NCBI GenBank assembly: GCA_001820685.1 | Contig: MHQP01000009.1 | Span: forward strand, 808 to 64,807 | Reading direction: 5' to 3' | Length of the DNA stretch: 64,000 nucleotides | DNA from: Candidatus Sungbacteria bacterium RIFCSPLOWO2_01_FULL_47_32 | GTDB lineage: Bacteria; Patescibacteriota; Minisyncoccia; Sungbacterales; GWA2-42-14 | Part shown: positions 1 through 64,000 of the stretch, piece after piece | Layout of the letters: every line of letters begins with the position of its first letter | How positions within the stretch are numbered: position 1 is the stretch's first letter | Translations under genes and position numbers: made by a program | Notes under the pieces: model-generated | The model's database searches: none | The model's input: the letters and a program-made list of their open reading frames with translations, nothing else | Told to the model about the DNA's origin: nothing

Positions 1-370
1 TCTTATGGCGGCAAACTCCGAATTCAAGTTTAATCTTTATGCCTTTATTATACACCCGAAGCGGCACTAATGTCAAGCCTTTTTGCGCCGATTTTCCGAT
101 GAGTTCGCGAATTTCTGATTTATGCAATAGAAGTTTTCTTGTTCTGTCCTGCTCGTAACCGCCAGGAGTATTTTTTGCCTGATACGGAGGAATAGAGGCG
201 CCGAGCAAAAAAGCTTCGCTCCCGCGGATAACGACGAACGAGCCCGAAAGATTCATTCTGCCGGAGCGCACCGCCTTCACTTCGTGCCCGAGCAACTCCA
301 AACCGGCCTCGTAAAGTTCGAGTATTTCATAATCGAAATATGCGCGTTTGTTGGTGGCCATCGGCTGCAT
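1..370 (-). CDS. smpB: SsrA-binding protein SmpB (C-terminal ~25 aa lost at window edge)
   Basis: Hand translation of the minus strand from ATG 370..368 has no stops to position 2: MQPMATNKRAYFDYEILELYEAGLELLGHEVKAVRSGRMNLSGSFVVIRGSEAFLLGASIPPYQ...DRTRKLLLHKSEIREL...VYNKGIKIKLEFGVCRHK. This is collinear with the SmpB signatures NKRA..Y...E.EAGL.L.G.EVKS.R.G..N...S.V..R..EAFL.GA.I.PY and TRKLLL. The ORF runs off the window edge, so it is absent from the ORF track. Confidence 0.8.
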   Translation of the reverse strand, partial: MQPMATNKRAYFDYEILELYEAGLELLGHEVKAVRSGRMNLSGSFVVIRGSEAFLLGASIPPYQAKNTPGGYEQDRTRKLLLHKSEIRELIGKSAQKGLTLVPLRVYNKGIKIKLEFGVCRHK

Positions 371-509
371 ATGATAAGAGTATCCCAGAATATTGCATTT
401 TTGAAGAGGGAACAAGAGGCGATGAATGGAATAGAAAAATGCTTGAAATCATGAAAAAAATGTGATAGTGTACGCCCACTGTTGTTCCTTTAAAAAAGAG
501 GCATTGCTC

Positions 510-1928
510 ATGTGCGGAATCATCGGAGCTATTTCCGAGAACGGCGGAGTCGCGCAGGATATTTATCCCGGGCTTTGGTCGCTTCAGCACCGCGGGAAAG
601 AAAGTGCCGGCATTATTACATATGACGGGCAAAAGTATCACAAAAAGAAAGACATGGGAACGGTAGAAGTTGTTTTCGGGAATGACGCCCTCTTGGGCCT
701 TGCGGGAGGTGCCGGCATTGGGCATGTGCGCTATTCAACGACGGGGCCGAACTCGGCCGAAAATATCCAGCCGGTTGAGGGCTCGTTCCGGAGCATTCCG
801 TTTTGGATAGGACATAACGGCAACTTTACGAACACCGAAGAACTTCGCGCCGAGTGCGAGAGTAAAGGATATTACTTCAAAACAACAACCGACACTGAAG
901 TTCTTGCGGCCCTCATTTTCCTTCATGGGCTTGGAGGACAAAAAAGTTTTGAATATGCCCTGAAGCTTTCTCTCAAAAAGATCGAGGGAACATACTCCAT
1001 TGTCGTGCTCTATAAAAACACAGTGTACGGCGTTGTGGACCCGACTGCAAACAGGCCGCTTGTGTATGGGGAGGGAAGGGGTCTCCGGGTTCTTGCGTCG
1101 GAGTCGGCCGCGTGCGACGTTCTTGGAATAAAATATCTTCGCGATGTAGGCCCCTGCGAGCTCATTATTTTACAAACGACGCCCACCTATCTTCAAAGGG
1201 ACCACATAGGCGATCATGCTGACGACTCTTCTCTTAAACAAAAATTCTGCATTTTTGAATATGTTTACTTTTTGCGTCCCGACAGCAAATTTGACGGAAG
1301 AAGGGCTCAATCTACCCGGGAAGAAATGGGCAAGCGGCTTTGGAAAGAATCGCCCGTTTCGGCGGATATCGTCGTACCGATTCCGGACTCCGGAAACTTT
1401 GCCGCCTCCGGTCTTGCCACGGAAGCAGGGCTCCCTTTTGTTATGGCATTCTTTCGGTCGCACTATGTCGGGCGCACGTTCATCGAGCCCATTCAGGAAC
1501 GGCGTGAAAAGGGCCTTCGGATAAAACTCAATATTATTCCCGAGCTTGTTGCCGGAAAACGGGTTGTCATTGTTGATGACTCCATCGTTCGTTCTACCGT
1601 TATAAAAAAAGTCATCGCGATGCTTCGCGAAGCGGGAGCGAAAGAAATTCATGTTCGAATCAGTTCTCCTTCTTATACTCATCCGTGCCATTACGGCATT
1701 GATACCTATCGGGTAAAGAACGAACTCATTGCCAAACGCCACGGAGGCAATAGTGAAGCCATTCGAGAAGAAATTGGCGCGGATTCGCTTCACCATCTAA
1801 GCCTTGAAGGACTTAAGGAATCAGTGTGGGTTTCGCGCGACAAAACAGTCTCTCGTTTTGGAAAGGAACAGATGTGCGATGCATGTTTTTCGGGAACATA
1901 TCATATTCCAATCAAAGAAAGGAAGTAA
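510..1928 (+). CDS. purF: amidophosphoribosyltransferase (class-II Gln amidotransferase + PRTase)
   Basis: Starts MCGIIGA (Ntn Cys). Has a PRTase P-loop region VVIVDDSIVRSTV. C-terminal Cys ligands. SD aagagg lies 8 nt upstream of ATG 510 (Met 17 of the track ORF). Confidence 0.9.
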   Translation: MCGIIGAISENGGVAQDIYPGLWSLQHRGKESAGIITYDGQKYHKKKDMGTVEVVFGNDALLGLAGGAGIGHVRYSTTGPNSAENIQPVEGSFRSIPFWIGHNGNFTNTEELRAECESKGYYFKTTTDTEVLAALIFLHGLGGQKSFEYALKLSLKKIEGTYSIVVLYKNTVYGVVDPTANRPLVYGEGRGLRVLASESAACDVLGIKYLRDVGPCELIILQTTPTYLQRDHIGDHADDSSLKQKFCIFEYVYFLRPDSKFDGRRAQSTREEMGKRLWKESPVSADIVVPIPDSGNFAASGLATEAGLPFVMAFFRSHYVGRTFIEPIQERREKGLRIKLNIIPELVAGKRVVIVDDSIVRSTVIKKVIAMLREAGAKEIHVRISSPSYTHPCHYGIDTYRVKNELIAKRHGGNSEAIREEIGADSLHHLSLEGLKESVWVSRDKTVSRFGKEQMCDACFSGTYHIPIKERK

Positions 1929-1945
1929 TGATAAAAATTACACCT

Positions 1946-1976
1946 GCTCCGATAGCCATCGGGACGGGTTTTTTGT
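1946..1976 (+). terminator. intrinsic terminator after purF
   Basis: Hairpin ctccgatagccatcggga followed by cgggtttttt. Confidence 0.5.
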
Positions 1977-2007
1977 TTGCACAAAAACTTGACTTAATGA
2001 TATCCTC

Positions 2008-2325
2008 ATGGTACATTTTTTTTATGTTCTTTTAAGGTGGAGAGACTTCGTGGCAGAAGTTTTGTGTATAGAACCGAGTGATCGCGATATAAAACTTCAG
2101 GCAATTAAGGACTATGTCTGGCGCGAGCGGATGCGGAGTGATATCACAATTCTTGGATATACCTATCGGTTCGAACTTGGATGTTGGGGGTGTGGAGAAT
2201 TTTTTAACCTTGTTGAGTGCCAGCTTTTATCTACAAAAGAAGGATACGGCGGTTGGCAGGAGCTCAAACACGATGGCATACTCGACGGGGTGTATGAATA
2301 TGTAACGAAAGGGAGGCGCGGTTAG
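2008..2325 (+). CDS. hypothetical small protein (105 aa; alternative GTG start at 2050 with a GGTGGAG SD)
   Basis: Track ORF with no recognisable motif. A TTGACT(1989-1994)-N17-TACATT(2012-2017) promoter-like pair would favour the GTG 2050 start. A terminator follows. Confidence 0.35.
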   Translation: MVHFFYVLLRWRDFVAEVLCIEPSDRDIKLQAIKDYVWRERMRSDITILGYTYRFELGCWGCGEFFNLVECQLLSTKEGYGGWQELKHDGILDGVYEYVTKGRRG

Positions 2326-2337
2326 CTTCTCTTATAA

Positions 2338-2360
2338 AGCGGCATTTTGCCGTTTTTTTC
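2338..2360 (+). terminator. intrinsic terminator
   Basis: Hairpin cggcattttgccg followed by ttttttt. Confidence 0.55.
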
Positions 2361-2397
2361 TTTTGCCTTATTCCCATTTTTTCGATAGAGTAAAGAT

Positions 2398-4110
2398 ATG
2401 ATACGCGAAGACATACGAAAAATCGTGCGGAATGCGGCCGAAAAAAAATTCGGCAATATTGGCGAGCCTGTTTTTACGGTTGAGGTTCCGGAAAATTCCG
2501 AACACGGCGACTACTCGACAAACATCGCGATGGCTCTTGCACGTACCATCAAAAAAAATCCGCTTGAAATTGCAGCGTTATTGACGGAAAGCTTAAAGGC
2601 TGAAAAGTTATTTTCCTCGGTCGCGGCTGCACCTCCCGGATTTATTAATTTCCGGCTGAATGAGGTAAATCTACTTTCTGAAATTCAAAAAAAGCTCAAA
2701 AACAAAAAAGCGTTCGGAAAAACTAATGTAGGCAAAGGCAAAACAGTTCTTGTCGAATACTTCCAGTTAAACATCGCAAAGCGCCCTCATGTGGGGCATC
2801 TTCGCTCTGCCGTTATTGGAGACGCCTTAAAACGGGTGCTTCTTTTGTCCGGATACAAAGCCGTTTCAGACACGCACGTGGGGGACTGGGGAACGCAGTT
2901 TGGGATTTTGCTTCTTGGCTTCAAAGAGGCCGGAATGTCCGTCAAAGACAAAAAAGTTTTGGCCGATCCATTTGGAGTACTTGAAGAGCTCTATATTAAG
3001 GAAAATGAAAAGATAGAAGCCGATTCGGACAGACGTGAGAAAGCAAAACTTGAGTTCGCAAAGCTAGAAAAAGGAGACAGAGAAAACAGAAAAATCTGGA
3101 AATGGATGGTTGATATTTCGATGAAGAATCTTGAAACATCAGCGCACCATCTCGGGCTTTTGAAGTTTGACGAACACAAAGGCGAAAGTTCATACGAAAA
3201 AGATATGCCAGGAATTGTGGCTCTCGCGTTTACAAAAAGGGTTGCTATAAAGAAAGACGGCGCTGCGATCGTTGACCTTTCGGACGAAAAACTTGACGAG
3301 GCGGTGCTTGTAAAGTCCGACGGAGCCTCAACATACCTTCTGCGCGACCTTGCGACAATTCAATACCGCGAAAAAAAGAAATATTTTAAAAACTTATATG
3401 TGGTTGATGTGCGCCAACAGCACCATTTTAGACAAGTTCATTTCGTTGCCGCGAGCCTCGGATTTAATTTTGAAGGAGAATCCCGCCTTGTTGAATTCGG
3501 CGCAATGACGCTTCCGGAAGGGAAAATGAGCACGCGCAAAGGCAACATTATTTCGCTTGAAAGTCTTTTGAAAGAGGCGGGCGAGCGGGCGCTCAAGGTC
3601 ATTAAAGAAAAAAATCCGGAATTGAAAAATATGGGGAGCGTTGCCGGAGCGGTCGGGCTTGGAGCCATAAAATATTTTGATCTTTCGCGAAACCGTAAAT
3701 CCGATATTGTATTTCGTTGGGAAGACGCACTTGCGTTTGAAGGAAATACCGGGCCGTATTTGCAATATACCCACGCGCGCCTTAAAAGCATTCTTAGGAA
3801 AGCGAAAAAAACGGTGAAGCTTCCTAAAAATATTCCGGTGTTGAGCGACTTAGAACACGAAATTCTTTCGCGTATTCTTTCGTTTGAAGAAGCTATCGAA
3901 GACTCTCTTGCGTCATATGCTCCGAACATTCTTGCGAACTACCTTCACTCGCTTGCCCAAAACGTGAATGAGTTTTATCATTCACACCCCGTTTTGAATG
4001 AACCGGATGAGGGCAAGAAAGCAGTTCGTCTGATGCTCGTTGAATCGTCTACAACCGCCTTAAAGCAAGGGCTTTGGTGTTTGGGGATTGTGGCGCCGGA
4101 AGAAATGTAG
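2398..4110 (+). CDS. argS: arginyl-tRNA synthetase
   Basis: Class I HVGH (HVGHLRSAVIGD). DALR-type anticodon-binding C-terminus. ArgS N-terminal add-on domain. 570 aa. Confidence 0.92.
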   Translation: MIREDIRKIVRNAAEKKFGNIGEPVFTVEVPENSEHGDYSTNIAMALARTIKKNPLEIAALLTESLKAEKLFSSVAAAPPGFINFRLNEVNLLSEIQKKLKNKKAFGKTNVGKGKTVLVEYFQLNIAKRPHVGHLRSAVIGDALKRVLLLSGYKAVSDTHVGDWGTQFGILLLGFKEAGMSVKDKKVLADPFGVLEELYIKENEKIEADSDRREKAKLEFAKLEKGDRENRKIWKWMVDISMKNLETSAHHLGLLKFDEHKGESSYEKDMPGIVALAFTKRVAIKKDGAAIVDLSDEKLDEAVLVKSDGASTYLLRDLATIQYREKKKYFKNLYVVDVRQQHHFRQVHFVAASLGFNFEGESRLVEFGAMTLPEGKMSTRKGNIISLESLLKEAGERALKVIKEKNPELKNMGSVAGAVGLGAIKYFDLSRNRKSDIVFRWEDALAFEGNTGPYLQYTHARLKSILRKAKKTVKLPKNIPVLSDLEHEILSRILSFEEAIEDSLASYAPNILANYLHSLAQNVNEFYHSHPVLNEPDEGKKAVRLMLVESSTTALKQGLWCLGIVAPEEM

Positions 4111-4112
4111 TC

Positions 4113-4206
4113 TCGCTCGGAATAGGACAAATTTTTAACGCCTATATTTTATATTCTGTATTGACCCCACCGCCAGCCCGATTAAAAATTTGTCCTATTT
4201 CTCGCT
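4113..4206 (+). repeat. dispersed structured repeat, copy A (arms ggacaaatttttaa / ttaaaaatttgtcc around the core CGCC..TATATTC..TTGACCCCACCGCCAGCCCGA)
   Basis: The core recurs at 16157, 35463 and 47608 (on the minus strand there). The flanking arms are inverted repeats. Copy A starts 3 nt after the argS stop codon. Confidence 0.7.
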
Positions 4207-4224
4207 TATGGCTTACTGAAGGAA

Positions 4225-4352
4225 ATAAATTTTTTCTCGCGCCTTTATTGCATATTCGGTATTGACTCCACAGCCCTTTTGCCCCTCACAAAAGCCCAGA
4301 GTTGTCCCCCTGATAACTCGTCGCGTTACGACCCCGACGAGAAAAAATTTTA
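4225..4352 (+). repeat. dispersed structured repeat, copy B (expanded variant; arms aaattttttctcg / cgacgagaaaaaattt)
   Basis: Core variant cgcctttattgcatattcggtattgactccacagccc plus a ~55 nt insert. The right arm is preceded by CCCCGA, as in the other copies. Confidence 0.55.
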
Positions 4353-4357
4353 CAGTT

Positions 4358-4400
4358 TCGCTCGGAATAGGACAAATTTTTAACGCCTTTGTTATAAATT
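4358..4400 (+). repeat. partial copy (left arm tcgctcggaataggacaaatttttaacgcc only)
   Basis: Identical to copy A's left arm over 30 nt, then diverges. Confidence 0.5.
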
Positions 4401-4415
4401 TCGAGGAGGCTATTC

Positions 4416-4478
4416 ATGGCTTCCTCTTTTTGTTATGATAGGGAAAGTTCTTCACATATCAGAGGTTTCATATGCTAA
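4416..4478 (+). CDS. possible 20-aa leader peptide / uORF (MASSFCYDRESSSHIRGFIC)
   Basis: A GAGGAGG SD lies 6 nt upstream of ATG 4416. Its stop overlaps the ATG of the downstream gene (ataTGCTAA). Confidence 0.25.
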   Translation: MASSFCYDRESSSHIRGFIC

Positions 4479-5158
4479 AAGCCCCTGTTTTTCGTTTGTT
4501 ACTAGGAACGGTGCTCATGGTATTTGTGCTCTCTTTTTTAGGAGTAACTTCCTATGTGTATTATGAGCCGCCAAAAGACGAATACACCGAATACGAGGAA
4601 CTTGTCTATGAGATGCTCTCGCCTCAGGGAGATTCGTCAGTTCCTGACTATCGCGACCTGTACCTTAAAAAGATCGCCAAGTACGAAGCGTTCATAAAAA
4701 AATATCCGAAGTCTCCCCTGGTGTCGGAAGCAAAACTCCGCATCGCGGAGCTCTACCGCGACGTTGACCGCGCGGAAATTTATACCTATCGCAAAGAAAT
4801 GTTTGACTGTGTCACGAGGGCAAATTTTGACGTAGCAACGGAAGAGTTCTGCATTGCAGATTTCTACCGCCGCTCCGGAAATCCGCGTGACCCGCTGTAT
4901 TTCGCAAAGGCGCAAAAACTTCTTGAAGAAATTGTCCGCGACTACGGACACAACCAGCGCTACGCGCTCACTGACCCAGGCCAGGGCCGTTTCGAATATA
5001 TCAACGAAGACGCGGGAGGATACGCGTTATACCTTCTTTCACAGGGGAAATCTCCCGAAGAAAAACTCAAAAATTATAGAAAAATTTTAAAAGAATACCG
5101 CGTACGGCCGGAATTCAAAAAGGTCGTTGAAGATTACGTGAGAAACTACGGAAAATAA
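4472..5158 (+). CDS. hypothetical N-terminally membrane-anchored protein (228 aa)
   Basis: N-terminal TM/signal anchor LLLGTVLMVFVLSFLGV. Helical, TPR-like body. No catalytic motif recognised. Confidence 0.55.
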   Translation: MLKAPVFRLLLGTVLMVFVLSFLGVTSYVYYEPPKDEYTEYEELVYEMLSPQGDSSVPDYRDLYLKKIAKYEAFIKKYPKSPLVSEAKLRIAELYRDVDRAEIYTYRKEMFDCVTRANFDVATEEFCIADFYRRSGNPRDPLYFAKAQKLLEEIVRDYGHNQRYALTDPGQGRFEYINEDAGGYALYLLSQGKSPEEKLKNYRKILKEYRVRPEFKKVVEDYVRNYGK

Positions 5159-5189
5159 ACGCTCCGATGAGCATCGGAGCGTTTTTTGT
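5159..5189 (+). terminator. intrinsic terminator
   Basis: Hairpin cgctccgatgagcatcggagcg followed by ttttttg. Confidence 0.6.
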
Positions 5190-5256
5190 TTGCCGCTTGT
5201 ATATAAGCCGGAACGGTGTTAGTCTTGAGTCAGTTCTTGCGAATGAGGAGTGCGCC

Positions 5257-5526
5257 ATGAACGTGTCAGATGTTCTCTTTTATCTCGGAGGAGTGTCTTT
5301 GGGAGCCGCTCCGTGGGTTCAGGTGGTGCGGATATTCCGTCTAAGGCGCGCGGATACGATGTCGCTTGCGGCCCTTGCGGGCATTGTGCTTGGACTTTTA
5401 GCAAACGAAATTGCGGCAGTTCTTATTGGCCAAAGAAGCCTTTTGATAGCAAACAGCGTTTCTCTTGTCGGATGGACTATTGTTCTTTTTCAAAAGATAT
5501 ATTTTGATATGCTCATCCGGCGGTAA
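5257..5526 (+). CDS. SemiSWEET / PQ-loop sugar transporter (3 TM, 89 aa)
   Basis: GAAPWVQVVRIFRLRRADTMSLAALAG ... LIANSVSLVGWTIVLF aligns with bacterial SemiSWEET (LPQV.RV..TK.TRDIS ... ILANVVTL). Met 31 of the track ORF. Confidence 0.7.
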   Translation: MNVSDVLFYLGGVSLGAAPWVQVVRIFRLRRADTMSLAALAGIVLGLLANEIAAVLIGQRSLLIANSVSLVGWTIVLFQKIYFDMLIRR

Positions 5527-5543
5527 TTCCGCCGATTTTTATT
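5516..5543 (+). terminator. intrinsic terminator
   Basis: Hairpin cggcggtaattccgccg followed by attttta. Confidence 0.45.
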
Positions 5544-5599
5544 GCCAAAACATTCTTCGGTCGTTTGATTTTAAGCGGTAAAGTGATATTATATGAAGC

Positions 5600-8500
5600 A
5601 TGCCGGACGATTCAAAACAACTAAACCTGCCCAAGCGCGAGGAAGAGGTGCTCAAGCTATGGGAGACAGAGGGCACATTTGAGAGGAGCCTTGAGAAAAC
5701 GAAAAAAGGAAAGCTTTTTACGTTCTTCGAAGGGCCTCCAACAGCAAATGCCGCTCCAGGCATCCACCACCTTGAATCGCGCGCCTTTAAGGACATTATT
5801 CCTCGCTATAAAACTATGCGCGGTTTTTTTGTTCCAAGAAAAGCAGGCTGGGACACGCACGGGCTTCCGGTCGAAATTCAGGTTGAAAAAGCCCTCGGCC
5901 TCAAGACAAAAAAAGATATTGAAGCATACGGTATCGCGGCATTCAACGAAAAATGCCGGGAGTCCGTGTGGCAATTCAAAGAAGCATGGGAAAAATCAAC
6001 CAAGCGAATCGGATTTTGGCTTGACCTTAAACAACCATATATAACTTACCAATCGGAATATATGGAAAGCCTATGGTGGATAATCAAAGAGATATGGAAA
6101 AAAGGACTATTGTATCAGGACTTCAAGGTAATTCCGTGGTGCTCCCGGTGCGGTACGGGGCTTTCAACGCATGAGCTGGGACAGCCCGGAGCGTATCGTT
6201 CGGTCAAAGAAAATTCCGTTTTTGTGAAGTTAAAAATAATGACCACGGGGCACACGAACGAATATCTGCTCGTGTGGACGACGACACCGTGGACGCTTTC
6301 CGCGAACGTTGCGGTCGCGGTCAATCCAAAAATAGATTACACAAAATTCAAGATTGGGGGCGAATACGTTTGGTCTGCCACACCGCCTCCGTACGGGCAG
6401 GGGGAGGAGATTGGGGTAATTGAAAAAGTTTCGGGGAGGTCTCTCCTTGGAATAATCTACGAACCGCTTTACCGGATTCCGAAAGAATATTCTCTCGGCG
6501 GCACTACCGAATACTCCGTTATCGGAGGAGATTTTGTTTCGACGGAAGACGGAACGGGCATGGTGCACATAGCGCCTGCGTTTGGGGATGAAGATATGAT
6601 TGCGGCAAAAAAAACATGGGGAGAAAAGTATCCGATATTCCATACCGTCAACCTCGACGGTACGATGAAGCGTGGCCTTGTTGGAGAAGGAAAATTCGCA
6701 AAAGATGCTGATGCTGAAATTGTGGAAGAACTTAAAAAGAGAGGGGTGGTGTACAAGGTAAAACCGTTCGAACATGATTATCCGTTTTGCTGGAGGTGTG
6801 GGACCGCCCTTCTCTATTTTGCAAAAAACGCCTGGTGGATAAAAATGTCGGGCTTCAAGGAAAAACTTCTTCAAAACAACGCGACAATCAACTGGGTTCC
6901 GGAACACATTAAAGAAGGGCGGTTCGGAGAATTCTTGCGAGAAGTGCGCGACTGGGCTTTTTCTCGCGACCGGTTTTGGGGAACTCCGCTTCCTGTGTGG
7001 CAATGCGAAGGATGCGGATATCAAGACATCATAGGCTCTTTTGGCGAACTTGATGCGAAAAGCGGGGGCGCTAAGAACAAATATTTGGTCATGCGGCACG
7101 GAGAATCAGAGTCAAATATACAAAATATCTGTGGGGCCAAGGATGGCTATTCGCTGACGCTCAAGGGCAGAACAGAAGTTGAAAAAGCGATTCGAATTCT
7201 GAAGAAGGAAAACATTGATGCCATTTTTGCTTCTCCGATAACCCGAACCAAAGAAACCGCAGAGATTGTGGGAGAATTCCTCGGAAAGACAATTCGCTAC
7301 GACGCGCGGCTTCGCGAGATTAACGTCGGAGACTTCGAAGGGCGGCTTGATCACCTGTATCATAGTTACTTTTCTTCGCATATCGAAAAATTCACCAAAC
7401 GCCCCCCGAACGGAGAAACGTTAAGTGATCTTCGCAGACGCATGATGGATTTTATTGAAGAAATCGAAAAAAAATTTTCAGGCAAAAAAATTCTTATCGT
7501 GAGCCATGAATATCCGATTTGGATGCTTGCAAGCGGCTCTCTCGGCTGGTCGAATGAAGCGACCATTACCGCGCACACCGGCACGAGGGCCGATGATTTC
7601 ATTGATTTTGCCGAGGTACAAGAGCTTTTGTACAAAAAATTACCGCGGGATAATACCGGCGCGGTCAACGTCCATCGGCCGTATAGTGATGAGTTTCGTT
7701 TGCCATGCCCGAAATGCAAAAAGTCGATGAAGCGCGTTTCAGAAGTCGTTGATGTGTGGTTTGACTCCGGGGCAATGCCGTTTGCACAGTCGCATTTTCC
7801 GTTTGCTTTCGAAAAAGGCTCAAAACCAAAAGAAAAACTTTTATTTCCTGCGGAATATATTTCCGAGGCGGTTGACCAGACGCGCGGGTGGTTTTATACG
7901 CTTCTTGCCGTCTCCACACTCCTTGGAAAAGGGGCGCCTTATAAAAATGTTGTTTCTTTGGGGCATGTTCTCGATAAAAATGGACAGAAAATGTCGAAGT
8001 CAAAAGAGAATGTCGTGCGCCCGGACGAAATGATACAAAAATACGGAGCCGACACAATCCGGTGGTATTTCTATTCCATCAACGCTCCGGGCGAGCCGAA
8101 GAAATTCGACGAGAAGGATCTGCAAAACAAACTCCGTGGATTTTTAGGGACACTCTGGAATAGTTTCATTCTTTTCGAAACATATGTTTCGAAAACAAAA
8201 CCCTCAGCGTCGAGCAAAAATATTCTTGACCGGTGGATAGTTGCGCGAACAAACGAGCTTGTTTCAACTGTTTCAAAAGGCCTGGATACTTACGATATTA
8301 CGGGAGCCGCGCGCGCGATAGAAGAGTTCACGATAGGCGATTTTTCAAACTGGTATTTGCGGCGTTCCCGAAGGCGTTTCCAGAAGTCTAAAAGCGCCGT
8401 CGAAAAAAAAGCAGCTACCGAAACAACCGCGTATGTTCTTCTTACTCTTGCAAAACTTACCGCTCCATTCATGCCCTTTGTGGCGGAAATTTTATGGCAG

Positions 8501-9085
8501 GGATTAAGAAAACACTGCGGATTCAAAGAAAAATCCGTGCATCTTTCCGGGTGGCCAAAGACGGAGTTAAGAGTTAAGAATGAAGAATTAAGAATTATTA
8601 AGGAGATGAAAATGGTGCGTGGGGTGGTTGCGGAAGCGCTGAAACTTCGGGCGAGTGTCGGAATAAAGGTGAGACAGCCTCTCGCTTCACTTCAATTCCC
8701 AATTTCCAAACTCAAATTTCAAAACACGAAAGAACTTTTCAGCCTAATAAGAGAAGAAGTAAATGTAAAAGAAGTTATTGACGGAAAAGAATTGAAACTC
8801 GATACCGTGATAACTCCCGAACTGAAAGAAGAAGGGGTTGCCAGGGAGGTTATACGAAACCTTCAGGAGATGAGAAAAGATCTTGGGCTTGAGCCGAAAA
8901 ACAAGATTCGCGCGCAGTTTTCATCTTCTTCGGAGCTTGAAGAGCTACTCTCGCGGCGGGAAAAGTTCATCAAAGAAGAGGCCGGAGCTACCCTCCTGGT
9001 TTTCGGCGGAAAAAAAGTATTTAAAGGAGAACACGAAGTTTTGGTAGACGGCGTGACACTTTGGATTGGGATTAGCCGGCAGTAA
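5600..9085 (+). CDS. ileS: isoleucyl-tRNA synthetase, type 2, with an inserted histidine-phosphatase (PGAM-like) domain
   Basis: [32 protein letters not shown] aligns with type-2 IleS PPTANG.PHVGH...KD..[20 protein letters not shown]. CP1 editing domain. [24 protein letters not shown]. KMSKS. Residues ~485-690 ([13 protein letters not shown] ... ILIVSHEYP) are a histidine phosphatase domain inserted between QCEGCG and CPKC. Confidence 0.9.
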   Translation: [1161 protein letters not shown]

Positions 9086-9141
9086 ACGCTAATAAATGAG
9101 CGCGGAAGTTAGTTTTACAAGGAAGTATTTAAAAAAGAGGA

Positions 9142-9166
9142 AAGCGGATAAATCCGCTTTTTTCTT
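9142..9166 (+). terminator. intrinsic terminator after ileS
   Basis: Hairpin agcggataaatccgct followed by tttttc. Confidence 0.6.
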
Positions 9167-9186
9167 TTGTATAAAAATGCGATAAT

Positions 9187-9729
9187 ATGGATATGCATTT
9201 TACCGACGGCATCATTTTAAAAAAAGACCAATACCGCGAAGCGGATTTCCTTATTACTGTTCTTACGAAAGATTTTGGAAAAATCCGGCTTGCGGCTCGT
9301 GGCGTTAGGAAGCAGGAGGCAAAACTTCGCGGGCATATTGAGGTTCTCATGCGTTCTTTTTTCGGGTTTGTTCTCACAAAAAGCGGGTACCGGCTAACCT
9401 CTGCCGATATGAAGGAATGCTATCCGAACATTCGTTCGCACCCCGAGCTCATGCGCGCGACATACTCTGTTTTCCGGCTGATTGATGCAAACACGTTTGA
9501 GGAGAGAGAAGACCCCCGCCTTTTTGAAATAACGTTGGCATTTCTTTTGGAGATGGAACGCGGGGACGACGTAACTCCCGAGGCTCTCAATGCCTGTTTA
9601 TACCGCTTTTATGCCTTGTTTCTTGATATTTCAGGGCTTCTTCCGGACCCCACCCCTCTTGAGACATCCGCTATCGACGCGATACTCGCAACACACCTTG
9701 GATTTAAAACGGAAACACTTCTGATATAA
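9187..9729 (+). CDS. recO: DNA repair protein RecO (short, 180 aa)
   Basis: N-terminal OB fold: GIILKKDQYREADFLITVLTKDFGKIRLAARGVRK. Typical RecO is ~240 aa, so the C-terminal region looks reduced. Confidence 0.65.
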   Translation: MDMHFTDGIILKKDQYREADFLITVLTKDFGKIRLAARGVRKQEAKLRGHIEVLMRSFFGFVLTKSGYRLTSADMKECYPNIRSHPELMRATYSVFRLIDANTFEEREDPRLFEITLAFLLEMERGDDVTPEALNACLYRFYALFLDISGLLPDPTPLETSAIDAILATHLGFKTETLLI

Positions 9730-9743
9730 TAGAAGGAGCAAGT

Positions 9744-11681
9744 TTGGATACTCATATGCCAGAAAAAATAAACGAACTTAAAGAAAAACTATACTCACGC
9801 GAAGGTCCGGGAGAACGCAAACCCGCAGACGAATTGCACGAGGTACATCGTTCACGCGAGGAAAAGGCAAAAACGCGGTGGGAAGAAGAGGGCGCGAGCC
9901 TTCCCGGGAAAATTCTTCAGCGGGAAGAAGCGGAAGCCAAACCGAAGCGTTCAAAACTTTTCATCGCGGTCATGGTGGTATCCCTCATTTTGCTTTTGGG
10001 AGCGGGCAGTTTTATTTTTTATAGTCTCTACTACAAAAAGAGCGGAGTTTCGCTTGAACTCATCGGAAAAGATACGGTGGAGGCCGGAGACGCGGAGGTG
10101 TGGGTTGTTATCGTCCGGAACGAAGGAGACATCCCGCTGATAAAAAACGAACTCACATTTGCCTATCCAAAAGGAGCTATTCCTCTCGCGGGGGGGGCGA
10201 CAGATCCGTCCGTTCTTCATCCAAAGATATTGATAGATTCAATACAGCCTCGCGAAGAAAAGAGGTTTGAATTTACCGCGCGCCTTTTCGGAAGTGCCGA
10301 CGAGAAAAAAATAGCCGACGCTGGCCTCATCTATCGTCCCGAAAATGTTTCTTCGCGCCTCACAAAACGGGCAAGCTTTAAAACTTCCATTTCACGGGTT
10401 CCGTTCGCTATCGCATATACTGTTTCCCCGGAAATTGTTGGAGGACAAGCTGTCTCGTTTACAGTCGATATAACGTCAAGCTCCAAAGCAACATTCGAAA
10501 ACATGTATGTGAGGATTGATTATCCAGCCGGGTTCCAGTTTGCGTCTGCGGAAGCGGCTCCGGATATTGAGAAGAACATCTGGAGGCTCGGGAATATTTC
10601 GCCAGGGGAGACGCGGCGTATTACCGTTCACGGAACGCTTGCCGGTACACCTGAAGAATTAAAGCCTATTATTGCAAGTTTCGGAGAATATAACCCCGAT
10701 ACGCGCCAATGGAAAGTCTACCTTGAAGGAAGAGGAGAGACTCGCATTTCTTCTCCTCCTCTTTTTGTCCGCCACGAGGTAAATGGGGGAGCGACACATA
10801 CCGGTAGTTTTGGAGATAATATTCAATTCCGGATATTTTATAAAAATACGCTCGGTGTTCTACTGAAAGATGTTTTTATCCGGACAAAAATAAGCGAGGG
10901 CCTCTTAAACATGCGCCAGCTTCATCCCCAATTCGGATTTTACGACGGGCAGACGCACGAAATAGTCTGGAACGCGGCTTCTAACCCGGAACTCAAAGAA
11001 GTTCTTCCCGGAGTAGAGAAAAGCGTTTTCTTTTCCGTCACAACACTTCCTACTCCGCCCGTGCACCAGCCCTCCGATAAAAATTTTGTTCTTGATGTTC
11101 ACACGCGTATCAACACACGGACCGTTCCAAAAGAATATTCCGGCATCAAAATAGAATACGAAAACACTCTTTCGATCAAAATGAAGTCGCGTCTGACACT
11201 TTCTTCTAAATCGATATTCTATGACTCTCCTTTAGGTCCGAATATTGGGAAACTTCCTCCGCGCTCAAACCAGGAAACTGGCTACACCATCCTTATGCAG
11301 GTCGTAAATACCTCAAGCGACCTTAAAGATGCGAAGGTTATGTTCGCGTTACCTGGCAATGTTCGCTGGACGGGCCAGCTAGCGGGGGACAAGACCGAAC
11401 GGGTAAACTACAATCTTTCATCAGGGGAAGCAAGCTGGAATATTGGTGACCTTCCGGCTGGCACCGGCGTTCTGAAGCCTCCGCTCCTTCTTGCGTTCAA
11501 CGTGGTACTGACACCGGGAGCCGATAGCATCGGACAGACCACGATCCTTATAAAGGATATTGCCATTACGGGAACAGATACATTTGCCGGGACAGATTTA
11601 AAAGCGGCAAATAGCGACATTACAACGAGTCTCCAGCAGGATCCGAAAGCGAAAAATTCCGATTGGGCGGTTGGTGAGTAA
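9744..11681 (+). CDS. hypothetical membrane-anchored extracellular protein with beta-sandwich-like repeats (645 aa)
   Basis: Charged N-terminus, then TM FIAVMVVSLILLLGAGSFIFYSL. Long beta-rich body of the DUF11/CARDB-like style. No enzymatic motif. Confidence 0.6.
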   Translation: MDTHMPEKINELKEKLYSREGPGERKPADELHEVHRSREEKAKTRWEEEGASLPGKILQREEAEAKPKRSKLFIAVMVVSLILLLGAGSFIFYSLYYKKSGVSLELIGKDTVEAGDAEVWVVIVRNEGDIPLIKNELTFAYPKGAIPLAGGATDPSVLHPKILIDSIQPREEKRFEFTARLFGSADEKKIADAGLIYRPENVSSRLTKRASFKTSISRVPFAIAYTVSPEIVGGQAVSFTVDITSSSKATFENMYVRIDYPAGFQFASAEAAPDIEKNIWRLGNISPGETRRITVHGTLAGTPEELKPIIASFGEYNPDTRQWKVYLEGRGETRISSPPLFVRHEVNGGATHTGSFGDNIQFRIFYKNTLGVLLKDVFIRTKISEGLLNMRQLHPQFGFYDGQTHEIVWNAASNPELKEVLPGVEKSVFFSVTTLPTPPVHQPSDKNFVLDVHTRINTRTVPKEYSGIKIEYENTLSIKMKSRLTLSSKSIFYDSPLGPNIGKLPPRSNQETGYTILMQVVNTSSDLKDAKVMFALPGNVRWTGQLAGDKTERVNYNLSSGEASWNIGDLPAGTGVLKPPLLLAFNVVLTPGADSIGQTTILIKDIAITGTDTFAGTDLKAANSDITTSLQQDPKAKNSDWAVGE

Positions 11682-11771
11682 AAAAGAGGAAAAACAGTGT
11701 TTTCACGCTGTTTTTCTGTTCTTGCAATTGCCTGCCAAAAGGAATACTATATACGTACATTAGGCGTTTTT

Positions 11772-13121
11772 ATGGAAGAAAAAGCAAAAAAACAGAAAAC
11801 GAATGAGCCTGTGTCTCCTCTTATGGAGCGTCTCGTAAGTCTCGCAAAGCGCCGAGGCTTTATTTATGCAGGCTCCGAAATTTATGGAGGGCTTGGCGGA
11901 ACATGGGACTACGGTCCTCTCGGGGTTGAGCTTAAAAATAATATCAAAAAAGAGTGGTGGAAGAGATTTGTTTCATACAGGCGAGACATGTACGGCATTG
12001 ATTCTTCCATTCTCATGAACTCAAAAGTATGGGAAGCATCGGGGCATCTGAAAAATTTCGTCGACCCGATGGTGGATTGCAAGAAGTGCAAAGGAAGATT
12101 TCGGGCTGATAAAATTGATGTTTCAAGCGGCTGTCCTACGTGCGGAGCAAAAGACTTTACCGAAGCGCGCCCGTTCAATATGATGTTCAAAACGCACGCG
12201 GGGCCGGTTGAAGATTCCGGTGCTGAGGTTTATTTGCGTCCGGAAACCGCGCAGGGCATGTTCGTCAATTTTAAGAACGTCATTGATTCATTCCATCCGA
12301 AGCTCCCGTTCGGCATAGCACAGATAGGGAAAGCATTCAGAAATGAAATTACTCCCGGAAATTTTATTTTTAGGACGCGCGAATTTGAGCAGATGGAAAT
12401 AGAATATTTTATAAAACCTGGCGGATGGGAGAGTCAGTTTGATTATTGGCTCGGCGAAATGAGAAAATGGACGGAGTTTCTCGGAATTGCGAAAGGCGTT
12501 TCGGAGCGGGAGGTTTCTGCCGAAGACCGCGCGCATTACTCGAAGCGCACGATTGATATTGATTTCGAATTTCCGTTCGGGAAAGAAGAACTCTACGGCC
12601 TTGCGTATCGAACCGACTTTGACCTTAAAAACCATATAGAAAAATCCGGCATTGACCTTGTGTACTATAATGAAGAAACAAAAAAAAAGCTCGTACCGCA
12701 CGTTATTGAGCCGACATTCGGGGTAGACAGAACGATGCTCGCGGTTCTTCTCAATTCGTTCGCGGAAGAAGAGGTAAAAGAAGGCGAGATACGCGCGGTT
12801 TTGAAATTTCCCGCGCGTCTTGCTCCCGTAAAAGTCGCGGTTTTCCCGCTTGTCTCAAACAAAGAAAATATCCTTGCCAAGGCCGAAGAAGTGCATGGCA
12901 GGCTGAAAGAATCAATAGACAGCGTACGATGGGACGATATCGGAAACATCGGAAAGAGATATCGAAGACAAGACGAGATAGGAACACCGTGGTGCGTTAC
13001 TGTGGACTATCAAACACTTGAGGACGGAACAGTTACGGTGCGGGATAGGGATACAATGAAGCAAGAGCGAATTGCGGCGGGTGAACTAGCCGGCTATTTT
13101 CACAAGAAGTTAAGTCAATAA
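11772..13121 (+). CDS. glyQS: glycyl-tRNA synthetase (alpha2 class II type)
   Basis: MERLVSLAKRRGFIYAGSEIYGGLGGTWDYGPLG is the class II GlyRS N-terminus. Anticodon-binding domain at the C-terminus. Met 26 of the track ORF. Confidence 0.9.
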   Translation: MEEKAKKQKTNEPVSPLMERLVSLAKRRGFIYAGSEIYGGLGGTWDYGPLGVELKNNIKKEWWKRFVSYRRDMYGIDSSILMNSKVWEASGHLKNFVDPMVDCKKCKGRFRADKIDVSSGCPTCGAKDFTEARPFNMMFKTHAGPVEDSGAEVYLRPETAQGMFVNFKNVIDSFHPKLPFGIAQIGKAFRNEITPGNFIFRTREFEQMEIEYFIKPGGWESQFDYWLGEMRKWTEFLGIAKGVSEREVSAEDRAHYSKRTIDIDFEFPFGKEELYGLAYRTDFDLKNHIEKSGIDLVYYNEETKKKLVPHVIEPTFGVDRTMLAVLLNSFAEEEVKEGEIRAVLKFPARLAPVKVAVFPLVSNKENILAKAEEVHGRLKESIDSVRWDDIGNIGKRYRRQDEIGTPWCVTVDYQTLEDGTVTVRDRDTMKQERIAAGELAGYFHKKLSQ

Positions 13122-13151
13122 TTTTAAGTACTTTTTCCGCCCAGGGCGGAG

Positions 13152-14480
13152 TTGCCTCTGACAGAAAGGTTTAAATTAAAATTTAAAATTGAAAAATTAA
13201 AACTTTCAACTGTGTTTAAAAAAACTGTACTTCCAAACGGGCTTCGCATCATTACTGCTCCGATGCAGGGAACGAACACCATCACGGTGCTGGTGCTTTG
13301 CGGAACCGGATCAGACTATGAATCAAACGACATTCGCGGCATGTCCCATTTTCTTGAACATATGTTTTTTAAGGGCACAACCAAGCGTCCGAAGCAGGAA
13401 ATGATAACCGAAGAACTTACGTCAATGGGGTCGCTCCACAACGCGTTCACGGGGCACGAGATGACGGGATACTATATCAAGGCCGGGAAAACCTATCTTG
13501 AGCAGTCGTTAGAAATCCTTTCCGATATGTACCAAAATTCAGTTTTTCCCGCGGAGGAAATAGAGCGGGAGAAGCAAGTTATTATTGAGGAGATGCACGA
13601 TGACCATGACACCCCCACTACGTATATCTGGTGGATATGGGAGGAGCTACTTTATGGCGACCAGCCTGCGGGATGGCATATTATGGGCAAAGAAAACATC
13701 ATCCGAGGTTTTAAGCGGGACGACTTTGTGAACTATTTTTATCACCAATATGTTTCTTCCAATACGGCCATAGTCGTTGCTGGGAATTTTGACGAAGCAA
13801 AGACCACCGAGCTTATAAAAAGTCTTTTTGGAAATCTGAGGAGCGAGCTTCCTATTCGCATGAAGCCCTTCGTTAAAGAAGTGCAGACGGCTCCTATATC
13901 AAGCATTGTTGTCAAAAAAACTGATCAAACGCACATAACGCTCGGATTTCGGGGACTTCCGGCAAATCATCCCGACCGGTATGCGGCTGATATTCTCGGA
14001 TTTATTCTTGGAGGGGGAATGTCTTCCCGCATGTTTCAGCGCATACGCGAAAAAATGGGTCTTGCCTACACCGTGCATACCCAGCACGAAAGCTCTTCTA
14101 ACCGCGGCAGTCTCGTTACCTATGCCGGAGTGGATCATACGAATACGGAGCGTGCCATTTCGGCGATGCTTGAAGAGTATAGGCGCATTACAGCCGACCG
14201 TGTGCCTGATGCCGAGTTGAAGCGCGTTAAGGACTATGTGAAGGGAACAACGCTTATTTTTCTCGAGGCCTCAAATGCCGTCGCCGACTTTATCGCAAAT
14301 GAAGAGATTTTAACAGGAAAACCGTTGACAATCGACGAAATTTTTGCTAAAATAGAAAGTGTTACGCCAAAAGACATCATCTTGATAGCTCAAAAGCTCA
14401 TCAGAAACGATACTCTGAATCTTGCTATTCTTGGTCCGCACGAGGACAAGGAAAAGTTTGAACCCCTTTTAAAACTCTAA
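13152..14480 (+). CDS. M16 family zinc peptidase (insulinase/pitrilysin-like)
   Basis: HxxEH zinc motif in GMSHFLEHMFFKGT. N-terminal KKTVLPNGLRII. The track start is TTG, so the start is uncertain. Confidence 0.75.
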   Translation: MPLTERFKLKFKIEKLKLSTVFKKTVLPNGLRIITAPMQGTNTITVLVLCGTGSDYESNDIRGMSHFLEHMFFKGTTKRPKQEMITEELTSMGSLHNAFTGHEMTGYYIKAGKTYLEQSLEILSDMYQNSVFPAEEIEREKQVIIEEMHDDHDTPTTYIWWIWEELLYGDQPAGWHIMGKENIIRGFKRDDFVNYFYHQYVSSNTAIVVAGNFDEAKTTELIKSLFGNLRSELPIRMKPFVKEVQTAPISSIVVKKTDQTHITLGFRGLPANHPDRYAADILGFILGGGMSSRMFQRIREKMGLAYTVHTQHESSSNRGSLVTYAGVDHTNTERAISAMLEEYRRITADRVPDAELKRVKDYVKGTTLIFLEASNAVADFIANEEILTGKPLTIDEIFAKIESVTPKDIILIAQKLIRNDTLNLAILGPHEDKEKFEPLLKL

Positions 14481-14533
14481 GCAAAAAGGAGCGGCCATTA
14501 AAAAACGCGTCGCTCTTTTCAGAAACAATTTCC

Positions 14534-15601
14534 ATGCCGACAAAACAACCTACTCATCCGATAGATATTTCTTACAAAGTGTTCGTCAAGTTCTTTTTGG
14601 TTGTGGGGACCGCGGTTATCCTCTACATCGTCTCTGACATACTCGTGTCCGTTTTTTTTGCCGTAGTTATCGCATCCGCTATTGAGCCTGCAATTCTTTG
14701 GTTCAAGCGGTATAAGGTTCCACGGGTTCTCGGGGTTATTATCATTTATTTGACGGTACTTTTGATATTTACGGGAATCTTTTTATTGCTTATTCCGATT
14801 CTTGTTGATGAATACCGGTCTTTCGACTCTGCCATTATTGCCACGTATCAGGCGCGTCTTTTCAGCGAGCTCAGGACACTTAATAACGTCCCATTTTTTG
14901 GTTTTTTGTCGGATAACGCCGAGCTCGTTATCGAGAACGGCTATACCCAGATAGGGCAGATAACCGGGAGCGCTGTGGGAGTTGCGTCAGCGATATTTGG
15001 AGGGCTTTTTTCGCTTATTATTCTTGCTGTTGTTTCTTTTTATCTTGCCGCGCAAGAAGAGGGAATAGAAAATTTTTTGAGACTGGTAACACCGCTTGAG
15101 TATGAAACCTACATCATCGATCTATGGACGCGCTCTCAAATAAAAATGGGGCAATGGCTGAGAGCACAGCTTCTGTTGGGCGTTCTTATTGGTGTCATGG
15201 TCTTCATCAGCTTAACGCTCCTCGGGGTGCAATATGCGCTCCTTCTTGCGATTCTCGCGGTTATGTTTGAGATCATACCGATCATCGGCCCGATACTTGC
15301 GGCGGCCCCAGGCGTATTCATGGCATTTCTGCAAACTCCTCTTCTTGGCCTTATTACGGTAATTGTGTATTTCTTCATTCAACAAATAGAATCGCATCTC
15401 ATTGTTCCTGTCGTTATGAAGCGAGCTATAGGGCTAAATCCGCTTGTTGTGATTATTGCTCTTCTTGTCGGTGCCAAGCTCGGAGGGATTCTTGGGCTTT
15501 TGATTGCTGTTCCGCTTGCATCCGCCCTTGTTGAGTTTGTCGTTGATATTGATAAAAAAAAGAGAGGCCTCTTTCAAGAAGCCCACCCGACCGTTGTTTA
15601 G
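14534..15601 (+). CDS. AI-2E family (PerM/UPF0118) transporter
   Basis: Roughly 8 TM helices. Architecture and motifs are typical of AI-2E proteins. Confidence 0.6.
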   Translation: MPTKQPTHPIDISYKVFVKFFLVVGTAVILYIVSDILVSVFFAVVIASAIEPAILWFKRYKVPRVLGVIIIYLTVLLIFTGIFLLLIPILVDEYRSFDSAIIATYQARLFSELRTLNNVPFFGFLSDNAELVIENGYTQIGQITGSAVGVASAIFGGLFSLIILAVVSFYLAAQEEGIENFLRLVTPLEYETYIIDLWTRSQIKMGQWLRAQLLLGVLIGVMVFISLTLLGVQYALLLAILAVMFEIIPIIGPILAAAPGVFMAFLQTPLLGLITVIVYFFIQQIESHLIVPVVMKRAIGLNPLVVIIALLVGAKLGGILGLLIAVPLASALVEFVVDIDKKKRGLFQEAHPTVV

Positions 15602-15619
15602 CTTTAATTTTTTCTTTGG

Positions 15620-16144
15620 CTAGAGCGACGCGAAGAAAAGCGCACACCCAAGGATGAATACTTGGAATATCTTTCCTGCTAAAACAAGTTTCGGACCGAC
15701 ATATTCTTTCCGCAAAATAAGGTTTGAGTGCATAAAGTTATGGAACTTCTTCAGTAGTGTGAAGGGGTTATTTTTTTTCCAAAGCCAAAAAATCGGCTGA
15801 AGCATGTCGGGGAGAATGCCGCCGAGGATGGTAAGCGCGACCGGCAATAGTCCGGCAAACGTCAGTTCCGGACGCAGAAGAATAAATGAGAGAGTTGACC
15901 CGATTGTAATATCAAATGCTACTTTTAAGAGGTCATACCCGATAAGCTTCGGGTCGTTTTTCAGAGTATGATCCCGTTTTTCGCTCGTATCCTCATTCAC
16001 CGAACATAGGTGATAGTCCCAGTGGGGGATAGCATCTGCGGCATAATGCGAAAGAAAAGCGAAAAGAAAAATGAAAAAAGGATGTGCCCTCATAATGGGT
16101 TTTGTAACAGCTGTTGCTATGGCAATGTGGGTGGTGAGGGTCAT
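15620..16144 (-). CDS. membrane-bound metal-dependent hydrolase, YdjM/DUF457-like
   Basis: LSHYAADAIPHWDY. Several His/Asp residues sit in TM helices. Confidence 0.45.
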   Translation of the reverse strand: MTLTTHIAIATAVTKPIMRAHPFFIFLFAFLSHYAADAIPHWDYHLCSVNEDTSEKRDHTLKNDPKLIGYDLLKVAFDITIGSTLSFILLRPELTFAGLLPVALTILGGILPDMLQPIFWLWKKNNPFTLLKKFHNFMHSNLILRKEYVGPKLVLAGKIFQVFILGCALFFASL

Positions 16145-16156
16145 ATGGAGAGCACT

Positions 16157-16234
16157 GTGAAAAATTTCTTAACGCCTCTATTATACTATATTTTTTTTGA
16201 CCCCATTGCCAGCCCGATTAAAAAATTTTCCACA
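16157..16234 (+). repeat. dispersed structured repeat, copy C
   Basis: gaaaaatttcttaa-CGCCtctattatactatattttttttGACCCCATTGCCAGCCCGA-ttaaaaaattttcc. Confidence 0.6.
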
Positions 16235-16281
16235 GCGCCTCCTTTTAGTATAGAAAAAAGCGCCACCGGGCGCTTTAGTAT

Positions 16282-16887
16282 TTATCGCTCCTCTTCGGGT
16301 AAGTCAAGGAACTCTTTCATCTCGTAAACCGTCGCTCCGCTTTGGATGAAGAGTGTTCCGTTTTCGTCGAGAAATATTGTCTCCTCAACTTCCAGGTCAA
16401 TGGCAACTATCTCTACTCCGCCCGCGTGAAGCTTCTTTAACGCACCGATGACAGCATCACTTTTTGAAATCTCAATAAAAATCTTTTGGCAGCTTATGGG
16501 GGCGAGCCACTCTTTACATGTGACGTACTTCCGGACCTCAACGGCTTTTGCTTCAAGCTGTTTGTGTCGCTTCTTTGCTTCAGCGGATACCTTGATGAGT
16601 TCTTCAATTCTATCAGGTCGGGGTTCGGCGGGGGGTTTTACTTGCTCTAAGTCTCGGGGGTATGCTTGACCGGAGTATGAGCGGTCCCCTGTATGGTTCT
16701 CTCTCCCTTCTCCATCCATAACTATTTGATATCCTTCGCTATTTCGTTCAGTCGTCTGCGCAGGAGCAGGAGCACTCTTAGCGGTTTCCTGTTTTTTCCC
16801 CTCACAGGCGGAAAGCGATAGAATTAAAGCAAAAATGGCAATACCGCCGCAGAGCCTGACAAGAGACTCATTTGTCGCGTGGGTCAC
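16282..16887 (-). CDS. lipoprotein (GTG start, lipobox LSAC)
   Basis: GTG 16887 with an AAGGA SD 7 nt upstream. Signal peptide THATNESLVRLCGGIAIFALILSLSAC. Confidence 0.55.
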   Translation of the reverse strand: MTHATNESLVRLCGGIAIFALILSLSACEGKKQETAKSAPAPAQTTERNSEGYQIVMDGEGRENHTGDRSYSGQAYPRDLEQVKPPAEPRPDRIEELIKVSAEAKKRHKQLEAKAVEVRKYVTCKEWLAPISCQKIFIEISKSDAVIGALKKLHAGGVEIVAIDLEVEETIFLDENGTLFIQSGATVYEMKEFLDLPEEER

Positions 16888-17007
16888 GATTTTTTCCTTA
16901 TGGTTGAAAGGTGCATAAGATATGTACCATAAAGATATTTTTAGGTCAAGGTTTTTATAAAGCATGCTTCATGGAAATCGGCAGTTACCGTTACGGCACA
17001 AAATACT

Positions 17008-17040
17008 AGGTCAAAACAAAAAAGCGTCCGAAGGCGCTTT
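17008..17040 (-). terminator. possible terminator for the 17043..17498 gene
   Basis: Imperfect hairpin agcgccttcggacgct followed by a T-run on the minus strand. Confidence 0.3.
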
Positions 17041-17042
17041 TG

Positions 17043-17498
17043 TTATTTATACTCCCAATACGGCCAGTAGGGATTGAGTCCGAGGAACTTTCGAATCTCC
17101 GACATATAATAGGCCATATCAGGGCTGATGGAGACTGAACCCCTTTCAACCAATATTCCGTCTCCTCTATAGCCGCTTATTCCTATCACGATACCTCTGT
17201 CGCGCAAAGTCCAAATGACTTTAAGCACGTCAGGATGCCACATGAGTTTTTCAAGAAGCGGTCTGCAGTAGGTGTTTTTTTCTCTTTCAATCATCCAGCA
17301 AATGGTTCCAGTCTGCTTTTCAAGAGTCTTAACAATCTCCTCATTCCTTTTTTCTTCCGCTGCCTGTTCACTTGCGGATTTGATAATTTTATCAATTGTA
17401 TCCGCCGGTTCAGCGGCAAGAGCAATACCTCTGTCGGGGAGCAAAGAAAGAGCGAAAATTCCGGAAACTATAACAAAGAACGTTAGTGTTTCCTTCAT
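17043..17498 (-). CDS. hypothetical secreted protein (151 aa)
   Basis: N-terminal signal peptide MKETLTFFVIVSGIFALSLL. Confidence 0.55.
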   Translation of the reverse strand: MKETLTFFVIVSGIFALSLLPDRGIALAAEPADTIDKIIKSASEQAAEEKRNEEIVKTLEKQTGTICWMIEREKNTYCRPLLEKLMWHPDVLKVIWTLRDRGIVIGISGYRGDGILVERGSVSISPDMAYYMSEIRKFLGLNPYWPYWEYK

Positions 17499-17528
17499 CT
17501 CGGTTCTCCGATATTGGCGGGTTGAAAG

Positions 17529-19046
17529 ATGTCAAAAAAAGGGTATCATAAAGCCATTGCCATGTCAATTCACGCCAAGGAAAAATTCTATATTACGACC
17601 GCCATTGATTATGCCAATGCGAAGCCCCATATCGGCCATGCTTTGGAAAAGATTCAGGCGGATGTATTTGCTCGCTACTACCGCATTAAAAGGGAGGAAG
17701 TTTTCTTTTTGACGGGTTCTGACGAGCACGGCGTTAAAATTGTTCGTGCGGCAGAAGCGGCAGGGAAAGATCAGAAGGCCTTTGTCGACGGGAACACCGA
17801 AGCCTTTAAAAATTTGAAAAATATCCTGAACTTGTCATGGGATAGATTTATTCGAACAAGCGACGTTAATCAACACTGGCCCGGAGCTCAAAAGCTGTGG
17901 ACGAAAATTTTTGAAGCGGGGGACTTATATAAAAAGAAATACCGGGGACTTTACTGTATTGGCCACGAAGCGTTTGTAACGGAAAAAGACCTTGAAGGAG
18001 GTATTTGCCGCGACCATAAAAAAGCCCCCGAGGCTGTCGAGGAGGAAAATTGGTTTTTCAGGCTTTCGAAGTATTCGAAAGAAATTGAATTAAAAATTAA
18101 GAATGACGAGTTACGAATAATTCCGAATTCACGAAAAAATGAAATTCTGGCCCTGTGCGAGCAAGGCTTAGACGACGTGAGTTTTTCGCGTCCGCGAAAA
18201 GACCTCTCGTGGGGCATTCCCGTCCCGAATGACCCGGAGCATACGATGTATGTCTGGTGCGACGCGCTTGCGAATTACATCACGGCCGTCGGGTACGAAA
18301 ATGAAACTCCGGAGTTCAAAAAGTGGTGGCCGGCGGATATGCATGTTATAGGAAAAGATATTTTAAGGTTCCATGCCGCAATTTGGCCGGGGATGCTGCT
18401 CTCTGCCGGACTGCCTCTTCCCAAGTCCGTTTTTGTCCACGGATTCATCACGGTAGAAAGAGAAAAAATGTCGAAAACAGTCGGGAACATTATCGGTGCC
18501 GAGGAGCTTATACAAAAATACGGAACAGACCCCGTGAGGTATTATTTGCTCCGCGAAATTCCGTCATACGAAGACGGCGATTTCAGCTATAAAAAATTCG
18601 AGGAGCGATACAACGGCGACCTTGCAAACGGCATCGGCAATCTTGTTTCCAGGGTTGCAACAATAGGGCAAAAACTTGGGAACATTCCTTTTAATTTCGC
18701 AGAGGACATTGTTCCGGGGACGAAAGAAAAAAATAGCTCCGTATTTGCTCTCTATGACGAAAAAGTTGCCGCGGGACGCCTGAATGAAGCGCTTGGGGTA
18801 GTTTGGGAGCTTGTCGGGTTTGCGGATCGTTATATAAATGAGCAAAAACCTTGGGCAATAAAAGATGAAGCAATATTAAAAACTGTCATTATAAACGCTT
18901 CGTGGTGCATCGGCTCCATCGGGAATCTTCTTGCGCCGTTTCTTCCTGAAACGTCGGAGCGTATTTTGTCGCAAATAAAATTTTCAAAGGATGCGCTTGA
19001 AATAAAAAAAGAGGGAACACTATTCCCCAGATTGAAAACAGACTAG
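17529..19046 (+). CDS. metG: methionyl-tRNA synthetase (short form)
   Basis: AKPHIGHALEKIQADVFARYYRIK (HIGH). KMSKTVGNII. A possible start at ATG 17562 gives an N-terminus MSIHAKEKFYITT. Confidence 0.92.
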   Translation: MSKKGYHKAIAMSIHAKEKFYITTAIDYANAKPHIGHALEKIQADVFARYYRIKREEVFFLTGSDEHGVKIVRAAEAAGKDQKAFVDGNTEAFKNLKNILNLSWDRFIRTSDVNQHWPGAQKLWTKIFEAGDLYKKKYRGLYCIGHEAFVTEKDLEGGICRDHKKAPEAVEEENWFFRLSKYSKEIELKIKNDELRIIPNSRKNEILALCEQGLDDVSFSRPRKDLSWGIPVPNDPEHTMYVWCDALANYITAVGYENETPEFKKWWPADMHVIGKDILRFHAAIWPGMLLSAGLPLPKSVFVHGFITVEREKMSKTVGNIIGAEELIQKYGTDPVRYYLLREIPSYEDGDFSYKKFEERYNGDLANGIGNLVSRVATIGQKLGNIPFNFAEDIVPGTKEKNSSVFALYDEKVAAGRLNEALGVVWELVGFADRYINEQKPWAIKDEAILKTVIINASWCIGSIGNLLAPFLPETSERILSQIKFSKDALEIKKEGTLFPRLKTD

Positions 19047-19065
19047 CTTCATTATTTTAGGAATT

Positions 19066-19093
19066 TAAAAAAGAGGGCGTAGCCCTCTTTTTG
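19066..19093. terminator. bidirectional intrinsic terminator
   Basis: aaaaagagggcgtagccctcttttt. Confidence 0.6.
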
Positions 19094-19501
19094 CTATCTT
19101 TTTCTTACGCAGTCGCTTTGCCCGGCATTTTTTCGGAAATAGAGCGAAGAAACATCGGCGTAATATCCTGGCGCTGTTTTTAAAATATTCCGAAGCCATT
19201 CTGCGGAACTTACTTCTTTAATATCGGAAGAATCCGGCTTTTGCACAAAAAAGTAAAATGGCTTTTTTTCGTCATCGGTAATAAGGATATAGTAGGTAGT
19301 GCTATCCGCCGTTTTGATAACCTCAACAGCATAGTCCACGCCTTTGTAGAACGTCATTGATGTTTTTCCGGCATCACAGGCATACTCCGCTGCGAGCCAT
19401 GTCTCCTCTTTATAGTTGGGGAATTGCCGGGAAGCTGAAGCTCCGTCGGTAACGAGCGGAAGAAACAGGAAAAAAGAAAAAAACAAGACTATATGTTTCA
19501 T
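19094..19501 (-). CDS. small secreted protein, paralog 1 (135 aa, 2 conserved Cys)
   Basis: Signal peptide. Shares ..NYKEE.....YACDAGKTS.TFYKG ... DC... with the paralog at 19606..19977. Confidence 0.6.
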   Translation of the reverse strand: MKHIVLFFSFFLFLPLVTDGASASRQFPNYKEETWLAAEYACDAGKTSMTFYKGVDYAVEVIKTADSTTYYILITDDEKKPFYFFVQKPDSSDIKEVSSAEWLRNILKTAPGYYADVSSLYFRKNAGQSDCVRKR

Positions 19502-19573
19502 CGGTTTTCACGCGGGCAAGACGATAAAGGTGCTTACAGCATAGTAAGTTTTGCCGGAGATATTGTCAAAGAT

Positions 19574-19601
19574 GAATAAAAAAATAGGGGGAACCCCCCT
19601 C
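19574..19601 (-). terminator. intrinsic terminator
   Basis: Hairpin agggggaaccccct with a T-run on the minus strand. Confidence 0.55.
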
Positions 19602-19605
19602 TGTG

Positions 19606-19977
19606 CTATTGGGACATTTTGCAGTCGTGTTTGTTGCTGTTAAGACTTGCACGGAAATTCGGAGCGTCCTCTTTGAGAGCTTTTTTTACTGCTTCAGAGG
19701 ACATGCTCTGGACCTCTGCCGACCCGGTTTTCTTCATGAAAAACGTTTCTTCGGAGTTCGTGCCCACGTCGTAGTATATGGTGCCGTTTCCAACGGTAAC
19801 AACTACAATGTCGTACTTTGATGATTTATAAAATTGAACAGAGGTTTTGCCTGCGTCGCAAACTACAGTGCCCACAAGCCTCGCTTCCTTTTCATAGTCC
19901 GGAAGCTTTGGCGTGGCGGCGAACACGAACGCCGGAATTGCAAGAACAAGAATTGAAAGAGTAAGGATGCGCTTCAT
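19606..19977 (-). CDS. small secreted protein, paralog 2 (123 aa)
   Basis: MKRILTLSILVLAIPAFVFA signal peptide. VCDAGKTSVQFYK. C-terminal HDCK. Met 18 of the track ORF. Confidence 0.6.
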   Translation of the reverse strand: MKRILTLSILVLAIPAFVFAATPKLPDYEKEARLVGTVVCDAGKTSVQFYKSSKYDIVVVTVGNGTIYYDVGTNSEETFFMKKTGSAEVQSMSSEAVKKALKEDAPNFRASLNSNKHDCKMSQ

Positions 19978-20059
19978 TGTGTCCTCTGTGGTGGGGGCGA
20001 AGTCCGTATCGGTTTTGCCGACAGGCACATCATATTAGAATAAAAATGTTCCGTCAAGT

Positions 20060-20090
20060 GTTCGCTTTTGAAAAACAAAAAAGCGGAAAT
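20060..20090 (-). terminator. intrinsic terminator
   Basis: Hairpin agcggaaattttccgct with a T-run on the minus strand. Confidence 0.55.
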
Positions 20091-20097
20091 TTTCCGC

Positions 20098-20400
20098 TTA
20101 TCTACTTTTTTGCTTACCTCGTTCATGTACTGGGCTCCGAAGAATGAATTCTCCTCGTCTCGACTGTTCAATGCCTCGCTTGATGCTTTCCTCAATTTTC
20201 CGGTGCGCGGCTATCTCGGTCTCAAGAAGTTTCCTGAAGTCTTCAAACTGCATAAGCCGCTCAAGTTTCTGACCGAATGCTGTTGTCCTGTCTTTCTCTC
20301 CTTGCCACAGCTCCTTTGCCTGTTTTTTAAAGTCAGGATATGCGCGGTAGATTTCTCGTATCAGCTTTTCAAAGTTTGTCTTCGGCCGCTTCACTCTCAT
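20098..20400 (-). CDS. small basic helical protein, paralog 1 (100 aa)
   Basis: KTNFEKLIREIYRAYPDFKK ... FEDFRKLLE. Paralog of the 20401..20718 gene. The two are directly abutting. Confidence 0.55.
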   Translation of the reverse strand: MRVKRPKTNFEKLIREIYRAYPDFKKQAKELWQGEKDRTTAFGQKLERLMQFEDFRKLLETEIAAHRKIEESIKRGIEQSRRGEFILRSPVHERGKQKSR

Positions 20401-20718
20401 TTAGAGGCCTAGCCGGATTTTGACGAATTCATACGGAACACCCTTGCCCTTCTCCATTTCTTTTTTTGCCGCGAGAACGTTTTTTTCAAACGCGCGTTCG
20501 AAAGCAACCTTTCGCTCAATGAGCTTTCTGAATTTCTCGTCCTCGAGGAAGTCATCAAGCATGTCGGAAAGTATCCGGAGTATGTCAACTTGGTCTCGCT
20601 TCATCTGTCTCACAAGCTTCGCCACGCGCTTTTTAAAAGCAGGGGCTTCTCGGTACTGCCCGGCACGCCATTTTTCAAAATTTGTCATGGAACGCTTTTC
20701 CGCCTTCTTCTTTGCCAT
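20401..20718 (-). CDS. small basic helical protein, paralog 2 (105 aa)
   Basis: ATG 20718 with an AAGGAG SD 7 nt upstream. MTNFEKWRAGQYREAPAFKK ... DEKFRKLIE. Confidence 0.6.
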   Translation of the reverse strand: MAKKKAEKRSMTNFEKWRAGQYREAPAFKKRVAKLVRQMKRDQVDILRILSDMLDDFLEDEKFRKLIERKVAFERAFEKNVLAAKKEMEKGKGVPYEFVKIRLGL

Positions 20719-20798
20719 TCTGTGGCTCCTTGAGTAAAATATGTTGTATGAAGAGTGGTGGCCGCATTGTAGCATTTTAATCGCATCATGTCAATTTT

Positions 20799-21671
20799 AT
20801 GAACTGGAACGCCAAAAACCCAAAACTTATTGATGCTCACACGCACGTCCATTTTCACGCGTATAAGGATGATGCTGATTTGGTTTTGCAAAGAGCGCTT
20901 GAGGCCGGGGTTTGGATGGTTCTTGTGGGGACACAGCTCGATACATCAAAAACTGCGATTGACTTTGCAAACCGGTATTCCGAAGGTATTTATGCAACGG
21001 TCGGGCTCCACCCGATACATACGGAAGAGTCATACCATGATGCAAAGGAGCTTGGCGCACCGTCAGCAGACTCAACAAAAAAGGAAAGCGAAAGGGGATT
21101 TACATCGCGCGGCGAAGCCTTCAGTTATGAAAAATATAAAGCGCTGGCGCTCGAAAAAAAGGTTGTCGCCATCGGAGAGTGCGGCCTCGATTACTATCGG
21201 CTTACGGAGGAAACAAAAAAGAAACAACAAGATGTTTTTACTTCGCATATTGAGCTTGCGCGCGAAGTGAAAAAGCCGCTTATGATACACTGCAGAAACG
21301 CATTTGCCGACCTTATTTCATTGCTTGAGTCGCATAAGTCCGGTCTGAACAATCCGCCCGGCGTCATGCATTTTTTTACCGGCACAAAGGATGATGCGCG
21401 CATTCTTCTTGATCTTGGCCTCTCGTTTACGTTCGGAGGAGTTATCACATTTACGCACGATTATGACGAGGTTGTGCGCTTTATTCCAATTGAGCGCATA
21501 CTTGTTGAAACCGACGCGCCGTACGTGTCGCCGGTACCGTATCGCGGCAAGAGGAACGAGCCGGCATACATTATTGAAATCGCAAAAAAACTCGCAGAAA
21601 TAAAAGGAATTCAGGAGGAAGACGCGATGACAGAAACCGTAAAAAATGCGCGGAAGATGTTTGCGATATGA
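20799..21671 (+). CDS. tatD: TatD-family metal-dependent hydrolase/DNase
   Basis: IDAHTHVHF. GECGLDYYR. His/Asp/Glu ligand pattern. ~35 aa insertion. Confidence 0.75.
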   Translation: MNWNAKNPKLIDAHTHVHFHAYKDDADLVLQRALEAGVWMVLVGTQLDTSKTAIDFANRYSEGIYATVGLHPIHTEESYHDAKELGAPSADSTKKESERGFTSRGEAFSYEKYKALALEKKVVAIGECGLDYYRLTEETKKKQQDVFTSHIELAREVKKPLMIHCRNAFADLISLLESHKSGLNNPPGVMHFFTGTKDDARILLDLGLSFTFGGVITFTHDYDEVVRFIPIERILVETDAPYVSPVPYRGKRNEPAYIIEIAKKLAEIKGIQEEDAMTETVKNARKMFAI

Positions 21672-21688
21672 AGTGAGTTCCGAAGAAA

Positions 21689-21717
21689 GAAAAAATCCGC
21701 CTAAAGGCGGTTTTTTA
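21689..21717. terminator. bidirectional terminator
   Basis: aaaaaatccgcctaaaggcggtttttta. Confidence 0.6.
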
Positions 21718-21728
21718 TCTTTTTCTGC

Positions 21729-22019
21729 TCACAGAGTGTCGGTTTTTTTATAGGCTTTTACTGTTGCTTCGCACCTCAATTCCATCTTTTCGTTCTCCCG
21801 GCTCCAGAGCTGGATTTCGAGAGAGATTTCCACATATCGCTGTTTTGTTTCCGGGCTTACCTTTATCGCATAGTTTTTGTCGATGATAGAAACGTCATAT
21901 CCCTCTGCCTCAAGAAATTTTTGAAGAACATTCACCTGTGTGTCTTTTTTTGATTCGAACGACTTGAGAAACTCTTTAATGAACGCAAAAAACATCTGTT
22001 TGATCGGTTCACTCGGCAT
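21729..22019 (-). CDS. hypothetical protein (96 aa)
   Basis: Track ORF with protein-like composition. No motif. Confidence 0.4.
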   Translation of the reverse strand: MPSEPIKQMFFAFIKEFLKSFESKKDTQVNVLQKFLEAEGYDVSIIDKNYAIKVSPETKQRYVEISLEIQLWSRENEKMELRCEATVKAYKKTDTL

Positions 22020-22168
22020 AGTCCGACACCGTTTTTAAGAACCTGCTATCACTCTTCCATATCTAGGCGGGCAAGTCAACAAAATATTGGGCTATAGGCG
22101 GAATATAGAAGAAATCCTAAAACTATGATACGATATGCTAATGAAAAATGCAGCAAGAATTGTAGCGT

Positions 22169-24631
22169 ATGTCCATGAAATATAATCCCGGAAAAATTGA
22201 AAGTAAATGGAAAAAGCTCTGGCTCAAGAAAAAAATATACGAGCCGGATCTTAAAAATGCGGAGCGTCCGTTCTATACCCTCATGATGTTTCCATATCCT
22301 TCGGCTGAAGGACTTCACATCGGAGGAGTGAGAACATTCACCGGTGTTGATATATACGGCCGGTTTAAAAGGATGCAGGGATACGACGTGTTTGAGCCAA
22401 TCGGGCTTGATGGTTTTGGAATACACTCCGAAAATTACGCTTTGAAGATCGGAAAACACCCCACGCGCCTTGTCCCCATAACGGAAAAAAATTTTTATCG
22501 CCAGCTTGTCGCAACAGGAAACGCGTTTTCCTGGGATGAAGCGCTTGAGACATATGATCCGGACTATTACCGATGGACGCAATGGATATTTATCCAGATG
22601 TTCAAGCGGGGCCTCGCATACCGCAAAAAAGCGAAGGTGAACTGGTGCCCGTCATGCCTTACGGTGCTTGCGGATGAACAGGTTGTTTCCGGCGAATGCG
22701 AACGATGCGGCTCGCCTACTATCAAAAAAGACCTCGAACAATGGTTTTTTAAAATTACAGATTATGCGGAACGCCTGTTAAACAATCTTCCTAAGCTTGA
22801 CTGGTCGGAAAATATAAAAATTGCCCAAGAACACTGGATAGGTAGATCGGAAGGGGCATTGATAAAATTTCCAATTCTCGATTCTCAAATTTCAATCGAG
22901 GTGTTTACCACGCGGCCGGATACGCTTTTTGGCGCAACATATATGGTAGTGGCCCCGGAACACCCGCTTGTCGAAACATTAAAGAACCGAATACAAAACT
23001 GGAAAGAAGCCGAAAAATATATTTCTGCGGCCGCGAAAAGGTCCGAAATAGAACGTACTGCCGAAGGGAAGGAAAAAACCGGAGTTGAGCTGAAGGGCGT
23101 GCGTGCGATTAACCCGGCAAACAAAGAAGAAATCCCCGTGTATATTGCGGATTATGTCCTTTTCGGATATGGGACCGGAGCTGTCATGGCGGTTCCTGCG
23201 CATGACGCGCGCGACTATGCCTTCGCGAAAAAATTCAATATTCCCGCGCCTGTTGTCATTGACGGCGGACAGGAAGAAATGCTTTATGTCGGCGCGGGAC
23301 GTCTTATTAATTCCGGAAAATTTTCAAGCATGCAGTCGGATGAGGCAAAACGAGCCATTACGGAATTCGTCGGAGGAACTCTCAAGGTTCAGTATCGTCT
23401 TCGTGACTGGCTTATTTCGCGCCAGCGCTACTGGGGACCGCCAATTCCTATGATATTTTGCGGAGTATGCGAAAAGGCTGGCATGGGAGAACGGAAAGAC
23501 GCGCTGGGCTGGTACACGGTTCCCGAAAGCGAACTTCCGGTGAGGCTTCCCTTTGTAAAAGATTTCAGACCGAAAGGAACCGGAGAATCGCCGCTTGCTT
23601 CGGTAAAATCTTTTTATGAAATTCCCTGCCCGAAGTGCCACAAACCTGCGCGGCGGGAGACGGATGTTTCCGACACATTTCTCGATTCGGCATGGTATTT
23701 TCTCCGTTATCCTTCTGTTTCCGACAGCCGCCAGGCTTGGAATTCCGGCATAACGAACCGGTGGCTTCCTGTCCACATGTATATCGGAGGAGCAGAACAC
23801 GCCGTCTTACATTTGCTGTATGCGCGATTTCTTACGATGGTGTTTTATGACTGGAAGCTGGTTGGTTTTGAAGAACCGTTCACAACATTTCGCGCGCATG
23901 GGCTTATTACGAAAGGCGGAGCAAAAATGTCAAAGTCAAAAGGCAATGTGGTAAATCCCGATGACTATTTCAAGCGTTACGGCGCGGATACTATGAGAAT
24001 GTACCTCGCATTCCTTGCCCCGTTTGCTGAAGGCGGAGATTTTCAGGATTCCGGAATTGCCGGCATTACGCGGTTTCTTAACCGCGTGTGGGAGTTTAGC
24101 AATGCGCACGCAAAAAAGACCTCTTCGGAATTCTCTCCAGGCGATGAAAAGGTAATAAAGTCGGTGCATAAGGCGGTAAAAAAGGTCACGGAAGACATCG
24201 CGGAGCTTCACTATAATACCGCCATTTCTGCCCTCATGGTTTTATTAAACGAATTTGAGGCAAAACCTGCCGCGGTGAACAGAGAAGACGTCGGAATATT
24301 TCTGAAATTGCTCGCGCCATTCGCTCCATTCATCACGGAAGAATTATGGCAAAAGTTTTTTGCCGATAAAAAATCCAGGAGCCACTCAATACACCTCGAA
24401 TCGTGGCCAGCATTTGATAAGAAATTGATCGTTGATGAAACGGTTGTTGTCGTCGTTCAGGTAAACGGCGTTATGCGCGACAAATTCGAAATTAAAAATG
24501 ACGCTTCTGAAGAAGAGGTGAGAACCAAAGTGCTGTCTCTTGAAAAAGTAAAGCACTATGTTCCGGATGTTTCAAAAATAAAGAAATTCATTTATATCAA
24601 AAACAAAATAGCAAATATCGTCTTGCAATGA
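22169..24631 (+). CDS. leuS: leucyl-tRNA synthetase
   Basis: MFPYPSAEGLHIGGVRTF. Editing domain. KMSKSKGNVV. 820 aa. Confidence 0.92.
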   Translation: MSMKYNPGKIESKWKKLWLKKKIYEPDLKNAERPFYTLMMFPYPSAEGLHIGGVRTFTGVDIYGRFKRMQGYDVFEPIGLDGFGIHSENYALKIGKHPTRLVPITEKNFYRQLVATGNAFSWDEALETYDPDYYRWTQWIFIQMFKRGLAYRKKAKVNWCPSCLTVLADEQVVSGECERCGSPTIKKDLEQWFFKITDYAERLLNNLPKLDWSENIKIAQEHWIGRSEGALIKFPILDSQISIEVFTTRPDTLFGATYMVVAPEHPLVETLKNRIQNWKEAEKYISAAAKRSEIERTAEGKEKTGVELKGVRAINPANKEEIPVYIADYVLFGYGTGAVMAVPAHDARDYAFAKKFNIPAPVVIDGGQEEMLYVGAGRLINSGKFSSMQSDEAKRAITEFVGGTLKVQYRLRDWLISRQRYWGPPIPMIFCGVCEKAGMGERKDALGWYTVPESELPVRLPFVKDFRPKGTGESPLASVKSFYEIPCPKCHKPARRETDVSDTFLDSAWYFLRYPSVSDSRQAWNSGITNRWLPVHMYIGGAEHAVLHLLYARFLTMVFYDWKLVGFEEPFTTFRAHGLITKGGAKMSKSKGNVVNPDDYFKRYGADTMRMYLAFLAPFAEGGDFQDSGIAGITRFLNRVWEFSNAHAKKTSSEFSPGDEKVIKSVHKAVKKVTEDIAELHYNTAISALMVLLNEFEAKPAAVNREDVGIFLKLLAPFAPFITEELWQKFFADKKSRSHSIHLESWPAFDKKLIVDETVVVVVQVNGVMRDKFEIKNDASEEEVRTKVLSLEKVKHYVPDVSKIKKFIYIKNKIANIVLQ

Positions 24632-24657
24632 GAGTTGTTTTATGATACGCTACAGGT

Positions 24658-24840
24658 GTGCAACACGAGTTCTTTACAACACAAAGGGATTCCATGAAAC
24701 GGGCTCTTTTTTTAATTCTTGGCGGTATTGTCGGAGCGAGCGTTGTTATCCTTTTGAAGGCTCATATGGAGGCGGAATATAAGAGATGTGGGCGCCTTCA
24801 GGGGTCAGACGACGACAGCTCTTGGTGGATCGGCTCATGA
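24658..24840 (+). CDS. small membrane protein (possible start at 24694, MKRALF..)
   Basis: TM LFLILGGIVGASVVILL. Its stop overlaps the next ATG (ATGA, 24837-24840). Confidence 0.35.
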   Translation: MQHEFFTTQRDSMKRALFLILGGIVGASVVILLKAHMEAEYKRCGRLQGSDDDSSWWIGS

Positions 24841-25421
24841 TGTTTCCCCTGGGGACGGCAAAAAAACCGGCAAAGTATATCCTGTATTACAATCCGGAGG
24901 GCGCAATTGAGGCGGTTTTAGCACCTCTTTATTTTGAAGATTTCAAGCCGGGAATGGTATTTGATTCCTCTCTTTCGGGGTCGTTGTCGCCGAGAGCAAT
25001 TTTTTCAAAGAAGCGCGTTGAAGAGTTTGCCGTCGTTACCGGGGATAAAAATCTTCTCCATACTGATCCGGAGTTCGCAAAAACCACCATTTTAAAGGAT
25101 GTTGTCGTTCACGGGCGTCTTGCCGGTCTTGATAAACTCTTCGGACTACTTGATAAAATCGGTTTCTGGTCGGGTTCGTTAGAAGCGCTTACCTCCGACA
25201 ATACGAATTACTTTGCTCCCGTCTATCCAAACCGCGACTGGATCAGATACGCTCTTGATGTGGTGGAAACCAAAGAGGTAGAAAAATATCCGGATAAAGG
25301 AATTGTGAAATTCCACTTCCTTTCAACAAATCAAAAAGGCAAGCGCGTTTCCGAGGGTAATTTTACGGTCATGCTGCGCAGGCGCGAGTTCTACCCCGTT
25401 ATACCCAAAGTTTCGAGATAG
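24837..25421 (+). CDS. MaoC-like (R)-hydratase / hot-dog fold protein
   Basis: FAVVTGDKNLLHTDPEFAK ... VVHGRLAG matches the MaoC dehydratase motif. Confidence 0.65.
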   Translation: MMFPLGTAKKPAKYILYYNPEGAIEAVLAPLYFEDFKPGMVFDSSLSGSLSPRAIFSKKRVEEFAVVTGDKNLLHTDPEFAKTTILKDVVVHGRLAGLDKLFGLLDKIGFWSGSLEALTSDNTNYFAPVYPNRDWIRYALDVVETKEVEKYPDKGIVKFHFLSTNQKGKRVSEGNFTVMLRRREFYPVIPKVSR

Positions 25422-25498
25422 GGCATTACTATTCAAAAAATAATTTCCCCGCAAACATCTTTTTAGCATGAGGGTGTAACGGGGCAGGTAAAAAATAA

Positions 25499-25527
25499 TG
25501 GCTTCCATGTTGGAAGCCTTTCTTATT
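25499..25527 (+). terminator. intrinsic terminator
   Basis: ggcttccatgttggaagcc followed by tttcttatt. Confidence 0.55.
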
Positions 25528-25549
25528 GTCACTCGCGGCCCGAGCTTAA

Positions 25550-25906
25550 TTATACTAAGTTCTGAGTTACCAAACTATATTGTGAAATAAGGCTTGATGC
25601 GTAGAGTTCCGAAACTCCCGAAGGCGAATTATCGGACGGGCTTGGGGTGTATGAAACAGCAAGGAGCATTTCCCTTTCCGTTTTCGGATGTTTCCAGGAA
25701 GTCTCGACGACGGCGGCAAGCCCTTCTACTTCATTCCAAAGTCCGTACATCCTGCGAAGCGGTGCCCGCGGAATTCTCTCCAGCCATCGCTCACGCACAA
25801 TGGAAAAAATTGCTGGCGCATATGAGATGCCGAAGGCAAGAAGTTCCTCATCTGTTAAGGGCTCTTTCATTGAGGAACTGTGATAGATCGGGACGGGGTC
25901 TTCCAT
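25550..25906 (-). CDS. doubtful hypothetical ORF
   Basis: Track ORF only. S/P-rich C-terminus. Overlaps an opposite-strand ORF. May be non-coding. Confidence 0.2.
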   Translation of the reverse strand: MEDPVPIYHSSSMKEPLTDEELLAFGISYAPAIFSIVRERWLERIPRAPLRRMYGLWNEVEGLAAVVETSWKHPKTEREMLLAVSYTPSPSDNSPSGVSELYASSLISQYSLVTQNLV

Positions 25907-26026
25907 ACCATACCTCCCACAAAGAACATTTCTATAATGATTATACATAATAAAATGTATCTTGTAAAGGCCATTATTGAAGACTAAAGGGTACCAATTT
26001 TTTAAAAAATTCATTATGATACGGGC

Positions 26027-26953
26027 ATGAAAGAAAGCGTGGAACAACTTCACAGCCGTAAGTCTTTGCGAAGCAAGGAAAAGCCAGCTTCGCTTGAAAA
26101 AGACGGAAAGAGCACGGAAATAATAGAACGAATGCAGGATCTCTTATCTACTGTTGAAAAAGCGAAAAATGTTCCTTCAGGAAAATATAATAGAGAGCAG
26201 AAAAGATTTTTAATATACTCTGAAAGCACAAAAAAAGGGGCGCATAAGGGCTCTCCCGAGTCTCTTGAAGAAATTGAGGTCATATTTCAAATGCCAGAGT
26301 TTTTTTCTAACCAACTTGATGCTGCTGAAAAAAAGTTTTCATCTGCAAAGGCAAAGGGCGATTTTATAAAGAAATTAACCGAGTACCAGTATCTTATCTC
26401 ACATTTTATTGAGAAGAATAAGGAGGGCAAAGAATACCTAGATGAGCTCTGGAAACTTTTTGAGCGAATAGCGAATATTGAGGGGGTGTCAGCTAGCCAG
26501 TGCGAGGCATTGAAGTCTGGTATACTCGGGCAAGTTGCAACAGGACACCTTTTCCAGTTTTTTAAGGACGTCCACACAGAGCAGGCAACACCGCACGAAG
26601 ACGCGTTTTATAAAATAGACCTCTGGATAGATGACTATAATTCTCAATCGGGACGTTCTGCGGTGCAGACGACAACATCTCAAGCGGCGGAAAAATTTGA
26701 TATTCTCACAGATTTTGAAGAAATATCCTTTCCGGCGTTAAAAATTAAAGATTCTTATTTTTCTAACAACCTTTTAAATAAAATAAACCGTTTTCGGATG
26801 AGCGCTCAAAGATATGCGGAGGAATATGGGGAACCGATTAGCTCATATCTCATCATTCTTCCTCGGAATGAGATTGACTCACTAACCGGTGTCCCGTCAG
26901 AAAAGCTTTCAGGTCAATTTACCAAACGAATGAGCGAAATCTTAGATATTTAA
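26027..26953 (+). CDS. hypothetical protein (308 aa), ORFan
   Basis: Lys/Glu-rich, helical. No motif recognised. Confidence 0.55.
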   Translation: MKESVEQLHSRKSLRSKEKPASLEKDGKSTEIIERMQDLLSTVEKAKNVPSGKYNREQKRFLIYSESTKKGAHKGSPESLEEIEVIFQMPEFFSNQLDAAEKKFSSAKAKGDFIKKLTEYQYLISHFIEKNKEGKEYLDELWKLFERIANIEGVSASQCEALKSGILGQVATGHLFQFFKDVHTEQATPHEDAFYKIDLWIDDYNSQSGRSAVQTTTSQAAEKFDILTDFEEISFPALKIKDSYFSNNLLNKINRFRMSAQRYAEEYGEPISSYLIILPRNEIDSLTGVPSEKLSGQFTKRMSEILDI

Positions 26954-26958
26954 ATTAT

Positions 26959-27120
26959 ATGAATGAAAACGAAGGACAACTTAACTTGCCGGAAAACCTG
27001 CAGCCAGTGCTGGGTGTTTTGGGAGAGGAAAAAATGGATACGTTTGCGACCCCAGAGAGCTCTTTTCGGGGCAAAGAAGCCAAGGTGGTGGAACAAGAAA
27101 AAAAGGAGGCGGATATTTAG
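26959..27120 (+). CDS. possible acidic micro-protein (53 aa; alternative basic frame 26963..27175)
   Basis: Hand-translated MNENEGQLNLPENLQPVLGVLGEEKMDTFATPESSFRGKEAKVVEQEKKEADI. Fits exactly between the two flanking ORFans. Confidence 0.2.
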   Translation: MNENEGQLNLPENLQPVLGVLGEEKMDTFATPESSFRGKEAKVVEQEKKEADI

Positions 27121-27128
27121 AAATAGTT

Positions 27129-28499
27129 GTGGAAAATTGCCAAGAATTTACTACGGAGTTTCAGGCAATTCTTGATAAAAAACTTTTACACAGCCGCGTG
27201 CTTCCGCAGGAACAGTCTCTATTTGATAAGGAGTTACATGGTTGGTGGTGGTCCCGGTTCGGTATCAGTTTTGCCAGTCGTCATCGCTTAATCGATGGAG
27301 AGGCTCGCAATCGCCCGGAAGACTTTTCTGATAAAAGTGTGGGGCTTGATGAAAGTTCGTCCGGGGGCGTGTGGTCAGGGACAAAGATACAATATTGGGT
27401 TTCCCAACTGCGGCGGGAAATTGATATATTGCCTGATGATATTGTAAAAATTATTCAGCAAAAGCCAGAAAAGCTGGCCCTGGACGAGCAAAGAAGACTT
27501 AAACGATACGTACATCGGCGAGGACAAAGTATAGAGTTTGCCATTCAAAAGAAAGATAGGATTTCCGAACTTAAAAAAAGAATCCAGAGCGCAGAAAACG
27601 GTGCAGATCCGTTTGAAGGAGAAGATGCCCACAATAGAAGGAAAGTATTTTTTGATTCCGAACGCGACTTGTTCTACATAAAGGAAGGGCAAGAGAGGAG
27701 AGATCTTGGTGTTGGAGACTTGCTTGCGGATTATGCGTGGGGCATAACGTACGACCCGGACGGATCAGTACCTGAAAAAAAAAGACGTATGCTTATAAAA
27801 AAACTTGCTTTAAACGAAGCGCGTCGAGAAATAGAAAAAATTTACGATAGCGAACTTTCGGCTATCTACGAAATTTCTCAAGGTGCCGGGGCAATTGGTT
27901 TGGATAAAATTGAGAACAAAGCAAAAAAACTTTACAACCTTGAGCAAGAAAGGGCGTTTGGGGGTATTATTGCGGAGCGTGCGGTGCGGGAGTTTTTAAC
28001 TCGGCTTTCACTGAATAATCAAAAAGCAAATTTTTTTGTTGAGCGGTCGAATGCTGCTGAGGATAGCCAATACAAATACGATTTTAAAGTGCGGCGGCGT
28101 TCGCGCACTCGTGGGGTTGCCATCGAAGGAAAAGACATGCCGAGGGACGAGTATGTGCGGTTAAAAAAAGAGATCGGTTTTCAACTTACCGTGACCGGAG
28201 CCGGCCCAAGCCTTAAGAAAAAAGAAGACCAGCTTGAAGAGGCGCGGGAAAAAATTAAGCGGACGGGTCTTTTTGTAAAGAGGCGTGTCGAAGATATTGC
28301 GCTTCTTTCTCTTAGCACCCCCAGGTTCGGGGACTATTTTAGGAGGTGGCTTGAAGAGGGTAAGCCCTCGGGTGGGCCTGAGCAGTATTTTTCTGAAAAA
28401 GAGAAGCATCTTATCATAAACACTATTTCACACAATTTTCTCCCCCCTGAGGAGGCGGCGCTACCGACCTGGAGCCCGGTAACCGAAGCAGATGAGTAA
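27129..28499 (+). CDS. hypothetical protein (456 aa), ORFan; GTG start
   Basis: GWWWSRFG. Charged, helical. No motif. Confidence 0.55.
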   Translation: MENCQEFTTEFQAILDKKLLHSRVLPQEQSLFDKELHGWWWSRFGISFASRHRLIDGEARNRPEDFSDKSVGLDESSSGGVWSGTKIQYWVSQLRREIDILPDDIVKIIQQKPEKLALDEQRRLKRYVHRRGQSIEFAIQKKDRISELKKRIQSAENGADPFEGEDAHNRRKVFFDSERDLFYIKEGQERRDLGVGDLLADYAWGITYDPDGSVPEKKRRMLIKKLALNEARREIEKIYDSELSAIYEISQGAGAIGLDKIENKAKKLYNLEQERAFGGIIAERAVREFLTRLSLNNQKANFFVERSNAAEDSQYKYDFKVRRRSRTRGVAIEGKDMPRDEYVRLKKEIGFQLTVTGAGPSLKKKEDQLEEAREKIKRTGLFVKRRVEDIALLSLSTPRFGDYFRRWLEEGKPSGGPEQYFSEKEKHLIINTISHNFLPPEEAALPTWSPVTEADE

Positions 28500-28517
28500 G
28501 TGTTTTAATAGATAGCT

Positions 28518-30362
28518 ATGTGCGGAATTGTAGGATACATCGGAAAGCAAAAGGCCCTGCCGGTTTTGATTGACGGCATAAAAAGCCTTGAATACCGCGG
28601 ATATGACTCCGCCGGCTTTGCCGTATCCACGGCGGGGGGGGTCGTGAAAAGCAAGAAGGCGGTCGGCCGTGTTTCAAATCTTGAACTAAAAATCGAAGAA
28701 AAGGACATCCGCCATGGAAATGCCGGCATTTGCCATACGCGCTGGGCGACGCACGGGGGGGTTACCGAAGAGAATGCCCATCCTCATTCGGACTGCAAGG
28801 GGGAATTATGGCTCTGCCACAACGGCATTATCGAGAACTACAAGGACTTTAAAAGCGACCTTGCGCGCCGCGGCCACACATTCAAATCCGAAACGGATTC
28901 CGAGGTTCTTGCCCATCTTATAGAGGAGTTCAAAACACAAGACCCGGCGCTTGCGACCGAGGAAGCGGTGCGGCTGGCTCTTCTTTCCGTTCGCGGGACG
29001 TATGGGTTAGCGCTTCTTGATTCGAAAAACCCGGGTACACTTATTGCCGCGCGGAATTTTTCTCCGCTTCTTATCGGCGTGGGGGACGGGGAATACATTA
29101 TTGCATCCGATGCTTCGGCTGTTTTGAAGCACACAAAAAATGTCGTGTACCTCGACGACGGAGAAATGGCCGTGCTTACGCCGAAGTCCCATAAAATCTT
29201 CGATCTGAAAAGGAACACAATAAACCGGAAATCGGAAGAGCTTACCTGGGACATTGAAGAAGCTCAAAAGGGCGGGAACCCCCACTTTATGTTGAAAGAA
29301 ATTCTTGAAGAGCCGGAGGCGATAGAAAATTCTATTCGCGGGCGCATTGTTGCGAAGGAAGGGCTGATAAAGCTCGGAGGAATTTTGGCGGTTGAGGAAA
29401 AATTACGAAACGCAAAACGCATTCTCATTGCCGGATGCGGCACCGCATATCTTGCAGGGAAAGTCGGGGAGTACATGCTTGAAGAATACGGTGGCATTCC
29501 CGTAAAAATAGAGCTTGCTTCCGAATTCAGGTATCGGAAACCTATCTTTCGCGAAGGAGATGTCATGCTTGTCGTATCGCAGTCGGGAGAAACGGCGGAT
29601 ACGCTTGCAGCCCTCGCCGAAGCCAAGCAAAAAGGCGTTTTGTCCCTCGGCATCGTGAACGTCGTCGGCTCAACTATCGCCCGGCAAACTGACGCGGGAG
29701 TTTATCAGCATGTCGGCCCTGAAATAGGAGTTGCTTCGACAAAAGCGTTCACGTCGCAGGTTGCAATTTTAGCGCTCCTTTCCGTTATGCTTGGGAGACA
29801 GCGCGATATGTCGGTTGTGATGGCGCGGCGCATTACGGAAGAGCTCTCTCGCATTCCGGAACTCATGAAAAAAATAATCAAACAGAGCGAAGCAATAAAA
29901 AAACTTGCAAAAAAATACCAGCCGTATCGCGACTTTCTTTTTCTTGGGAGGAAATATAATTACCCCGTTGCTCTTGAGGGAGCCTTAAAACTCAAAGAAA
30001 TCTCATATGTTCACGCCGAGGGATTTTCGGCAGGCGAGATGAAGCACGGGCCAATCGCCATGATAGATAAAAGTTTCCCGTCAATATGCATTGCCCCTTC
30101 CGACTCGGTGTATGAAAAAATGGTCTCGAATATGGAAGAGATAAAAGCGCGGAGCGGCCCTATTATTGTGATTGCTACCGAGGGGAATAAAAAAATAGAA
30201 GAAATTACGAAAGACGTTATCTATATACCGAAAACCCTTGAAATGCTGACGCCGCTCTTGGCGGTCGTCCCGCTGCAGCTTTTTGCGTATCACTTCGGAG
30301 TGCTTCGGGGACTTGATGTAGACAAGCCGCGGAATTTGGCAAAGTCAGTTACTGTGGAGTAA
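28518..30362 (+). CDS. glmS: glutamine--fructose-6-phosphate aminotransferase
   Basis: MCGIVGYIG (Ntn Cys). Two SIS domains. C-terminal ...SVTVE. Confidence 0.93.
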   Translation: MCGIVGYIGKQKALPVLIDGIKSLEYRGYDSAGFAVSTAGGVVKSKKAVGRVSNLELKIEEKDIRHGNAGICHTRWATHGGVTEENAHPHSDCKGELWLCHNGIIENYKDFKSDLARRGHTFKSETDSEVLAHLIEEFKTQDPALATEEAVRLALLSVRGTYGLALLDSKNPGTLIAARNFSPLLIGVGDGEYIIASDASAVLKHTKNVVYLDDGEMAVLTPKSHKIFDLKRNTINRKSEELTWDIEEAQKGGNPHFMLKEILEEPEAIENSIRGRIVAKEGLIKLGGILAVEEKLRNAKRILIAGCGTAYLAGKVGEYMLEEYGGIPVKIELASEFRYRKPIFREGDVMLVVSQSGETADTLAALAEAKQKGVLSLGIVNVVGSTIARQTDAGVYQHVGPEIGVASTKAFTSQVAILALLSVMLGRQRDMSVVMARRITEELSRIPELMKKIIKQSEAIKKLAKKYQPYRDFLFLGRKYNYPVALEGALKLKEISYVHAEGFSAGEMKHGPIAMIDKSFPSICIAPSDSVYEKMVSNMEEIKARSGPIIVIATEGNKKIEEITKDVIYIPKTLEMLTPLLAVVPLQLFAYHFGVLRGLDVDKPRNLAKSVTVE

Positions 30363-30363
30363 T

Positions 30364-30393
30364 TTGACAAATACCATCACCCTCTTTTATACT
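30364..30393 (+). promoter_or_regulatory. sigma70-like promoter, TTGACA-N18-TATACT
   Basis: Seen directly: ttgaca (30364-30369), 18-nt spacer, tatact (30388-30393). Confidence 0.45.
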
Positions 30394-30433
30394 AGGTTTG
30401 TGCTTCATTCCTAACACCAAAAAGAGGCAGTAT

Positions 30434-30490
30434 ATGTTTGGGCTTGTTGCCGTCGTTGTGGGTATGGTCGTGGTCTTTGTTGCCATATGA
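30434..30490 (+). CDS. 18-aa hydrophobic peptide MFGLVAVVVGMVVVFVAI
   Basis: AAAGAGG SD 6 nt upstream of ATG 30434. Promoter upstream. A hairpin at ~30519-30556 and a terminator downstream. Confidence 0.35.
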   Translation: MFGLVAVVVGMVVVFVAI

Positions 30491-30603
30491 TGTGGCGCAT
30501 CAACCGAGCTAACATATGGTCTTGCTATGGGATGGATGATTCTAGCCATAGCAGTATTCTCAGTAGTAAAGAAACACATAAAAAAATCTTAAATCAGTAA
30601 GTT

Positions 30604-30630
30604 ACCGCACGCTTAGCGTTGCGGTTTTTT
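30604..30630 (+). terminator. intrinsic terminator
   Basis: accgcacgcttagcgttgcggt followed by tttttt. Confidence 0.55.
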
Positions 30631-30701
30631 GTTAGATGGCGAGAACAGATATAAACTTTGGTATTGAAAAATCGCTCGTTTAGGCTATCATTCTATACAT
30701 T

Positions 30702-32429
30702 ATGACCATTGAGGAAATCATAAAAAAAGCTGAAGTAAAGCTTACGCTTAACGACTCAGATAAAGAACGCATTATGCGCGCATTTGAATTTGCAAAAGCG
30801 GCTCACGGAGTGCAAAAGCGAAAATCGGGGGATTTGTATATTGAACATCCTCTTATGGTTGCGTATGGCGTTGCTGAAATGGGATTGGACGCCTCGGCAA
30901 TCGTGGCAGCCCTTCTCCACGACGTCTGCGAAGACACGACATGCGCCCCCGAGACGCTTGAGAAAAATTTTGGGAAAGATGTTTTGTTTTTGGTTGACGG
31001 CGTTACAAAACTCGACAAGATACGCTTCCACGGGACCGAACGCGAGGCCGAAAATCTCCGGAAGATGTTTCTTGCCATTGCCGAAGACATCCGCGTCGTT
31101 TTGATAAAACTCATGGACAGGCGCCACAACATGAAAACTCTTTCCTCTCTTCCTCCGGAAAAGCAAAAACGCATAGCTCTTGAAACGCTCGAGCTGTATG
31201 CACCGCTCGCGTATCGCCTTGGCATCGGAGAAATAAAAGGACAGCTTGAAGATCTTGCGTTCCCGTACGTATATCCGAAGGAACATGAGTGGCTTATAGA
31301 GCAGGTAAAAGACCCGTTGGTTCTGCGCCAAAAATATGCCGAACGCCTCATTCCTCTCGTGAAAAAAGAACTTGAGGCGGAAAACATCCACTATCGCGAT
31401 GTCCACGGCCGGGGCAAGCATTTATTCAGCCTGTACAAAAAACTCTTAAAATATGAAATGGATATCAATAAAATATTCGACCTTGTCGCGGTCAGAGTCG
31501 TTGTAGGAACCATTGAAGAGTGTTATGGCGCTCTGGGGGTTGTTCATAAGCTCTGGAGGCCTATGCCGGGGCTTGTAAAGGACTACATCGCTCTTCCCAA
31601 ACCGAACGGATACCGCTCCATTCACACAACAGTTTTCGGGCCGGAGGGAAGAGTAACCGAATTTCAGATACGGACGGAAGAAATGCATATTCAGGCCGAA
31701 CAGGGTATTGCCGCCCACTGGGCGTATTCCGAAAGCAAAAGCGGAAATATCTACCGCGAGCGGCAGACGGTTTTTGCCGACAAAAAACAGCTTGAGTGGG
31801 TAAATCAGCTTCGCGATTGGCAAAAAGAATTCAGGAATCCGGATGAATTTATAGAATCCCTCAAGATAGATTTTTTCAAAAACCGCATTTTCGTCTTAAC
31901 TCCCAAGGGGGACGTTATTGATCTTCCCGAGGGGGCAACGCCCGTGGATTTTGCGTATCAGGTGCACACAGACATCGGAAATCAGGCCGCAGGAGCGCGG
32001 GTAAACGCAAAAATGGTTCCGCTTGACCATGAACTCCACAATGGAGACGTTATCGAGGTTATTACGCAAAAAAATAAAAAGCCGAGTTCCGACTGGCTAA
32101 AATTCGTCAAGACAGCGGGCGCTAAAAAACGCATCCAGGTGGCTCTCCGCGAAACGCGTGAAGCCATAGCGTTCTCCCGGCGAGGCGGGCAAATGGTTGA
32201 ATTGAGGCTCGCGATAAAAGACAGAATAGGCCTCTTGAAGGATGTTTCGGAGATTGTCGCCGATTTTAAGATAAACATGAAAAGCATTACGAGCGAAACA
32301 AAGAACAGGCTTTATCCGCTTATCGTTATTCACGCTCCGTTTAAAAACAAGGAACAGCTTGAAAAAATGATGGTAAAGATGAAAAACATTACCGGTGTAG
32401 AAGAAGTGAGCTACACATTTATAAACTAA
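30702..32429 (+). CDS. rel: bifunctional (p)ppGpp synthetase/hydrolase, RelA/SpoT family (short, 575 aa)
   Basis: HD domain (HPLMVAYGVA ... LLHDVCEDT). Synthetase domain. TGS and ACT-like C-terminus. Confidence 0.88.
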   Translation: MTIEEIIKKAEVKLTLNDSDKERIMRAFEFAKAAHGVQKRKSGDLYIEHPLMVAYGVAEMGLDASAIVAALLHDVCEDTTCAPETLEKNFGKDVLFLVDGVTKLDKIRFHGTEREAENLRKMFLAIAEDIRVVLIKLMDRRHNMKTLSSLPPEKQKRIALETLELYAPLAYRLGIGEIKGQLEDLAFPYVYPKEHEWLIEQVKDPLVLRQKYAERLIPLVKKELEAENIHYRDVHGRGKHLFSLYKKLLKYEMDINKIFDLVAVRVVVGTIEECYGALGVVHKLWRPMPGLVKDYIALPKPNGYRSIHTTVFGPEGRVTEFQIRTEEMHIQAEQGIAAHWAYSESKSGNIYRERQTVFADKKQLEWVNQLRDWQKEFRNPDEFIESLKIDFFKNRIFVLTPKGDVIDLPEGATPVDFAYQVHTDIGNQAAGARVNAKMVPLDHELHNGDVIEVITQKNKKPSSDWLKFVKTAGAKKRIQVALRETREAIAFSRRGGQMVELRLAIKDRIGLLKDVSEIVADFKINMKSITSETKNRLYPLIVIHAPFKNKEQLEKMMVKMKNITGVEEVSYTFIN

Positions 32430-32430
32430 A

Positions 32431-32456
32431 AGGCGGCCCGTGGGCCACTTTTTCTT
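32431..32456 (+). terminator. intrinsic terminator
   Basis: ggcggcccgtgggccac followed by ttttt. Confidence 0.45.
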
Positions 32457-32481
32457 TGCGATTAAAAGGTTTCTGCTTCTT

Positions 32482-32769
32482 TTAAAGGCTGTCCAAGACT
32501 CTGTCGTTCGCAAAAACAATAAGCTCATCAACACTAATAATTTCTGTTTGTTTACCAATAAAATCAGACTCGGTTCCAAAAGCTTCAAAGCCCTCCCGCA
32601 TCATAATATAAATGAGCCTCTGAAGACCGTGTGGTGTTTCAGCGTTTTTTATTCTAATAACCTTTCCTACTATTTTTTGTCGGATATTACTGTCGTAAAA
32701 ACTCACCAATGTGCCCTTCCTAAGTTTTGTTTTTGCAGTCAGTTTTTTAGCCACTGGGATATTCCTCAT
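32482..32769 (-). CDS. hypothetical protein (95 aa)
   Basis: Track ORF with protein-like composition. Confidence 0.4.
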   Translation of the reverse strand: MRNIPVAKKLTAKTKLRKGTLVSFYDSNIRQKIVGKVIRIKNAETPHGLQRLIYIMMREGFEAFGTESDFIGKQTEIISVDELIVFANDRVLDSL

Positions 32770-32822
32770 ACCATTTTTTCAAAGTTCGACACGGTTAAGC
32801 GTATCACACTATTTAATTAAGT

Positions 32823-32846
32823 AAAATCGGCCGTCAGGGGCCGATT
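32823..32846. terminator. hairpin aaatcggccgtcaggggccgattt (terminator-like)
   Basis: Same stem sequence as the hairpin at 33352. Confidence 0.45.
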
Positions 32847-32855
32847 TATTTTGTC

Positions 32856-33287
32856 TTATTTTTCTTCCTTTTTACTCTCCATGCTGATCTTTTGTCGTTT
32901 GATGGCAAATGTTTTTTCAATTGTCGGTTGAGTATAACCATCTTTGTCTACTTCAGACCTCATGATTTTGATGGAAACAAAGCTTCCTTCCGGCCCGCGA
33001 ATACTATCGACAACTTCTTCAACCTCAACAAAAGCAAGACTTTTTCCATTAATCTCAAACAAAATATCACCAACTTGAATACCGGCATGGTCCGCGGGGC
33101 CTCCTAGCAACACAGAAACAACATAATAGTAATTTTTTGGTTCTGATTTGTTACCCTTATCATCTTCAAAGGACATTGAATATCCTTTCAGTCTAATTCC
33201 GATGCCGATAAATTCTTCTGCAAAAGCCGCAACAGTGAAGGAAACAAGCATAGTTGCCAGCATGAGCAAAAGGGCTTTTTTAAGCAC
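32856..33287 (-). CDS. secreted PDZ-domain protein
   Basis: Signal peptide. PDZ core GIQVGDILFEINGKSL. Confidence 0.65.
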   Translation of the reverse strand: MLKKALLLMLATMLVSFTVAAFAEEFIGIGIRLKGYSMSFEDDKGNKSEPKNYYYVVSVLLGGPADHAGIQVGDILFEINGKSLAFVEVEEVVDSIRGPEGSFVSIKIMRSEVDKDGYTQPTIEKTFAIKRQKISMESKKEEK

Positions 33288-33351
33288 TTTCTTCTCCAGT
33301 GTTGTTTAGGAACTGTGTGTGCAGTCTATCGTGTTTATTACCTTTTGTCAA

Positions 33352-33372
33352 ATAAAATCGGCCGAAGGGCCG
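33352..33372 (-). terminator. hairpin aatcggcccttcggccgatt followed by a T-run (minus)
   Basis: Terminator for parB. Shares the stem aatcggcc/ggccgatt with the hairpin at 32823. Confidence 0.5.
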
Positions 33373-33416
33373 ATTCGTGGCAAACTAACCAACTCACAAA
33401 CTAATCAACTAAGAAT

Positions 33417-34541
33417 CTACGCTTCGCGTATCATTTTTTCGAGTATGGACCTCAATTCTTCGTCGGAATAAAATTCCACAACAATTTTTCCTTTCCCCCC
33501 GTCCATTTTAACGAGAGAGACGCGCGTCCCCAAAAACTCTTCAAGCTGTCGTTGCCATTCGCGGTCTCCAAACTCAAGCCGCGTTACATCTTTTCTTTGG
33601 GGAACTCTGCGGTGCCCTAAAAGAGCCCGTGCCGCAAATTCCGCTTCGCGGACATTCAGTTTTGTCCGCGCGATCTCTTCAAGCAGGATGCGCTGTTTTG
33701 AAGCGTCTCCCGAAAGCATCAAAAGAGCCCTGGCATGCCCCTCCGAAAGCTGGCTCGCTCTGACTTGCTCCTGAATGTTGTCGGGGAGTGTCAAAAGCCG
33801 CATGCTGTTCGTAACGTATTCACGGGATTTCCCGACTTTTTCTGCAATCTCTTTTTGCGTGAGGCGGAAGTCGTCGGCAAGCTGTTTGAACGCCACCGCG
33901 CGTTCAATGGGATTTAAGTCTTCTCTTTGGACATTCTCAATGAGGGCAAGTTCAAGCTTCAGACGATCGTGGAGTTTGTCTTTTTTTATAATGATCGGAA
34001 CTTCGCGGAGTCCCGCAAGCTGTGACGCCCGCCAGCGCCGTTCTCCGGCAATAAGCTGGTAGCGGACGGCAAGGCCTCGGGAAGTTTCTTCTTCTATTTT
34101 TGTGACCAAAAGAGGCTGAAGAATTCCGTAATTTTTTATGGAATCCGCAAGAGTTTTAAGGCCTTCCTCCTCAAAGACGCGGCGTGGCTGGAAAGGGTTT
34201 GGCTCTATCTTTGAAGCTTCTATCCAAAAAATACTATCCGCTTGTTTTGAGTTTTTTGACTCTGGCTGACTCGGAACGGCATATTCATACGTTTTTTTTG
34301 CGACGACCGCGGCCGGCGGTGTTTTTATTTGGGACGGCTCGGAGGTGGCTGTTTGTATTCGTATCCCTTTATACTTCAGCAATGAAACATCTCCTGCAAG
34401 GCTAATACTATGTACCGGCTCTTCAAGATTTTCCTGGAATGCCAAAATATCGTCGGCGTGGAACCGGCTTTTTTGCTTGTTTTCGCTATTGTCTTGTGGA
34501 ATGAGGGATTCCAAACCCCGTCCGAGAGGAGCCATGTACAA
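33417..34541 (-). CDS. parB: chromosome partitioning protein ParB/Spo0J (with N-terminal extension)
   Basis: ParB box GERRWRAS. HTH (LTQKEIAEKVGKSREYVTN). C-terminal dimerisation region. Confidence 0.85.
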   Translation of the reverse strand: MYMAPLGRGLESLIPQDNSENKQKSRFHADDILAFQENLEEPVHSISLAGDVSLLKYKGIRIQTATSEPSQIKTPPAAVVAKKTYEYAVPSQPESKNSKQADSIFWIEASKIEPNPFQPRRVFEEEGLKTLADSIKNYGILQPLLVTKIEEETSRGLAVRYQLIAGERRWRASQLAGLREVPIIIKKDKLHDRLKLELALIENVQREDLNPIERAVAFKQLADDFRLTQKEIAEKVGKSREYVTNSMRLLTLPDNIQEQVRASQLSEGHARALLMLSGDASKQRILLEEIARTKLNVREAEFAARALLGHRRVPQRKDVTRLEFGDREWQRQLEEFLGTRVSLVKMDGGKGKIVVEFYSDEELRSILEKMIREA

Positions 34542-34611
34542 TAATTTAAAATTATAAATGCTGAATGCTAAATACTAACTAAAATTCTAATTTCTAAATC
34601 CTAAATTCTCA

Positions 34612-35406
34612 TTATCGGGAATATGATTTTGGGTCTGCGGAAATTTTTTCGAGCTTCAGTATCTCTTCCGCGAGCCTCCGGTACGCTTTTGCTCCGTGGC
34701 TGTACGGGTCATACTGCAGGACGGATTTTCCGAAACTGGGTGCCTCCGCCAGGCTGACATTCCGCGGAATGACGGTATCGAAGACATATCCAGGAAATTT
34801 TTGGTTTATTTCTTTTACGACCGCGCGGTGAAGCCTGGATTTTCGGTCATACATCGTAAGGAGCGCTCCCATAACTTCTATCTTTGTTTTCAGATTGCTA
34901 TTTATAAGATTAATTGTTTTTAAAAGTTCGGCAAGCCCTTCAAGCGAATAATATTCGCATTGAGCCGGGATGATGACTTTATGCGCGGCGGTCAGGGCAT
35001 TTAGTGTAAGCAGTCCGAGTGAAGGAGGAGAATCGATAACGATATAATCGTAGTCGTCGGCAAGCTCTTTTAAGGCATCGCGGAGCCTGAATTCCCTTTT
35101 TTTCTCGGAGACGAGCTCTATGGACGCTCCCGCAAGGTCGCCCGCCGCAGGAAGCACGTCAAGGCCGAGGATTTTCGTTCGTTTTATTGCAAGCTTTGTG
35201 TCTTTCGGATTTATCAGGGCGTGATAGACGGTCTGTTTAAGGGTTTTTGAGGAGATGCCCGCTCCCGATGTCGCGTTCCCTTGCGGGTCGATATCAACCA
35301 AAAGCACCCGCTTTCCGAATGCCCGGAGATATGCCGCGGTGTTGACTGCGGTCGTTGTTTTTCCTACACCGCCCTTTTGATTGCAAAATGTGATGATTCT
35401 TGTCAT
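34612..35406 (-). CDS. parA: chromosome partitioning ATPase ParA/Soj
   Basis: Deviant Walker A NQKGGVGKTT. Adjacent to parB. Met 6 of the track ORF. Confidence 0.88.
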   Translation of the reverse strand: MTRIITFCNQKGGVGKTTTAVNTAAYLRAFGKRVLLVDIDPQGNATSGAGISSKTLKQTVYHALINPKDTKLAIKRTKILGLDVLPAAGDLAGASIELVSEKKREFRLRDALKELADDYDYIVIDSPPSLGLLTLNALTAAHKVIIPAQCEYYSLEGLAELLKTINLINSNLKTKIEVMGALLTMYDRKSRLHRAVVKEINQKFPGYVFDTVIPRNVSLAEAPSFGKSVLQYDPYSHGAKAYRRLAEEILKLEKISADPKSYSR

Positions 35407-35462
35407 AAAAGACCTTCTCATTATACTCGATTTTAAGCCAATTTACAAGGGATGCTCGAAAC

Positions 35463-35546
35463 GTAATAAATTTTTAACGCCTTTATTGTATATTCTTTGC
35501 TGATCCCACCGCCAGCCCGATTAAAAATTTATTCCGTTTCTCGCTT
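35463..35546 (+). repeat. dispersed structured repeat, copy D
   Basis: aataaatttttaa-CGCCTTTATTGTATATTCTTTGCTGATCCCACCGCCAGCCCGA-ttaaaaatttatt. About 115 bp upstream of the tRNA-Leu. Confidence 0.65.
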
Positions 35547-35660
35547 AAACATTCCGATAGGAAATGAGCGTTTTTGAGCCAATCATGCCTCGCTTAGGGA
35601 TTCCTAAAGGAAAGATTTGAAATTTGCTGTATTTTATGGTAAATTTGTCTTGAAATATAC

Positions 35661-35743
35661 GGGCGAGTGGCGGAATGGCAGACGCAATGGACTCAAAATC
35701 CATCGGGGGCAACCCCATGAGAGTTCGACTCTCTCCTCGCCCA
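35661..35743 (+). tRNA. tRNA-Leu (anticodon CAA), type II with long variable arm; CCA not encoded
   Basis: Folded by hand. Acceptor gggcgag/ctcgccc. Anticodon stem atgga/tccat with loop cuCAAaa. Variable arm cgggggcaaccccat. T-arm gagag-ttcgact-ctctc. Discriminator A. Confidence 0.8.
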
Positions 35744-35756
35744 TAAAATTTTAAAA

Positions 35757-36518
35757 ATGATGGATAAAGAACATATTTCTAGCCCCGAACAAAAAGAGCA
35801 AATTCCCTATAACATTCTGGGGAAAATTAGCATTATGCGGCATGGAGCTACTGAATACACGGAGCAGTACCCCGACCTTACGGACTTGGGGGCAGAGCAA
35901 ATTACAATTCAGGCAAAAAAACTGAAAGAAAAAATTGACCAAGAAAAAGAAGATGTTTTTATCGCGTCATCCCCTGCGGCACGAGCACGAGGCAGTGCTG
36001 ATATTGTAAGGACAGAGCTTGGCGGTAGAGAAACAAGAGTTATGCGGAGCATGCGCGGAGTTCAGATTCGAAACCGCGAAGAGGCCATGAGGATGATTCA
36101 GGAAATTATCGGACCCGATAAAGATGTAAAGAAAATGGATAGAGCATATGCCCACGACCCCCAATTTGAAGAGCGGGTTGATGTGTGGGAACCTCGTTCA
36201 AATATCGAGAAGCGATTTTTTAATGGATTTGAACATTTAGTTCGTGTATTTAATAAATATAATGAAACGAATTCGCAAAAAATCGCGCACTTTGTCGGAG
36301 TTTCCCATTTTGAGCTTCTAAATCATCTTGTAAAAAGAGTGTTCCATCTCGATAGCCCGGAGGCGGATCAGCTTAATTTTGGCGAAATGATTGAGATGAC
36401 CGTTCTTGGGGCAAGAGAGGAACATCACATTCCTATACTCATAACATTTCGTGGTAAAACAAAAGAAATCGTTTTTGATAGGAACACAAAAGCGATTGAA
36501 ATAACAAAAGAAGATTAA
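35757..36518 (+). CDS. histidine phosphatase superfamily (PGAM-like) protein
   Basis: IMRHGATEY (RHG). LTDLGAEQ. Second His in VGVSHFELL. Confidence 0.65.
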   Translation: MMDKEHISSPEQKEQIPYNILGKISIMRHGATEYTEQYPDLTDLGAEQITIQAKKLKEKIDQEKEDVFIASSPAARARGSADIVRTELGGRETRVMRSMRGVQIRNREEAMRMIQEIIGPDKDVKKMDRAYAHDPQFEERVDVWEPRSNIEKRFFNGFEHLVRVFNKYNETNSQKIAHFVGVSHFELLNHLVKRVFHLDSPEADQLNFGEMIEMTVLGAREEHHIPILITFRGKTKEIVFDRNTKAIEITKED

Positions 36519-37525
36519 TGGACTCAGATACTGATAAAAAAATTATCAGCGCGTTTCTTAAGGGATCAGTGCTGGGTCTTGCGGAAGAAGGTACGTCTGC
36601 AGAGTATATTCAAACCCAAATTTCTCATATTTTCCTATATTCTCATACGGTTTATAAATTATACCGCCGCGATAACGAAAATTTTAACGCTCTTTTTGCC
36701 GATCTTTCGGGTGAAAAAAGAGCGGATTTTTATAAAGAAGACTTTTTTTATAACCACTATTTTAACCCGGCGGTGTATAAAAAGCTTGTCGGTGTGCTCG
36801 TCCATGACAACGAGGTTATTCTCACGGAAGCCAGCGCCGGGCTTGATTGGGCAATCGAAATGGCCCGGATTGACGCGGCAGAGAATTTAACAGCCTTATT
36901 GATCCATGGCTCTCTTAAAGAAGATGATTTTCGGAGTATCGGGTATCAAATGACAAAAACCCTTGCAGAATTTCCTCGTAAGTCGGATACAAAAAATAAT
37001 TGGTATGCAATAATGAAGGCCAATTTTGAAGATAACGAAAGTTTTGTGTACCTTGCCGACCCGTTGATAAAAAAAGACGACACAAGAAAAGTTCTAGAAG
37101 TTTTAAAAAATTATTTCGAAAATGGGAAGGAAAGATTTGTTAACATGACAGGAGAACAGCTTATTTGCGCCATCGATAACCACTCCGATAATGTATTTTA
37201 TAACGGAGGCGAGGTCTCGTTTATTGATGTCTATCTGCCAAAAGAAAATTGGCGTATGATTGACCCGTTTTATGCAGTCTGCCGGCTTTCCGCGGATGTT
37301 TTGGTTTTGGGAGGAAATACATATGCCGAAGCTCTTATCTCAGGGTACGAAGACTATTATGGAAACGACAAGACCAGTAGGAGCATTCAGCTTTTTTATC
37401 AACTTGATGGCGCACTCATAAAAGCGGCTTATTTATATATAATAGGGAAAGATAGCGGAAAAAGGTTAAATGAGGCAGAAAAATATTGGCAATTTATTAT
37501 GAGCTCGATTTCGGAGTTAAAGTAG
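36518..37525 (+). CDS. hypothetical protein (335 aa)
   Basis: No convincing motif. Adjacent in the same direction with an ATGA-type junction to the upstream gene. Confidence 0.5.
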   Translation: MDSDTDKKIISAFLKGSVLGLAEEGTSAEYIQTQISHIFLYSHTVYKLYRRDNENFNALFADLSGEKRADFYKEDFFYNHYFNPAVYKKLVGVLVHDNEVILTEASAGLDWAIEMARIDAAENLTALLIHGSLKEDDFRSIGYQMTKTLAEFPRKSDTKNNWYAIMKANFEDNESFVYLADPLIKKDDTRKVLEVLKNYFENGKERFVNMTGEQLICAIDNHSDNVFYNGGEVSFIDVYLPKENWRMIDPFYAVCRLSADVLVLGGNTYAEALISGYEDYYGNDKTSRSIQLFYQLDGALIKAAYLYIIGKDSGKRLNEAEKYWQFIMSSISELK

Positions 37526-37567
37526 AAAAGACACCTGACACCTATTACAAAATAATAAACTAAAAAT

Positions 37568-38005
37568 ATGACCATTGAGTTCTCTAGGAAGTTAATTAAG
37601 GGTCGGATTGTTGAAGTTATTTTTGAACAAATGATTCGCGAAGAAGGTAGATATACCGTGATTCCTTTTGGCTATGAACATACAATGCCGACACTTGCGC
37701 AGTATAGGAATATTTCAGAAGTCCCAAATGTAATCGATAATATTTCAGATGCCCCTGATTTCGCACTTATTTCAGAAGATAAGACAAAACTCTTTCTTGT
37801 AGAGGTAAAGTATCAGAGGACTCTTGATATTGAAGAATTAAGTACATGTGGGAAAAAATTACTTGATCGACGGGAGTCTCCTTGGGTTTTTGTTGCAACG
37901 CCAAATGGTTTTTATTGCGCACCATGTAGTTCTGTTTGCAGAGAAAATAAAATAGGCGAGTTGTCAAAAACTGGGTTACAGTGGAACGTCAAGCAGACTA
38001 TTTAA
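37568..38005 (+). CDS. PD-(D/E)xK nuclease-fold protein (145 aa)
   Basis: APDFALISEDKTKLFLVEVKYQ gives PD...(E)VK. Upstream acidic EVIFEQMIREE. Confidence 0.45.
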   Translation: MTIEFSRKLIKGRIVEVIFEQMIREEGRYTVIPFGYEHTMPTLAQYRNISEVPNVIDNISDAPDFALISEDKTKLFLVEVKYQRTLDIEELSTCGKKLLDRRESPWVFVATPNGFYCAPCSSVCRENKIGELSKTGLQWNVKQTI

Positions 38006-38119
38006 AATTGCTTAACGAGTTTGAAAAATAATTTCTACCTAAAGTTGGGTCAGGAGCCCTTTCTGTGCTGATAGGGACAAAAACATTAAATTGTCAAAGT
38101 GCCCAGCTGAAAATATTTT

Positions 38120-38566
38120 ATGAGTATTGAGCAAAAAGACACATATTTTGTGGCTGTAAAAATATTCCTGCAGAAGGACGGAAAACTTTTGATATTGAAA
38201 GATAACTTCGGCGACTGGGATTTGCCCGGCGGAAGGATAAAAAAAGACGAATTTGAAAAGCCGTTAGACGAGATTATAAAAAGAAAAATGTCCGAAGAAT
38301 TGGGCAATGATATTACATATGCTATCGGCAAACCTGTTGTCTTTTTAAGGCACGAAAGAGTTGAAGCATCTCCGGGGAATCCTACCGTGAGGATATTTGC
38401 TATTGGGTACGAGGGGGCGCTCGAAAGCGGAGAAGTTAAGACTTCGGAAAGACATCCGGAAATGCTTTGGGTAGATCTGTTTAGCTTCAGGCCAGAAGAT
38501 TATTTTAAGGGAGGCTGGCTTAAGGGTGTTCAAGAATATTTATCTATTGTACGAACACAACAATGA
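38120..38566 (+). CDS. NUDIX hydrolase
   Basis: Nudix box GGRIKKDEFEKPLDEIIKRKMSEELG. Confidence 0.8.
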   Translation: MSIEQKDTYFVAVKIFLQKDGKLLILKDNFGDWDLPGGRIKKDEFEKPLDEIIKRKMSEELGNDITYAIGKPVVFLRHERVEASPGNPTVRIFAIGYEGALESGEVKTSERHPEMLWVDLFSFRPEDYFKGGWLKGVQEYLSIVRTQQ

Positions 38567-39024
38567 AGCTTCTTATACCAAATTCCGAGACAATTGAGCT
38601 GAAGACCTTAATTTTGGACCTTAACGGCACGCTTACTCTGCAAGGCAGGATAATAGAGGGCGTAGGAGAAAGACTTGCTAAGATAAGAGAAAAAGGGTTA
38701 AGGATATTTTTGCTTTCCGGAGATACCCGTGGGAACGCAAAGGAAGTTGCCGATGAATTGAATATAGAACTGGTAAAAGCTTCTACCGGGGAAGAAAAGC
38801 GGACAGTGGCTTTGGAACTGGATCCGACAACATGTGCTGCGGTCGGCAACGGGCTGATAGATGCCGCTCTTTTTCATGTAGTGAAGCTTTCTATTGCCGT
38901 CATGCAAGCAGAGGGCGTCCACACAAAATCTTTAATGGAAGCGGATATTGTGGTTCCATCCATTCTGAACGCCTTAGATATCCTCATTGACGAAAATAGT
39001 CTTATTGCAACTCTGCGGCCGTAG
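38563..39024 (+). CDS. HAD-like hydrolase (small, KdsC/Cof-like size)
   Basis: Motif I LILDLNGTL (D-x-N instead of D-x-D). LSGD. AVGNGLIDAALF (motif IV). Confidence 0.5.
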   Translation: MKLLIPNSETIELKTLILDLNGTLTLQGRIIEGVGERLAKIREKGLRIFLLSGDTRGNAKEVADELNIELVKASTGEEKRTVALELDPTTCAAVGNGLIDAALFHVVKLSIAVMQAEGVHTKSLMEADIVVPSILNALDILIDENSLIATLRP

Positions 39025-39055
39025 GTTACTTTCGGTCGAGAACCAACTACGCATA

Positions 39056-39973
39056 ATGAATGAAAAACAAGATACAAACCATACACGAGAGGGGGTAATT
39101 TTAATATTGCTGTCCTCCGTTATGTTTGGCAGTTATGGAGTTTGGTCAAAACTCATTGGCAGCTCTTTCGGGGTCTTCTATCAGGGCTGGGTACGAGCAC
39201 TGCTTATTTCTCTCGCGCTTTTCCCAATCCTCCTCTTTACTAAAAAGATTGTTTCTTTTGAACGAAATGACCGGAAGTGGCTCGCTATTTTTTTGATATT
39301 TACGTCTTTTACCACCGCACCCATCTACTACGCCTTCACGCACATGGACCTTAGCGCTGCATATCTGCTCTTTTTTGTCGGAGTAATACTTACCATGTAT
39401 ATCGTTGGGTTCACGCTGTTTCGAGAAAAAATAACGAAGATAAAATTGATTGCTCTTATTACCGCATGCCTCGGACTCTACGCGGTCTTTTCGTTTTCCG
39501 CAGATACCTTTACTCCTCTTGCCGCGTGTATGGCATTTCTGAACGGTATTGCCAGTGGCGGTGAAATAGCGTTTTCTAAAAAGCTATCCGGGTCATATTC
39601 CCCATTATATCTCTCATGGCTTAGCTGGATTGCCATTCTTGTTACAAACGGCATCATGTCTCTTGCGGCGGGCGAGATACAGCACGTTCCCTCATTTGAT
39701 ATGGCGTGGTTCTACCTCGTTGCCTATGCTACAACCGGGATTATCGGCTTTTGGTTGGTGCTTAAGGGCATACAATACCTGGAAAGCAGTATTGGAAGCC
39801 TGCTTACTCCTCTCGAAGTAGTATTTGGAATTCTTTTTGGAATCGTCATCTTCAACGAGTCTTTAACCTTTCGAGTGGTTTTGGGAGGATTGTTAATTAT
39901 CGTTGCGGCCATTCTTCCTCATCTTCATAAAATAATCAGTTCGGGTCGTGTCCCGACAGCCAGTTTGAGATAG
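39056..39973 (+). CDS. EamA/DMT-family transporter (10 TM)
   Basis: Two EamA-like 5-TM halves. Met 24 of the track ORF. Confidence 0.6.
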   Translation: MNEKQDTNHTREGVILILLSSVMFGSYGVWSKLIGSSFGVFYQGWVRALLISLALFPILLFTKKIVSFERNDRKWLAIFLIFTSFTTAPIYYAFTHMDLSAAYLLFFVGVILTMYIVGFTLFREKITKIKLIALITACLGLYAVFSFSADTFTPLAACMAFLNGIASGGEIAFSKKLSGSYSPLYLSWLSWIAILVTNGIMSLAAGEIQHVPSFDMAWFYLVAYATTGIIGFWLVLKGIQYLESSIGSLLTPLEVVFGILFGIVIFNESLTFRVVLGGLLIIVAAILPHLHKIISSGRVPTASLR

Positions 39974-40003
39974 GTTTAAAGTGCGAAAAGCATTTAAATA
40001 CAT

Positions 40004-40501
40004 ATGGTAACGTTATATAATGTAACTTCTTCTGACGGATTTATTGCCCGAAAAGACGGGAGCGAGGACTTTATCCCCGACAACCTTTGGGTTAACTTTC
40101 TCAATCTTTGTAAGGAATACGGAACGATAATTATGGGACGAAAGACGTATGATACTATTCAAAAATATGATCAGGAGATATTAGCACCATTTGAAAAATT
40201 GCCAATTAGAAAAATTGTGGTAACTGCCAACCCAAAATTTTTCCCAAAGCAGGGTTATATAGTTGCACGTTCCCCGGAAGATGCTGTTCTCCTTGCGCCT
40301 AATGCTCTTGTTTCAAGCGGACCCACGCTTAACGATTATTTTTTGAAAAACGGTTTTGTAAAAAAGATTATTATTCATCAAGTATCGATTGCTATCGAAG
40401 AGGGCATAAAACCTTTTGAACAAAATAATGCCACCCTGGTTCCTGTTGAGGGAGTGCCACAGCTCGACGGTGTAAGGGTGAAAGAGTATGTTGTTGTCTA
40501 G
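40004..40501 (+). CDS. dihydrofolate reductase-family / RibD C-terminal-domain-like reductase
   Basis: SSDGFIARKDGSEDFI...IIMGRKTY (DHFR_1/RibD_C pattern). Confidence 0.55.
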   Translation: MVTLYNVTSSDGFIARKDGSEDFIPDNLWVNFLNLCKEYGTIIMGRKTYDTIQKYDQEILAPFEKLPIRKIVVTANPKFFPKQGYIVARSPEDAVLLAPNALVSSGPTLNDYFLKNGFVKKIIIHQVSIAIEEGIKPFEQNNATLVPVEGVPQLDGVRVKEYVVV

Positions 40502-40543
40502 TATCCGAGAAAGCTGGCAAACCGGAAACAGCTTCGAATTTTA

Positions 40544-40575
40544 AAACCCCCTCGCATTCGGGGGTTTAACTTTTT
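40544..40575 (+). terminator. intrinsic terminator
   Basis: aaaccccctcgcattcgggggttt followed by aacttttt. Confidence 0.55.
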
Positions 40576-40640
40576 CCTGAAGTGGTGTATAGTAATAATC
40601 GGCTTCTTTGAAAAATCTGCGGAGCGGGTATCGAGGGCGC

Positions 40641-41051
40641 ATGGCTTACAGCGACAAGGTCAATGACCACTATAATAATCCCAGAAATGTCGGAACGTTA
40701 CCGAAGGACGACCCAAACGTTGGGACAGGCTTGGTTGGCGCTCCAGAATGCGGGGACGTCATGAAGCTTCAAATAAGAGTAAATCCCGAAACGGGCGTTA
40801 TCGAAGACGCGAAGTTCAAAACTTTCGGCTGCGGATCTGCCATCGCTTCCTCAAGCCTTGCCACAGAGTGGCTTAAAGGAAGAACGATTGAAGAGGCGGG
40901 AGAAATTAAAAATACTGATATTGTAAACGAACTGAAACTTCCGCCGGTAAAAATCCACTGTTCCGTCCTTGCAGAAGACGCAATCAAAGCCGCTCTTGAG
41001 AACTACCGGGAAAAACAAACCAACAAAAAGGAGGCAACCGATGGCAATTAA
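40641..41051 (+). CDS. iscU: Fe-S cluster scaffold, NifU/IscU family
   Basis: APECGD, GCGSAIAS and HCS cysteine motifs. Met 12 of the track ORF. Confidence 0.85.
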   Translation: MAYSDKVNDHYNNPRNVGTLPKDDPNVGTGLVGAPECGDVMKLQIRVNPETGVIEDAKFKTFGCGSAIASSSLATEWLKGRTIEEAGEIKNTDIVNELKLPPVKIHCSVLAEDAIKAALENYREKQTNKKEATDGN

Positions 41052-41430
41052 GCTGACAGAGCGCGCAGTAGAGAAAGTAAAAGAATTGCGTGAAGATTTT
41101 GCGCATGAGAAAAATCTTCCGTCAGAGGCGGTATACCTTCGAATGGGTGTGAGGGGCGGGGGGTGTTCAGGCCTTTCATACAGTCTTGAATTTGATACGA
41201 AAAAGGAAGCAAGCGATAAGGTATTCGACCATGAATACCGTCGGGGCGAAGACGGAGTAGGGTTTGTTTGGGGATTTGAGGTCGTGGTTGATGTAAAAAG
41301 CTATCTTTTTCTGAACGGCGCAACCTTGGACTACGTAATCGAGGGACTCGGCGGCGGGTTTACGTTCGACAACCCTAACGCAAAGTCTTCCTGCGGGTGC
41401 GGAACCTCGTTCCAGCCGGAGGAGGGATAG
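41041..41430 (+). CDS. iscA: Fe-S cluster insertion protein, HesB/IscA/ErpA family
   Basis: C-terminal CGCGTSF. Start overlaps the iscU stop. Met 25 of the track ORF. Confidence 0.8.
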   Translation: MAIKLTERAVEKVKELREDFAHEKNLPSEAVYLRMGVRGGGCSGLSYSLEFDTKKEASDKVFDHEYRRGEDGVGFVWGFEVVVDVKSYLFLNGATLDYVIEGLGGGFTFDNPNAKSSCGCGTSFQPEEG

Positions 41431-41433
41431 ACA

Positions 41434-41802
41434 GTGAAACAGCACTGCAAGGATATGACGTTCTTCGTCGCCGATGACGCTTTCGACTATATTGTTGAGG
41501 CTCGGAACAATGCCGGGAAGCAGCACTGCGATTATATGCGCGTCTATATTCGTGAAGATGTGAAGAGTTGTTGCGGGCCGGCATACGGCTTTGAGTTCGC
41601 TGAATACAGCGAACCGCAGGACTATTATTTGCCATTCGAGAAGAGGGGTGTTGGAATTCTTCGTGTTCTTATCGATCCCAAGTGGAAAGATATTCTCAAC
41701 AATGTTGAAATAGTGCTGGTCGATATGCCAATGGTACCTATGGGGAAAGGGCTCAAGATCAAGAACCCGAACGTGCGGTCAAAATGCGCGTGCGGGAATT
41801 AA
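41434..41802 (+). CDS. second HesB/IscA-like protein (GTG start)
   Basis: C-terminal KCACGN, plus SCCG upstream. Confidence 0.5.
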   Translation: MKQHCKDMTFFVADDAFDYIVEARNNAGKQHCDYMRVYIREDVKSCCGPAYGFEFAEYSEPQDYYLPFEKRGVGILRVLIDPKWKDILNNVEIVLVDMPMVPMGKGLKIKNPNVRSKCACGN

Positions 41803-41805
41803 TAT

Positions 41806-41831
41806 AAAACGGCATACATGCCGTTTTTTTT
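41806..41831. terminator. bidirectional terminator
   Basis: aacggcatacatgccgtt followed by tttttttt. Confidence 0.6.
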
Positions 41832-41832
41832 G

Positions 41833-42408
41833 TTATATCGAGAGAAGGAGTCGGGCAATTCTTTCTTTTGTGTGTTGAAGCAGGAAACGCTTGCCGTAAT
41901 GAACCGCGTATGAGGAAACAATACCGACAACCGCCCCGGCCACAACATCCGATGGCCAATGGACGCCTGCCGCAACGCGGTTTATGGATATAGAAAACGC
42001 TATAAGCAAAAAAAGAAGCCCGCTTTTGCGGTAGCGGAAAAAAATCGTCATGCCGAGCGCAAAAAAGAATGCCGCGTGTCCCGAAGGAAACGAGGCTTCC
42101 TGTGGGTGTTCAATGAGCGTTGTAACCCCGCTTAGCGCTTCAAACGGGCGGAGCCTTTGCCAAAAAAAACGGATTATTTCAACAACAAAAAACCGTGAAA
42201 AAATTCCGGATGCCGCTATTTCAAGAACCAAAAAACGGTTTTTAAGTTTTTGGACTTCATCTTTATAAAAAAAGAAAAAAAGAACTGCGGCTGTTCCTGC
42301 GATATATGGCAAGTAGTGCGCTTTAAAAATTATTCCATTGTCAACCAACGGGTTCATGCCAGCCCATGAGTTTAACCATCTAAAAAGAGAAATATCGAGC
42401 GAATTCAT
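41833..42408 (-). CDS. PAP2-family phosphatase (undecaprenyl-diphosphatase / phosphatidate phosphatase type)
   Basis: PSGH and SRVAAGVHWPSD motifs. Multi-TM. Confidence 0.75.
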   Translation of the reverse strand: MNSLDISLFRWLNSWAGMNPLVDNGIIFKAHYLPYIAGTAAVLFFFFYKDEVQKLKNRFLVLEIAASGIFSRFFVVEIIRFFWQRLRPFEALSGVTTLIEHPQEASFPSGHAAFFFALGMTIFFRYRKSGLLFLLIAFSISINRVAAGVHWPSDVVAGAVVGIVSSYAVHYGKRFLLQHTKERIARLLLSI

Positions 42409-42410
42409 AG

Positions 42411-43241
42411 TTATTTTTGCAGTTTAGCGAGTGTTATTAAATTCTTGAAAAGGAGCGCTACCGTAACCGGCCCGACACCCCCCGGAACGGGCGTGATGTA
42501 AGACGCTTTTTTCGATACGCCATCAAAGTCAATATCTCCCACAAGTTTTCCTTCGGATTCCGACGTTCCCGCGTCTATCGCAATTACGCCCTCTTTGACC
42601 ATATCGGCCGTGATAAGCTTCGGTTTTCCGGCTCCGCTTATGATAATATCGGCGTGCTCAATAAATTCAGAAATATCCTTGGTGTGCTCATCAACAACCG
42701 AGAATGTTGCGTGTTCGCGGAGAAGATCTATTGCAATAGGGCGCCCTACGAGTTTTCCGGAACCGACGAGAACGACAGACTTGCCGGCGTACGTCAGAGA
42801 ATATTCTTTTAGGAATGCACGAACTGCCCCGACGACAGGAGGCACAATATGAGAACGTCCGGTCGCAAAATTGCCGATAGCGCGGCTAGAAAGCATGTCG
42901 ACGTCTTTTTCAGGAATGACGGAGTTCAAAATATATTGAGTATTGATATTCTCCGGAAGCGGCAACTGAACGACAAGCCCCGTTGTTGTTTTGTTGTGCG
43001 CGATATCGAATATCTTCTTTCTCAATTCATTTGTTGTGATGCGGGCGTCAAACCGATGAATGCGAAAATCCGATCCGATGGATTCGGCCGCCTTATTCTT
43101 TTGAGAAACAAATTTTTCCACTACCGGATGGTCTCCGACGATCACAACATCAAGTCGCACCTTTTTTGGGATGTGCGCGAGCTCGCTTCGCATTTCGGCG
43201 AATATTTTTTGAGAAAGGGTTTTCCCGTCGAGAAGTATCAT
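42411..43241 (-). CDS. folD: methylene-THF dehydrogenase / methenyl-THF cyclohydrolase
   Basis: MILLDGK. PGGVGPVTVALL. Met 43 of the track ORF. Confidence 0.88.
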   Translation of the reverse strand: MILLDGKTLSQKIFAEMRSELAHIPKKVRLDVVIVGDHPVVEKFVSQKNKAAESIGSDFRIHRFDARITTNELRKKIFDIAHNKTTTGLVVQLPLPENINTQYILNSVIPEKDVDMLSSRAIGNFATGRSHIVPPVVGAVRAFLKEYSLTYAGKSVVLVGSGKLVGRPIAIDLLREHATFSVVDEHTKDISEFIEHADIIISGAGKPKLITADMVKEGVIAIDAGTSESEGKLVGDIDFDGVSKKASYITPVPGGVGPVTVALLFKNLITLAKLQK

Positions 43242-43308
43242 ACCCGTGAATATACCAGATTTTTTGCATTTTGGCAAAGAAAAAAGGAAGCAGTAATGCT
43301 TCCATATA

Positions 43309-43623
43309 TTAATGGACAGGAACGCCTCCGGTGCAATAGTACTCTCTATAGATCGGATATCCGCCACCGGAATACCTCATGTATTCGCGGAAGATGAACC
43401 TGGGGTTTGCGTTCCGGAAGATATATCCTCCCTGAATCGTTATATCAACCTTGGGCTCTCCAACCGGTTTGCCCCAAAGGGTTGGTTGGTATGAGTAAAT
43501 ATGCGTAATCTCATAACACGGTGACTGATGTCTCGACCGGTCTTTCCGGACCGTGAGCTCAATAGTGCCGCAACCCGCAAGAATTGTAAGACAGAATGCA
43601 AAAGCAAGAGCTTTTTTAAGCAT
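43309..43623 (-). CDS. small lipoprotein (lipobox LAGC)
   Basis: MLKKALAFAFCLTILAGC. Confidence 0.55.
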   Translation of the reverse strand: MLKKALAFAFCLTILAGCGTIELTVRKDRSRHQSPCYEITHIYSYQPTLWGKPVGEPKVDITIQGGYIFRNANPRFIFREYMRYSGGGYPIYREYYCTGGVPVH

Positions 43624-43636
43624 GTATCCTTTCTCC

Positions 43637-44902
43637 TTATGTGGGGAATTTTCTGCAAAGAGTTTTTACCTTGTTATATGTAGCTGAAGGATTTGAAATT
43701 GTCAAGGCTTCGTAGATTAATTGTGCAACAAGTTTCATTTCACATTCTTTCATGCCTCGCGTTGTGATTGAGGGCGTTCCGATACGGATGCCGGAAGGGT
43801 CGAATGGAGAGCGCGTGTCGTAGGGGATAGTATTGCGGTTCACGATGATGCCGACATCTTCAAGGCAGTTTTGTCCCTCTTTTCCGGAGATGCCGAGATT
43901 TGTGAGATCAATCAGCATCAAATGATTTTCGGTGCCTCCGGAGACAAGTTCAAGCCCGAACTGCTTCAGTTCTCCTGCAAGTGTTTTCGCGTTCCTCACA
44001 ATCTGTTTTCCATATGCCTTGAAAGCCGGCTTCGTTGCTTCTTCAAGGCATACCGCAATGGCTGCGGTTTGGTTGTCGTGGGGTCCACCCTGAAGTCCCG
44101 GAAAAATCGCTTTGTCGAGTAAGGAAGCGCTATCAACACCGTGTTTTTTTGCAATTTCCGATTCGCGATTCACGAAGATAAGAGCGCCTCGCGGGCCACG
44201 AAGTGTTTTATGCGTCGTTGTTGTTACAATATCCGCATATGGAAATGGTGAAGGGTGCGCGCCCGCGGCAATAAGTCCCGCGATGTGCGCCATGTCAACC
44301 ATAAAGTAGGCTCCGACGTCATCGGCAATACGCCTGAATTTTTTAAAGTCGATAACGCGCGGATACGCAGTAGCGCCCGCAATGATAAGTTTGGGATGTT
44401 CTTTGTGGGCAAGCGTTGCGACTTCGTCGTAGTTGATGAGACCATCGCGCCCAACGCCGTATTGAACGGCAGTATAAAACTTTCCTGAAGCGCTCACTTT
44501 CCATCCGTGCGTTAAGTGGCCGCCAAAGGGGAGCGACATGCCCATTAATTTTTCTCCCGGCTGGAGGAGTCCTACATACACGGCAAAATTTGCGGGAGAG
44601 CCGGAAAGGGCCTGCACGTTTACATGCCAATTCTGCCCGAGGTGGAAAACTTTTCTTGCTCGGTTTTGCGCGAGCGTCTCTATTTCGTCAACAAATTGGT
44701 TTCCTCCATAGTAGCGTTTTCCGGGATATCCTTCCGAATACTTATTCGTAAGAGAAGAGCCGAGAGCTTCAAGGACTGCTTTTGATACAATGTTCTCTGA
44801 AGGGATGAGGTCGAGAGTTTCTGTTTGGCGGCGAGTTTCCTTCGTGATGAGTTCAGCTATTTTTTTATCCGTTTTTTTAAGAGGTAGTTTTGAGGTTTTC
44901 AT
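43637..44902 (-). CDS. glyA: serine hydroxymethyltransferase
   Basis: LIPSENIVS. PLP-Lys region TTTHKTLRGPRG. Met 14 of the track ORF. Confidence 0.92.
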   Translation of the reverse strand: MKTSKLPLKKTDKKIAELITKETRRQTETLDLIPSENIVSKAVLEALGSSLTNKYSEGYPGKRYYGGNQFVDEIETLAQNRARKVFHLGQNWHVNVQALSGSPANFAVYVGLLQPGEKLMGMSLPFGGHLTHGWKVSASGKFYTAVQYGVGRDGLINYDEVATLAHKEHPKLIIAGATAYPRVIDFKKFRRIADDVGAYFMVDMAHIAGLIAAGAHPSPFPYADIVTTTTHKTLRGPRGALIFVNRESEIAKKHGVDSASLLDKAIFPGLQGGPHDNQTAAIAVCLEEATKPAFKAYGKQIVRNAKTLAGELKQFGLELVSGGTENHLMLIDLTNLGISGKEGQNCLEDVGIIVNRNTIPYDTRSPFDPSGIRIGTPSITTRGMKECEMKLVAQLIYEALTISNPSATYNKVKTLCRKFPT

Positions 44903-45027
44903 AGTATTTTTAATTGTAGGCCACGGAGTGTTTTTCTGCAATTCATTGTGGATAACTTTCGAGTGACCGAAGGCGGCTTTTCTGATACACCTGTGTACAG
45001 GTATTTGAAAATAAAAAAGAGAGTGGC

Positions 45028-45846
45028 ATGAGCCCGAAAGAGAAAGCGGGAGCCAAATCGAATGTTTTCGTGTTTGACGGCGACGATACTCTTTGGATGA
45101 ACGAATGGCAGTATTCCCAGGCGTACTCGGACTTCTTCAGCTATTTATATAAAATTTTTGGGAATAAAACGCCGAACCTTCACTATCTCCAAGAGCGTTA
45201 TTTCCGTACCGAGGGTGAGATGTATAAGGAGTGGGGCATTCGCAGGGGGAGGCTCGCGGAAGCCATGATCCAAACATATCGGGATATATGCAATTGGGCG
45301 CTCTGGAGATTCGAAGCCGACCTGTGGCGGGAGGAGCACGAAGTATATATCCGAAAGATAGGCGACCAGCCGTTTGATTTCGGAAGGCTCGAGTGGCTTT
45401 CCGGAGCAAAATCCATTTTGTCATACCTGAAGCGGCGAGGGCACATGGTCTGTTTTCTTTCGAGCTATGACAAAAAAGTTTTCCCCCAGCGGGCAGAATT
45501 CCTCGGATTGTATGAATTTTTCTCCAAAGAAAATATTCTTCTTACGGAAGGCAAAAAAACAAAGGATGATTTTGTAATGGTAAGCGGCTGGCAAAAAGAA
45601 ACTGACGCTACCCGCGCGTGGTATGCCATTGGAAACGGCGAATCAGATATTTTGCCCCCGCTTGAAATATCGGAAAACTGGCACGGCATCTACATCCCAC
45701 ATGGGTCGACGTCCCGCTATCTTGCCTCGGAATATTTCAAGGAAGGCGGAAGGGCGCTTAACTTCATGCCGCCTCCCATGGAAAATTCGCGTGTTCAAAC
45801 AATACGATCCATCGGGTGCCTGCCCACCGACGTTACAGGGGCATAA
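45028..45846 (+). CDS. HAD-superfamily hydrolase
   Basis: VFDGDDTLW (DxDxT). LSSYD. GNGESD. Confidence 0.6.
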   Translation: MSPKEKAGAKSNVFVFDGDDTLWMNEWQYSQAYSDFFSYLYKIFGNKTPNLHYLQERYFRTEGEMYKEWGIRRGRLAEAMIQTYRDICNWALWRFEADLWREEHEVYIRKIGDQPFDFGRLEWLSGAKSILSYLKRRGHMVCFLSSYDKKVFPQRAEFLGLYEFFSKENILLTEGKKTKDDFVMVSGWQKETDATRAWYAIGNGESDILPPLEISENWHGIYIPHGSTSRYLASEYFKEGGRALNFMPPPMENSRVQTIRSIGCLPTDVTGA

Positions 45847-45847
45847 A

Positions 45848-45876
45848 AATAAATCCGCCCAAGGGCGGATTTATTG
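45848..45876. terminator. bidirectional terminator
   Basis: aaatccgcccaagggcggattt. Confidence 0.55.
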
Positions 45877-46509
45877 TATCCGTAATCCATTTTTTACCGT
45901 CTTAAGAAAATTATTTTTATGGCTTTCGTTCGAGACAAGATCAAGGGTGTCGGTATTGACGGTTATGATATTCAAATTGGTGTGTTCGCGTATCCACTCT
46001 TTTTGGAGTTCGGAAAGGAGACTCACATATGACATATCAACCTCTTTTTCGAAATCGCGCGAGCGTTTTTTAATGCGCGACTCAACGACAGGAAGCGAGG
46101 CCTCAAGTCCGACAATAAGGTCCGGAACAGGGAGGTCTTCTTTCAGAGTATTGTAAAAGCCGGCATAGAGGCTGTATTCGTCTTCGCTTGTATATCCGAG
46201 TACTTTTGAGGCTTTCGCGTACGTAAAGTGGTCCTGATAAATGGGGGTATCCTGGACGACGCTTACACGCGAAAGAAGATCTTTTACGCGATTCAGTTGT
46301 TTTGCTTTTTCATAAAGGTAGAAGAGCTGTGTCGGAAGTGCCCATCGCTTGGCATCTTTGTAAAAAAGGGGGAGAAAAGCGTTTTCAGCGACGTTTTCTT
46401 CAAACAGATAAAATCCAAGTTCTTGCGCAAGAAGATTTGCCGCTGTTGTTTTCCCGGAGCCCATGACTCCGGCGATCGAAATGTAGTATGTTTTACTTTT
46501 CCCTTCCAT
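45871..46509 (-). CDS. deoxynucleoside kinase (dAK/dGK/dCK family)
   Basis: P-loop GVMGSGKTT. FEE. ERS-like VESRIKKRSRDFE. Confidence 0.8.
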   Translation of the reverse strand: MEGKSKTYYISIAGVMGSGKTTAANLLAQELGFYLFEENVAENAFLPLFYKDAKRWALPTQLFYLYEKAKQLNRVKDLLSRVSVVQDTPIYQDHFTYAKASKVLGYTSEDEYSLYAGFYNTLKEDLPVPDLIVGLEASLPVVESRIKKRSRDFEKEVDMSYVSLLSELQKEWIREHTNLNIITVNTDTLDLVSNESHKNNFLKTVKNGLRIQ

Positions 46510-46547
46510 ATATACTTTTTATCATAAATCAGCCGTGAAGTAAATTA

Positions 46548-46575
46548 AAAAACGCCCCGATGACCGTCGGGGCGG
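46548..46575 (-). terminator. intrinsic terminator
   Basis: cgccccgacggtcatcggggcg followed by tttttt on the minus strand. Confidence 0.55.
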
Positions 46576-46576
46576 T

Positions 46577-46996
46577 TTAGGAGAAGCTATGGCGCCTCAC
46601 CAGGCGTTTTTTAATTTTCTTCGTTGTTTCCTTTGAAAGCGAGCGGGATGCCGGGTGTGGCATCAATACGATCGGCACGCCGGGAACGAGTTTACGGAGT
46701 GATTCTTTGGCTACCGCACCGCATACAAGAATGATATTCTGATGGACAGCACGAATCCTTCTCTTTATGTGTGCGGCATCCGGAGGAAAGACTCCGCTCG
46801 GCATGTCCGCCAAAAGAGGGTTTGCGTTGGCGAAACGAATTCGATAAAGCCGGAGAGGTAAAACTTCGCGAAAGAGGCATGTTCCGGTTCGTGACGCCCG
46901 GAACTCTTTTCGCCAAACGGCGGGATGCCATTTTTGCAGCTTCCCCCGCTTCCACGGACACTGGAGAACGACAAGGAGAACTGGCTGTGTGCCCAT
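46577..46996 (-). CDS. hypothetical; possible degenerate uracil-DNA-glycosylase-superfamily fold
   Basis: NIILVCGAVAKESL ... VPIVLMPHPASRS resembles the family-4 UDG C-terminal motifs (..LG..A...L ... HPS/HPA). The GEAPG catalytic motif is not recognisable. Confidence 0.35.
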   Translation of the reverse strand: MGTQPVLLVVLQCPWKRGKLQKWHPAVWRKEFRASRTGTCLFREVLPLRLYRIRFANANPLLADMPSGVFPPDAAHIKRRIRAVHQNIILVCGAVAKESLRKLVPGVPIVLMPHPASRSLSKETTKKIKKRLVRRHSFS

Positions 46997-46998
46997 TC

Positions 46999-47406
46999 TT
47001 AATTCAGAAGAAAATCCACGCGGGACCGCAAAAGCAGATAACGTTTCCGGACGCTTTGTATCTTGAGCAGCCGGGGGCGGCTGATTGTTCTCCCGGAAGA
47101 GCCCATGGATGTCCGTATGAATATATCATACGGAAAGTCCGCGGGAAATTGCTCCTTCGAGAGGTCTATAGTTTGAGTGTTTGCCGCAAGCATATTCCAA
47201 CAATGCGTCTTAAAGCCAAGTTTTTTTGCCCAGCGAGGCGAAAGCCTGCCCTGTCTCAAGGTTCCGCCAAAAAAGTCCTGCACAACGAATGCGGCAACAA
47301 GGCAGTGCCCCTGCAGAGGATTTTCTTTTGTCCAAAGGCGTGGAGTGAAGCTTGTTTCAGCCGAAGCGGCCTTCTTAAGGACTGTTTTCAGGCGCTGGAG
47401 GGGCAT
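46999..47406 (-). CDS. hypothetical protein (136 aa), adjacent to the 46577..46996 gene in the same direction
   Basis: The stop at 46999 sits directly next to the ATG at 46996. Met 26 of the track ORF. Confidence 0.4.
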   Translation of the reverse strand: MPLQRLKTVLKKAASAETSFTPRLWTKENPLQGHCLVAAFVVQDFFGGTLRQGRLSPRWAKKLGFKTHCWNMLAANTQTIDLSKEQFPADFPYDIFIRTSMGSSGRTISRPRLLKIQSVRKRYLLLRSRVDFLLN

Positions 47407-47467
47407 GGTTCGCTTCCTCACTATCAACGTTCTATCGATAACGGTACATAAATAGAAATATTTTGCA

Positions 47468-47495
47468 AAAAAAAACCGCACAAAAGCGGTTTCCT
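47468..47495 (-). terminator. intrinsic terminator
   Basis: aaccgcttttgtgcggtt followed by ttttttttt on the minus strand. Confidence 0.55.
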
Positions 47496-47607
47496 ATAAG
47501 ACTGTGTGAGCAAAAATAGTTTTCTGAAAACGCTCACTCGACGAGTTTGCGTGGTTTATCCAGCAACGTGGCTGTTTTTCCTTAAGTAAACCCTCAAAGC
47601 GAAGCTG

Positions 47608-47679
47608 GCAGATTTTTCTTCGTCGGGCTGGCGGTGGGGTCAAACAAGTATATACAGTAAAGGCGCGAAGAAAAATCTG
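47608..47679 (-). repeat. dispersed structured repeat, copy E (minus orientation)
   Basis: Reverse complement reads cagatttttcttcg-CGCCTTTACTGTATATACTTGTTTGACCCCACCGCCAGCCCGA-cgaagaaaaatctg. Starts immediately after the dcd stop codon. Confidence 0.7.
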
Positions 47680-48357
47680 CTAGCGAGCGACCTCCCAATC
47701 CTTGTGCATCTGCGGAATCATCATGTGGGGATTCCACGACGCCTTTACTTCTTCAATATCCTGCGAGCGCTGGTATTTTCCTCCTTCTCCGACATAGTCC
47801 ACCGTCGCTGCTTTTAGGGGCTCAACCTCATAGAACACCATTTGGGCGATTCTTCTCCCGACAACAAGCGGGATTGTAAAATTCTGCGAATTATTCGTTA
47901 TCTCCATCGTCCATTTGTTGAAATATCCGACATCTCCCCACCCGGCGTCTTTGCAAACCTCAATAAAATTTCTTCCAAGAGAGGAGCGGGCGTACATTTT
48001 TCCTACGCAAATATCGCGCCCTCCGATGAATTCTTGGGTATGTCCCAAAACGGTCTCTCCCGGTTTCAATAAAATAACTTGTTCTGTCGGTTTGATATTT
48101 TTCAGGGCGACACCGGTCCTTTTTGTAACGTCAGACGCGGTTTCCGCCTCAAAAGGGCCCGTCCACACCCGTTTGGTTGAGTCTTCGTCGTAGATGTTAT
48201 GGAGCGTAGCACCTCCTTCGGGCGACCCCTCGCGCCAAAACCACTCGCCGAGCGTTACGTCATAGCTCGTCGTTTTGAGTTTCCGGTCATCAAAAGGCTC
48301 TATAACGATAGTCCCTCTCTTCATGTGCCGGACGATCGCGTCGCGTGAAAGTAGCAT
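47680..48357 (-). CDS. dcd: dCTP deaminase family protein (long form)
   Basis: MLLSRDAIVRHMKRGTIVIEPF....SYDVTLG. Confidence 0.8.
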   Translation of the reverse strand: MLLSRDAIVRHMKRGTIVIEPFDDRKLKTTSYDVTLGEWFWREGSPEGGATLHNIYDEDSTKRVWTGPFEAETASDVTKRTGVALKNIKPTEQVILLKPGETVLGHTQEFIGGRDICVGKMYARSSLGRNFIEVCKDAGWGDVGYFNKWTMEITNNSQNFTIPLVVGRRIAQMVFYEVEPLKAATVDYVGEGGKYQRSQDIEEVKASWNPHMMIPQMHKDWEVAR

Positions 48358-48428
48358 GGTAAAAAGATGCTGCGCTTCAAAGCAGGAATGCCTTGCGACA
48401 TGCGCTTACAAGTAGATGTTTCTCTATT

Positions 48429-49064
48429 CTAAAACCGCCGCAATAATTGGTCAAGTTCCCCCCTTGTCATGATACCGGAACGCAAAACAATCGGAGAATT
48501 TTTGGTAAGATCAACGAGCATTGACGGCTCGCTCGATATCTCTCCGGCATCAATGATAAGGTCGGGCCTTTCTTTTTCTTTCGCAAAATAGTGTTCGATT
48601 TCTTTAGTGTTTTTTGCGGGCGGCATGCCGGAAATATTTGCGGAGGTTTGAGCGAGCGGGACATCCATTTTATCCAAAACTTCTTTTAAAAACTTATGGT
48701 CCGGCATTCGGAGCGCTAGTGTTTCAAGGTTTCCCGTAAGGATTTTTGGGAGTTTGCCTTTATGGTGGAACACTGCCGAAACAGCGCCCGGCCAGACTCT
48801 CTCAAGAAACTCCGCCTTTTCGTCCGAGATATACGCAAGGCGCCGAGCAGATGCGATGTCCTTAACAAAAATCGGCAACGCTTTTTCTTTCAATCTGGTT
48901 TTTATCCGGAATATTTTTTTTATTGCATCAGTGTTCATTGCGTCGGCCACAAGACCATACACGGTGTCTGTCGGAAGTGCAAGAACTTTTCCTTTTTTGA
49001 GAAAAGAAACTGTCTGAAAGATGATTTCTTCAAAATTTTTAGCTTCAAGTGTCACGGTTTTCAT
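48429..49064 (-). CDS. tsaC: L-threonylcarbamoyladenylate synthase (YrdC/Sua5 domain)
   Basis: ALPTDTVYGLVADA. KALPIF. Confidence 0.82.
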   Translation of the reverse strand: MKTVTLEAKNFEEIIFQTVSFLKKGKVLALPTDTVYGLVADAMNTDAIKKIFRIKTRLKEKALPIFVKDIASARRLAYISDEKAEFLERVWPGAVSAVFHHKGKLPKILTGNLETLALRMPDHKFLKEVLDKMDVPLAQTSANISGMPPAKNTKEIEHYFAKEKERPDLIIDAGEISSEPSMLVDLTKNSPIVLRSGIMTRGELDQLLRRF

Positions 49065-49143
49065 GGCCGCATAATTTTAAAGAATCATACCATAGCCATC
49101 GGTTTTTTGAAAATAATGACGCATATAGTTGGCAAATAGAAAA

Positions 49144-49168
49144 ATTCACCCCGTGGTGAATTTTTGCC
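49144..49168. terminator. hairpin attcaccccgtggtgaat followed by ttttt
   Basis: Lies downstream of the small minus-strand ORF at 49202..49336. Confidence 0.4.
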
Positions 49169-49201
49169 TCACAAATGCTTGTTATAATTACAGCGAATCC
49201 G

Positions 49202-49336
49202 CTATGCCGGTGTTTCTTTTTGGCTGGACACATCTCTATCTTTTTTCCGTTTCAACCAGCGTATTACCCAAACACGGATGCCATACACGACAGCGAGCGG
49301 TAAGAGTATTTCAATTAATATCAAAATAAAATTCAT
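49202..49336 (-). CDS. possible small membrane protein (44 aa; MNFILILIEILLPLAVVYGIRVWVIRWLKRKKDRDV..)
   Basis: TM helix plus a basic tail. Has its own downstream hairpin. No clear SD. Confidence 0.3.
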   Translation of the reverse strand: MNFILILIEILLPLAVVYGIRVWVIRWLKRKKDRDVSSQKETPA

Positions 49337-49683
49337 TTTTTTTGTTTTTAGGGCCGGAAAATAACTCTTTTCCGAGTGTATCTTCGTACTATGAGTATAA
49401 GCTATTTCCGTTTTTAATTCAAATCGCTTGTCCACATGGGGGAGGAGAAGACTCATTATCATGCTTTTGGGCGGACGGCGCGAGAAACTTAGCTTCTTTG
49501 TGTAACTTTGATTATCGACGTTTCACCGTTTTTAGAATATAATGGAAGCATTAACCTTTTCTGCTCAAGGCGGAAAATGTGCTCTATTCTATGTAAAAAA
49601 CCGGGATAGTCTGAAAAATTTCTTACTCGGCAGTCCAAGACAAGCATTCAAGAATTAAACGGAACAGGCGTGTTCAAAAAATT

Positions 49684-52600
49684 ATGAATGGAAGGCATCA
49701 TAAAAACACCGATGCTGTCGGTGATCCAATTCATCGCATGTCAAAGAGCCATCCTGAAAAAATTGCGGTCGTCTTGCCCGCGCACAATGAAGCAGCGCAT
49801 ATTGGCGCTGTTCTTCGTGCTCTTGCCGCTTACCCCGTTATTCCCATAGTCGTCGACGACGCATCCGGCGATGGTACTGCAACTCGCGCCGGTTCTCATA
49901 CAAATGTTGCTGTCGTAACCCGCACGTATCGGGGGGGCAAAGAGGCTGCTCTTAAAGACGGACTTCATGAGGCGCTTCGCCGTGGCGTCGACGCAGTGGT
50001 CTTTATGGATGCCGACGGACAGCATGATCCGGCCGACATCGAAAAGTTTCTTACTCTCTGGAGAAGCGAGCATCCGGATGTAATTATTGGAATGCGAAAT
50101 TTGAGAAGTCGCGTAATGCCTCTTTCGCGAAAAGTGTGGAACCGTCTTATAAGCCTGCTCATCGGATTTTTTGCCGAAAAAATCTTTTCTGATACTCAAT
50201 GCGGATTTCGTCTTTTTTCTCGCCGTGCCGCCGAAAAACTTTCATTCGGTGCATCCGGGTATGCGTTTGAAACTGAGAGCATATACGAAATGCTTGAACA
50301 AGGCTTTGAGGTACGCGTGGTTCCCATAAAAACCATATATAATAAAGTCGGCAAAGAATCACTTTTCGAAATAAGCCGGGCTATGCATCTTTTTTATTAT
50401 GCCGTGACGCGTGGCATGCGCTGTTCGGTAAAACGCTCTTTTCAGATTTTCCATCAGGTAGCAAAGCCGGCGCTCATCCTTCTTTTTATTTTTCTTTCGT
50501 TTCTGCTTTTTGTGGAGTCATATATGGCGGCGACCAATGAGCCACAAGCCTCTCGCAATGCCCTCTCTGCGGAATATCTTGCGGCATTTACCTGGTTAAA
50601 AAAACACACCGAACCCAGCGCGATTATTATGGCACACTGGTATCGCGGCAACCAGATCGTCGCATTCGCAGACCGGAGAGTTGTTTCTACGACGAAAGTG
50701 TACCCCACGGAGGCTACAGATGTTGCCGAACGGCACCGTGATATTGCAAAGTTTTTTCTTGCGGGAGACGAAACAAAAGCGCTTTCAGTTGCCACAAAAT
50801 ACAGCGCGTCATATGTTTTCGTAAGCAAAGACTTCGAGGCGTGGCTCTGCAATAACATCTCCCGGTGTGATGTTAGTCTCGACGGGCGGACGCTTTCCCG
50901 CCGGGCAATGCGGCAAACTTTCGCTGGCCGCATGGCGCAAGGAGATGAGTTCACGCATTTTAAAAAAGTCTGGAATTCCCCGCACATTGCGATATATAAA
51001 ATAACCGATGCGGACCAGTCTATTCCTCACCATGTTCGGGAGACAGCGCTTTTTATTGCCCGCTCGACGATTGAGGCCGCACTCAACGGTAAAACGCTCA
51101 CACCACAAGACTTTCAAAAGCTTATTCGCGCACGGGGGCTGGATGAGGCGTTTTCCGAAAAAATGGATGTTGATGTTTCTGCGTGGTCAAACCAACGCTT
51201 TCGCGCCTCACGCCTTGGGATTGGTGGGACATTACTAGGAAACATTGTTCTTGCCGCGCACGCCACTGCATTTGATAACCGCTTTTACTCGCTTGAAAAA
51301 AGCGAGGTCGAAGCAATGCAGGTTGAAGTCGTATTCATGAAAGATGACCCATATCCTCTTGAGCCATACGCGCTTAAAACAGCCTCTATCGATCCTTTTA
51401 AGGGCTATGCGCTTGAATATAAAAATAATAGGGTCATCTTTCTTCCGGAGGTTTTTAATGTTCATCAGTACCACAATCTTGCGGAATTTTTAGGAAGTCT
51501 GTGCAGGAAGGGAGGGTTTGCGGCATCGTGCTATCGTGAGCCGGATGCGCGCGTAACTGCGTTTAGCGTGGAAGATATCATTGAGTCAAAAGATAAAAAA
51601 ACCATTCTTGAGCTCGCGGGGCCCTTGGTTGATGCTTTGGCCGAATACTCCGATACCCGTCTCATGGCGCGTCTCGGACTTGCCGCCCGGTGGCTTTTGG
51701 CAAACAGCGACGCCGAAGGGCGCATGACATTTACTATTAATCCGCTTGACGGCACCGAGTCCAGAAATTTTGACGTGATCAGAAATGCTCTCGGATCACA
51801 AAGCCTGGCCGCATTCTATCGAATAAGCGGCGATAAAAACTTTTTGGAAAGCGCACAAAAAAGCAGAAATTATATCGTATCAAAAAGAGAGTTTCTCCGG
51901 AGCAATTACCCGAGCGAAAAGCTTCCCACCGGTATTTTGAATTTTCTTATTCTTGCCGACCTTGAACTTTTTGACATAACACACAACGAAACTTATAAAA
52001 CTTCGGCGGTTATGTGGACAAACATGCTGTGGTCTTTACGATCCGGAAGAGAGGACTTTTCTTTGGTGTTTTTTCCAGATGGGAAATCTGCCGGCGCTGA
52101 AGGAAGAAGAAGTGACCCAATCGTTCGTTATCAAGCGCTCGCTGCTCTTGCAAAATCAATGCGTGTGACCGGAAGTTCTGCGCGCCTTAAGGACCTTGAA
52201 TTGCTTGCATCAATGTACCAGAAGGAGTTTCAGCAGGGCCGGATACTGAAAGAAGGCAAACTCTCTATCGCAAAAAATGCCTGGCTCGTCAATGCGTTTG
52301 CGGAAATGTATCGTCTTACGAAAAAACGTGAATATGCCGATTTTGCCTTTGACGTTGCGGACTGGCTGCTTGGTTACCAGCTTTTGGGAGGGGCCGGGAA
52401 GGAGGGTGCGTTCACCAACACTCCGGCCGATGACGATACGTATTACGCGCGCGGCACAGGAAAAACGACGGAAGCGCTCGCCGACGCGTATGCTTTGGCA
52501 AAAGAGACGGGAGACGCACGGAGAGAAAAAATATACGCCGAATCTCTCCGTTCTGCGTTTGGCTGGCTTATGAGTCTTCAGCTGACAGACGAAAACAGCT

Positions 52601-52734
52601 TCTGGGTTTCCCCCTCGGCGCTTTCACGTTCTATTGGCGGCCTGCGCCACGATGTAAAAAATCCTAAATTATGGATTGACAGCGCTTCGCATTTTCTTCT
52701 CGGCGGCTCCATGTATTTGAAATCCTTAAAATAG
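49684..52734 (+). CDS. polyprenyl-phosphate glycosyltransferase (GT2, GtrB/DPM1/Ppm1-like) fused to 2-3 TM helices and a ~740 aa extracytoplasmic domain
   Basis: N-terminal KIAVVLPAHNE. VVDDASGDGT. VVFMDADGQHDP (DxD). QCGFRLFSRR. TM helices at ~240-290. C-terminal region with (alpha/alpha)-repeat-like helix pairs (ADWLLGYQLLGGAGKEGAF, FGWLMSLQLTDENSFW), preceded by WYRGNQI...DRR...YVFV. Confidence 0.8.
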   Translation: MNGRHHKNTDAVGDPIHRMSKSHPEKIAVVLPAHNEAAHIGAVLRALAAYPVIPIVVDDASGDGTATRAGSHTNVAVVTRTYRGGKEAALKDGLHEALRRGVDAVVFMDADGQHDPADIEKFLTLWRSEHPDVIIGMRNLRSRVMPLSRKVWNRLISLLIGFFAEKIFSDTQCGFRLFSRRAAEKLSFGASGYAFETESIYEMLEQGFEVRVVPIKTIYNKVGKESLFEISRAMHLFYYAVTRGMRCSVKRSFQIFHQVAKPALILLFIFLSFLLFVESYMAATNEPQASRNALSAEYLAAFTWLKKHTEPSAIIMAHWYRGNQIVAFADRRVVSTTKVYPTEATDVAERHRDIAKFFLAGDETKALSVATKYSASYVFVSKDFEAWLCNNISRCDVSLDGRTLSRRAMRQTFAGRMAQGDEFTHFKKVWNSPHIAIYKITDADQSIPHHVRETALFIARSTIEAALNGKTLTPQDFQKLIRARGLDEAFSEKMDVDVSAWSNQRFRASRLGIGGTLLGNIVLAAHATAFDNRFYSLEKSEVEAMQVEVVFMKDDPYPLEPYALKTASIDPFKGYALEYKNNRVIFLPEVFNVHQYHNLAEFLGSLCRKGGFAASCYREPDARVTAFSVEDIIESKDKKTILELAGPLVDALAEYSDTRLMARLGLAARWLLANSDAEGRMTFTINPLDGTESRNFDVIRNALGSQSLAAFYRISGDKNFLESAQKSRNYIVSKREFLRSNYPSEKLPTGILNFLILADLELFDITHNETYKTSAVMWTNMLWSLRSGREDFSLVFFPDGKSAGAEGRRSDPIVRYQALAALAKSMRVTGSSARLKDLELLASMYQKEFQQGRILKEGKLSIAKNAWLVNAFAEMYRLTKKREYADFAFDVADWLLGYQLLGGAGKEGAFTNTPADDDTYYARGTGKTTEALADAYALAKETGDARREKIYAESLRSAFGWLMSLQLTDENSFWVSPSALSRSIGGLRHDVKNPKLWIDSASHFLLGGSMYLKSLK

Positions 52735-52742
52735 TATTTCGC

Positions 52743-54545
52743 ATGAACAATGTCCTGCTAAAAAAAAGACGGACTCTCGTTGCGGCAGGGTTGCTTGTTT
52801 TTATTTTCATGGGAGGGCTCTATGTGCGAACCATTCGCACGGGACATTACCTCCCATATCACACTGTTGCCAGCTACTACTATGATAAATCAAACCGGCT
52901 GAATAACGACGGGGTTTTCCCCAAAACGGATATATGGGATTTTGCCCCGGACGCAAGGATTGATAATGCTCCTCCGGGACTGGCCTATATAACGGTCTTT
53001 CTCTACCGGGTGTTCGGCGGCAGAACAGCATTTTATGATTTTGCCCAAACGTTTCCTCTTTTCATATATGCGGCATGGTTCATCATGCTCGTTCTTTCTT
53101 TTAGAAAGCTTTTTGGCGCGCTCATAACGCTCGGAGGAGCAGCACTTTTTGCATTTCTTCCCGTCTCAGCTTTTTTTACAACACGCGGCCACTATCTGGA
53201 AGAGACGCTCGGCGCGTTACTTATTTTCATCATGGTGCATTGTATTATCCGAATTCCCGAGGAAAAAGAACGGCGGCAACGACACATTCTTAGTATTTCT
53301 CTTCTTCTTTCTACGGCACTTTTCGCGCTCACCTGGCAGCAATATATCGTGGTACTGGGTGCTGCGGGAGCACTCATAGCACTCTGGGCCTTTAAAAAAA
53401 GCGTCGCATCAGCCGGTCTTCTTGCCCTCGCCATCGCGGGCGGGGTCTTTCTTGCCGAGGCTTGGTGTCGTTTGGCAGGACTCGGATATTCGCCGCTTAT
53501 GATGGCATGGGAGTTTATCTATGCCACTATTCACCACAATGATCCGGCACTCTATGCCGCGATGCGTCGAACGGACTGGGCAAATCCCGGTCTCAAAGAT
53601 CTATATAGTTATTTTGGCGCGCTCGGCATACTTGCGGGTATCCTCGGGGTTTTCTCCGTACTTACCGATCTAAAAAACTCACGGAAGCAAGTAATCGGGA
53701 TATTTGCCGCCGCAGGGCTTGTGGTACTTGCCGCATTTGTAAAGGACCGGTTTTTAGCATTGACCCTTTTTTTATATCTCTTCGCGCTTGGCCTTGATGT
53801 TCTTATCCATCCTGAAATGATACGCCGCGCCTTCAAATCTTTTTTTTCGTTACCGGGAGTGGCGCGGTCTCTTTGTATCGTGGGCGCCCATAAAAAAGAA
53901 CTCACGGCCGGAGTGTGCGTTCTTATTGCCAGTGGAATAGTGTTCACTCTATTCTCCGATACCATTCTTTCGAAGACGCTGTATCGAAATAAACCGCTTC
54001 CTATAATCACTGTTTCATCCGGCAATACGCCGCTGAAGGTCGGCGGCTCGTATAAGGTCGTTCTTACTCTTAAAAATACCGGCGGAAGGCCTCTTTCCGG
54101 AGATAGTGTTTTCGGCGGCCTGCACGTGGAGATTGAAAACGCAATCGTTAAAAACATTCGCGCGTATTCGCGTTTCACCAAATCGGAGGCGTCACTTAAA
54201 AACTTCGCCTGGGCGGGAGACAAATTTTTCTTTGAAACGAAATATTATTTTCTCAATTCGAGCGAGGATGGGGGGGTTACGTTCGTGGTCGAACCATATG
54301 CCCTGCCGGTAACAATTTATTACCGCGGATGGCTGCCGGGGTTTTGCACGAAAGAAGAGCGAGGTACGGCGCTTAACGATCTCCTGCCTGCTTGGAAGAG
54401 AGATGACAAAGGCGGCTGGCGAAACGAATCCTGTATCATGCGCGCGCCGGAGACCCCGGAAAACGGAGCAACCCTTTGCCGCATACCTGTTATGGCGGCT
54501 CACCAAGCAATTCAGGACTTTCCGTGTTTTGAGAAGCAATTGTAA
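52743..54545 (+). CDS. GT-C fold glycosyltransferase, PMT_2/ArnT-like (GT39/GT83-like)
   Basis: First-loop motif TDIWDFAPDARIDNAPPGLAYITVFLYRVFGG matches the D/E...PPL-Y....FG pattern of ArnT/PMT_2. ~11 TM helices. ~200 aa C-terminal soluble domain. Starts 9 nt after the GT2 gene. Confidence 0.65.
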   Translation: MNNVLLKKRRTLVAAGLLVFIFMGGLYVRTIRTGHYLPYHTVASYYYDKSNRLNNDGVFPKTDIWDFAPDARIDNAPPGLAYITVFLYRVFGGRTAFYDFAQTFPLFIYAAWFIMLVLSFRKLFGALITLGGAALFAFLPVSAFFTTRGHYLEETLGALLIFIMVHCIIRIPEEKERRQRHILSISLLLSTALFALTWQQYIVVLGAAGALIALWAFKKSVASAGLLALAIAGGVFLAEAWCRLAGLGYSPLMMAWEFIYATIHHNDPALYAAMRRTDWANPGLKDLYSYFGALGILAGILGVFSVLTDLKNSRKQVIGIFAAAGLVVLAAFVKDRFLALTLFLYLFALGLDVLIHPEMIRRAFKSFFSLPGVARSLCIVGAHKKELTAGVCVLIASGIVFTLFSDTILSKTLYRNKPLPIITVSSGNTPLKVGGSYKVVLTLKNTGGRPLSGDSVFGGLHVEIENAIVKNIRAYSRFTKSEASLKNFAWAGDKFFFETKYYFLNSSEDGGVTFVVEPYALPVTIYYRGWLPGFCTKEERGTALNDLLPAWKRDDKGGWRNESCIMRAPETPENGATLCRIPVMAAHQAIQDFPCFEKQL

Positions 54546-54573
54546 AGTAGCGGGAACTGATACGCTATCGAAA

Positions 54574-54599
54574 GGTCCGCCCCGAGGCGGATCTTTTTT
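54574..54599 (+). terminator. intrinsic terminator
   Basis: tccgccccgaggcgga followed by tctttttt. Confidence 0.55.
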
Positions 54600-54664
54600 G
54601 TATCTTCGGCAAGTAGTGTGGTCTATTGCGTATTATATCGATAAATTCCGCCTGTTGTTTATCT

Positions 54665-56125
54665 TTAAAACTTTTCAACAAATCCGGCGCCCTCTCCGAA
54701 ATAAATCACTCCCCGCTCTCCCCGGTTAAGGCGCTGCACAATGTCGCCCCCGGGAGAGATTATGGCAGAGATGCCGGTCTTATAAGCCCGGAAAAGCCAT
54801 ACGTGGGCCTCGGTCGCGCGAAGCTGTGCCATTCTAAGCGTACCGCGAAAAATGAAATTCGATAGAAATGGACGGTCGCTTCCCGAAACAACAAGAATGG
54901 GTGCGCCCATGCGCTTGATGCGATTCAGGAACTTCGGTGAAAATGGCTCATTACAGATGGCTGCGGCAAATATGCCGTCCGGCGTCAGAAGACCATTTTT
55001 TTCTGCGGCATCAGCCGGAACAAATGGCGTTATCGAATAACCGACGGGTTTATCAAAAAGATACTTATAAAAACCGCCGGGGCGGTAGTCAGAAACCGGG
55101 AACAATATCTCTTTTTTGTACTTTCCGACGACCTCGCCGTGTTGTAACGCGAACATTGTCTGAAGAATAATACCACCCTCCGTTTTTACCGGAATGTAGA
55201 ATATAACAGTCGCATCCGTTTCAATAAGTGTTTTGCCGAGCGTTTGCGTCCAAAAATCTTTTGAAAGCTTTGACTCCGCCGTTACAGGCGAGACGATCTG
55301 CGCCGAAAAAATGATCGTTTGAACGTTTCGCGTAAGCGCCTTTTTGATAAGCGGACCGTAATTCTCATCACGTTCTATCGGAAAAGTATCCGGAAATTTC
55401 ACATTGGGTTGAATAATAGCAACAGATGGTAAACCGGCCGGATATTCCGCTGAAATTCGCTCATGCAACATAACACCATAGAGGAAAAAAATGATAAGCC
55501 CGAATAACGAGAGGCTAATGTAAAAAAGCGGGATTCGCGTAAGCGGACGAAATACACAGCACGCATAGAGAATGCTCCCTGAAAACACTGTTATAAAACT
55601 TAAGAGGGGAACACCCAAAAATATCCCCGCCAGTTCCCGAAAGAGCCCTATGGCAACGAGCGGAATACCCACAAACCACCAATCAAATCCGAAGGTGACC
55701 ACGCGTATGACAAGCTCTGACACGACCCAAAGCGCCGGAAAGACAAACAGAATAAGCGGCTCATGCGGAATTTTTCTTGCCACCAATTTAAGCGCTACAA
55801 ACATGATACCAAAAACACCGCCAAAGATACCCGCGGCAACCGCGAATATGCCCAAAACTCTGGCAATAAGCTTGGGGTCGAAAGCAGTTGCGGCGCCAAA
55901 CACTTCGGATTCAGCATCGAGAAGCGGCGGCAATCCTATAAGGAGGAAAAGAGTTCCGACAAACGCGCCCCACAAAAAAACCGTAAAAACTGCCTTGGAA
56001 ACGACCATGCGCATACCGAAAAGGAGGGGTGGAAATATAAAAAACGCAAGAAACCACAGAGGTCCGCTCCAGTATGAAAGCCCAAAAAAAACCATTGAAA
56101 GAAGGAATGGAAGGAATGTGCGCAT
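54665..56125 (-). CDS. lnt: apolipoprotein N-acyltransferase
   Basis: N-terminal ~6-7 TM. C-terminal CN-hydrolase domain with IIQPNV (Glu), K, and AAICNEPF (catalytic Cys). Confidence 0.75.
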   Translation of the reverse strand: MRTFLPFLLSMVFFGLSYWSGPLWFLAFFIFPPLLFGMRMVVSKAVFTVFLWGAFVGTLFLLIGLPPLLDAESEVFGAATAFDPKLIARVLGIFAVAAGIFGGVFGIMFVALKLVARKIPHEPLILFVFPALWVVSELVIRVVTFGFDWWFVGIPLVAIGLFRELAGIFLGVPLLSFITVFSGSILYACCVFRPLTRIPLFYISLSLFGLIIFFLYGVMLHERISAEYPAGLPSVAIIQPNVKFPDTFPIERDENYGPLIKKALTRNVQTIIFSAQIVSPVTAESKLSKDFWTQTLGKTLIETDATVIFYIPVKTEGGIILQTMFALQHGEVVGKYKKEILFPVSDYRPGGFYKYLFDKPVGYSITPFVPADAAEKNGLLTPDGIFAAAICNEPFSPKFLNRIKRMGAPILVVSGSDRPFLSNFIFRGTLRMAQLRATEAHVWLFRAYKTGISAIISPGGDIVQRLNRGERGVIYFGEGAGFVEKF

Positions 56126-56223
56126 GAGATTATACCATCATTATAGTATGGGTTTCCGTTTCTTAGAAGAAAGATAAAATAAAGCCTTTCGCATTAAGCA
56201 TACATTCAAAGATTTTCTGATTA

Positions 56224-56251
56224 AAGAAGATCCCCTAGAGGGGATCTTCTT
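56224..56251. terminator. perfect palindromic hairpin aagaagatcccc-taga-ggggatcttctt
   Basis: Between the 3' end of the surface-protein gene and the lnt start. Confidence 0.5.
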
Positions 56252-56268
56252 CTTTAATTGCTTTTGTA

Positions 56269-58035
56269 TTATTTTCCGCCTTCTCCCTCGCCACCGCCAC
56301 CGCCCGCTTCGGCACCTGCATCTTCATCTTCAGCTTCAGCACCACCGCCCGCTTCGGCACCTGCATTTTCATCTTCAGCTTCAGCACCACCGCCCGCTTC
56401 GGCACCTGCATTTTCATCTTCAGCGTCGGCTCCTCCAGGGGCTCCGGGACCTGTATCAGGGCCGGCATTTTCAACATCTGAACCATCTGCAGCTTCGGCA
56501 CCTGCATTTTCATCTTCAGCGTCGGCTCCTCCAGGGGCTCCGGGACCTGTATCAGGACCGGCATTACCGCCGGAAACTTCAGGGGCGTTAGCTCCGACCT
56601 CAACTTCAGCAACACTTCCAGGGGCGCCGGGACCGGTATCAGGGCCGGGATTTCCAACATCCACATCCACCCCCACATCCATGTCAATACCTATATCCAC
56701 ATCTATGTCAATACCTATATCCACATCAGTAGTAACGTCTACGGTAGGAGTAAGGCCAAAGAAACTTGCGATTGCATTTATTGCATTGATGGCCATCTGA
56801 CCAATTGTGCTTAAAAGTCCGCCGAACATGCCATCAATCGCATTGCTTATCATGCCATTCGTTACTGCGTCTACAACTGCAACAACGGCCATCGCCATCA
56901 TTCCTATTGGGCCAGTAACTGCCGTAATTCCGAGGCCGACAACGCCCAATCCTACCGACGCAGGAGTAGCGCCATTGCCTATTCCTATAGCACCCGCAAC
57001 GGCACCTCCTATTCCGGTAGCTGCAGGCCCGCCACCTCCACTTCCGCCTCCATCTCCGCTTGTCCCGCCTGACGTTCCTCCTGATGTGCCTCCATCTGTA
57101 CTGCCGCTCCCATCAGACATTCCGCCCGTAGTTCCTCCGGAGTCTGTTGATGGACTGCCAGCATCAGAACCTCCGCCTGATGTCGTATCGCTGGTTGGTG
57201 AAGAGCATGAAAGCGTTCCGCAGCTCTCGCAAGATCCCCCAACGTAAGTGCAGTCGGCAGGCGGGGGAGCACAGGAGACACACGATGACGGAGGGGGAGG
57301 CGAAGATGTTGGCGAAGATGTTGGAGCTAACGCAAGACCCGGTTCAACGCTCCATCCGGTGATTTTGTTATCATATGATATTTTCCACCATGTAAAACCA
57401 TCCGCGACCATAGGTCCGTCGATAACTGTGCCCAGAGAACCGGAGGGTTCATTGCCGATAAGTGTTCCGGAGGACGAAGGAGAAGAGCGGACATTCAAAA
57501 CTTCTGTTGTAATGACCCTGTCTCCGATAGAAAACATCGGAGTGATGATTTCAGGAGTCGGTGTTGTCGGAGGCGAACTCGGAGCGGGGGGTAAAGAAGC
57601 GGGAACTACCTTAACGTTAAATGTGGTCTGCGCGGCGAGCCCGTTTCCGGTTGCGTATGCCGTGATCGCATATATTCCGAGGGGGGTTGTTGGCGTCGTA
57701 GTTATAATAATCGTCGTACCGCATGGAGGGATGCAGGAAGAAGGGGCAAATAAAAACGATGAGTCCGAAGGAAGTCCGGCTGCCGAAAAGGCAACCTTTT
57801 CTTCCGCAGCCGGGCTTATAAAAGCGTTAAGCGTATTCGCGGCACTTTGTCCTTGGGCAATAGTTACGTCTCCTCCGTTTTGAAGGAGGAATGCGATGGA
57901 TCCGGGCGGCGTTGACGTGGAGGTTTGAGCGATAACGAAGCCAGCCGGGAAACTTAGAATTGCCAGGTGGGCGATAAGCGCAAACGAAATTGTTTTTCCC
58001 ACAAGGGAAGAGGCTCTTTGTGAAAATATTTTCAT
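56269..58035 (-). CDS. large secreted Ser/Thr/Gly-rich repeat protein with an SH3b-like domain (589 aa)
   Basis: Signal peptide MKIFSQRASSLVGKTISFALIAHLAILSFPAGFVIAQ (Met 31 of the track ORF). SH3b-like GDRVITTEVLNVRSSPSSSGTLIG...WWKISYD...GWS. Cys cluster CVSCAPPPADCTYVGGSCESCGTLSC. Gly-zipper hydrophobic segment. (D-hydrophobic)n run DVDIGIDIDVDIGIDMDVGVDVDVG. Acidic tandem repeats GPDTGPGAPGGADAEDENAGAEA. Confidence 0.7.
   Translation of the reverse strand: MKIFSQRASSLVGKTISFALIAHLAILSFPAGFVIAQTSTSTPPGSIAFLLQNGGDVTIAQGQSAANTLNAFISPAAEEKVAFSAAGLPSDSSFLFAPSSCIPPCGTTIIITTTPTTPLGIYAITAYATGNGLAAQTTFNVKVVPASLPPAPSSPPTTPTPEIITPMFSIGDRVITTEVLNVRSSPSSSGTLIGNEPSGSLGTVIDGPMVADGFTWWKISYDNKITGWSVEPGLALAPTSSPTSSPPPPSSCVSCAPPPADCTYVGGSCESCGTLSCSSPTSDTTSGGGSDAGSPSTDSGGTTGGMSDGSGSTDGGTSGGTSGGTSGDGGGSGGGGPAATGIGGAVAGAIGIGNGATPASVGLGVVGLGITAVTGPIGMMAMAVVAVVDAVTNGMISNAIDGMFGGLLSTIGQMAINAINAIASFFGLTPTVDVTTDVDIGIDIDVDIGIDMDVGVDVDVGNPGPDTGPGAPGSVAEVEVGANAPEVSGGNAGPDTGPGAPGGADAEDENAGAEAADGSDVENAGPDTGPGAPGGADAEDENAGAEAGGGAEAEDENAGAEAGGGAEAEDEDAGAEAGGGGGEGEGGK
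56290..56730. repeat. in-frame tandem DNA repeats (units ~45 and ~96 bp) inside the surface-protein gene
   Basis: Seen directly: repeated caccaccgcccgcttcggcacctgcatyttcatcttcagcttcag and ...gcgtcggctcctccaggggctccgggacctgtatcaggrccggcatt... Confidence 0.8.
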
Positions 58036-58115
58036 AAAAGAAGGTATTTTTTGAAGTTTTATATTATCTTCATAGTACTCCATTCTATGCTTATTCACAA
58101 ATTCCCTATGCACAG

Positions 58116-58146
58116 AAAAATGCAAAAACCCGCCTCAAGGCGGGTT
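58116..58146 (-). terminator. intrinsic terminator after yvcK
   Basis: aacccgccttgaggcgggtt followed by tttgcattttt on the minus strand. Confidence 0.55.
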
Positions 58147-59103
58147 TTAAAGCAAAGAAACAAGAACAGAGGCAAGCTTTTTGGGGTCATGCCTCAAAAA
58201 CCCTTTTTCTCGGAGGAAATCTCCGAATATTGGCGTGGGTTTTTGGGACATACCTTCCGATCCCACAAACTCCGAGCGCTCGGCGGAATATTTCGTAAGA
58301 CGAGCGAGGGAGGGCCGGCGCGTGTTGACGACGGCATAGTCGAGCACACGCTTTCCCAGGTAGGCTTCAATAGTTGACACGAATTGCGATGCGTCAAACT
58401 TATTCGTTTCGCCGGACTTTGTCATAAGATTCACAACATACGCTTTTTTTGCTTTTGAGCTTCGTATCGCTTCCGGAATGCCGGAAACGATAAGATTCGG
58501 AACGATGCTTGTGTAAAGGTCTCCGGGGCCGATGACGATAAGGTCTGCCGTGCGTATCTTCTCAACGGCCCGTTTATTTGCGCGCGCCTTCGGCGAAAGG
58601 AAAACGCGCTTGATTTTAAGTTCCGGGTCATGCTTCGGAACGTCGATATTCGTTTCTCCCATGACTGTTCTGCCGTTCTCAAGGAGTGCTCCGAGTTTTA
58701 CGTTTGAAAGCGTAACCGGCAATACGTGCCCGCGGATGTTCAGAAGCCTTCCTGCTTCGTACACCGCGTCTTCAAAACTTCCGGTAAGCCGCTCAAGGGC
58801 TGTTAGCATGATGTTGCCGAATGTGTGTCCCTTGAGGTTTCCTTGTTCAAAGCGGTAGTTGAAAAGATCCGCGACAAGACGGTCTTCGGTATGAGAAAGC
58901 GCTACCAAAACTCTCCGCACGTCTCCCGGAGGAAGTATGCCGAATTCTTCTCTCAAAACTCCGGATGATCCTCCGTCGTCAGCCATGGAAACGACCGCGG
59001 AAAGTTCCACCGGATATGCGCGGAGTCCGGAAAGCACGGTAAACACACCGGTGCCTCCGCCGATGACGACTATCTTTTTTGTTTTATCCGCCGCTGTTTT
59101 CAT
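58147..59103 (-). CDS. yvcK: YvcK / CofD-like (UPF0052) gluconeogenesis-factor family protein
   Basis: KIVVIGGGTGVFTVLSGL. MADDGGSSG. Confidence 0.8.
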   Translation of the reverse strand: MKTAADKTKKIVVIGGGTGVFTVLSGLRAYPVELSAVVSMADDGGSSGVLREEFGILPPGDVRRVLVALSHTEDRLVADLFNYRFEQGNLKGHTFGNIMLTALERLTGSFEDAVYEAGRLLNIRGHVLPVTLSNVKLGALLENGRTVMGETNIDVPKHDPELKIKRVFLSPKARANKRAVEKIRTADLIVIGPGDLYTSIVPNLIVSGIPEAIRSSKAKKAYVVNLMTKSGETNKFDASQFVSTIEAYLGKRVLDYAVVNTRRPSLARLTKYSAERSEFVGSEGMSQKPTPIFGDFLREKGFLRHDPKKLASVLVSLL

Positions 59104-59255
59104 GTTTCCGTATTACTTCAGAGTAACGGTAAAAAGAAAAAAATCAAATGTATAACTTCGAAGACTTGCGCGGCGTGTTATAATGTGCTACTTTTTTGCC
59201 AGCGCTCATTAACATTTTTATACGGATGTGCGTTCCGGAGAGAACGGAGGACGCG

Positions 59256-59948
59256 ATGGACCAGAACGAAACGGCATATCTTTTCAGCGCTCTTATGACC
59301 GCGCGCGAATGGGTCAGAGTAAAACAGCAGACAAGAAATATCAGAGACATTCCGTATTTTCGGGACCCTGACAATACGTGGGTGGACGAGCGGGCCGAGA
59401 TAGGCGCAGGAACCAGGGTATTTCCCGGGTGTGTCATTATGGGGGAGACCGTCATCGGCAAAAACTGCGTTATCTGGCCACACGCTGTTATTTTTAACGT
59501 TAAGACCGAAGACAATGTTACGATAGCTCTTCCGCATCTGAAAAACTGCGCGATAGGCCGAGGGTCCGTCGTGGGTTCTCTTTCGGAACTTAACCGAACG
59601 GAACTTGGAAAAGAAGTGAAGATGCAGCATCATGGATATCTTGGAGATACAACAGTTGGGGATGGCTCGAACATAGGGGCGGGTACCATTACGGCAAATT
59701 ATGACGGTAAAAATAAGCATAAAACCGTTCTCGGCACCGGTTCGTCAACGGGGGTTCATACAACCCTTATTGCACCGAATAAACTTCCTGAAGGGGTATA
59801 CATTGCCGCGCACTCCGTTGTTCCAGCAAGCGCCAATGATAAAATAGAGGGTGGTATTCCTCCTTTCTCGCTTCTTATCAGCCGAGTAAAGGAACTTATC
59901 TGCAAATCCCTCAAGCGAAACGAACAAAAGCCAAAAATGGAGAAGTAA
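59256..59948 (+). CDS. standalone GlmU-type left-handed beta-helix acetyltransferase (GlcN-1-P N-acetyltransferase domain homolog)
   Basis: NIGAGTITANYDGKNKHKTVLGTGSSTGVHTTLIAPNKLPEGVYIAAHSVV aligns with the GlmU C-terminal domain ([35 protein letters not shown]). GGAGG SD 5 nt upstream of ATG 59256. Confidence 0.75.
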   Translation: MDQNETAYLFSALMTAREWVRVKQQTRNIRDIPYFRDPDNTWVDERAEIGAGTRVFPGCVIMGETVIGKNCVIWPHAVIFNVKTEDNVTIALPHLKNCAIGRGSVVGSLSELNRTELGKEVKMQHHGYLGDTTVGDGSNIGAGTITANYDGKNKHKTVLGTGSSTGVHTTLIAPNKLPEGVYIAAHSVVPASANDKIEGGIPPFSLLISRVKELICKSLKRNEQKPKMEK

Positions 59949-59950
59949 CC

Positions 59951-60205
59951 ATGGTGCCCCAGGACACAGACCATCTGAAAAATTTTTGCCACAAACATTT
60001 TGCGTCGTATCGGTTTTTTACTATCAGTAGGAAAGTTTTTGGATATCCGCTTGGTTCGTTGGGGCGGAAGGAAGATACCGATATTATCGTGTCCTATTGC
60101 CCGCGAGAAGATTGCACGGTATACGAAATGAATCCTTCCGCGTATAATATTTGGGCGGGTGCGCTGGGGGATACGATTCAGAACCAACTCCTTGTTGATA
60201 CATGA
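59951..60205 (+). CDS. small Cys/His protein, paralog 1 (84 aa)
   Basis: FCHKHF...VSYCPREDCTVYE. GGAG SD upstream. Confidence 0.5.
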   Translation: MVPQDTDHLKNFCHKHFASYRFFTISRKVFGYPLGSLGRKEDTDIIVSYCPREDCTVYEMNPSAYNIWAGALGDTIQNQLLVDT

Positions 60206-60303
60206 TTCGGGTTCGCGTCCTTGAATGGAAGATGGCGGAGAGGGCACAGAGCAAAACTCCGGGCCTTACAGAGTAAAACCCCCACAACCCGAAAGGAGCA
60301 ATC

Positions 60304-60615
60304 ATGACCACGCCTAACCTCGCCTCTCCCCCGAAAAGTGAAGAACAGACTTGCCGTGAGCACGGAACGCCCCTTCAGACGTTCGATCTTGCGAAAGAAT
60401 ATCTCGGCATGGACAGATACAGTTCTCTTGTCGTGCGTTACTGCCCGAACCTGCTCTGCCAGGTATATGTTTGCGATAAGCCCTATAAAATACGGAAAGT
60501 AACCGGCACGCTCGGAATTCAGCAGCCATACGACGACCTCACATTAAACGTCGTTATTCAGCTTCACATTCTGAAAAAACAGATCGCCCGCAATATGGTG
60601 GGCGACCAAAGATAG
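60304..60615 (+). CDS. small Cys/His protein, paralog 2 (103 aa)
   Basis: TCREHG...VRYCPNLLCQVYV. AAAGGAG SD 5 nt upstream. Confidence 0.55.
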   Translation: MTTPNLASPPKSEEQTCREHGTPLQTFDLAKEYLGMDRYSSLVVRYCPNLLCQVYVCDKPYKIRKVTGTLGIQQPYDDLTLNVVIQLHILKKQIARNMVGDQR

Positions 60616-60618
60616 AAA

Positions 60619-60644
60619 CCCCGCGAAGTTTTCGCGGGATTTTT
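60619..60644. terminator. bidirectional terminator
   Basis: cccgcgaagttttcgcggg followed by atttttc. Confidence 0.6.
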
Positions 60645-60654
60645 CATTTACTTT

Positions 60655-62835
60655 TTATTCGGGCGTATCCGTTGTTTCCGGCACTTCGGCGGTATCGGCC
60701 TGCGGAGCATCTTTTTTCATTTTATAGTCGCATTCCTTGCTGTTGCATTTGATGCCGTATTTCGTTTCTATTAAAGGATTTTCGCATTTCGGGCATTTTT
60801 CTCCCGTCGGTTTTCCCCACGCGGCGAACATGCAGTCGGGGTAGCGCGAACAGCCGAAGAAAATTTTTCCCTTGCGTGTTTTTTTGACGATAACATTTCC
60901 CTCAACGCATTTGGGGCAGGCCATGCCGAGATTCTGCTTTTCTTCAACGGATTTCAGAGATTTTGCGTTCTTGCAGTCCGGGAAGCCGGAGCATGCCATA
61001 AATTTGCCGAATCGTCCGTACCGGACTATCATGGGCTTTCCGCATTTTTCACAGACCTCATCCGTCGTCTCGACGGGAGTTTTTTTCTCAACTTCCGTGA
61101 ATTTTTCTTTAAGATTTTTTTCGAACGGAATGTAAAAATCCTTGATGACCGGCCGCCACTCCTTTTTACCTTCCGCAATCTCATCAAGCTCTTCTTCCAT
61201 TTTCGCGGTGAATTGGATATCGACGACAACCGGGAAGTGCTCGACCAAAAGGTCATTTACTACGAATCCGATGTCTGTCGGCTGAAAGCGCTTTTCATCG
61301 TTTTTAAGGACATACCCGCGGTCTTGAATGGTCGACATAATCGGCGCGTACGTTGAAGGGCGGCCGATGCCGAACTTTTCCAATGTTTTAACAAGCGAAG
61401 CTTCAGTAAATCGCGATGGCGGGTCGGTGTAATGCTGTCCCGGTTTTAGTTCTTTCGGTATCACTCCTTCGTCCTTTTTGAGTTCGGGCAGGAGTAGTTC
61501 GCCGATCTTAATTGGGTATACCTTAAGGAAGCCGTCGAATTTAATGATCTGGCCGTTTGAACGGAAGGTATAATGCGAAGCACGCGCGTGCTGGGGCTTC
61601 GGGCTCTTTGACGTTCCGATGTCTATTGCCGTCGCATCAAAAAGCGCATCGGGCATCTGGGTTGCGATGAAACGTTTCCAGACAAGGTCATACAAACGGT
61701 ACTGATTTCTATTCAAATACTGCCTGACGGATTCCGGATCCAGCTTCGGGTCTGTCGGGCGGATCGCTTCATGCGCTTCCTGCGCTCCTTTCGACTTTGT
61801 CTTGAAAATGCGAGGAGAAGGAAGAGCATAATTTTTGCCGAAGTTCGTTTCGATATATTCTTTTCCTGCGGCAAGCGCTTCTCCGGACATGTTTACCGAG
61901 TCCGTTCTCATATATGTGATAAGACCGACCGGACCTTCTCCGAGTTCGATGCCTTCATAGAGCTGCTGTGCTATGAGCATTGTCTGCTTTGCGGAAAATC
62001 GGAGGCGTCTCCATGCTTCCTGCTGAAGGGTGCTTGTTGTGAACGGGGGAGACGGCTTTTTTGAAACCGCGCGTTTTTCAATGGTTGAGACTTTCCACTC
62101 TGCCCCTTCAAGGTCGGCGACTATCTCTTTCGCTTCTTTTTCGTTTTGTATGCCAAACTTGTCGAGAACAACGTTGTCTATTTTGATGAGGTTTGCGGAA
62201 AATTCCACGGGAGATGTTTTCTCTTCTGCGGGGCTCAAAAGCGCTATAATGCTCCAGTATTCCTGTGGCTTAAAAGCCTGAATCTCTCGCTCGCGCTCGA
62301 CAATAAGCCGAACCGCGACGGATTGCACACGGCCCGCCGAAAGCCCCCGCGTTACTTTTTTCCATAAAAAAGGAGAAAGCTGGTATCCGACAAGTCGGTC
62401 AAGGATGCGCCGTGCCTGCTGGGCCGAAACAAGCCGCTCGTCAATAGGGCGCGGATGCGTCAGCGCTTCTTCAATCGCTTTTTTTGTTATCTCATGGAAC
62501 ACGATGCGTTCGGTCGTCTCAAGCTGTTTTTTTGTAAGGCCGAGCGCTTGTATCAGGTGCCAGGCGATTGCTTCTCCTTCGCGGTCCTCATCGGTCGCGA
62601 GTATTATTTTATCCGCCTCTTTTGCTCCAGCCTTCAGTTTTTTTACCACTGGCTGCGATCTCCTGGAAATAACATATTGCGGTTCGAAATTGTTTGCGGT
62701 GTCCACACCGAGTTTGTAGGCCGGAAGGTCGCGAATATGCCCATAACTTGATTCAATGATAAAATCAGCCCCGAGGAACCGGGAGATTGTTTTTGCCTTG
62801 GTTGGCGACTCAACAATGACGAGGTGTTTTGCCAT
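60655..62835 (-). CDS. topA: DNA topoisomerase I
   Basis: Toprim N-terminus MAKHLVIVESPTKAKTI. Catalytic Tyr region. C-terminal C4 zinc ribbons (CEKCGKPM, CPKCV). Confidence 0.93.
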   Translation of the reverse strand: MAKHLVIVESPTKAKTISRFLGADFIIESSYGHIRDLPAYKLGVDTANNFEPQYVISRRSQPVVKKLKAGAKEADKIILATDEDREGEAIAWHLIQALGLTKKQLETTERIVFHEITKKAIEEALTHPRPIDERLVSAQQARRILDRLVGYQLSPFLWKKVTRGLSAGRVQSVAVRLIVEREREIQAFKPQEYWSIIALLSPAEEKTSPVEFSANLIKIDNVVLDKFGIQNEKEAKEIVADLEGAEWKVSTIEKRAVSKKPSPPFTTSTLQQEAWRRLRFSAKQTMLIAQQLYEGIELGEGPVGLITYMRTDSVNMSGEALAAGKEYIETNFGKNYALPSPRIFKTKSKGAQEAHEAIRPTDPKLDPESVRQYLNRNQYRLYDLVWKRFIATQMPDALFDATAIDIGTSKSPKPQHARASHYTFRSNGQIIKFDGFLKVYPIKIGELLLPELKKDEGVIPKELKPGQHYTDPPSRFTEASLVKTLEKFGIGRPSTYAPIMSTIQDRGYVLKNDEKRFQPTDIGFVVNDLLVEHFPVVVDIQFTAKMEEELDEIAEGKKEWRPVIKDFYIPFEKNLKEKFTEVEKKTPVETTDEVCEKCGKPMIVRYGRFGKFMACSGFPDCKNAKSLKSVEEKQNLGMACPKCVEGNVIVKKTRKGKIFFGCSRYPDCMFAAWGKPTGEKCPKCENPLIETKYGIKCNSKECDYKMKKDAPQADTAEVPETTDTPE

Positions 62836-62902
62836 TTTTTTGATTATACGATATGTGTCAAAAAATAAAAAATGCCGCTTTAAGAAATTCTTTTCGTATA
62901 CA

Positions 62903-63778
62903 CTATGAAATTTTCGTCCACTGCTCGTTTTCCATGCGTTTTACAAGTTTTTTGAGCTCAAGCATGGCAAGTGTTGAAAGAATTTGCGGTGTTGATAAAC
63001 CTGCTTTCAACTTCAGTTCCGCGACCGTGGACGGAGACGCTTCAAGGATTTCAAAAATCGTTTTTTCCTCTCCTTCGAGTGCCTTTTTTTGTTCAATTTT
63101 TCGCGCGGCCGGAAGGTGCTGGAGAGAGAGTTCTTCCAGAATGTCCTCGGCTGACGTTATCGCTTTCGCCCCTCTTTTGATGAGGCCATTTGGACCGGCG
63201 GACTCTTTTGAAAAAATTGAGCCTGGCAGGGCAAATACTTCACGGTCGTGTTCCAAAGCAAATCGTGCGGTAATTAAAGCGCCGGACCTTTCTTTTGCTT
63301 CGATGACGACAACCCCGAGCGAGAGACCCGAAACAATTCTGTTTCGTTCAGGGAAATGGTGCCATAATGGAGGAGTTCCTGCGGGGTATTCCGAAAGAAT
63401 GGCTCCTCCTTTGGTTATGATCTCATCGGCAAGATTTTTATTCTCTCTGGGGAAAATTGACGGCGCGTCAATTCCGGAACCGAGGACCGCAATAGTGCGA
63501 AGGCCGGATTTGAGCGCGGCTTTATGAGCGACGGTATCAATTCCTGACGCAAGTCCGCTTACTATCGTAAGTCCGGCAATTTCCGAAAGCTCGCGCACGA
63601 GTCTTTCGGTTGCTTCAACGCCGTAGCGGGTCGGTTTTCGGGTTCCAACAATTGCAAGGCATTGTTCTTCGGTCTTGAGCGTCCCGCGGACATAGAGAAC
63701 TTCGGGAGACGCGTGGATCTCGTGTAAACGCTTTGGGAAGACCGAATCGGTTTTTTGTATGACACGCATATCAGACAT
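62903..63778 (-). CDS. dprA: DNA processing protein DprA/Smf
   Basis: Rossmann-like CLAIVGTRKPTRYG...SGLASGIDTVAHKAAL...GVVVIEAKERSGALITA. C-terminal winged-helix-like tail. Met 19 of the track ORF. Confidence 0.85.
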   Translation of the reverse strand: MSDMRVIQKTDSVFPKRLHEIHASPEVLYVRGTLKTEEQCLAIVGTRKPTRYGVEATERLVRELSEIAGLTIVSGLASGIDTVAHKAALKSGLRTIAVLGSGIDAPSIFPRENKNLADEIITKGGAILSEYPAGTPPLWHHFPERNRIVSGLSLGVVVIEAKERSGALITARFALEHDREVFALPGSIFSKESAGPNGLIKRGAKAITSAEDILEELSLQHLPAARKIEQKKALEGEEKTIFEILEASPSTVAELKLKAGLSTPQILSTLAMLELKKLVKRMENEQWTKIS

Positions 63779-63904
63779 GAGGACACAATATAATAGAAAG
63801 AAATAATTTGGCAAGAGTGAGCGCCACCACATCTTGTGTGTTTTTCCATTTTATGGTACTTATTGCATCAAGTACATTGAAAATATATTGAGAGAATGGG
63901 CGCC

Positions 63905-64000
63905 ATGAATGCGAAGGCGAAAGACCTGCGCGGGCACTATGAAGTTGAGGAACGACTGAAAAATCAGGGCAACCGAGTTCATTATGAGCTCGTTCATTCC
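63905..64000 (+). CDS. 5' fragment of an unidentified ORF running off the window
   Basis: ATG 63905, then MNAKAKDLRGHYEVEERLKNQGNRVHYELVHS with no stop before the edge. Confidence 0.2.
   Translation, partial: MNAKAKDLRGHYEVEERLKNQGNRVHYELVHS

Follow-up and report, generated by a model that had tools for sequence, protein, structure and literature searches.

We propose that two adjoining genes in the 64,000-nucleotide stretch of DNA analysed here (the window) encode a split STT3-type glycosylation machine in which the donor synthase and an acceptor-side module reside on one chain, and we put the probability of this reading at about one half. The focal gene (49684..52734, forward strand) encodes a 1016-aa protein with the architecture GT2–TM–STT3-CC-like–AMMECR1–(alpha/alpha)6 barrel, as defined from the ORF list and full-length orthologues, and the partner gene (52743..54545, forward strand) encodes a 600-aa putative STT3-type GT-C protein.

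The focal ORF is uninterrupted and lies in a single frame. A 'hypothetical protein' deposited for Candidatus Sungbacteria RIFCSPLOWO2_01_FULL_47 matches its product with 100% identity, and an identical protein is present on 15 contigs. Full-length fusion orthologues of 974-1016 aa (39-45% identity) fall into at least 10 clusters when grouped at 50% identity, drawn from independent assemblies (NCBI, ENA, JGI and Logan), and conservation is continuous across the GT2/ectodomain junction. Because the fusion is conserved in orthologues, the possibility, raised in a preliminary description of this DNA, that a frameshift or an assembly error had joined two genes fails. We conclude that the focal ORF represents a genuine gene that has been conserved, rather than a product of misassembly. 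The author of the preliminary description knew of no report of such a synthase–ectodomain fusion, and we found none in the searchable literature. The portion flagged there (50450..52734) is the part of the focal ORF C-terminal to the GT2 domain.

Residues 25-222 (49756..50349, forward strand) correspond to a cytoplasmic GT2 polyprenyl-phosphate glycosyltransferase domain with a D109-A-D111-G-Q113-H motif. Residues 29-186 matched PF00535 (E 2e-19; 70.6 bits vs a cut-off of 23.3), and the closest solved structure is the P. furiosus Dol-P-Man synthase 5mlz (E 4.4e-7), on whose MDADLQH stretch M108-DADGQHD of the focal protein aligned; the DxD motif is present in the DAD..QH form, which is typical of the Pol-P subgroup of GT2 enzymes. 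NCBIfam matches to PpgS (7.7e-22, 77.8 bits) and AglJ (7.4e-20, 71.5 bits) were well under the equivalog cut-offs of 370 and 325, respectively, as was the match to PgfS (39 bits vs 500), i.e. by these cut-offs the GT2 domain is not an orthologue of any of the three characterised enzymes.

Canonical polyprenyl-phosphate synthases carry two to four TM helices or none, and stop after the C-terminal TM hairpin. In the focal protein, the hydropathy profile after the GT2 domain has one TM peak only, i.e. a helix of 22-25 residues at approximately residues 259-283 (50458..50532, forward strand; Kyte-Doolittle peak 2.56), which provides the membrane anchor; an amphipathic helix (~225-247) lies N-terminal to it. 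The helix is flanked by five K/R residues on its N-side and is net acidic on its C-side, and the K/R-rich N-side indicates an N-in/C-out orientation. Moreover, orthologues without the GT2 domain start with an equivalent N-terminal signal-anchor. Beyond the TM helix, the protein continues for 733 residues. Thus, Pfam, hydropathy and orthologues bear out the earlier proposal of a GT2 polyprenyl-phosphate glycosyltransferase joined to a large outward-facing region, then estimated at ~740 residues, and the comparison of orthologues recommended at the time showed the fusion to be conserved; by contrast, the two or three TM helices claimed are reduced to one. The view of the ectodomain as one helical-repeat domain holds for the last ~375 residues, but the region as a whole comprises three separate domains, the middle one of which had been overlooked.

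The first of these domains, at residues 286-446 (50539..51021, forward strand), resembles the central core (CC), i.e. the WWDYG domain, of STT3 and AglB. While the single focal sequence gave a weak match (E 0.13), and the Pfam AglB_core-like and NCBIfam archaeo_STT3/YYY matches were also weak, the nine best matches of a family profile to the PDB were all STT3/AglB proteins (E 6e-5 to 1.4e-2), led by STT3A (6.3e-5) and AglB-S (7.2e-5), and substantiate a resemblance that the preliminary description had called loose. In the profile alignment, the WWDYG position holds H318-W-Y-R-G322 in the window protein and HWFRG in orthologues, and the Asp of WWDYG was absent from all eight aligned CC-like sequences. 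D353-I-A-K356-F-F aligned with DAAKFF of AglB-S; D353 is invariant and position 356 is K, A, S, Q or G among orthologues. C389 and C395 are likewise invariant, and the confidence of the AF2 model is low across this part (pLDDT 40-55). These sequence comparisons support homology of residues 286-446 with the STT3/AglB WWDYG domain, the motif being altered to HW[FY]RG. Given the loss of the WWDYG Asp, the domain may have no more than a structural role.

Residues 447-640 (51022..51603, forward strand) comprise an AMMECR1 domain, which is universally conserved and disease-linked, and for which we know of no reaction or biochemical function. As in the AMMECR1 family ('AmmeMemoRadiSam system protein A'), it has the two-RAGNYA-domain fold: it matched PF01871 at 43.3 bits (cut-off 25) and, over the whole domain, PDB entry 1zq7 at E 1.2e-9, with additional matches to 1wsc and 1vaj, and the same three structures were retrieved by Foldseek at E 1e-5 to 4e-5. 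Two motifs define AMMECR1 proteins, i.e. RGChG with a conserved Cys, and DxR[aromatic] (PMC2034487). The focal protein retains the latter as D531-N-R533-F534, which is conserved in 125-134 of ~142 relatives, while RGChG is replaced by R507-A-S509-R-L-G. The Cys predicted to be catalytic in the family is therefore a Ser (Ala-Ser at the corresponding positions here), and Ser occupies this position in 126 of 144 relatives within the subfamily, referred to as AMMECR1(Ser). The TIGR04335 score of 50 bits is below the cut-off of 99 for AmmeMemoRadiSam protein A. The domain also differs from the AMMECR1 family in its predicted extracytoplasmic location and its fusion to a six-hairpin barrel. Among the window ORFs scanned (~42.4 to 63.8 kb), there is no Memo or radical-SAM gene. 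In a sister architecture, a Memo domain takes the place of AMMECR1 and barrel on the same GT2-TM-CC scaffold, which echoes the AMMECR1-Memo partnership.

Residues 641-1016 (51604..52734, forward strand) are predicted to form an (alpha/alpha)6 six-hairpin barrel. The AF2 model of the ectodomain has 12 long helices within model residues 372-730, many with pLDDT >90, and Foldseek matched them to GH76, cellobiose 2-epimerase, GH88/105, GH127 and squalene-hopene cyclase (best E 4e-6, range to 2e-4; TM-score to target 0.55-0.70); profile matches, which were weak, were to GH9-like proteins, GlcA C5-epimerase and GH76. These results confirm the (alpha/alpha) toroid suggested earlier; of the two variants then considered, the six-hairpin glycosidase/epimerase fold matched, while the QW-repeat idea is weaker because squalene-hopene cyclases rank lower. 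The likeness to six-hairpin enzymes (GH76 alpha-1,6-mannanases, cellobiose 2-epimerase/AGE, GH88/GH105, GH127 and GlcA C5-epimerase; more distantly, LanC and squalene-hopene cyclase) lies in the fold. By contrast, identity is 11-15%, and no glycoside-hydrolase or epimerase family scored over its Pfam cut-off, the best being GH76 with 13 bits vs 25.9; in related barrel proteins, the matches to Pec_lyase, GH88, GH127 and C5-epimerase were all sub-threshold. Among 152 family representatives, the conserved polar residues are R700, Q899, R923, K927, E930, Q966, R988, D999 and H1003. This set is Arg/Lys-rich without an obvious carboxylate pair, and R700, R923, K927, E930, R988, D999 and H1003 match no verifiable known catalytic set.

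The adjoining gene was missed in the preliminary description. It starts 8 nt downstream of the focal gene, and in each of the 12 distinct loci recovered, its counterpart lies directly 3' of that of the focal gene, mostly overlapping it or <10 nt apart. In the window, a promoter-like site (TCGACG-17-TATAAT; 49515..49543, forward strand; a consensus match only, 10/12) precedes the two-gene unit, and an intrinsic-terminator-like hairpin with a 12-bp stem and a T run (54570..54597, forward strand), the strongest site in the region in a terminator scan, closes it. The partner has ~13 TM helices and long EL1/EL5 loops; its C-terminal domain, with four invariant Cys residues, is a beta-sandwich in the AF2 model, and the WWDYG domain is absent. 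We tentatively assigned the partner to the STT3 type from its position, Pfam matches of orthologues, and the AF2 model combined with Foldseek. The top 16 PDB matches of the model were all STT3/AglB/PglB (1.4e-6 to 6e-4), and the next match, ArnT, was 1000-fold weaker. The Pfam STT3 family was matched by two orthologues (P0012 and L001; 29.5 and 26.8 bits vs a gathering cut-off of 24.5), the only ones to score, and not by the window's own partner protein; profiles of the partner family found no STT3 in the PDB, and hhalign against PglB was not significant. By eye only, the EL1 Asp, E154, E257 and K334/R336 were likened to catalytic motifs. A GT-C protein without a WWDYG domain downstream shifts the reading of the focal protein from a synthase with an odd appendage to one half of a split OST-like machine; moreover, since this partner always adjoins the fusion gene, the two proteins appear to form a previously undescribed machine for protein glycosylation in split form.

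In the related locus L013, the order of genes is GtrA, a free-standing GT2 (37% identity to the GT2 domain of the focal protein, E 4e-41), a TM-CC-AMMECR1-barrel protein and the STT3-like gene; a GtrA gene is also present in the operon of L012. DsbA or DsbD genes adjoin the gene pair in seven loci and, together with Cys pairs that are invariant in both the CC-like domain and the partner's C-terminal domain, support that the ectodomain is extracytoplasmic. In 7 of the 10 loci with enough sequence, small peptides are encoded just downstream of the pair that have signal/TM segments and share a conserved A-[DE]-[VA]-P motif, with a tail rich in Gly, Glu, Asp and Cys; we consider these small, acidic, Cys-containing secreted peptides candidate acceptors. 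Next to the gene pair in the window there is no GtrA, DsbA or small-peptide gene. A tentative candidate acceptor in the window is a secreted 618-aa protein (56269..58125, reverse strand) that combines an SH3_3 domain with Cys-rich and G/S/T/D-rich segments and an acidic tail rich in GE/AE; it is the only window ORF with the acidic Gly/Glu/Ala composition typical of the small peptides elsewhere and, judged by this composition, it may belong to the system.

Based on these observations, the split machine would operate as follows. The cytoplasmic GT2 domain would, by homology, make a polyprenyl-phosphate-linked sugar from a nucleotide sugar, and the lipid-linked sugar would be flipped outward. The ~13-TM STT3-like GT-C protein, a role in keeping with its fold and family, would then move the sugar onto an extracytoplasmic acceptor. 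The CC-like domain, which lies right after the synthase's single TM helix as the STT3 central core follows TM13, would provide, in trans, the WWDYG-type domain missing from the GT-C protein, and we propose that it docks on the partner. With HW[FY]RG and no Asp, the altered pocket speaks against the N-X-S/T sequon as the acceptor. The likeliest acceptors would be secreted peptides that are acidic and contain Cys, or surface proteins, for which genes lie beside the system in most loci. Binding or further processing of the acceptor or product would fall to the AMMECR1(Ser)+barrel module, and with the synthase fused to this acceptor-side module, donor supply and the transfer site would be coupled.

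Judged by its sequences, the AMMECR1(Ser)+barrel module represents a large uncharacterised family, whose members are mostly without a TM segment and cytoplasmic, and are repeatedly linked, in some cases by fusion, to the ATP-dependent YcaO. Therefore, the role of the module in the focal protein need not concern glycosylation. It is conceivable, although we regard it as doubtful, that the module is a dedicated peptide-maturation component common to two alternative CPR pathways acting on one class of small secreted precursor peptides, one cytoplasmic and YcaO-based, the other extracytoplasmic, split STT3-type and fed by the fused synthase, as in the window. The precursors proposed combine an N-terminal TM/signal segment and the A-[DE]-[VA]-P motif with a core rich in Gly, Glu, Asp, Ser and Cys.

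Alternatively, the genes could form a GtrA/GtrB/GT-C-like three-component system that decorates a non-protein envelope polymer (a teichoic-acid-like glycan, lipid or peptidoglycan), with an ectodomain that binds or processes glycan as a lectin, hydrolase or epimerase and a CC-like domain that is only a spacer; the ectodomain role roughly matches the earlier proposal of a lectin/hydrolase or acceptor-binding module. GT2, GT-C and GtrA are the standard layout of such systems, carbohydrate-active enzymes are the best structural matches of the barrel, the sequon-binding Asp is lost, and ArnT is among the fold matches of the partner. However, the best fold matches and the Pfam matches of the partner are to protein-acting STT3/AglB/PglB, the glycoside-hydrolase and epimerase cut-offs were not reached, the conserved barrel residues do not include an obvious carboxylate pair, the barrel module elsewhere accompanies the peptide-modifying YcaO, and candidate peptide substrates are encoded alongside. 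Altogether, these observations suggest that an envelope polymer is a possible but rather unlikely target.

It is highly improbable that the C-terminal 730 residues are cytoplasmic, with the hydrophobic segment as a re-entrant or peripheral anchor and AMMECR1-type chemistry as in the YcaO-linked paralogues. Most AMMECR1(Ser)+barrel relatives do lack a TM segment, as do AMMECR1 and Memo; nevertheless, a single hydrophobic helix with the charge distribution described above follows the necessarily cytoplasmic GT2 domain, orthologues without GT2 carry a signal-anchor at the N terminus, the adjoining domain shares homology with an STT3 domain that is always lumenal/periplasmic, the Cys pairs and neighbouring DsbA/DsbD genes argue in the same direction, and five family members (P0053, P0073, P0108, P0124 and P0141) have N-terminal signal/TM segments. 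Finally, a split arrangement occurs naturally in L013 and L007, but the independently assembled fusion orthologues, the identical copies and the unbroken junction leave virtually no room for a frameshift or misassembly that merged a GT2 gene with an unrelated downstream gene.

STT3-type oligosaccharyltransferases have been described as single catalytic chains, in which the WWDYG domain reads the sequon. The proposed split machine resembles STT3/AglB/PglB (GT66, GT-C) in the predicted ~13-TM fold of the partner and the Pfam STT3 N-terminal domain of two of its orthologues, in the outward-facing central-core homologue straight after the TM helix of the focal protein and perhaps, for archaeal AglB-S, in the DK-like DxxKFF stretch; the affinity is with the archaeal/eukaryotic type rather than with PglB. 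It differs in that separate polypeptides carry the catalytic TM domain and the WWDYG-type domain, the focal protein having one TM helix and no 13-TM GT-C domain; that HW[FY]RG lacks the Asp that reads the +2 Ser/Thr; that the donor is probably a polyprenyl-monophosphate sugar from the fused GT2 domain; and that AMMECR1 and six-hairpin domains are appended, in a CPR bacterial host. With GtrA/GtrB/GtrC, ArnC/ArnT, CsbB/YfhO, PpgS/Rv3779, PgfS/PgfM and AglJ, the system shares a DAD..QH GT2 domain, a C-terminal anchor, an adjoining GT-C and, in related loci, a GtrA gene; by contrast, the focal synthase continues far past its anchor into the predicted extracytoplasmic space, the GT-C appears to be of the STT3 type and not of the GtrC/ArnT/YfhO type, and the GT2 domain is far from the PpgS, AglJ and PgfS equivalogs.

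If confirmed, the system would be a natural experiment in building and rewiring OST acceptor specificity, with the domain moved, its Asp lost and the synthase fused to it, and would extend STT3-type glycosylation to candidate-phyla bacteria. Given the Memo sister architecture, the AMMECR1/Memo partnership seems to act in this STT3-type pathway too. Moreover, a large Cys-to-Ser AMMECR1 subfamily with a barrel, which is STT3-like- or YcaO-linked and accompanied by candidate precursor peptides, provides a testable substrate hypothesis. If the peptide-maturation reading were true, an OST homologue would here run a RiPP-like system for peptide glycosylation, and the AMMECR1 domain would gain its first concrete substrate context.

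The focal ORF (49684..52734, + strand) is uninterrupted and encodes 1016 aa, and its product is identical to a deposited Candidatus Sungbacteria (CPR/Parcubacteria) hypothetical protein that occurs on 15 contigs. An in-frame ATG at 49738 (Met19) aligns with the N termini of the orthologues, and translation from Met1 (49684) adds 18 residues absent from all of them; no obvious Shine-Dalgarno sequence precedes either ATG, and the alignment leaves the true start ambiguous between these positions, 18 codons apart. By domain scans and profile searches, the protein falls into five parts, i.e. a GT2 glycosyltransferase (aa 29-222; Pfam E 2e-19), a single TM helix (aa ~259-283), a domain matching the STT3/AglB central core in profile comparisons (CC-like; aa 286-446), an AMMECR1 domain (aa 447-640; Pfam score 43.3 bits, cut-off 25; 1zq7 in PDB at 1e-9) and an (alpha/alpha)6 barrel (aa 641-1016; profile matches, AlphaFold model and Foldseek). 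Among named families, the GT2 domain matches two polyprenyl-phosphate sugar synthases best, PpgS and AglJ, with scores far under their orthologue cut-offs; of the solved structures, Dol-P-Man synthase from P. furiosus is nearest (DADGQH aligned on DADLQH). Judged by these relatives, the GT2 domain is very probably a polyprenyl-phosphate sugar synthase.

Eight nucleotides after the focal stop codon begins a 600-aa ORF, the partner (52743..54545, + strand). A partner homologue lies downstream of the fusion gene in 12/12 distinct loci recovered; the two genes mostly overlap or lie within 10 nt of each other, with a single inserted gene in one locus. A scan of 185,579 species-representative genomes with the two most conserved peptide patterns retrieved just 2 loci, one of which was already known; either the family is uncommon or the patterns demand too much. 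In the window, a promoter-like site (49515-49543) precedes the pair, and the terminator-like hairpin that follows it (54570-54597) is the strongest in the region. Converging on the pair is a homologue of apolipoprotein N-acyltransferase, Lnt (54665..56125, - strand; TIGR00546 E 4.8e-33, under the cut-off); in locus L013, too, the system has an Lnt gene, ~7 kb upstream.

In Pfam, the STT3 N-terminal (TM) domain is matched above its gathering score by two partner orthologues, in one case over model positions 36-402/405. An AlphaFold model of the partner, built from a 6-sequence alignment, reaches a mean pLDDT of 69.8 and shows about 13 TM helices and, at the C terminus, a beta-sandwich; the first and fifth external loops are long, and the C-terminal domain has cohesin/Ig-like fold matches and four invariant Cys residues. 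Among PDB fold matches to this model, STT3, AglB and PglB take the first 16 places (E 1.4e-6 to 6e-4), and ArnT follows at 1.7e-3. No WWDYG-type domain was found in the partner, and profiles of its family found no STT3 among PDB sequences. Moreover, hhalign comparisons of the partner and CC-like profiles with C. lari PglB (sequence checked against 3rce) were not significant (E 0.22 and 0.44, respectively). Because the profile and hhalign comparisons gave no significant STT3 or PglB match for the partner, equivalence of its catalytic motifs at the residue level is drawn by eye only.

The preliminary description had likened the first segment after the membrane to the WWDYG region of STT3/AglB. 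As a single sequence, the CC-like domain matches STT3 marginally (E 0.13), with DIAKFF aligned on AglB-S DAAKFF; once a profile of 8 sequences is used, STT3/AglB structures make up the best nine PDB matches (E 6e-5 to 0.014) and HWFRGNQIVAFADRRV aligns on WWDYGYQITAMANRTI, which bears the likeness out. This part of the AlphaFold model has a pLDDT of 40-55 and is therefore not interpreted structurally. The WWD Asp hydrogen-bonds the +2 Ser/Thr in PglB/AglB structures; in the CC-like domain, this position is Phe/Tyr.

Since the partner is, by its modelled fold, of the STT3 type without a WWDYG domain and the focal protein carries the CC-like domain, homology and modelling indicate that the two halves of STT3, i.e. 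the membrane domain (GT-C) and the central core behind a TM helix, are encoded on adjacent genes, with the central-core half fused to the presumed donor synthase. The GT2 class, the STT3-type fold of the partner and the identities of the CC-like, AMMECR1 and barrel domains are homology-based; the gene pairing is strict. Our favoured reading, to which we assign a probability of about 0.5, is that the two proteins together form an STT3-type glycosylation machine. The lipid-linked sugar made by the synthase would be flipped and then used by the partner, which is probably the transferase for this product; the CC-like domain may complement the partner in trans, a more tentative proposal, and would form a non-canonical acceptor pocket; and the barrel module, with its AMMECR1 domain, would bind or process the acceptor. 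The focal protein can be likened to a synthase of the GtrB/DPM1 type coupled to a transferase of the OST type; unlike STT3, its chain has neither WWDYG nor a GT-C domain. Alternatively, the pair could modify a non-protein polymer in the manner of Gtr/Arn systems, the barrel then being a glycan-active unit; we consider this unlikely.

The proposed glycosylation machine has the C-terminal 733 focal residues outside the cytoplasm, and all lines of evidence place them there in prediction. The necessarily cytoplasmic GT2 domain precedes one TM helix, and the flanks of this helix follow the positive-inside rule (five Lys/Arg on the N-terminal side, net acidic residues on the C-terminal side). Moreover, orthologues without GT2 begin with a signal-anchor, the CC-like domain is homologous to an STT3 domain that is, to our knowledge, always lumenal or periplasmic, Cys pairs are invariant (C389/C395 in the CC-like domain), and DsbA or DsbD genes adjoin the pair in seven loci. 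The extracytoplasmic location suggested in the preliminary description is thus supported, and a cytoplasmic C-terminal part is very improbable.

That the focal ORF joins two genes through a frameshift or assembly artefact, as had been considered, is rejected with near certainty, because full-length orthologues (974-1016 aa, 39-45% identity) are conserved across independent NCBI, ENA, JGI and Logan assemblies. The complete architecture occurs in about ten 50%-identity clusters in an exhaustive profile search. Natural split forms occur as well, in two loci. L007 encodes a 769-aa protein that starts at the signal-anchor, immediately 3' of a DsbA gene, and L013 has the order GtrA, standalone 231-aa GT2 (37% identity to the focal GT2, E 4e-41), 770-aa TM-CC-AMMECR1-barrel protein and partner. 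Just upstream of this split operon, L013 (4796-7609) encodes a 68-aa ORF, a PqqD(RRE)-radical SAM-SPASM maturase and a methyltransferase, which we take to be a typical RiPP-maturation set.

The ectodomain AlphaFold model has a mean pLDDT of 66, with the barrel and AMMECR1 parts mostly at 70-95. The barrel has profile matches to GH9-like, GlcA C5-epimerase and GH76 proteins, and Foldseek matches to the ectodomain model include GH76, cellobiose 2-epimerase, GH88/105 and GH127, in agreement with the (alpha/alpha) six-hairpin fold proposed earlier; the prenyltransferase/terpene-cyclase QW repeats proposed beside it are disfavoured, as squalene-hopene cyclases rank only 18-19 with lower TM-scores. 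The barrel could be assigned to no specific family of six-hairpin enzymes. When the ectodomain profile was searched exhaustively, 245 representatives passed E<1e-30 and 1075 passed E<1e-10, most relatives being 600-660 aa long, without a TM segment and matching only over the AMMECR1 and barrel part. Ser replaces the proposed catalytic Cys of the AMMECR1 signature RGChG (defined in PMC2034487) in 126/144 aligned members; the focal domain, in contrast to canonical AMMECR1, is without the signature Cys. The DxR[aromatic] motif is retained. A set of polar barrel residues is conserved family-wide and kept in the focal protein (R700, Q899, R923, K927, E930, Q966, R988, D999, H1003), and this conservation speaks for a genuine binding or active site. 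In total, the two-domain module of AMMECR1 (Cys-to-Ser) and barrel is, on sequence grounds, a large uncharacterised family of its own. No further paralogues of it were found in the window.

The module is linked to YcaO in four independent cases, being fused to it in two proteins (P0027 and P0054) and encoded beside it in L008 (with nitroreductase) and L014 (with DsbD, redoxin and three rhodaneses). The GT2-TM-CC scaffold, in turn, carries the barrel alone in protein P0130 and, in P0152 (L012, 8001-10055), a Memo domain in place of AMMECR1 and barrel; the P0152 gene has GtrA on its 5' side and is followed by an STT3-like gene. As the AmmeMemoRadiSam system pairs Memo with AMMECR1, their occurrence on the same scaffold is suggestive.

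A small ORF lies beside the system in 7/10 STT3-type loci with enough downstream sequence (L001 12871-13203, L005 9571-9807, L006 5713-5991, L007 5004-5243, L011 5146-5358, L013 14298-14648, L015 8580-9410) and in 2/2 YcaO-type loci (L008 5844-6149, L014 12227-12490). These ORFs resemble RiPP precursors and encode 70-116 aa (277 aa in L015): a TM/signal segment at the N terminus, the conserved motif A-[DE]-[VA]-P, and a tail rich in Gly/Glu/Asp/Ser/Ala/Cys in which Cys residues are paired. A helical, N-anchored protein of ~360 aa usually comes next and is homologous across the two types of loci. In a subgroup without the small peptide (L003, L004, L009), the pair lies amid copper/redox genes (HMA, CopA-type ATPase, cupredoxin, DsbD), and the flanks also carry CARDB-domain surface proteins.

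Across about 270 kb of loci plus the window, acidic GE/AE-rich segments occur only in the small peptides and in one window ORF (56269..58125, - strand), which ends 1.7 kb past the partner and encodes a 618-aa secreted protein, a candidate acceptor. Its sequence combines an SH3_3 domain with a stretch rich in Cys (PPPADCTYVGGSCESCG), a region rich in G/S/T/D, a hydrophobic stretch rich in Gly/Ala and an acidic tail that repeats …PDTGPGAPGGADAEDENAGAEA…; the low-complexity repeats yield spurious overlapping ORFs (56235..56687, - strand; 56258..56800, + strand). No homologues of the small peptides, the 360-aa protein, GtrA or DsbA were found in the window, and the acceptor link here is therefore one that we infer. 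The acidic peptides are candidate acceptors, though with a low probability.

In the searchable literature, coverage of which is incomplete, we found no description of the GT2-TM-CC-AMMECR1-barrel architecture, of STT3-type enzymes in CPR bacteria or of an AMMECR1-YcaO link, and nothing relevant on AMMECR1 with glycosyltransferases or STT3 or on AmmeMemoRadiSam. Conceivably, though with low probability, the Ser-containing AMMECR1 domain and barrel could be a peptide-maturation module common to YcaO-based and STT3-based pathways. AMMECR1 domains are normally cytoplasmic, and the predicted placement outside the cytoplasm would be notable for a domain of this kind.

Follow-up and report, generated by a model that had tools for sequence, protein, structure and literature searches.

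A putative wall-binding surface protein of Candidatus Sungbacteria with a conserved hydrophobic C-terminal module

We tentatively interpret a 588-aa protein of Candidatus Sungbacteria as a non-enzymatic, wall-binding surface protein that its C-terminal module would tether to the membrane, with a spacer and a presumably disordered, polymorphic acidic tail, the spacer likewise being presumed disordered and polymorphic, a reading to which we assign a probability of roughly 45%. A cell-surface protein had been proposed in an earlier, sequence-only reading of the same DNA, and this proposal is supported by the signal-peptide-like N-terminus, the Ig-like and SH3b domains, the spacers rich in P/S/T and in G/S/T/D, the negative net charge of the mature protein (about -57; pI about 4) and the lack of a catalytic domain. 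The Sec pathway would export the protein, its signal peptide being cut after VIA. The SH3b/Ig-like head would then bind peptidoglycan, either of the cell's own wall or of the wall of a host cell, at the tip of a flexible, possibly O-glycosylated stalk of about 75 residues. The C-terminal module would tether it to the cytoplasmic membrane, perhaps in the form of a kinked helix or of a helical hairpin that is joined by an interfacial, amphipathic helix, and would probably self-associate via its conserved small and polar face. Finally, the polyanionic tail, together with the alternating strand and its face of Asp, would form a disordered, cation-binding brush at the membrane/wall surface.

The window, i.e., the whole stretch of 64,000 nucleotides that was analysed, derives from Candidatus Sungbacteria (Parcubacteria/CPR), an uncultivated groundwater bacterium; NCBI and UniRef list the proteins of neighbouring genes under Candidatus Sungbacteria or Parcubacteria. 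CPR/Patescibacteria live attached to other cells, and we know of hardly any protein at the interface between CPR and host cells. In the protein considered here a recognisable wall-binding head is coupled to a conserved module described in no database. If this module is an unusual anchor, it would represent one more mode of mounting surface proteins in monoderm-like CPR cells; if it is membrane-active on a host, the protein would be a concrete candidate for host-contact machinery.

Gene boundaries and the exported head

The coordinates and strand assigned to the gene in the sequence-only reading (Table 1) were correct; the open reading frame itself extends over 56269..58125 on the minus strand. 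The ATG at 58035 is the start used in public gene calls and yields the 588-aa product, and a TTG at 58125 was rejected as start codon because it falls inside the terminator hairpin (58148-58125) of the upstream CofD-like gene and because the public calls use 58035. In appearance the gene is monocistronic, a terminator scan having placed terminator-like hairpins on both sides of it, and the terminator-like hairpin downstream forms the gene boundary. An Rfam scan of the window found one tRNA only, far from the gene. The identical 588-aa protein is encoded on five public contigs; three of these, from three different assemblies, were compared at the DNA level and match the window at 99.88-99.99% identity across 17.7 kb, with 20 SNPs in one of them. 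Because the same protein recurs on five contigs, with three different assemblies represented, it is unlikely that its repeat array is an assembly artefact, and the open reading frame is a real gene.

Table 1. Features of the 588-aa gene and its surroundings (positions in the window).
Feature	Residues	Position	Strand	Basis
Complete gene (588 aa and stop codon)	1-588	56269..58035	minus	ORF list, public gene calls
Signal-peptide-like N-terminus	1-36	57928..58035	minus	Sequence, hydropathy
Ig-like beta-sandwich	44-148	57592..57906	minus	Homology to repeats of P0002, AF2, Foldseek
SH3b domain	166-236	57328..57540	minus	Pfam, identity to P0001, AF2, Foldseek
Six-Cys mini-domain	252-277	57205..57282	minus	Cys positions, AF2
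G/S/T/D low-complexity spacer	278-335	57031..57204	minus	Composition, AF2
Gly/Ala-rich hydrophobic module (~95 aa)	336-427	56755..57030	minus	phmmer, alignment, AF2, hydropathy
Alternating (D/G/T)-(V/I/M) run	431-461	56653..56745	minus	TRF, parity count
Acidic Gly/Ala/Pro/Asp/Glu tail	462-588	56272..56652	minus	TRF, composition
Palindromic hairpin, 12-bp stem, beginning 18 bases past the stop codon		56224..56251	minus	Terminator scan, sequence
Lnt-like gene, divergent, 486 aa, directly downstream		54665..56125	minus	Pfam, NCBIfam, tblastn

Searches with the protein as a whole returned little. A search of PDB sequences gave nothing, and a word-indexed homologue search yielded only two partial matches, low complexity having swamped it; the N-terminal 279 residues had no match in the word-indexed search. 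Scanning genome contigs with the protein recovered no relative, and with the CofD-like neighbour only relatives of ~50% identity, which were not syntenic. Apart from a near-cutoff match to SH3_3, neither a catalytic nor any other family was found in Pfam, NCBIfam, PHROGs or PDB sequences.

The head of the protein largely agrees with what had been proposed for it. The signal-peptide-like segment is present at the N-terminus, where K2, R7 and K14 are followed by a hydrophobic core of 22 aa (WW-octanol -6.2 kcal/mol) and then by VIA and QT, and the N-termini of relatives begin alike. From this sequence we infer cleavage after VIA, but the long h-region could instead be an uncleaved signal anchor. 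For residues 44-148 an AF2 model, based on an alignment with three homologous repeats of P0002, gives the expected Ig-like domain as an all-beta sandwich (pLDDT 90.4, pTM 0.79), with Foldseek matches at E about 1e-4 to a sialidase Ig-like linker, PKD domains, SbsC S-layer domains and titin Ig; it carries a conserved SxSCxPxC pair (C101, C105). The SH3b assignment is likewise upheld, by an SH3-like beta-barrel in AF2 (residues 165-235, pLDDT about 96) whose Foldseek matches are the SH3b domains of YrvJ, NlpC/P60 enzymes, a phage endolysin, LytB and lysostaphin, with TM-scores of about 0.7 against isolated SH3 domains. Pfam SH3_3 (PF08239) scores just below its cutoff (26.5 vs 27 bits, E 7.3e-6, residues 179-228), and shows 55% identity to the part of another protein, P0001, that is annotated as PF08239. 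The domain is presumed to bind peptidoglycan, non-covalently as expected of such modules. P/S/T linkers flank it at residues 149-165 and 237-251.

A compact cluster of eight cysteines had been described behind the SH3b domain. The cluster exists but holds six (C252, C255, C262, C269, C272 and C277), the other two being those of the Ig-like domain; it follows the pattern C-x2-C-x6-C-x6-C-x2-C-x4-C with two CxxC pairs, is modelled as a beta-hairpin (AF2 pLDDT 76-82), and is missing in relatives and, thus, specific to this lineage. The S/T/G/D-rich spacer that follows was recovered by composition, is devoid of K and R, and has pLDDT values < 50; the spacers of relatives have a like compositional bias but another sequence. 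It is a candidate for an O-glycosylated, disordered stalk, glycosylation of the protein being suggested by the neighbouring genes only.

The C-terminal module, its family and the acidic tail

The ~95-aa module is the only part of the protein that is conserved with relatives. In a phmmer search it matched only two proteins, P0003 and P0004, among 1.84 billion representatives (E 4.5e-10 and 4.2e-6); five metagenome loci also encode it, and the family alignment comprises seven module sequences. Other lineages encode the module in the same frame at 41-48% identity. All family members with an NCBI name are Parcubacteria/CPR, and the family was found only in metagenome assemblies. Against the profile of alignment A3 the window protein scores 125 bits, being itself among the source sequences of that profile. 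Judged by sequence comparison, the module matches no described family in Pfam, NCBIfam, PHROG or PDB, and its own family appears to be very small and CPR-restricted; a word-indexed search with the module profile gave no match either. The family plan consists of a signal peptide, a variable head with or without SH3b, a biased spacer, the module and an acidic Gly-rich tail. A constant C-terminal module under a variable head looks like a device for anchoring or mounting. We dropped a phage origin because no relative was found on viral contigs and the PHROG search gave no match. A proteolipid hairpin like that of the ATP-synthase c subunit, considered because the module combines a Gly-rich helix with a conserved carboxylate, was rejected at an hhalign probability of 0.4%.

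In the full-length AF2 model, which was built with a three-sequence alignment, the module is predicted with low confidence (pLDDT about 42) to form one helix at residues 359-392, kinked at an invariant GP, and a second, amphipathic one (helix 2) at residues 399-425. Alignment A3 shows no variation at D389, S397, N398, G405, G406 or the terminal FFG. The conserved set of helix 2 in the three-sequence alignment includes G405, S409, G412, I416 and N420, with a spacing of 4-3-4-4, and G405 and G412 are invariant in all seven family members; the hydrophobic moment of this helix is 1.2. The Kyte-Doolittle hydropathy of the module peaks at 2.06. However, the best 19-residue windows reach WW-octanol values of only -1.6 and -3.2 kcal/mol, compared with -5 to -17 kcal/mol for the genuine transmembrane helices in three membrane proteins that the window also encodes. 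Since these values are marginal relative to real transmembrane helices, stop-transfer anchoring is not assured. It is also unusual for a stable anchor that no positive residues stand beside the hydrophobic segments. In fact, K and R do not occur at all at residues 225-587, and because the C-terminal 363 residues are K/R-free in this way, tryptic digests miss them, which matters for proteomics.

The sequence-only reading had described this part of the protein as a glycine-zipper segment. A Gly/Ala/Ile-rich hydrophobic segment is indeed present at residues 336-427, but the zipper spacing did not hold up, being a matter of composition and not conserved. GxxxG occurs three times against a mean of 4.9 in shuffled sequences, small-xxx-small occurs 18 times against 18.1, and single zipper motifs sit at differing positions among family members. 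Neither the seven modules (E up to 10) nor the whole protein matched Gly-zipper_Omp, Gly-zipper_YMGG, Gly-zipper_OmpA or Rick_17kDa_Anti. Identity as a glycine zipper was, therefore, rejected on profile search together with motif statistics.

Directly behind the module, the strict alternation that had been noticed by eye withstood a count of parities: at residues 431-461 all ten Asp (10/10) fall on one parity, and V/I/M occupy 14 of 15 positions of the other. A 24-bp tandem repeat (2.3 copies, 96% identity, 56673-56727; TRF) partly generates this run, which is not kept in relatives and is specific to this lineage. An RTX reading of the run was rejected; no RTX family matched, and by eye the run reads DxDxDxG, which fits neither the RTX nonapeptide GGxGxDxUx nor the calcium loop DxDxDG. 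The tail consists of 32-aa and 15-aa tandem units, and its only K/R is the C-terminal Lys (...GEGEGGK). The acidic tandem repeats that had been proposed were found by TRF as arrays at 56297-56550, with a 45-bp unit (2.8 copies, 98% identity) and a 96-bp period (2.7 copies, only 80% identity); two 69-bp copies within the tail array differ at three bases. That these repeats vary in length is supported for the family, in which variants of relatives at 94-98% identity are distinguished solely by insertions and deletions of repeat units in the tail; no variation was seen for this gene, whose array recurs unchanged on the five contigs (three compared as DNA). We infer that the conserved core includes neither the Cys cluster nor the Asp run nor the repeat arrays, all of them recent elaborations specific to the lineage.

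Neighbouring genes and alternative readings

Because the module is only marginally hydrophobic, a membrane-active effector remains a live, if unlikely, alternative to the membrane-held surface protein. Such an effector, released or wall-bound, would dock with its head on the wall of a target (competitor or host), and its module would insert into the target membrane and oligomerise by its face of Asp, Asn, Ser and small residues, resulting in a pore or a membrane contact. Hydrophobicity that is marginal compared with transmembrane helices of the same genome and the lack of basic residues beside the module, a pattern typical of peptides that are kept soluble before insertion, would suit this reading, as would invariant polar and acidic residues within the module helices. 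Furthermore, SH3b is the targeting module of lysins and lysostaphin-type bacteriocins, and endolysins and lysostaphin are among the Foldseek matches; helix 2 and FFG also resemble VP4 of a dicistrovirus in a manner that is order-specific but borderline (see below). However, searches gave no match to a bacteriocin, toxin, glycine-zipper or viroporin family, GxxxG shows no enrichment, the protein carries a strong negative charge, viral contigs yielded no relative, and the VP4 match is not significant at the database level and most likely convergence. Nor do the adjacent genes encode an immunity-like small membrane protein, an ABC/C39 exporter or a secretion system. A bacteriocin-like precursor, as suggested by the sequence-only reading, found no support in any test on similar grounds: no bacteriocin or glycine-zipper family was found in Pfam, NCBIfam or PHROG, no immunity or ABC/C39 gene is adjacent, the product is anionic, and the hydrophobic segment starts at residue 336, behind an exported head of 335 residues and not behind a short leader.

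The neighbourhood of the gene, with CofD-like, Lnt-like, hexapeptide-transferase and TopA genes, brings in a less probable reading, in which the protein serves as dedicated substrate, or as partner, of the Lnt-like enzyme encoded next to it and of the glycosylation genes nearby. Either its S/T-rich spacers would be O-glycosylated via a polyprenyl-phosphate-sugar pathway, as by Ppm1/Ppm2/Pmt in Actinobacteria, or a lipid modification, e.g., on the single C-terminal Lys, would fix it to the envelope in place of the module. The Lnt-like gene lies downstream of the family gene not only in the window but also, directly and with 52-57% identity (tblastn), at L011, L013, L014 and L015. Lineages with this neighbour end in [DE]GGK-stop, their terminal Lys being the sole one in a stretch of 240-360 residues that is otherwise K/R-free, and the lineage without it ends in GGAP. 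Beyond the Lnt-like gene, a polytopic membrane protein of 600 aa and a GT2 resembling polyprenyl-phosphate-sugar synthases are encoded, and a coupling of acylation and O-glycosylation by Lnt(Ppm2)/Ppm1 has been documented in Corynebacterium (PMC3460810).

Against this stands that the pair of Lnt-like and family genes was seen in two independent lineages only, that of the window included. Decay of an ancestral synteny can also account for the adjacency, since in the L014 lineage as well as in that of L018 the family gene has a CCA-adding enzyme gene upstream; the neighbours of the family gene in L014 and L018 are housekeeping genes. Moreover, a terminator-like hairpin separates the two genes in the window, the 588-aa protein has no lipobox Cys, and the Lnt-like protein scores under the NCBIfam lnt cutoff and, when aligned to E. 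coli Lnt, has no equivalent of the catalytic Glu (E267) or of W237 and Y388. The GT2 and 600-aa genes do not adjoin the family gene in L014, and the 600-aa protein fits no glycosyltransferase family in Pfam, NCBIfam or PDB sequences.

Two further ideas together carry a small probability. One is that the module is a hitherto undescribed domain of episymbiotic CPR for membrane insertion and oligomerisation which, carried behind the wall-binding SH3b head, leaves the producing cell and enters the host membrane to form a pore or junction for nutrient uptake, in which case the viroporin-like helix 2 would be functionally meaningful; the other is that the family gene and the catalytically divergent Lnt-like gene constitute a new pathway that modifies or sorts proteins at their C-terminus, with the conserved ...GGK as its end point. 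Scarcely credible is that the gene is a chance low-complexity ORF or that its repeats were collapsed or expanded in assembly: low-complexity DNA also yields long opposite-strand ORFs and the contigs are short-read metagenome assemblies, but the SH3b and Ig-like domains fold confidently in AF2, the module is conserved in frame in other lineages, one of the five contigs represents a population variant, and the near-perfect 45-bp array is just 128 bp, which by general judgement is short for an assembly collapse.

Comparison with known systems

The suggestion of an S-layer-like protein was not supported, as no SLH, CWB2 or other S-layer family was found in Pfam or NCBIfam. The sole link of the protein to S-layers is the generic resemblance of its Ig-like domain to the Ig-like domains of SbsC, and it is an unlikely fit to a lattice-forming S-layer protein because it has only two small folded domains. 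With glycine-zipper proteins and toxins (SlyB/Gly-zipper 2TM, VacA-type, contact-dependent bacteriocins) and class II bacteriocins it shares Gly/Ala-rich, modestly hydrophobic helices and, as in glycine-zipper systems, conserved small residues along one face of helix 2. Unlike these, it is large and anionic, its segment is internal, and it has neither a leader nor an immunity or transporter gene.

A further likeness concerns VP4 of a dicistrovirus (PDB 6iic chain D), of which about 40 aligned residues are 43% identical to the module, extending from the end of helix 1 through helix 2 to the terminal (I/F)FG(F/L). The match is borderline (hmmsearch E 0.04 against PDB sequences; hhalign P 3e-4, probability 40%), although none of 3000 shuffles reached its score, so that the similarity depends on residue order and not on composition alone. 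VP4 is a minor capsid protein that is freed at genome release, and its enterovirus counterpart aids passage of the genome across the endosomal membrane (PMC5286892). Considering these unrelated biological contexts, convergence is the most likely explanation.

The head is more readily placed. It shares its fold, with a near-threshold Pfam score, with the wall-binding SH3b modules of Gram-positive surface proteins, endolysins and lysostaphin-type proteins, and its closest sequence relative, P0001, joins the same type of SH3b to PG_binding_1 and a beta-sandwich head. Unlike the SH3b proteins that are wall hydrolases, the window protein has no hydrolase or other catalytic domain, and in contrast to SH3b wall proteins it also contains, besides the domain, a C-terminal hydrophobic module followed by an acidic tail.

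No sorting signal of the LPXTG, PEP-CTERM, PGF-CTERM, GlyGly-CTERM or similar kind was found among NCBIfam families, nor was an LPXTG-type motif. Archaeal S-layer glycoproteins, SlaB-type stalks and actinobacterial O-mannosylated exported proteins are membrane-anchored and possess Ser/Thr-rich, O-glycosylated spacers. With such membrane-anchored stalk proteins the window protein shares the order of signal peptide, beta-sandwich domains, S/T/P-rich spacer and C-terminal hydrophobic segment, and it is likewise encoded near glycosylation-type genes. It differs in that its hydrophobic segment is internal and is followed, with no basic residues behind it, by a polyanionic tail of 160 residues.

Architecture of the acidic protein

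We tentatively read the 588-residue acidic protein as a non-enzymatic, wall-binding surface protein, a reading to which we give a probability of about 0.45. The Sec pathway would export it, a family-specific C-terminal module (residues 336-427) would hold it at the membrane, and it would further have a disordered stalk and a polymorphic, polyanionic tail. The appearance of residues 1-36 is that of a Sec signal peptide, in which K2, R7 and K14 precede a hydrophobic core of 22 residues and then VIA/QT. The domain repeated in the database protein P0002 is a homologue of residues 44-148, which were modelled, with these repeats as alignment, as an all-beta sandwich (AF2, pLDDT 90.4) that groups with Ig-like, PKD and SbsC-type domains in Foldseek. 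Residues 166-236 are an SH3b domain; they score 26.5 bits against Pfam SH3_3 (cutoff 27), share 55% identity with P0001, a protein annotated with SH3_3, and their model (AF2, pLDDT about 96) matches SH3b domains of wall hydrolases, endolysins and lysostaphin in Foldseek. No catalytic domain was found with Pfam, NCBIfam, PHROGs or PDB sequences.

The cluster to which the sequence-only reading assigned eight Cys contains six, i.e., two CxxC pairs and two further Cys, and was modelled as a small hairpin (AF2, pLDDT 76-82). The S/T/G/D segment that it described is borne out by the spacer at residues 278-335, composed of G, S, T and D, as is the strict alternation at residues 431-461, where one parity holds 10 out of 10 Asp and the other has V, I or M at 14 out of 15 positions; a 24-bp tandem duplication accounts for part of this run. 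The tail is indeed assembled from acidic tandem repeats (units of 32 and 15 aa), although of the 45- and 96-bp DNA repeats, both thought near-perfect, only the former (98% self-identical) deserves this description, the latter reaching just 80%. K and R are absent from the stretch that separates residue 225 from the terminal Lys, and the net charge of the mature protein is about -57. The proposed length variability applies to the relatives, whose tails are length-polymorphic because variants of 94-98% identity within their 90% clusters differ in length only there (a 28-aa unit duplicated, a 6-aa unit lost, GET added); no repeat polymorphism was seen for the target gene itself.

Coordinates of features in the window
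Feature	Position	Strand	Remarks
Target gene	56269..58035	minus	588 aa
Target ORF	56269..58125	minus	from the ORF list
Terminator hairpin of CofD-like gene	58148-58125		upstream of target
VP4-like region	56755..56880		
[DE]GGK-stop	56272..56292		
Overlapping ORFs	56235..57883	plus	opposite strand and alternative frames; 180, 150, 146 and 211 aa; Pro/Ser/Ala-rich
Lnt-like gene	54665..56125	minus	Pfam CN_hydrolase and weak LNT_N; downstream of target
GT2 and AMMECR1 fusion	49684..52734	plus	1016 aa; N-terminus resembles polyprenyl-phosphate-sugar synthases (PpgS/AglJ-like)
Polytopic membrane protein	52743..54545	plus	600 aa; C-terminal soluble part; after the 1016-aa gene
Isoleucyl-tRNA-synthetase-like protein	5600..9085	plus	1161 aa; His_Phos_1 (histidine-phosphatase) domain at residues 496-655
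DUF11-domain protein	9744..11681	plus	645 aa

A conserved C-terminal module

An exhaustive phmmer search of 1.84 billion cluster representatives with residues 336-473 returned only two matches, P0003 (E 4.5e-10) and P0004 (E 4.2e-6), whose clusters have members named Parcubacteria and Microgenomates group bacteria in NCBI, and scanning metagenomes with the alignment of the module added five further loci. All members share a signal-peptide-like start, a variable head, a spacer of biased composition, the module and an acidic, Gly-rich tail. The module comprises ~95 aa, is 41-48% identical between the relatives and the target, and has no paralogue elsewhere in the window. The head of both relatives is a domain different from that of the target; an SH3b domain occurs in the P0003 lineage, with about 50% identity to the target's, and P0004 has none. 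Neither the Cys cluster nor the Asp run occurs in the relatives; both are presumably recent local elaborations. P0004 and its 98% identical variant P0016 (locus L011 vs L013/L014) differ in a clustered patch in the module at residues ~322-343 (AVADSVTNGQVSNAVDGFFGGVL vs AIADAVTDGQVSNSVDAVTGGLF). This suggests recombination between family alleles, because one of the two versions is exactly that of the L015 type, which is more distant.

Searches with the module gave no match in NCBIfam, on viral contigs or in Pfam, where E values up to 10 were allowed, and no significant one in the PDB. Two helices were modelled at low confidence (AF2, pLDDT about 42), at residues 359-392, with an invariant Gly-Pro in the middle, and at 399-425. 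The latter is amphipathic (moment about 1.2), with G405, S409, G412, I416 and N420 conserved on one face in a three-sequence alignment; residues invariant in all seven members include D389, S397, N398, GG 405-406 and the terminal FFG. The supposed glycine-zipper spacing dissolves against shuffles (GxxxG, 3 observed vs 4.9 expected; small-xxx-small, 18 vs 18.1), the few motifs changing position from one member to the next. The Kyte-Doolittle peak of 2.06 looks transmembrane, but the best 19-residue windows reach just -1.6 and -3.2 kcal/mol on the Wimley-White octanol scale, compared with -5 to -17 for the helices that span the membrane in the window's Lnt-like, AI-2E and EamA proteins. The module is thus predicted to be a marginal membrane segment, because these values are weak and no basic residues flank it; either an atypical anchor or a peptide that remains soluble until membrane contact would fit.

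The best PDB sequence match of the module profile, at a borderline E of 0.04, is a dicistrovirus VP4 peptide (6iic_D). The region alike covers residues ~385-427, i.e., the second helix and the terminal FFG(L/F), and the C-terminal 46 residues of VP4 of mud crab dicistrovirus. In hhalign (P 3e-4) the two are 43% identical over 40 columns, ending exactly at the C-terminal IFGF of VP4. The VP4 fragment scores 17.3 bits, which 0 out of 3000 shuffles of this fragment reach (mean 2.3, maximum 13.3), so that the similarity depends on residue order. The small VP4 peptide belongs to the capsid, is released together with the genome and, in enteroviruses, aids breaching of the endosomal membrane (PMC5286892). 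The likeness is probably convergence and not homology, and would then be a hint of membrane activity. A released, membrane-active effector that is targeted by its SH3b head is the main alternative, though a rather unlikely one. The protein showed no membership of the bacteriocins, the glycine-zipper families or the S-layer proteins, and no known sorting signal was recognised in it.

Neighbouring genes and reproducibility

The Lnt-like protein scores 114.9 bits against NCBIfam lnt, below the cutoff of 132.9. Compared with E. coli Lnt it retains K335, C387 and E389 but not E267, W237 and Y388; FSAQ (FPAQ in L014) replaces WPES, so that the catalytic Glu267 is absent, and the last transmembrane helix is missing. 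Together with the GT2 fusion and the 600-aa protein, for which Pfam, NCBIfam and the PDB gave no family match, its gene looks like part of a putative envelope glycosylation cluster. In Corynebacterium, Lnt (Ppm2) and a polyprenol-phosphate-mannose synthase (Ppm1) cooperate in lipoprotein acylation and O-glycosylation (PMC3460810). Given this precedent and the nearby genes, O-glycosylation of the S/T-rich spacers may reasonably be inferred. A dedicated link that ties the target to the Lnt-like gene and to those for glycosylation is unlikely. The pairing with the Lnt-like gene recurs in the P0004/L015 lineage (52-57% identity) and is not found in the P0003 lineage, a hairpin lies between the two genes, and the pairing can be explained as decaying ancestral synteny because a gene for a CCA-adding enzyme lies upstream of the family gene, on the opposite strand, in both lineages. 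Members with an Lnt-like neighbour end in [DE]GGK-stop (in L013/L014 at ~8450-8480 and in L015 at ~2800), and over hundreds of residues this terminal Lys is the sole one in a stretch otherwise devoid of K and R. In the P0003/L016 lineage, where L010 and L018 lack this neighbour, the protein ends in ...SAGGAP; the comparison covers three lineages only.

That the gene or its repeats are an artefact is hardly credible: both are reproducible, because five public contigs carry the exact protein and the three fetched (ENA ERZ4903072, a Rifle groundwater assembly under PRJNA268031 and the scaffold 'ANAN16-1') match the window over 17.7 kb at 99.88-99.99% identity, with 20 SNPs on one. Public gene calls place the start at the ATG at 58035; the TTG at 58125 falls within the terminator hairpin of the CofD-like gene. 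The hairpin that separates the target from the Lnt-like gene has a 12-bp stem and lies 3' of the stop codon. The long ORFs overlapping the gene have no support as genes and look like by-products of low-complexity, repeat-rich DNA. The source organism is an uncultivated CPR bacterium, because the neighbouring proteins bear Candidatus Sungbacteria or Parcubacteria group names in NCBI and UniRef. Elsewhere in the window, the isoleucyl-tRNA-synthetase-like protein has its class I catalytic domain split into two halves by the inserted histidine-phosphatase domain, and the DUF11-domain protein, in which the module found no match, is another candidate surface protein.

Compared with known systems, the target is a modular surface protein of a familiar type that carries an undescribed conserved module.
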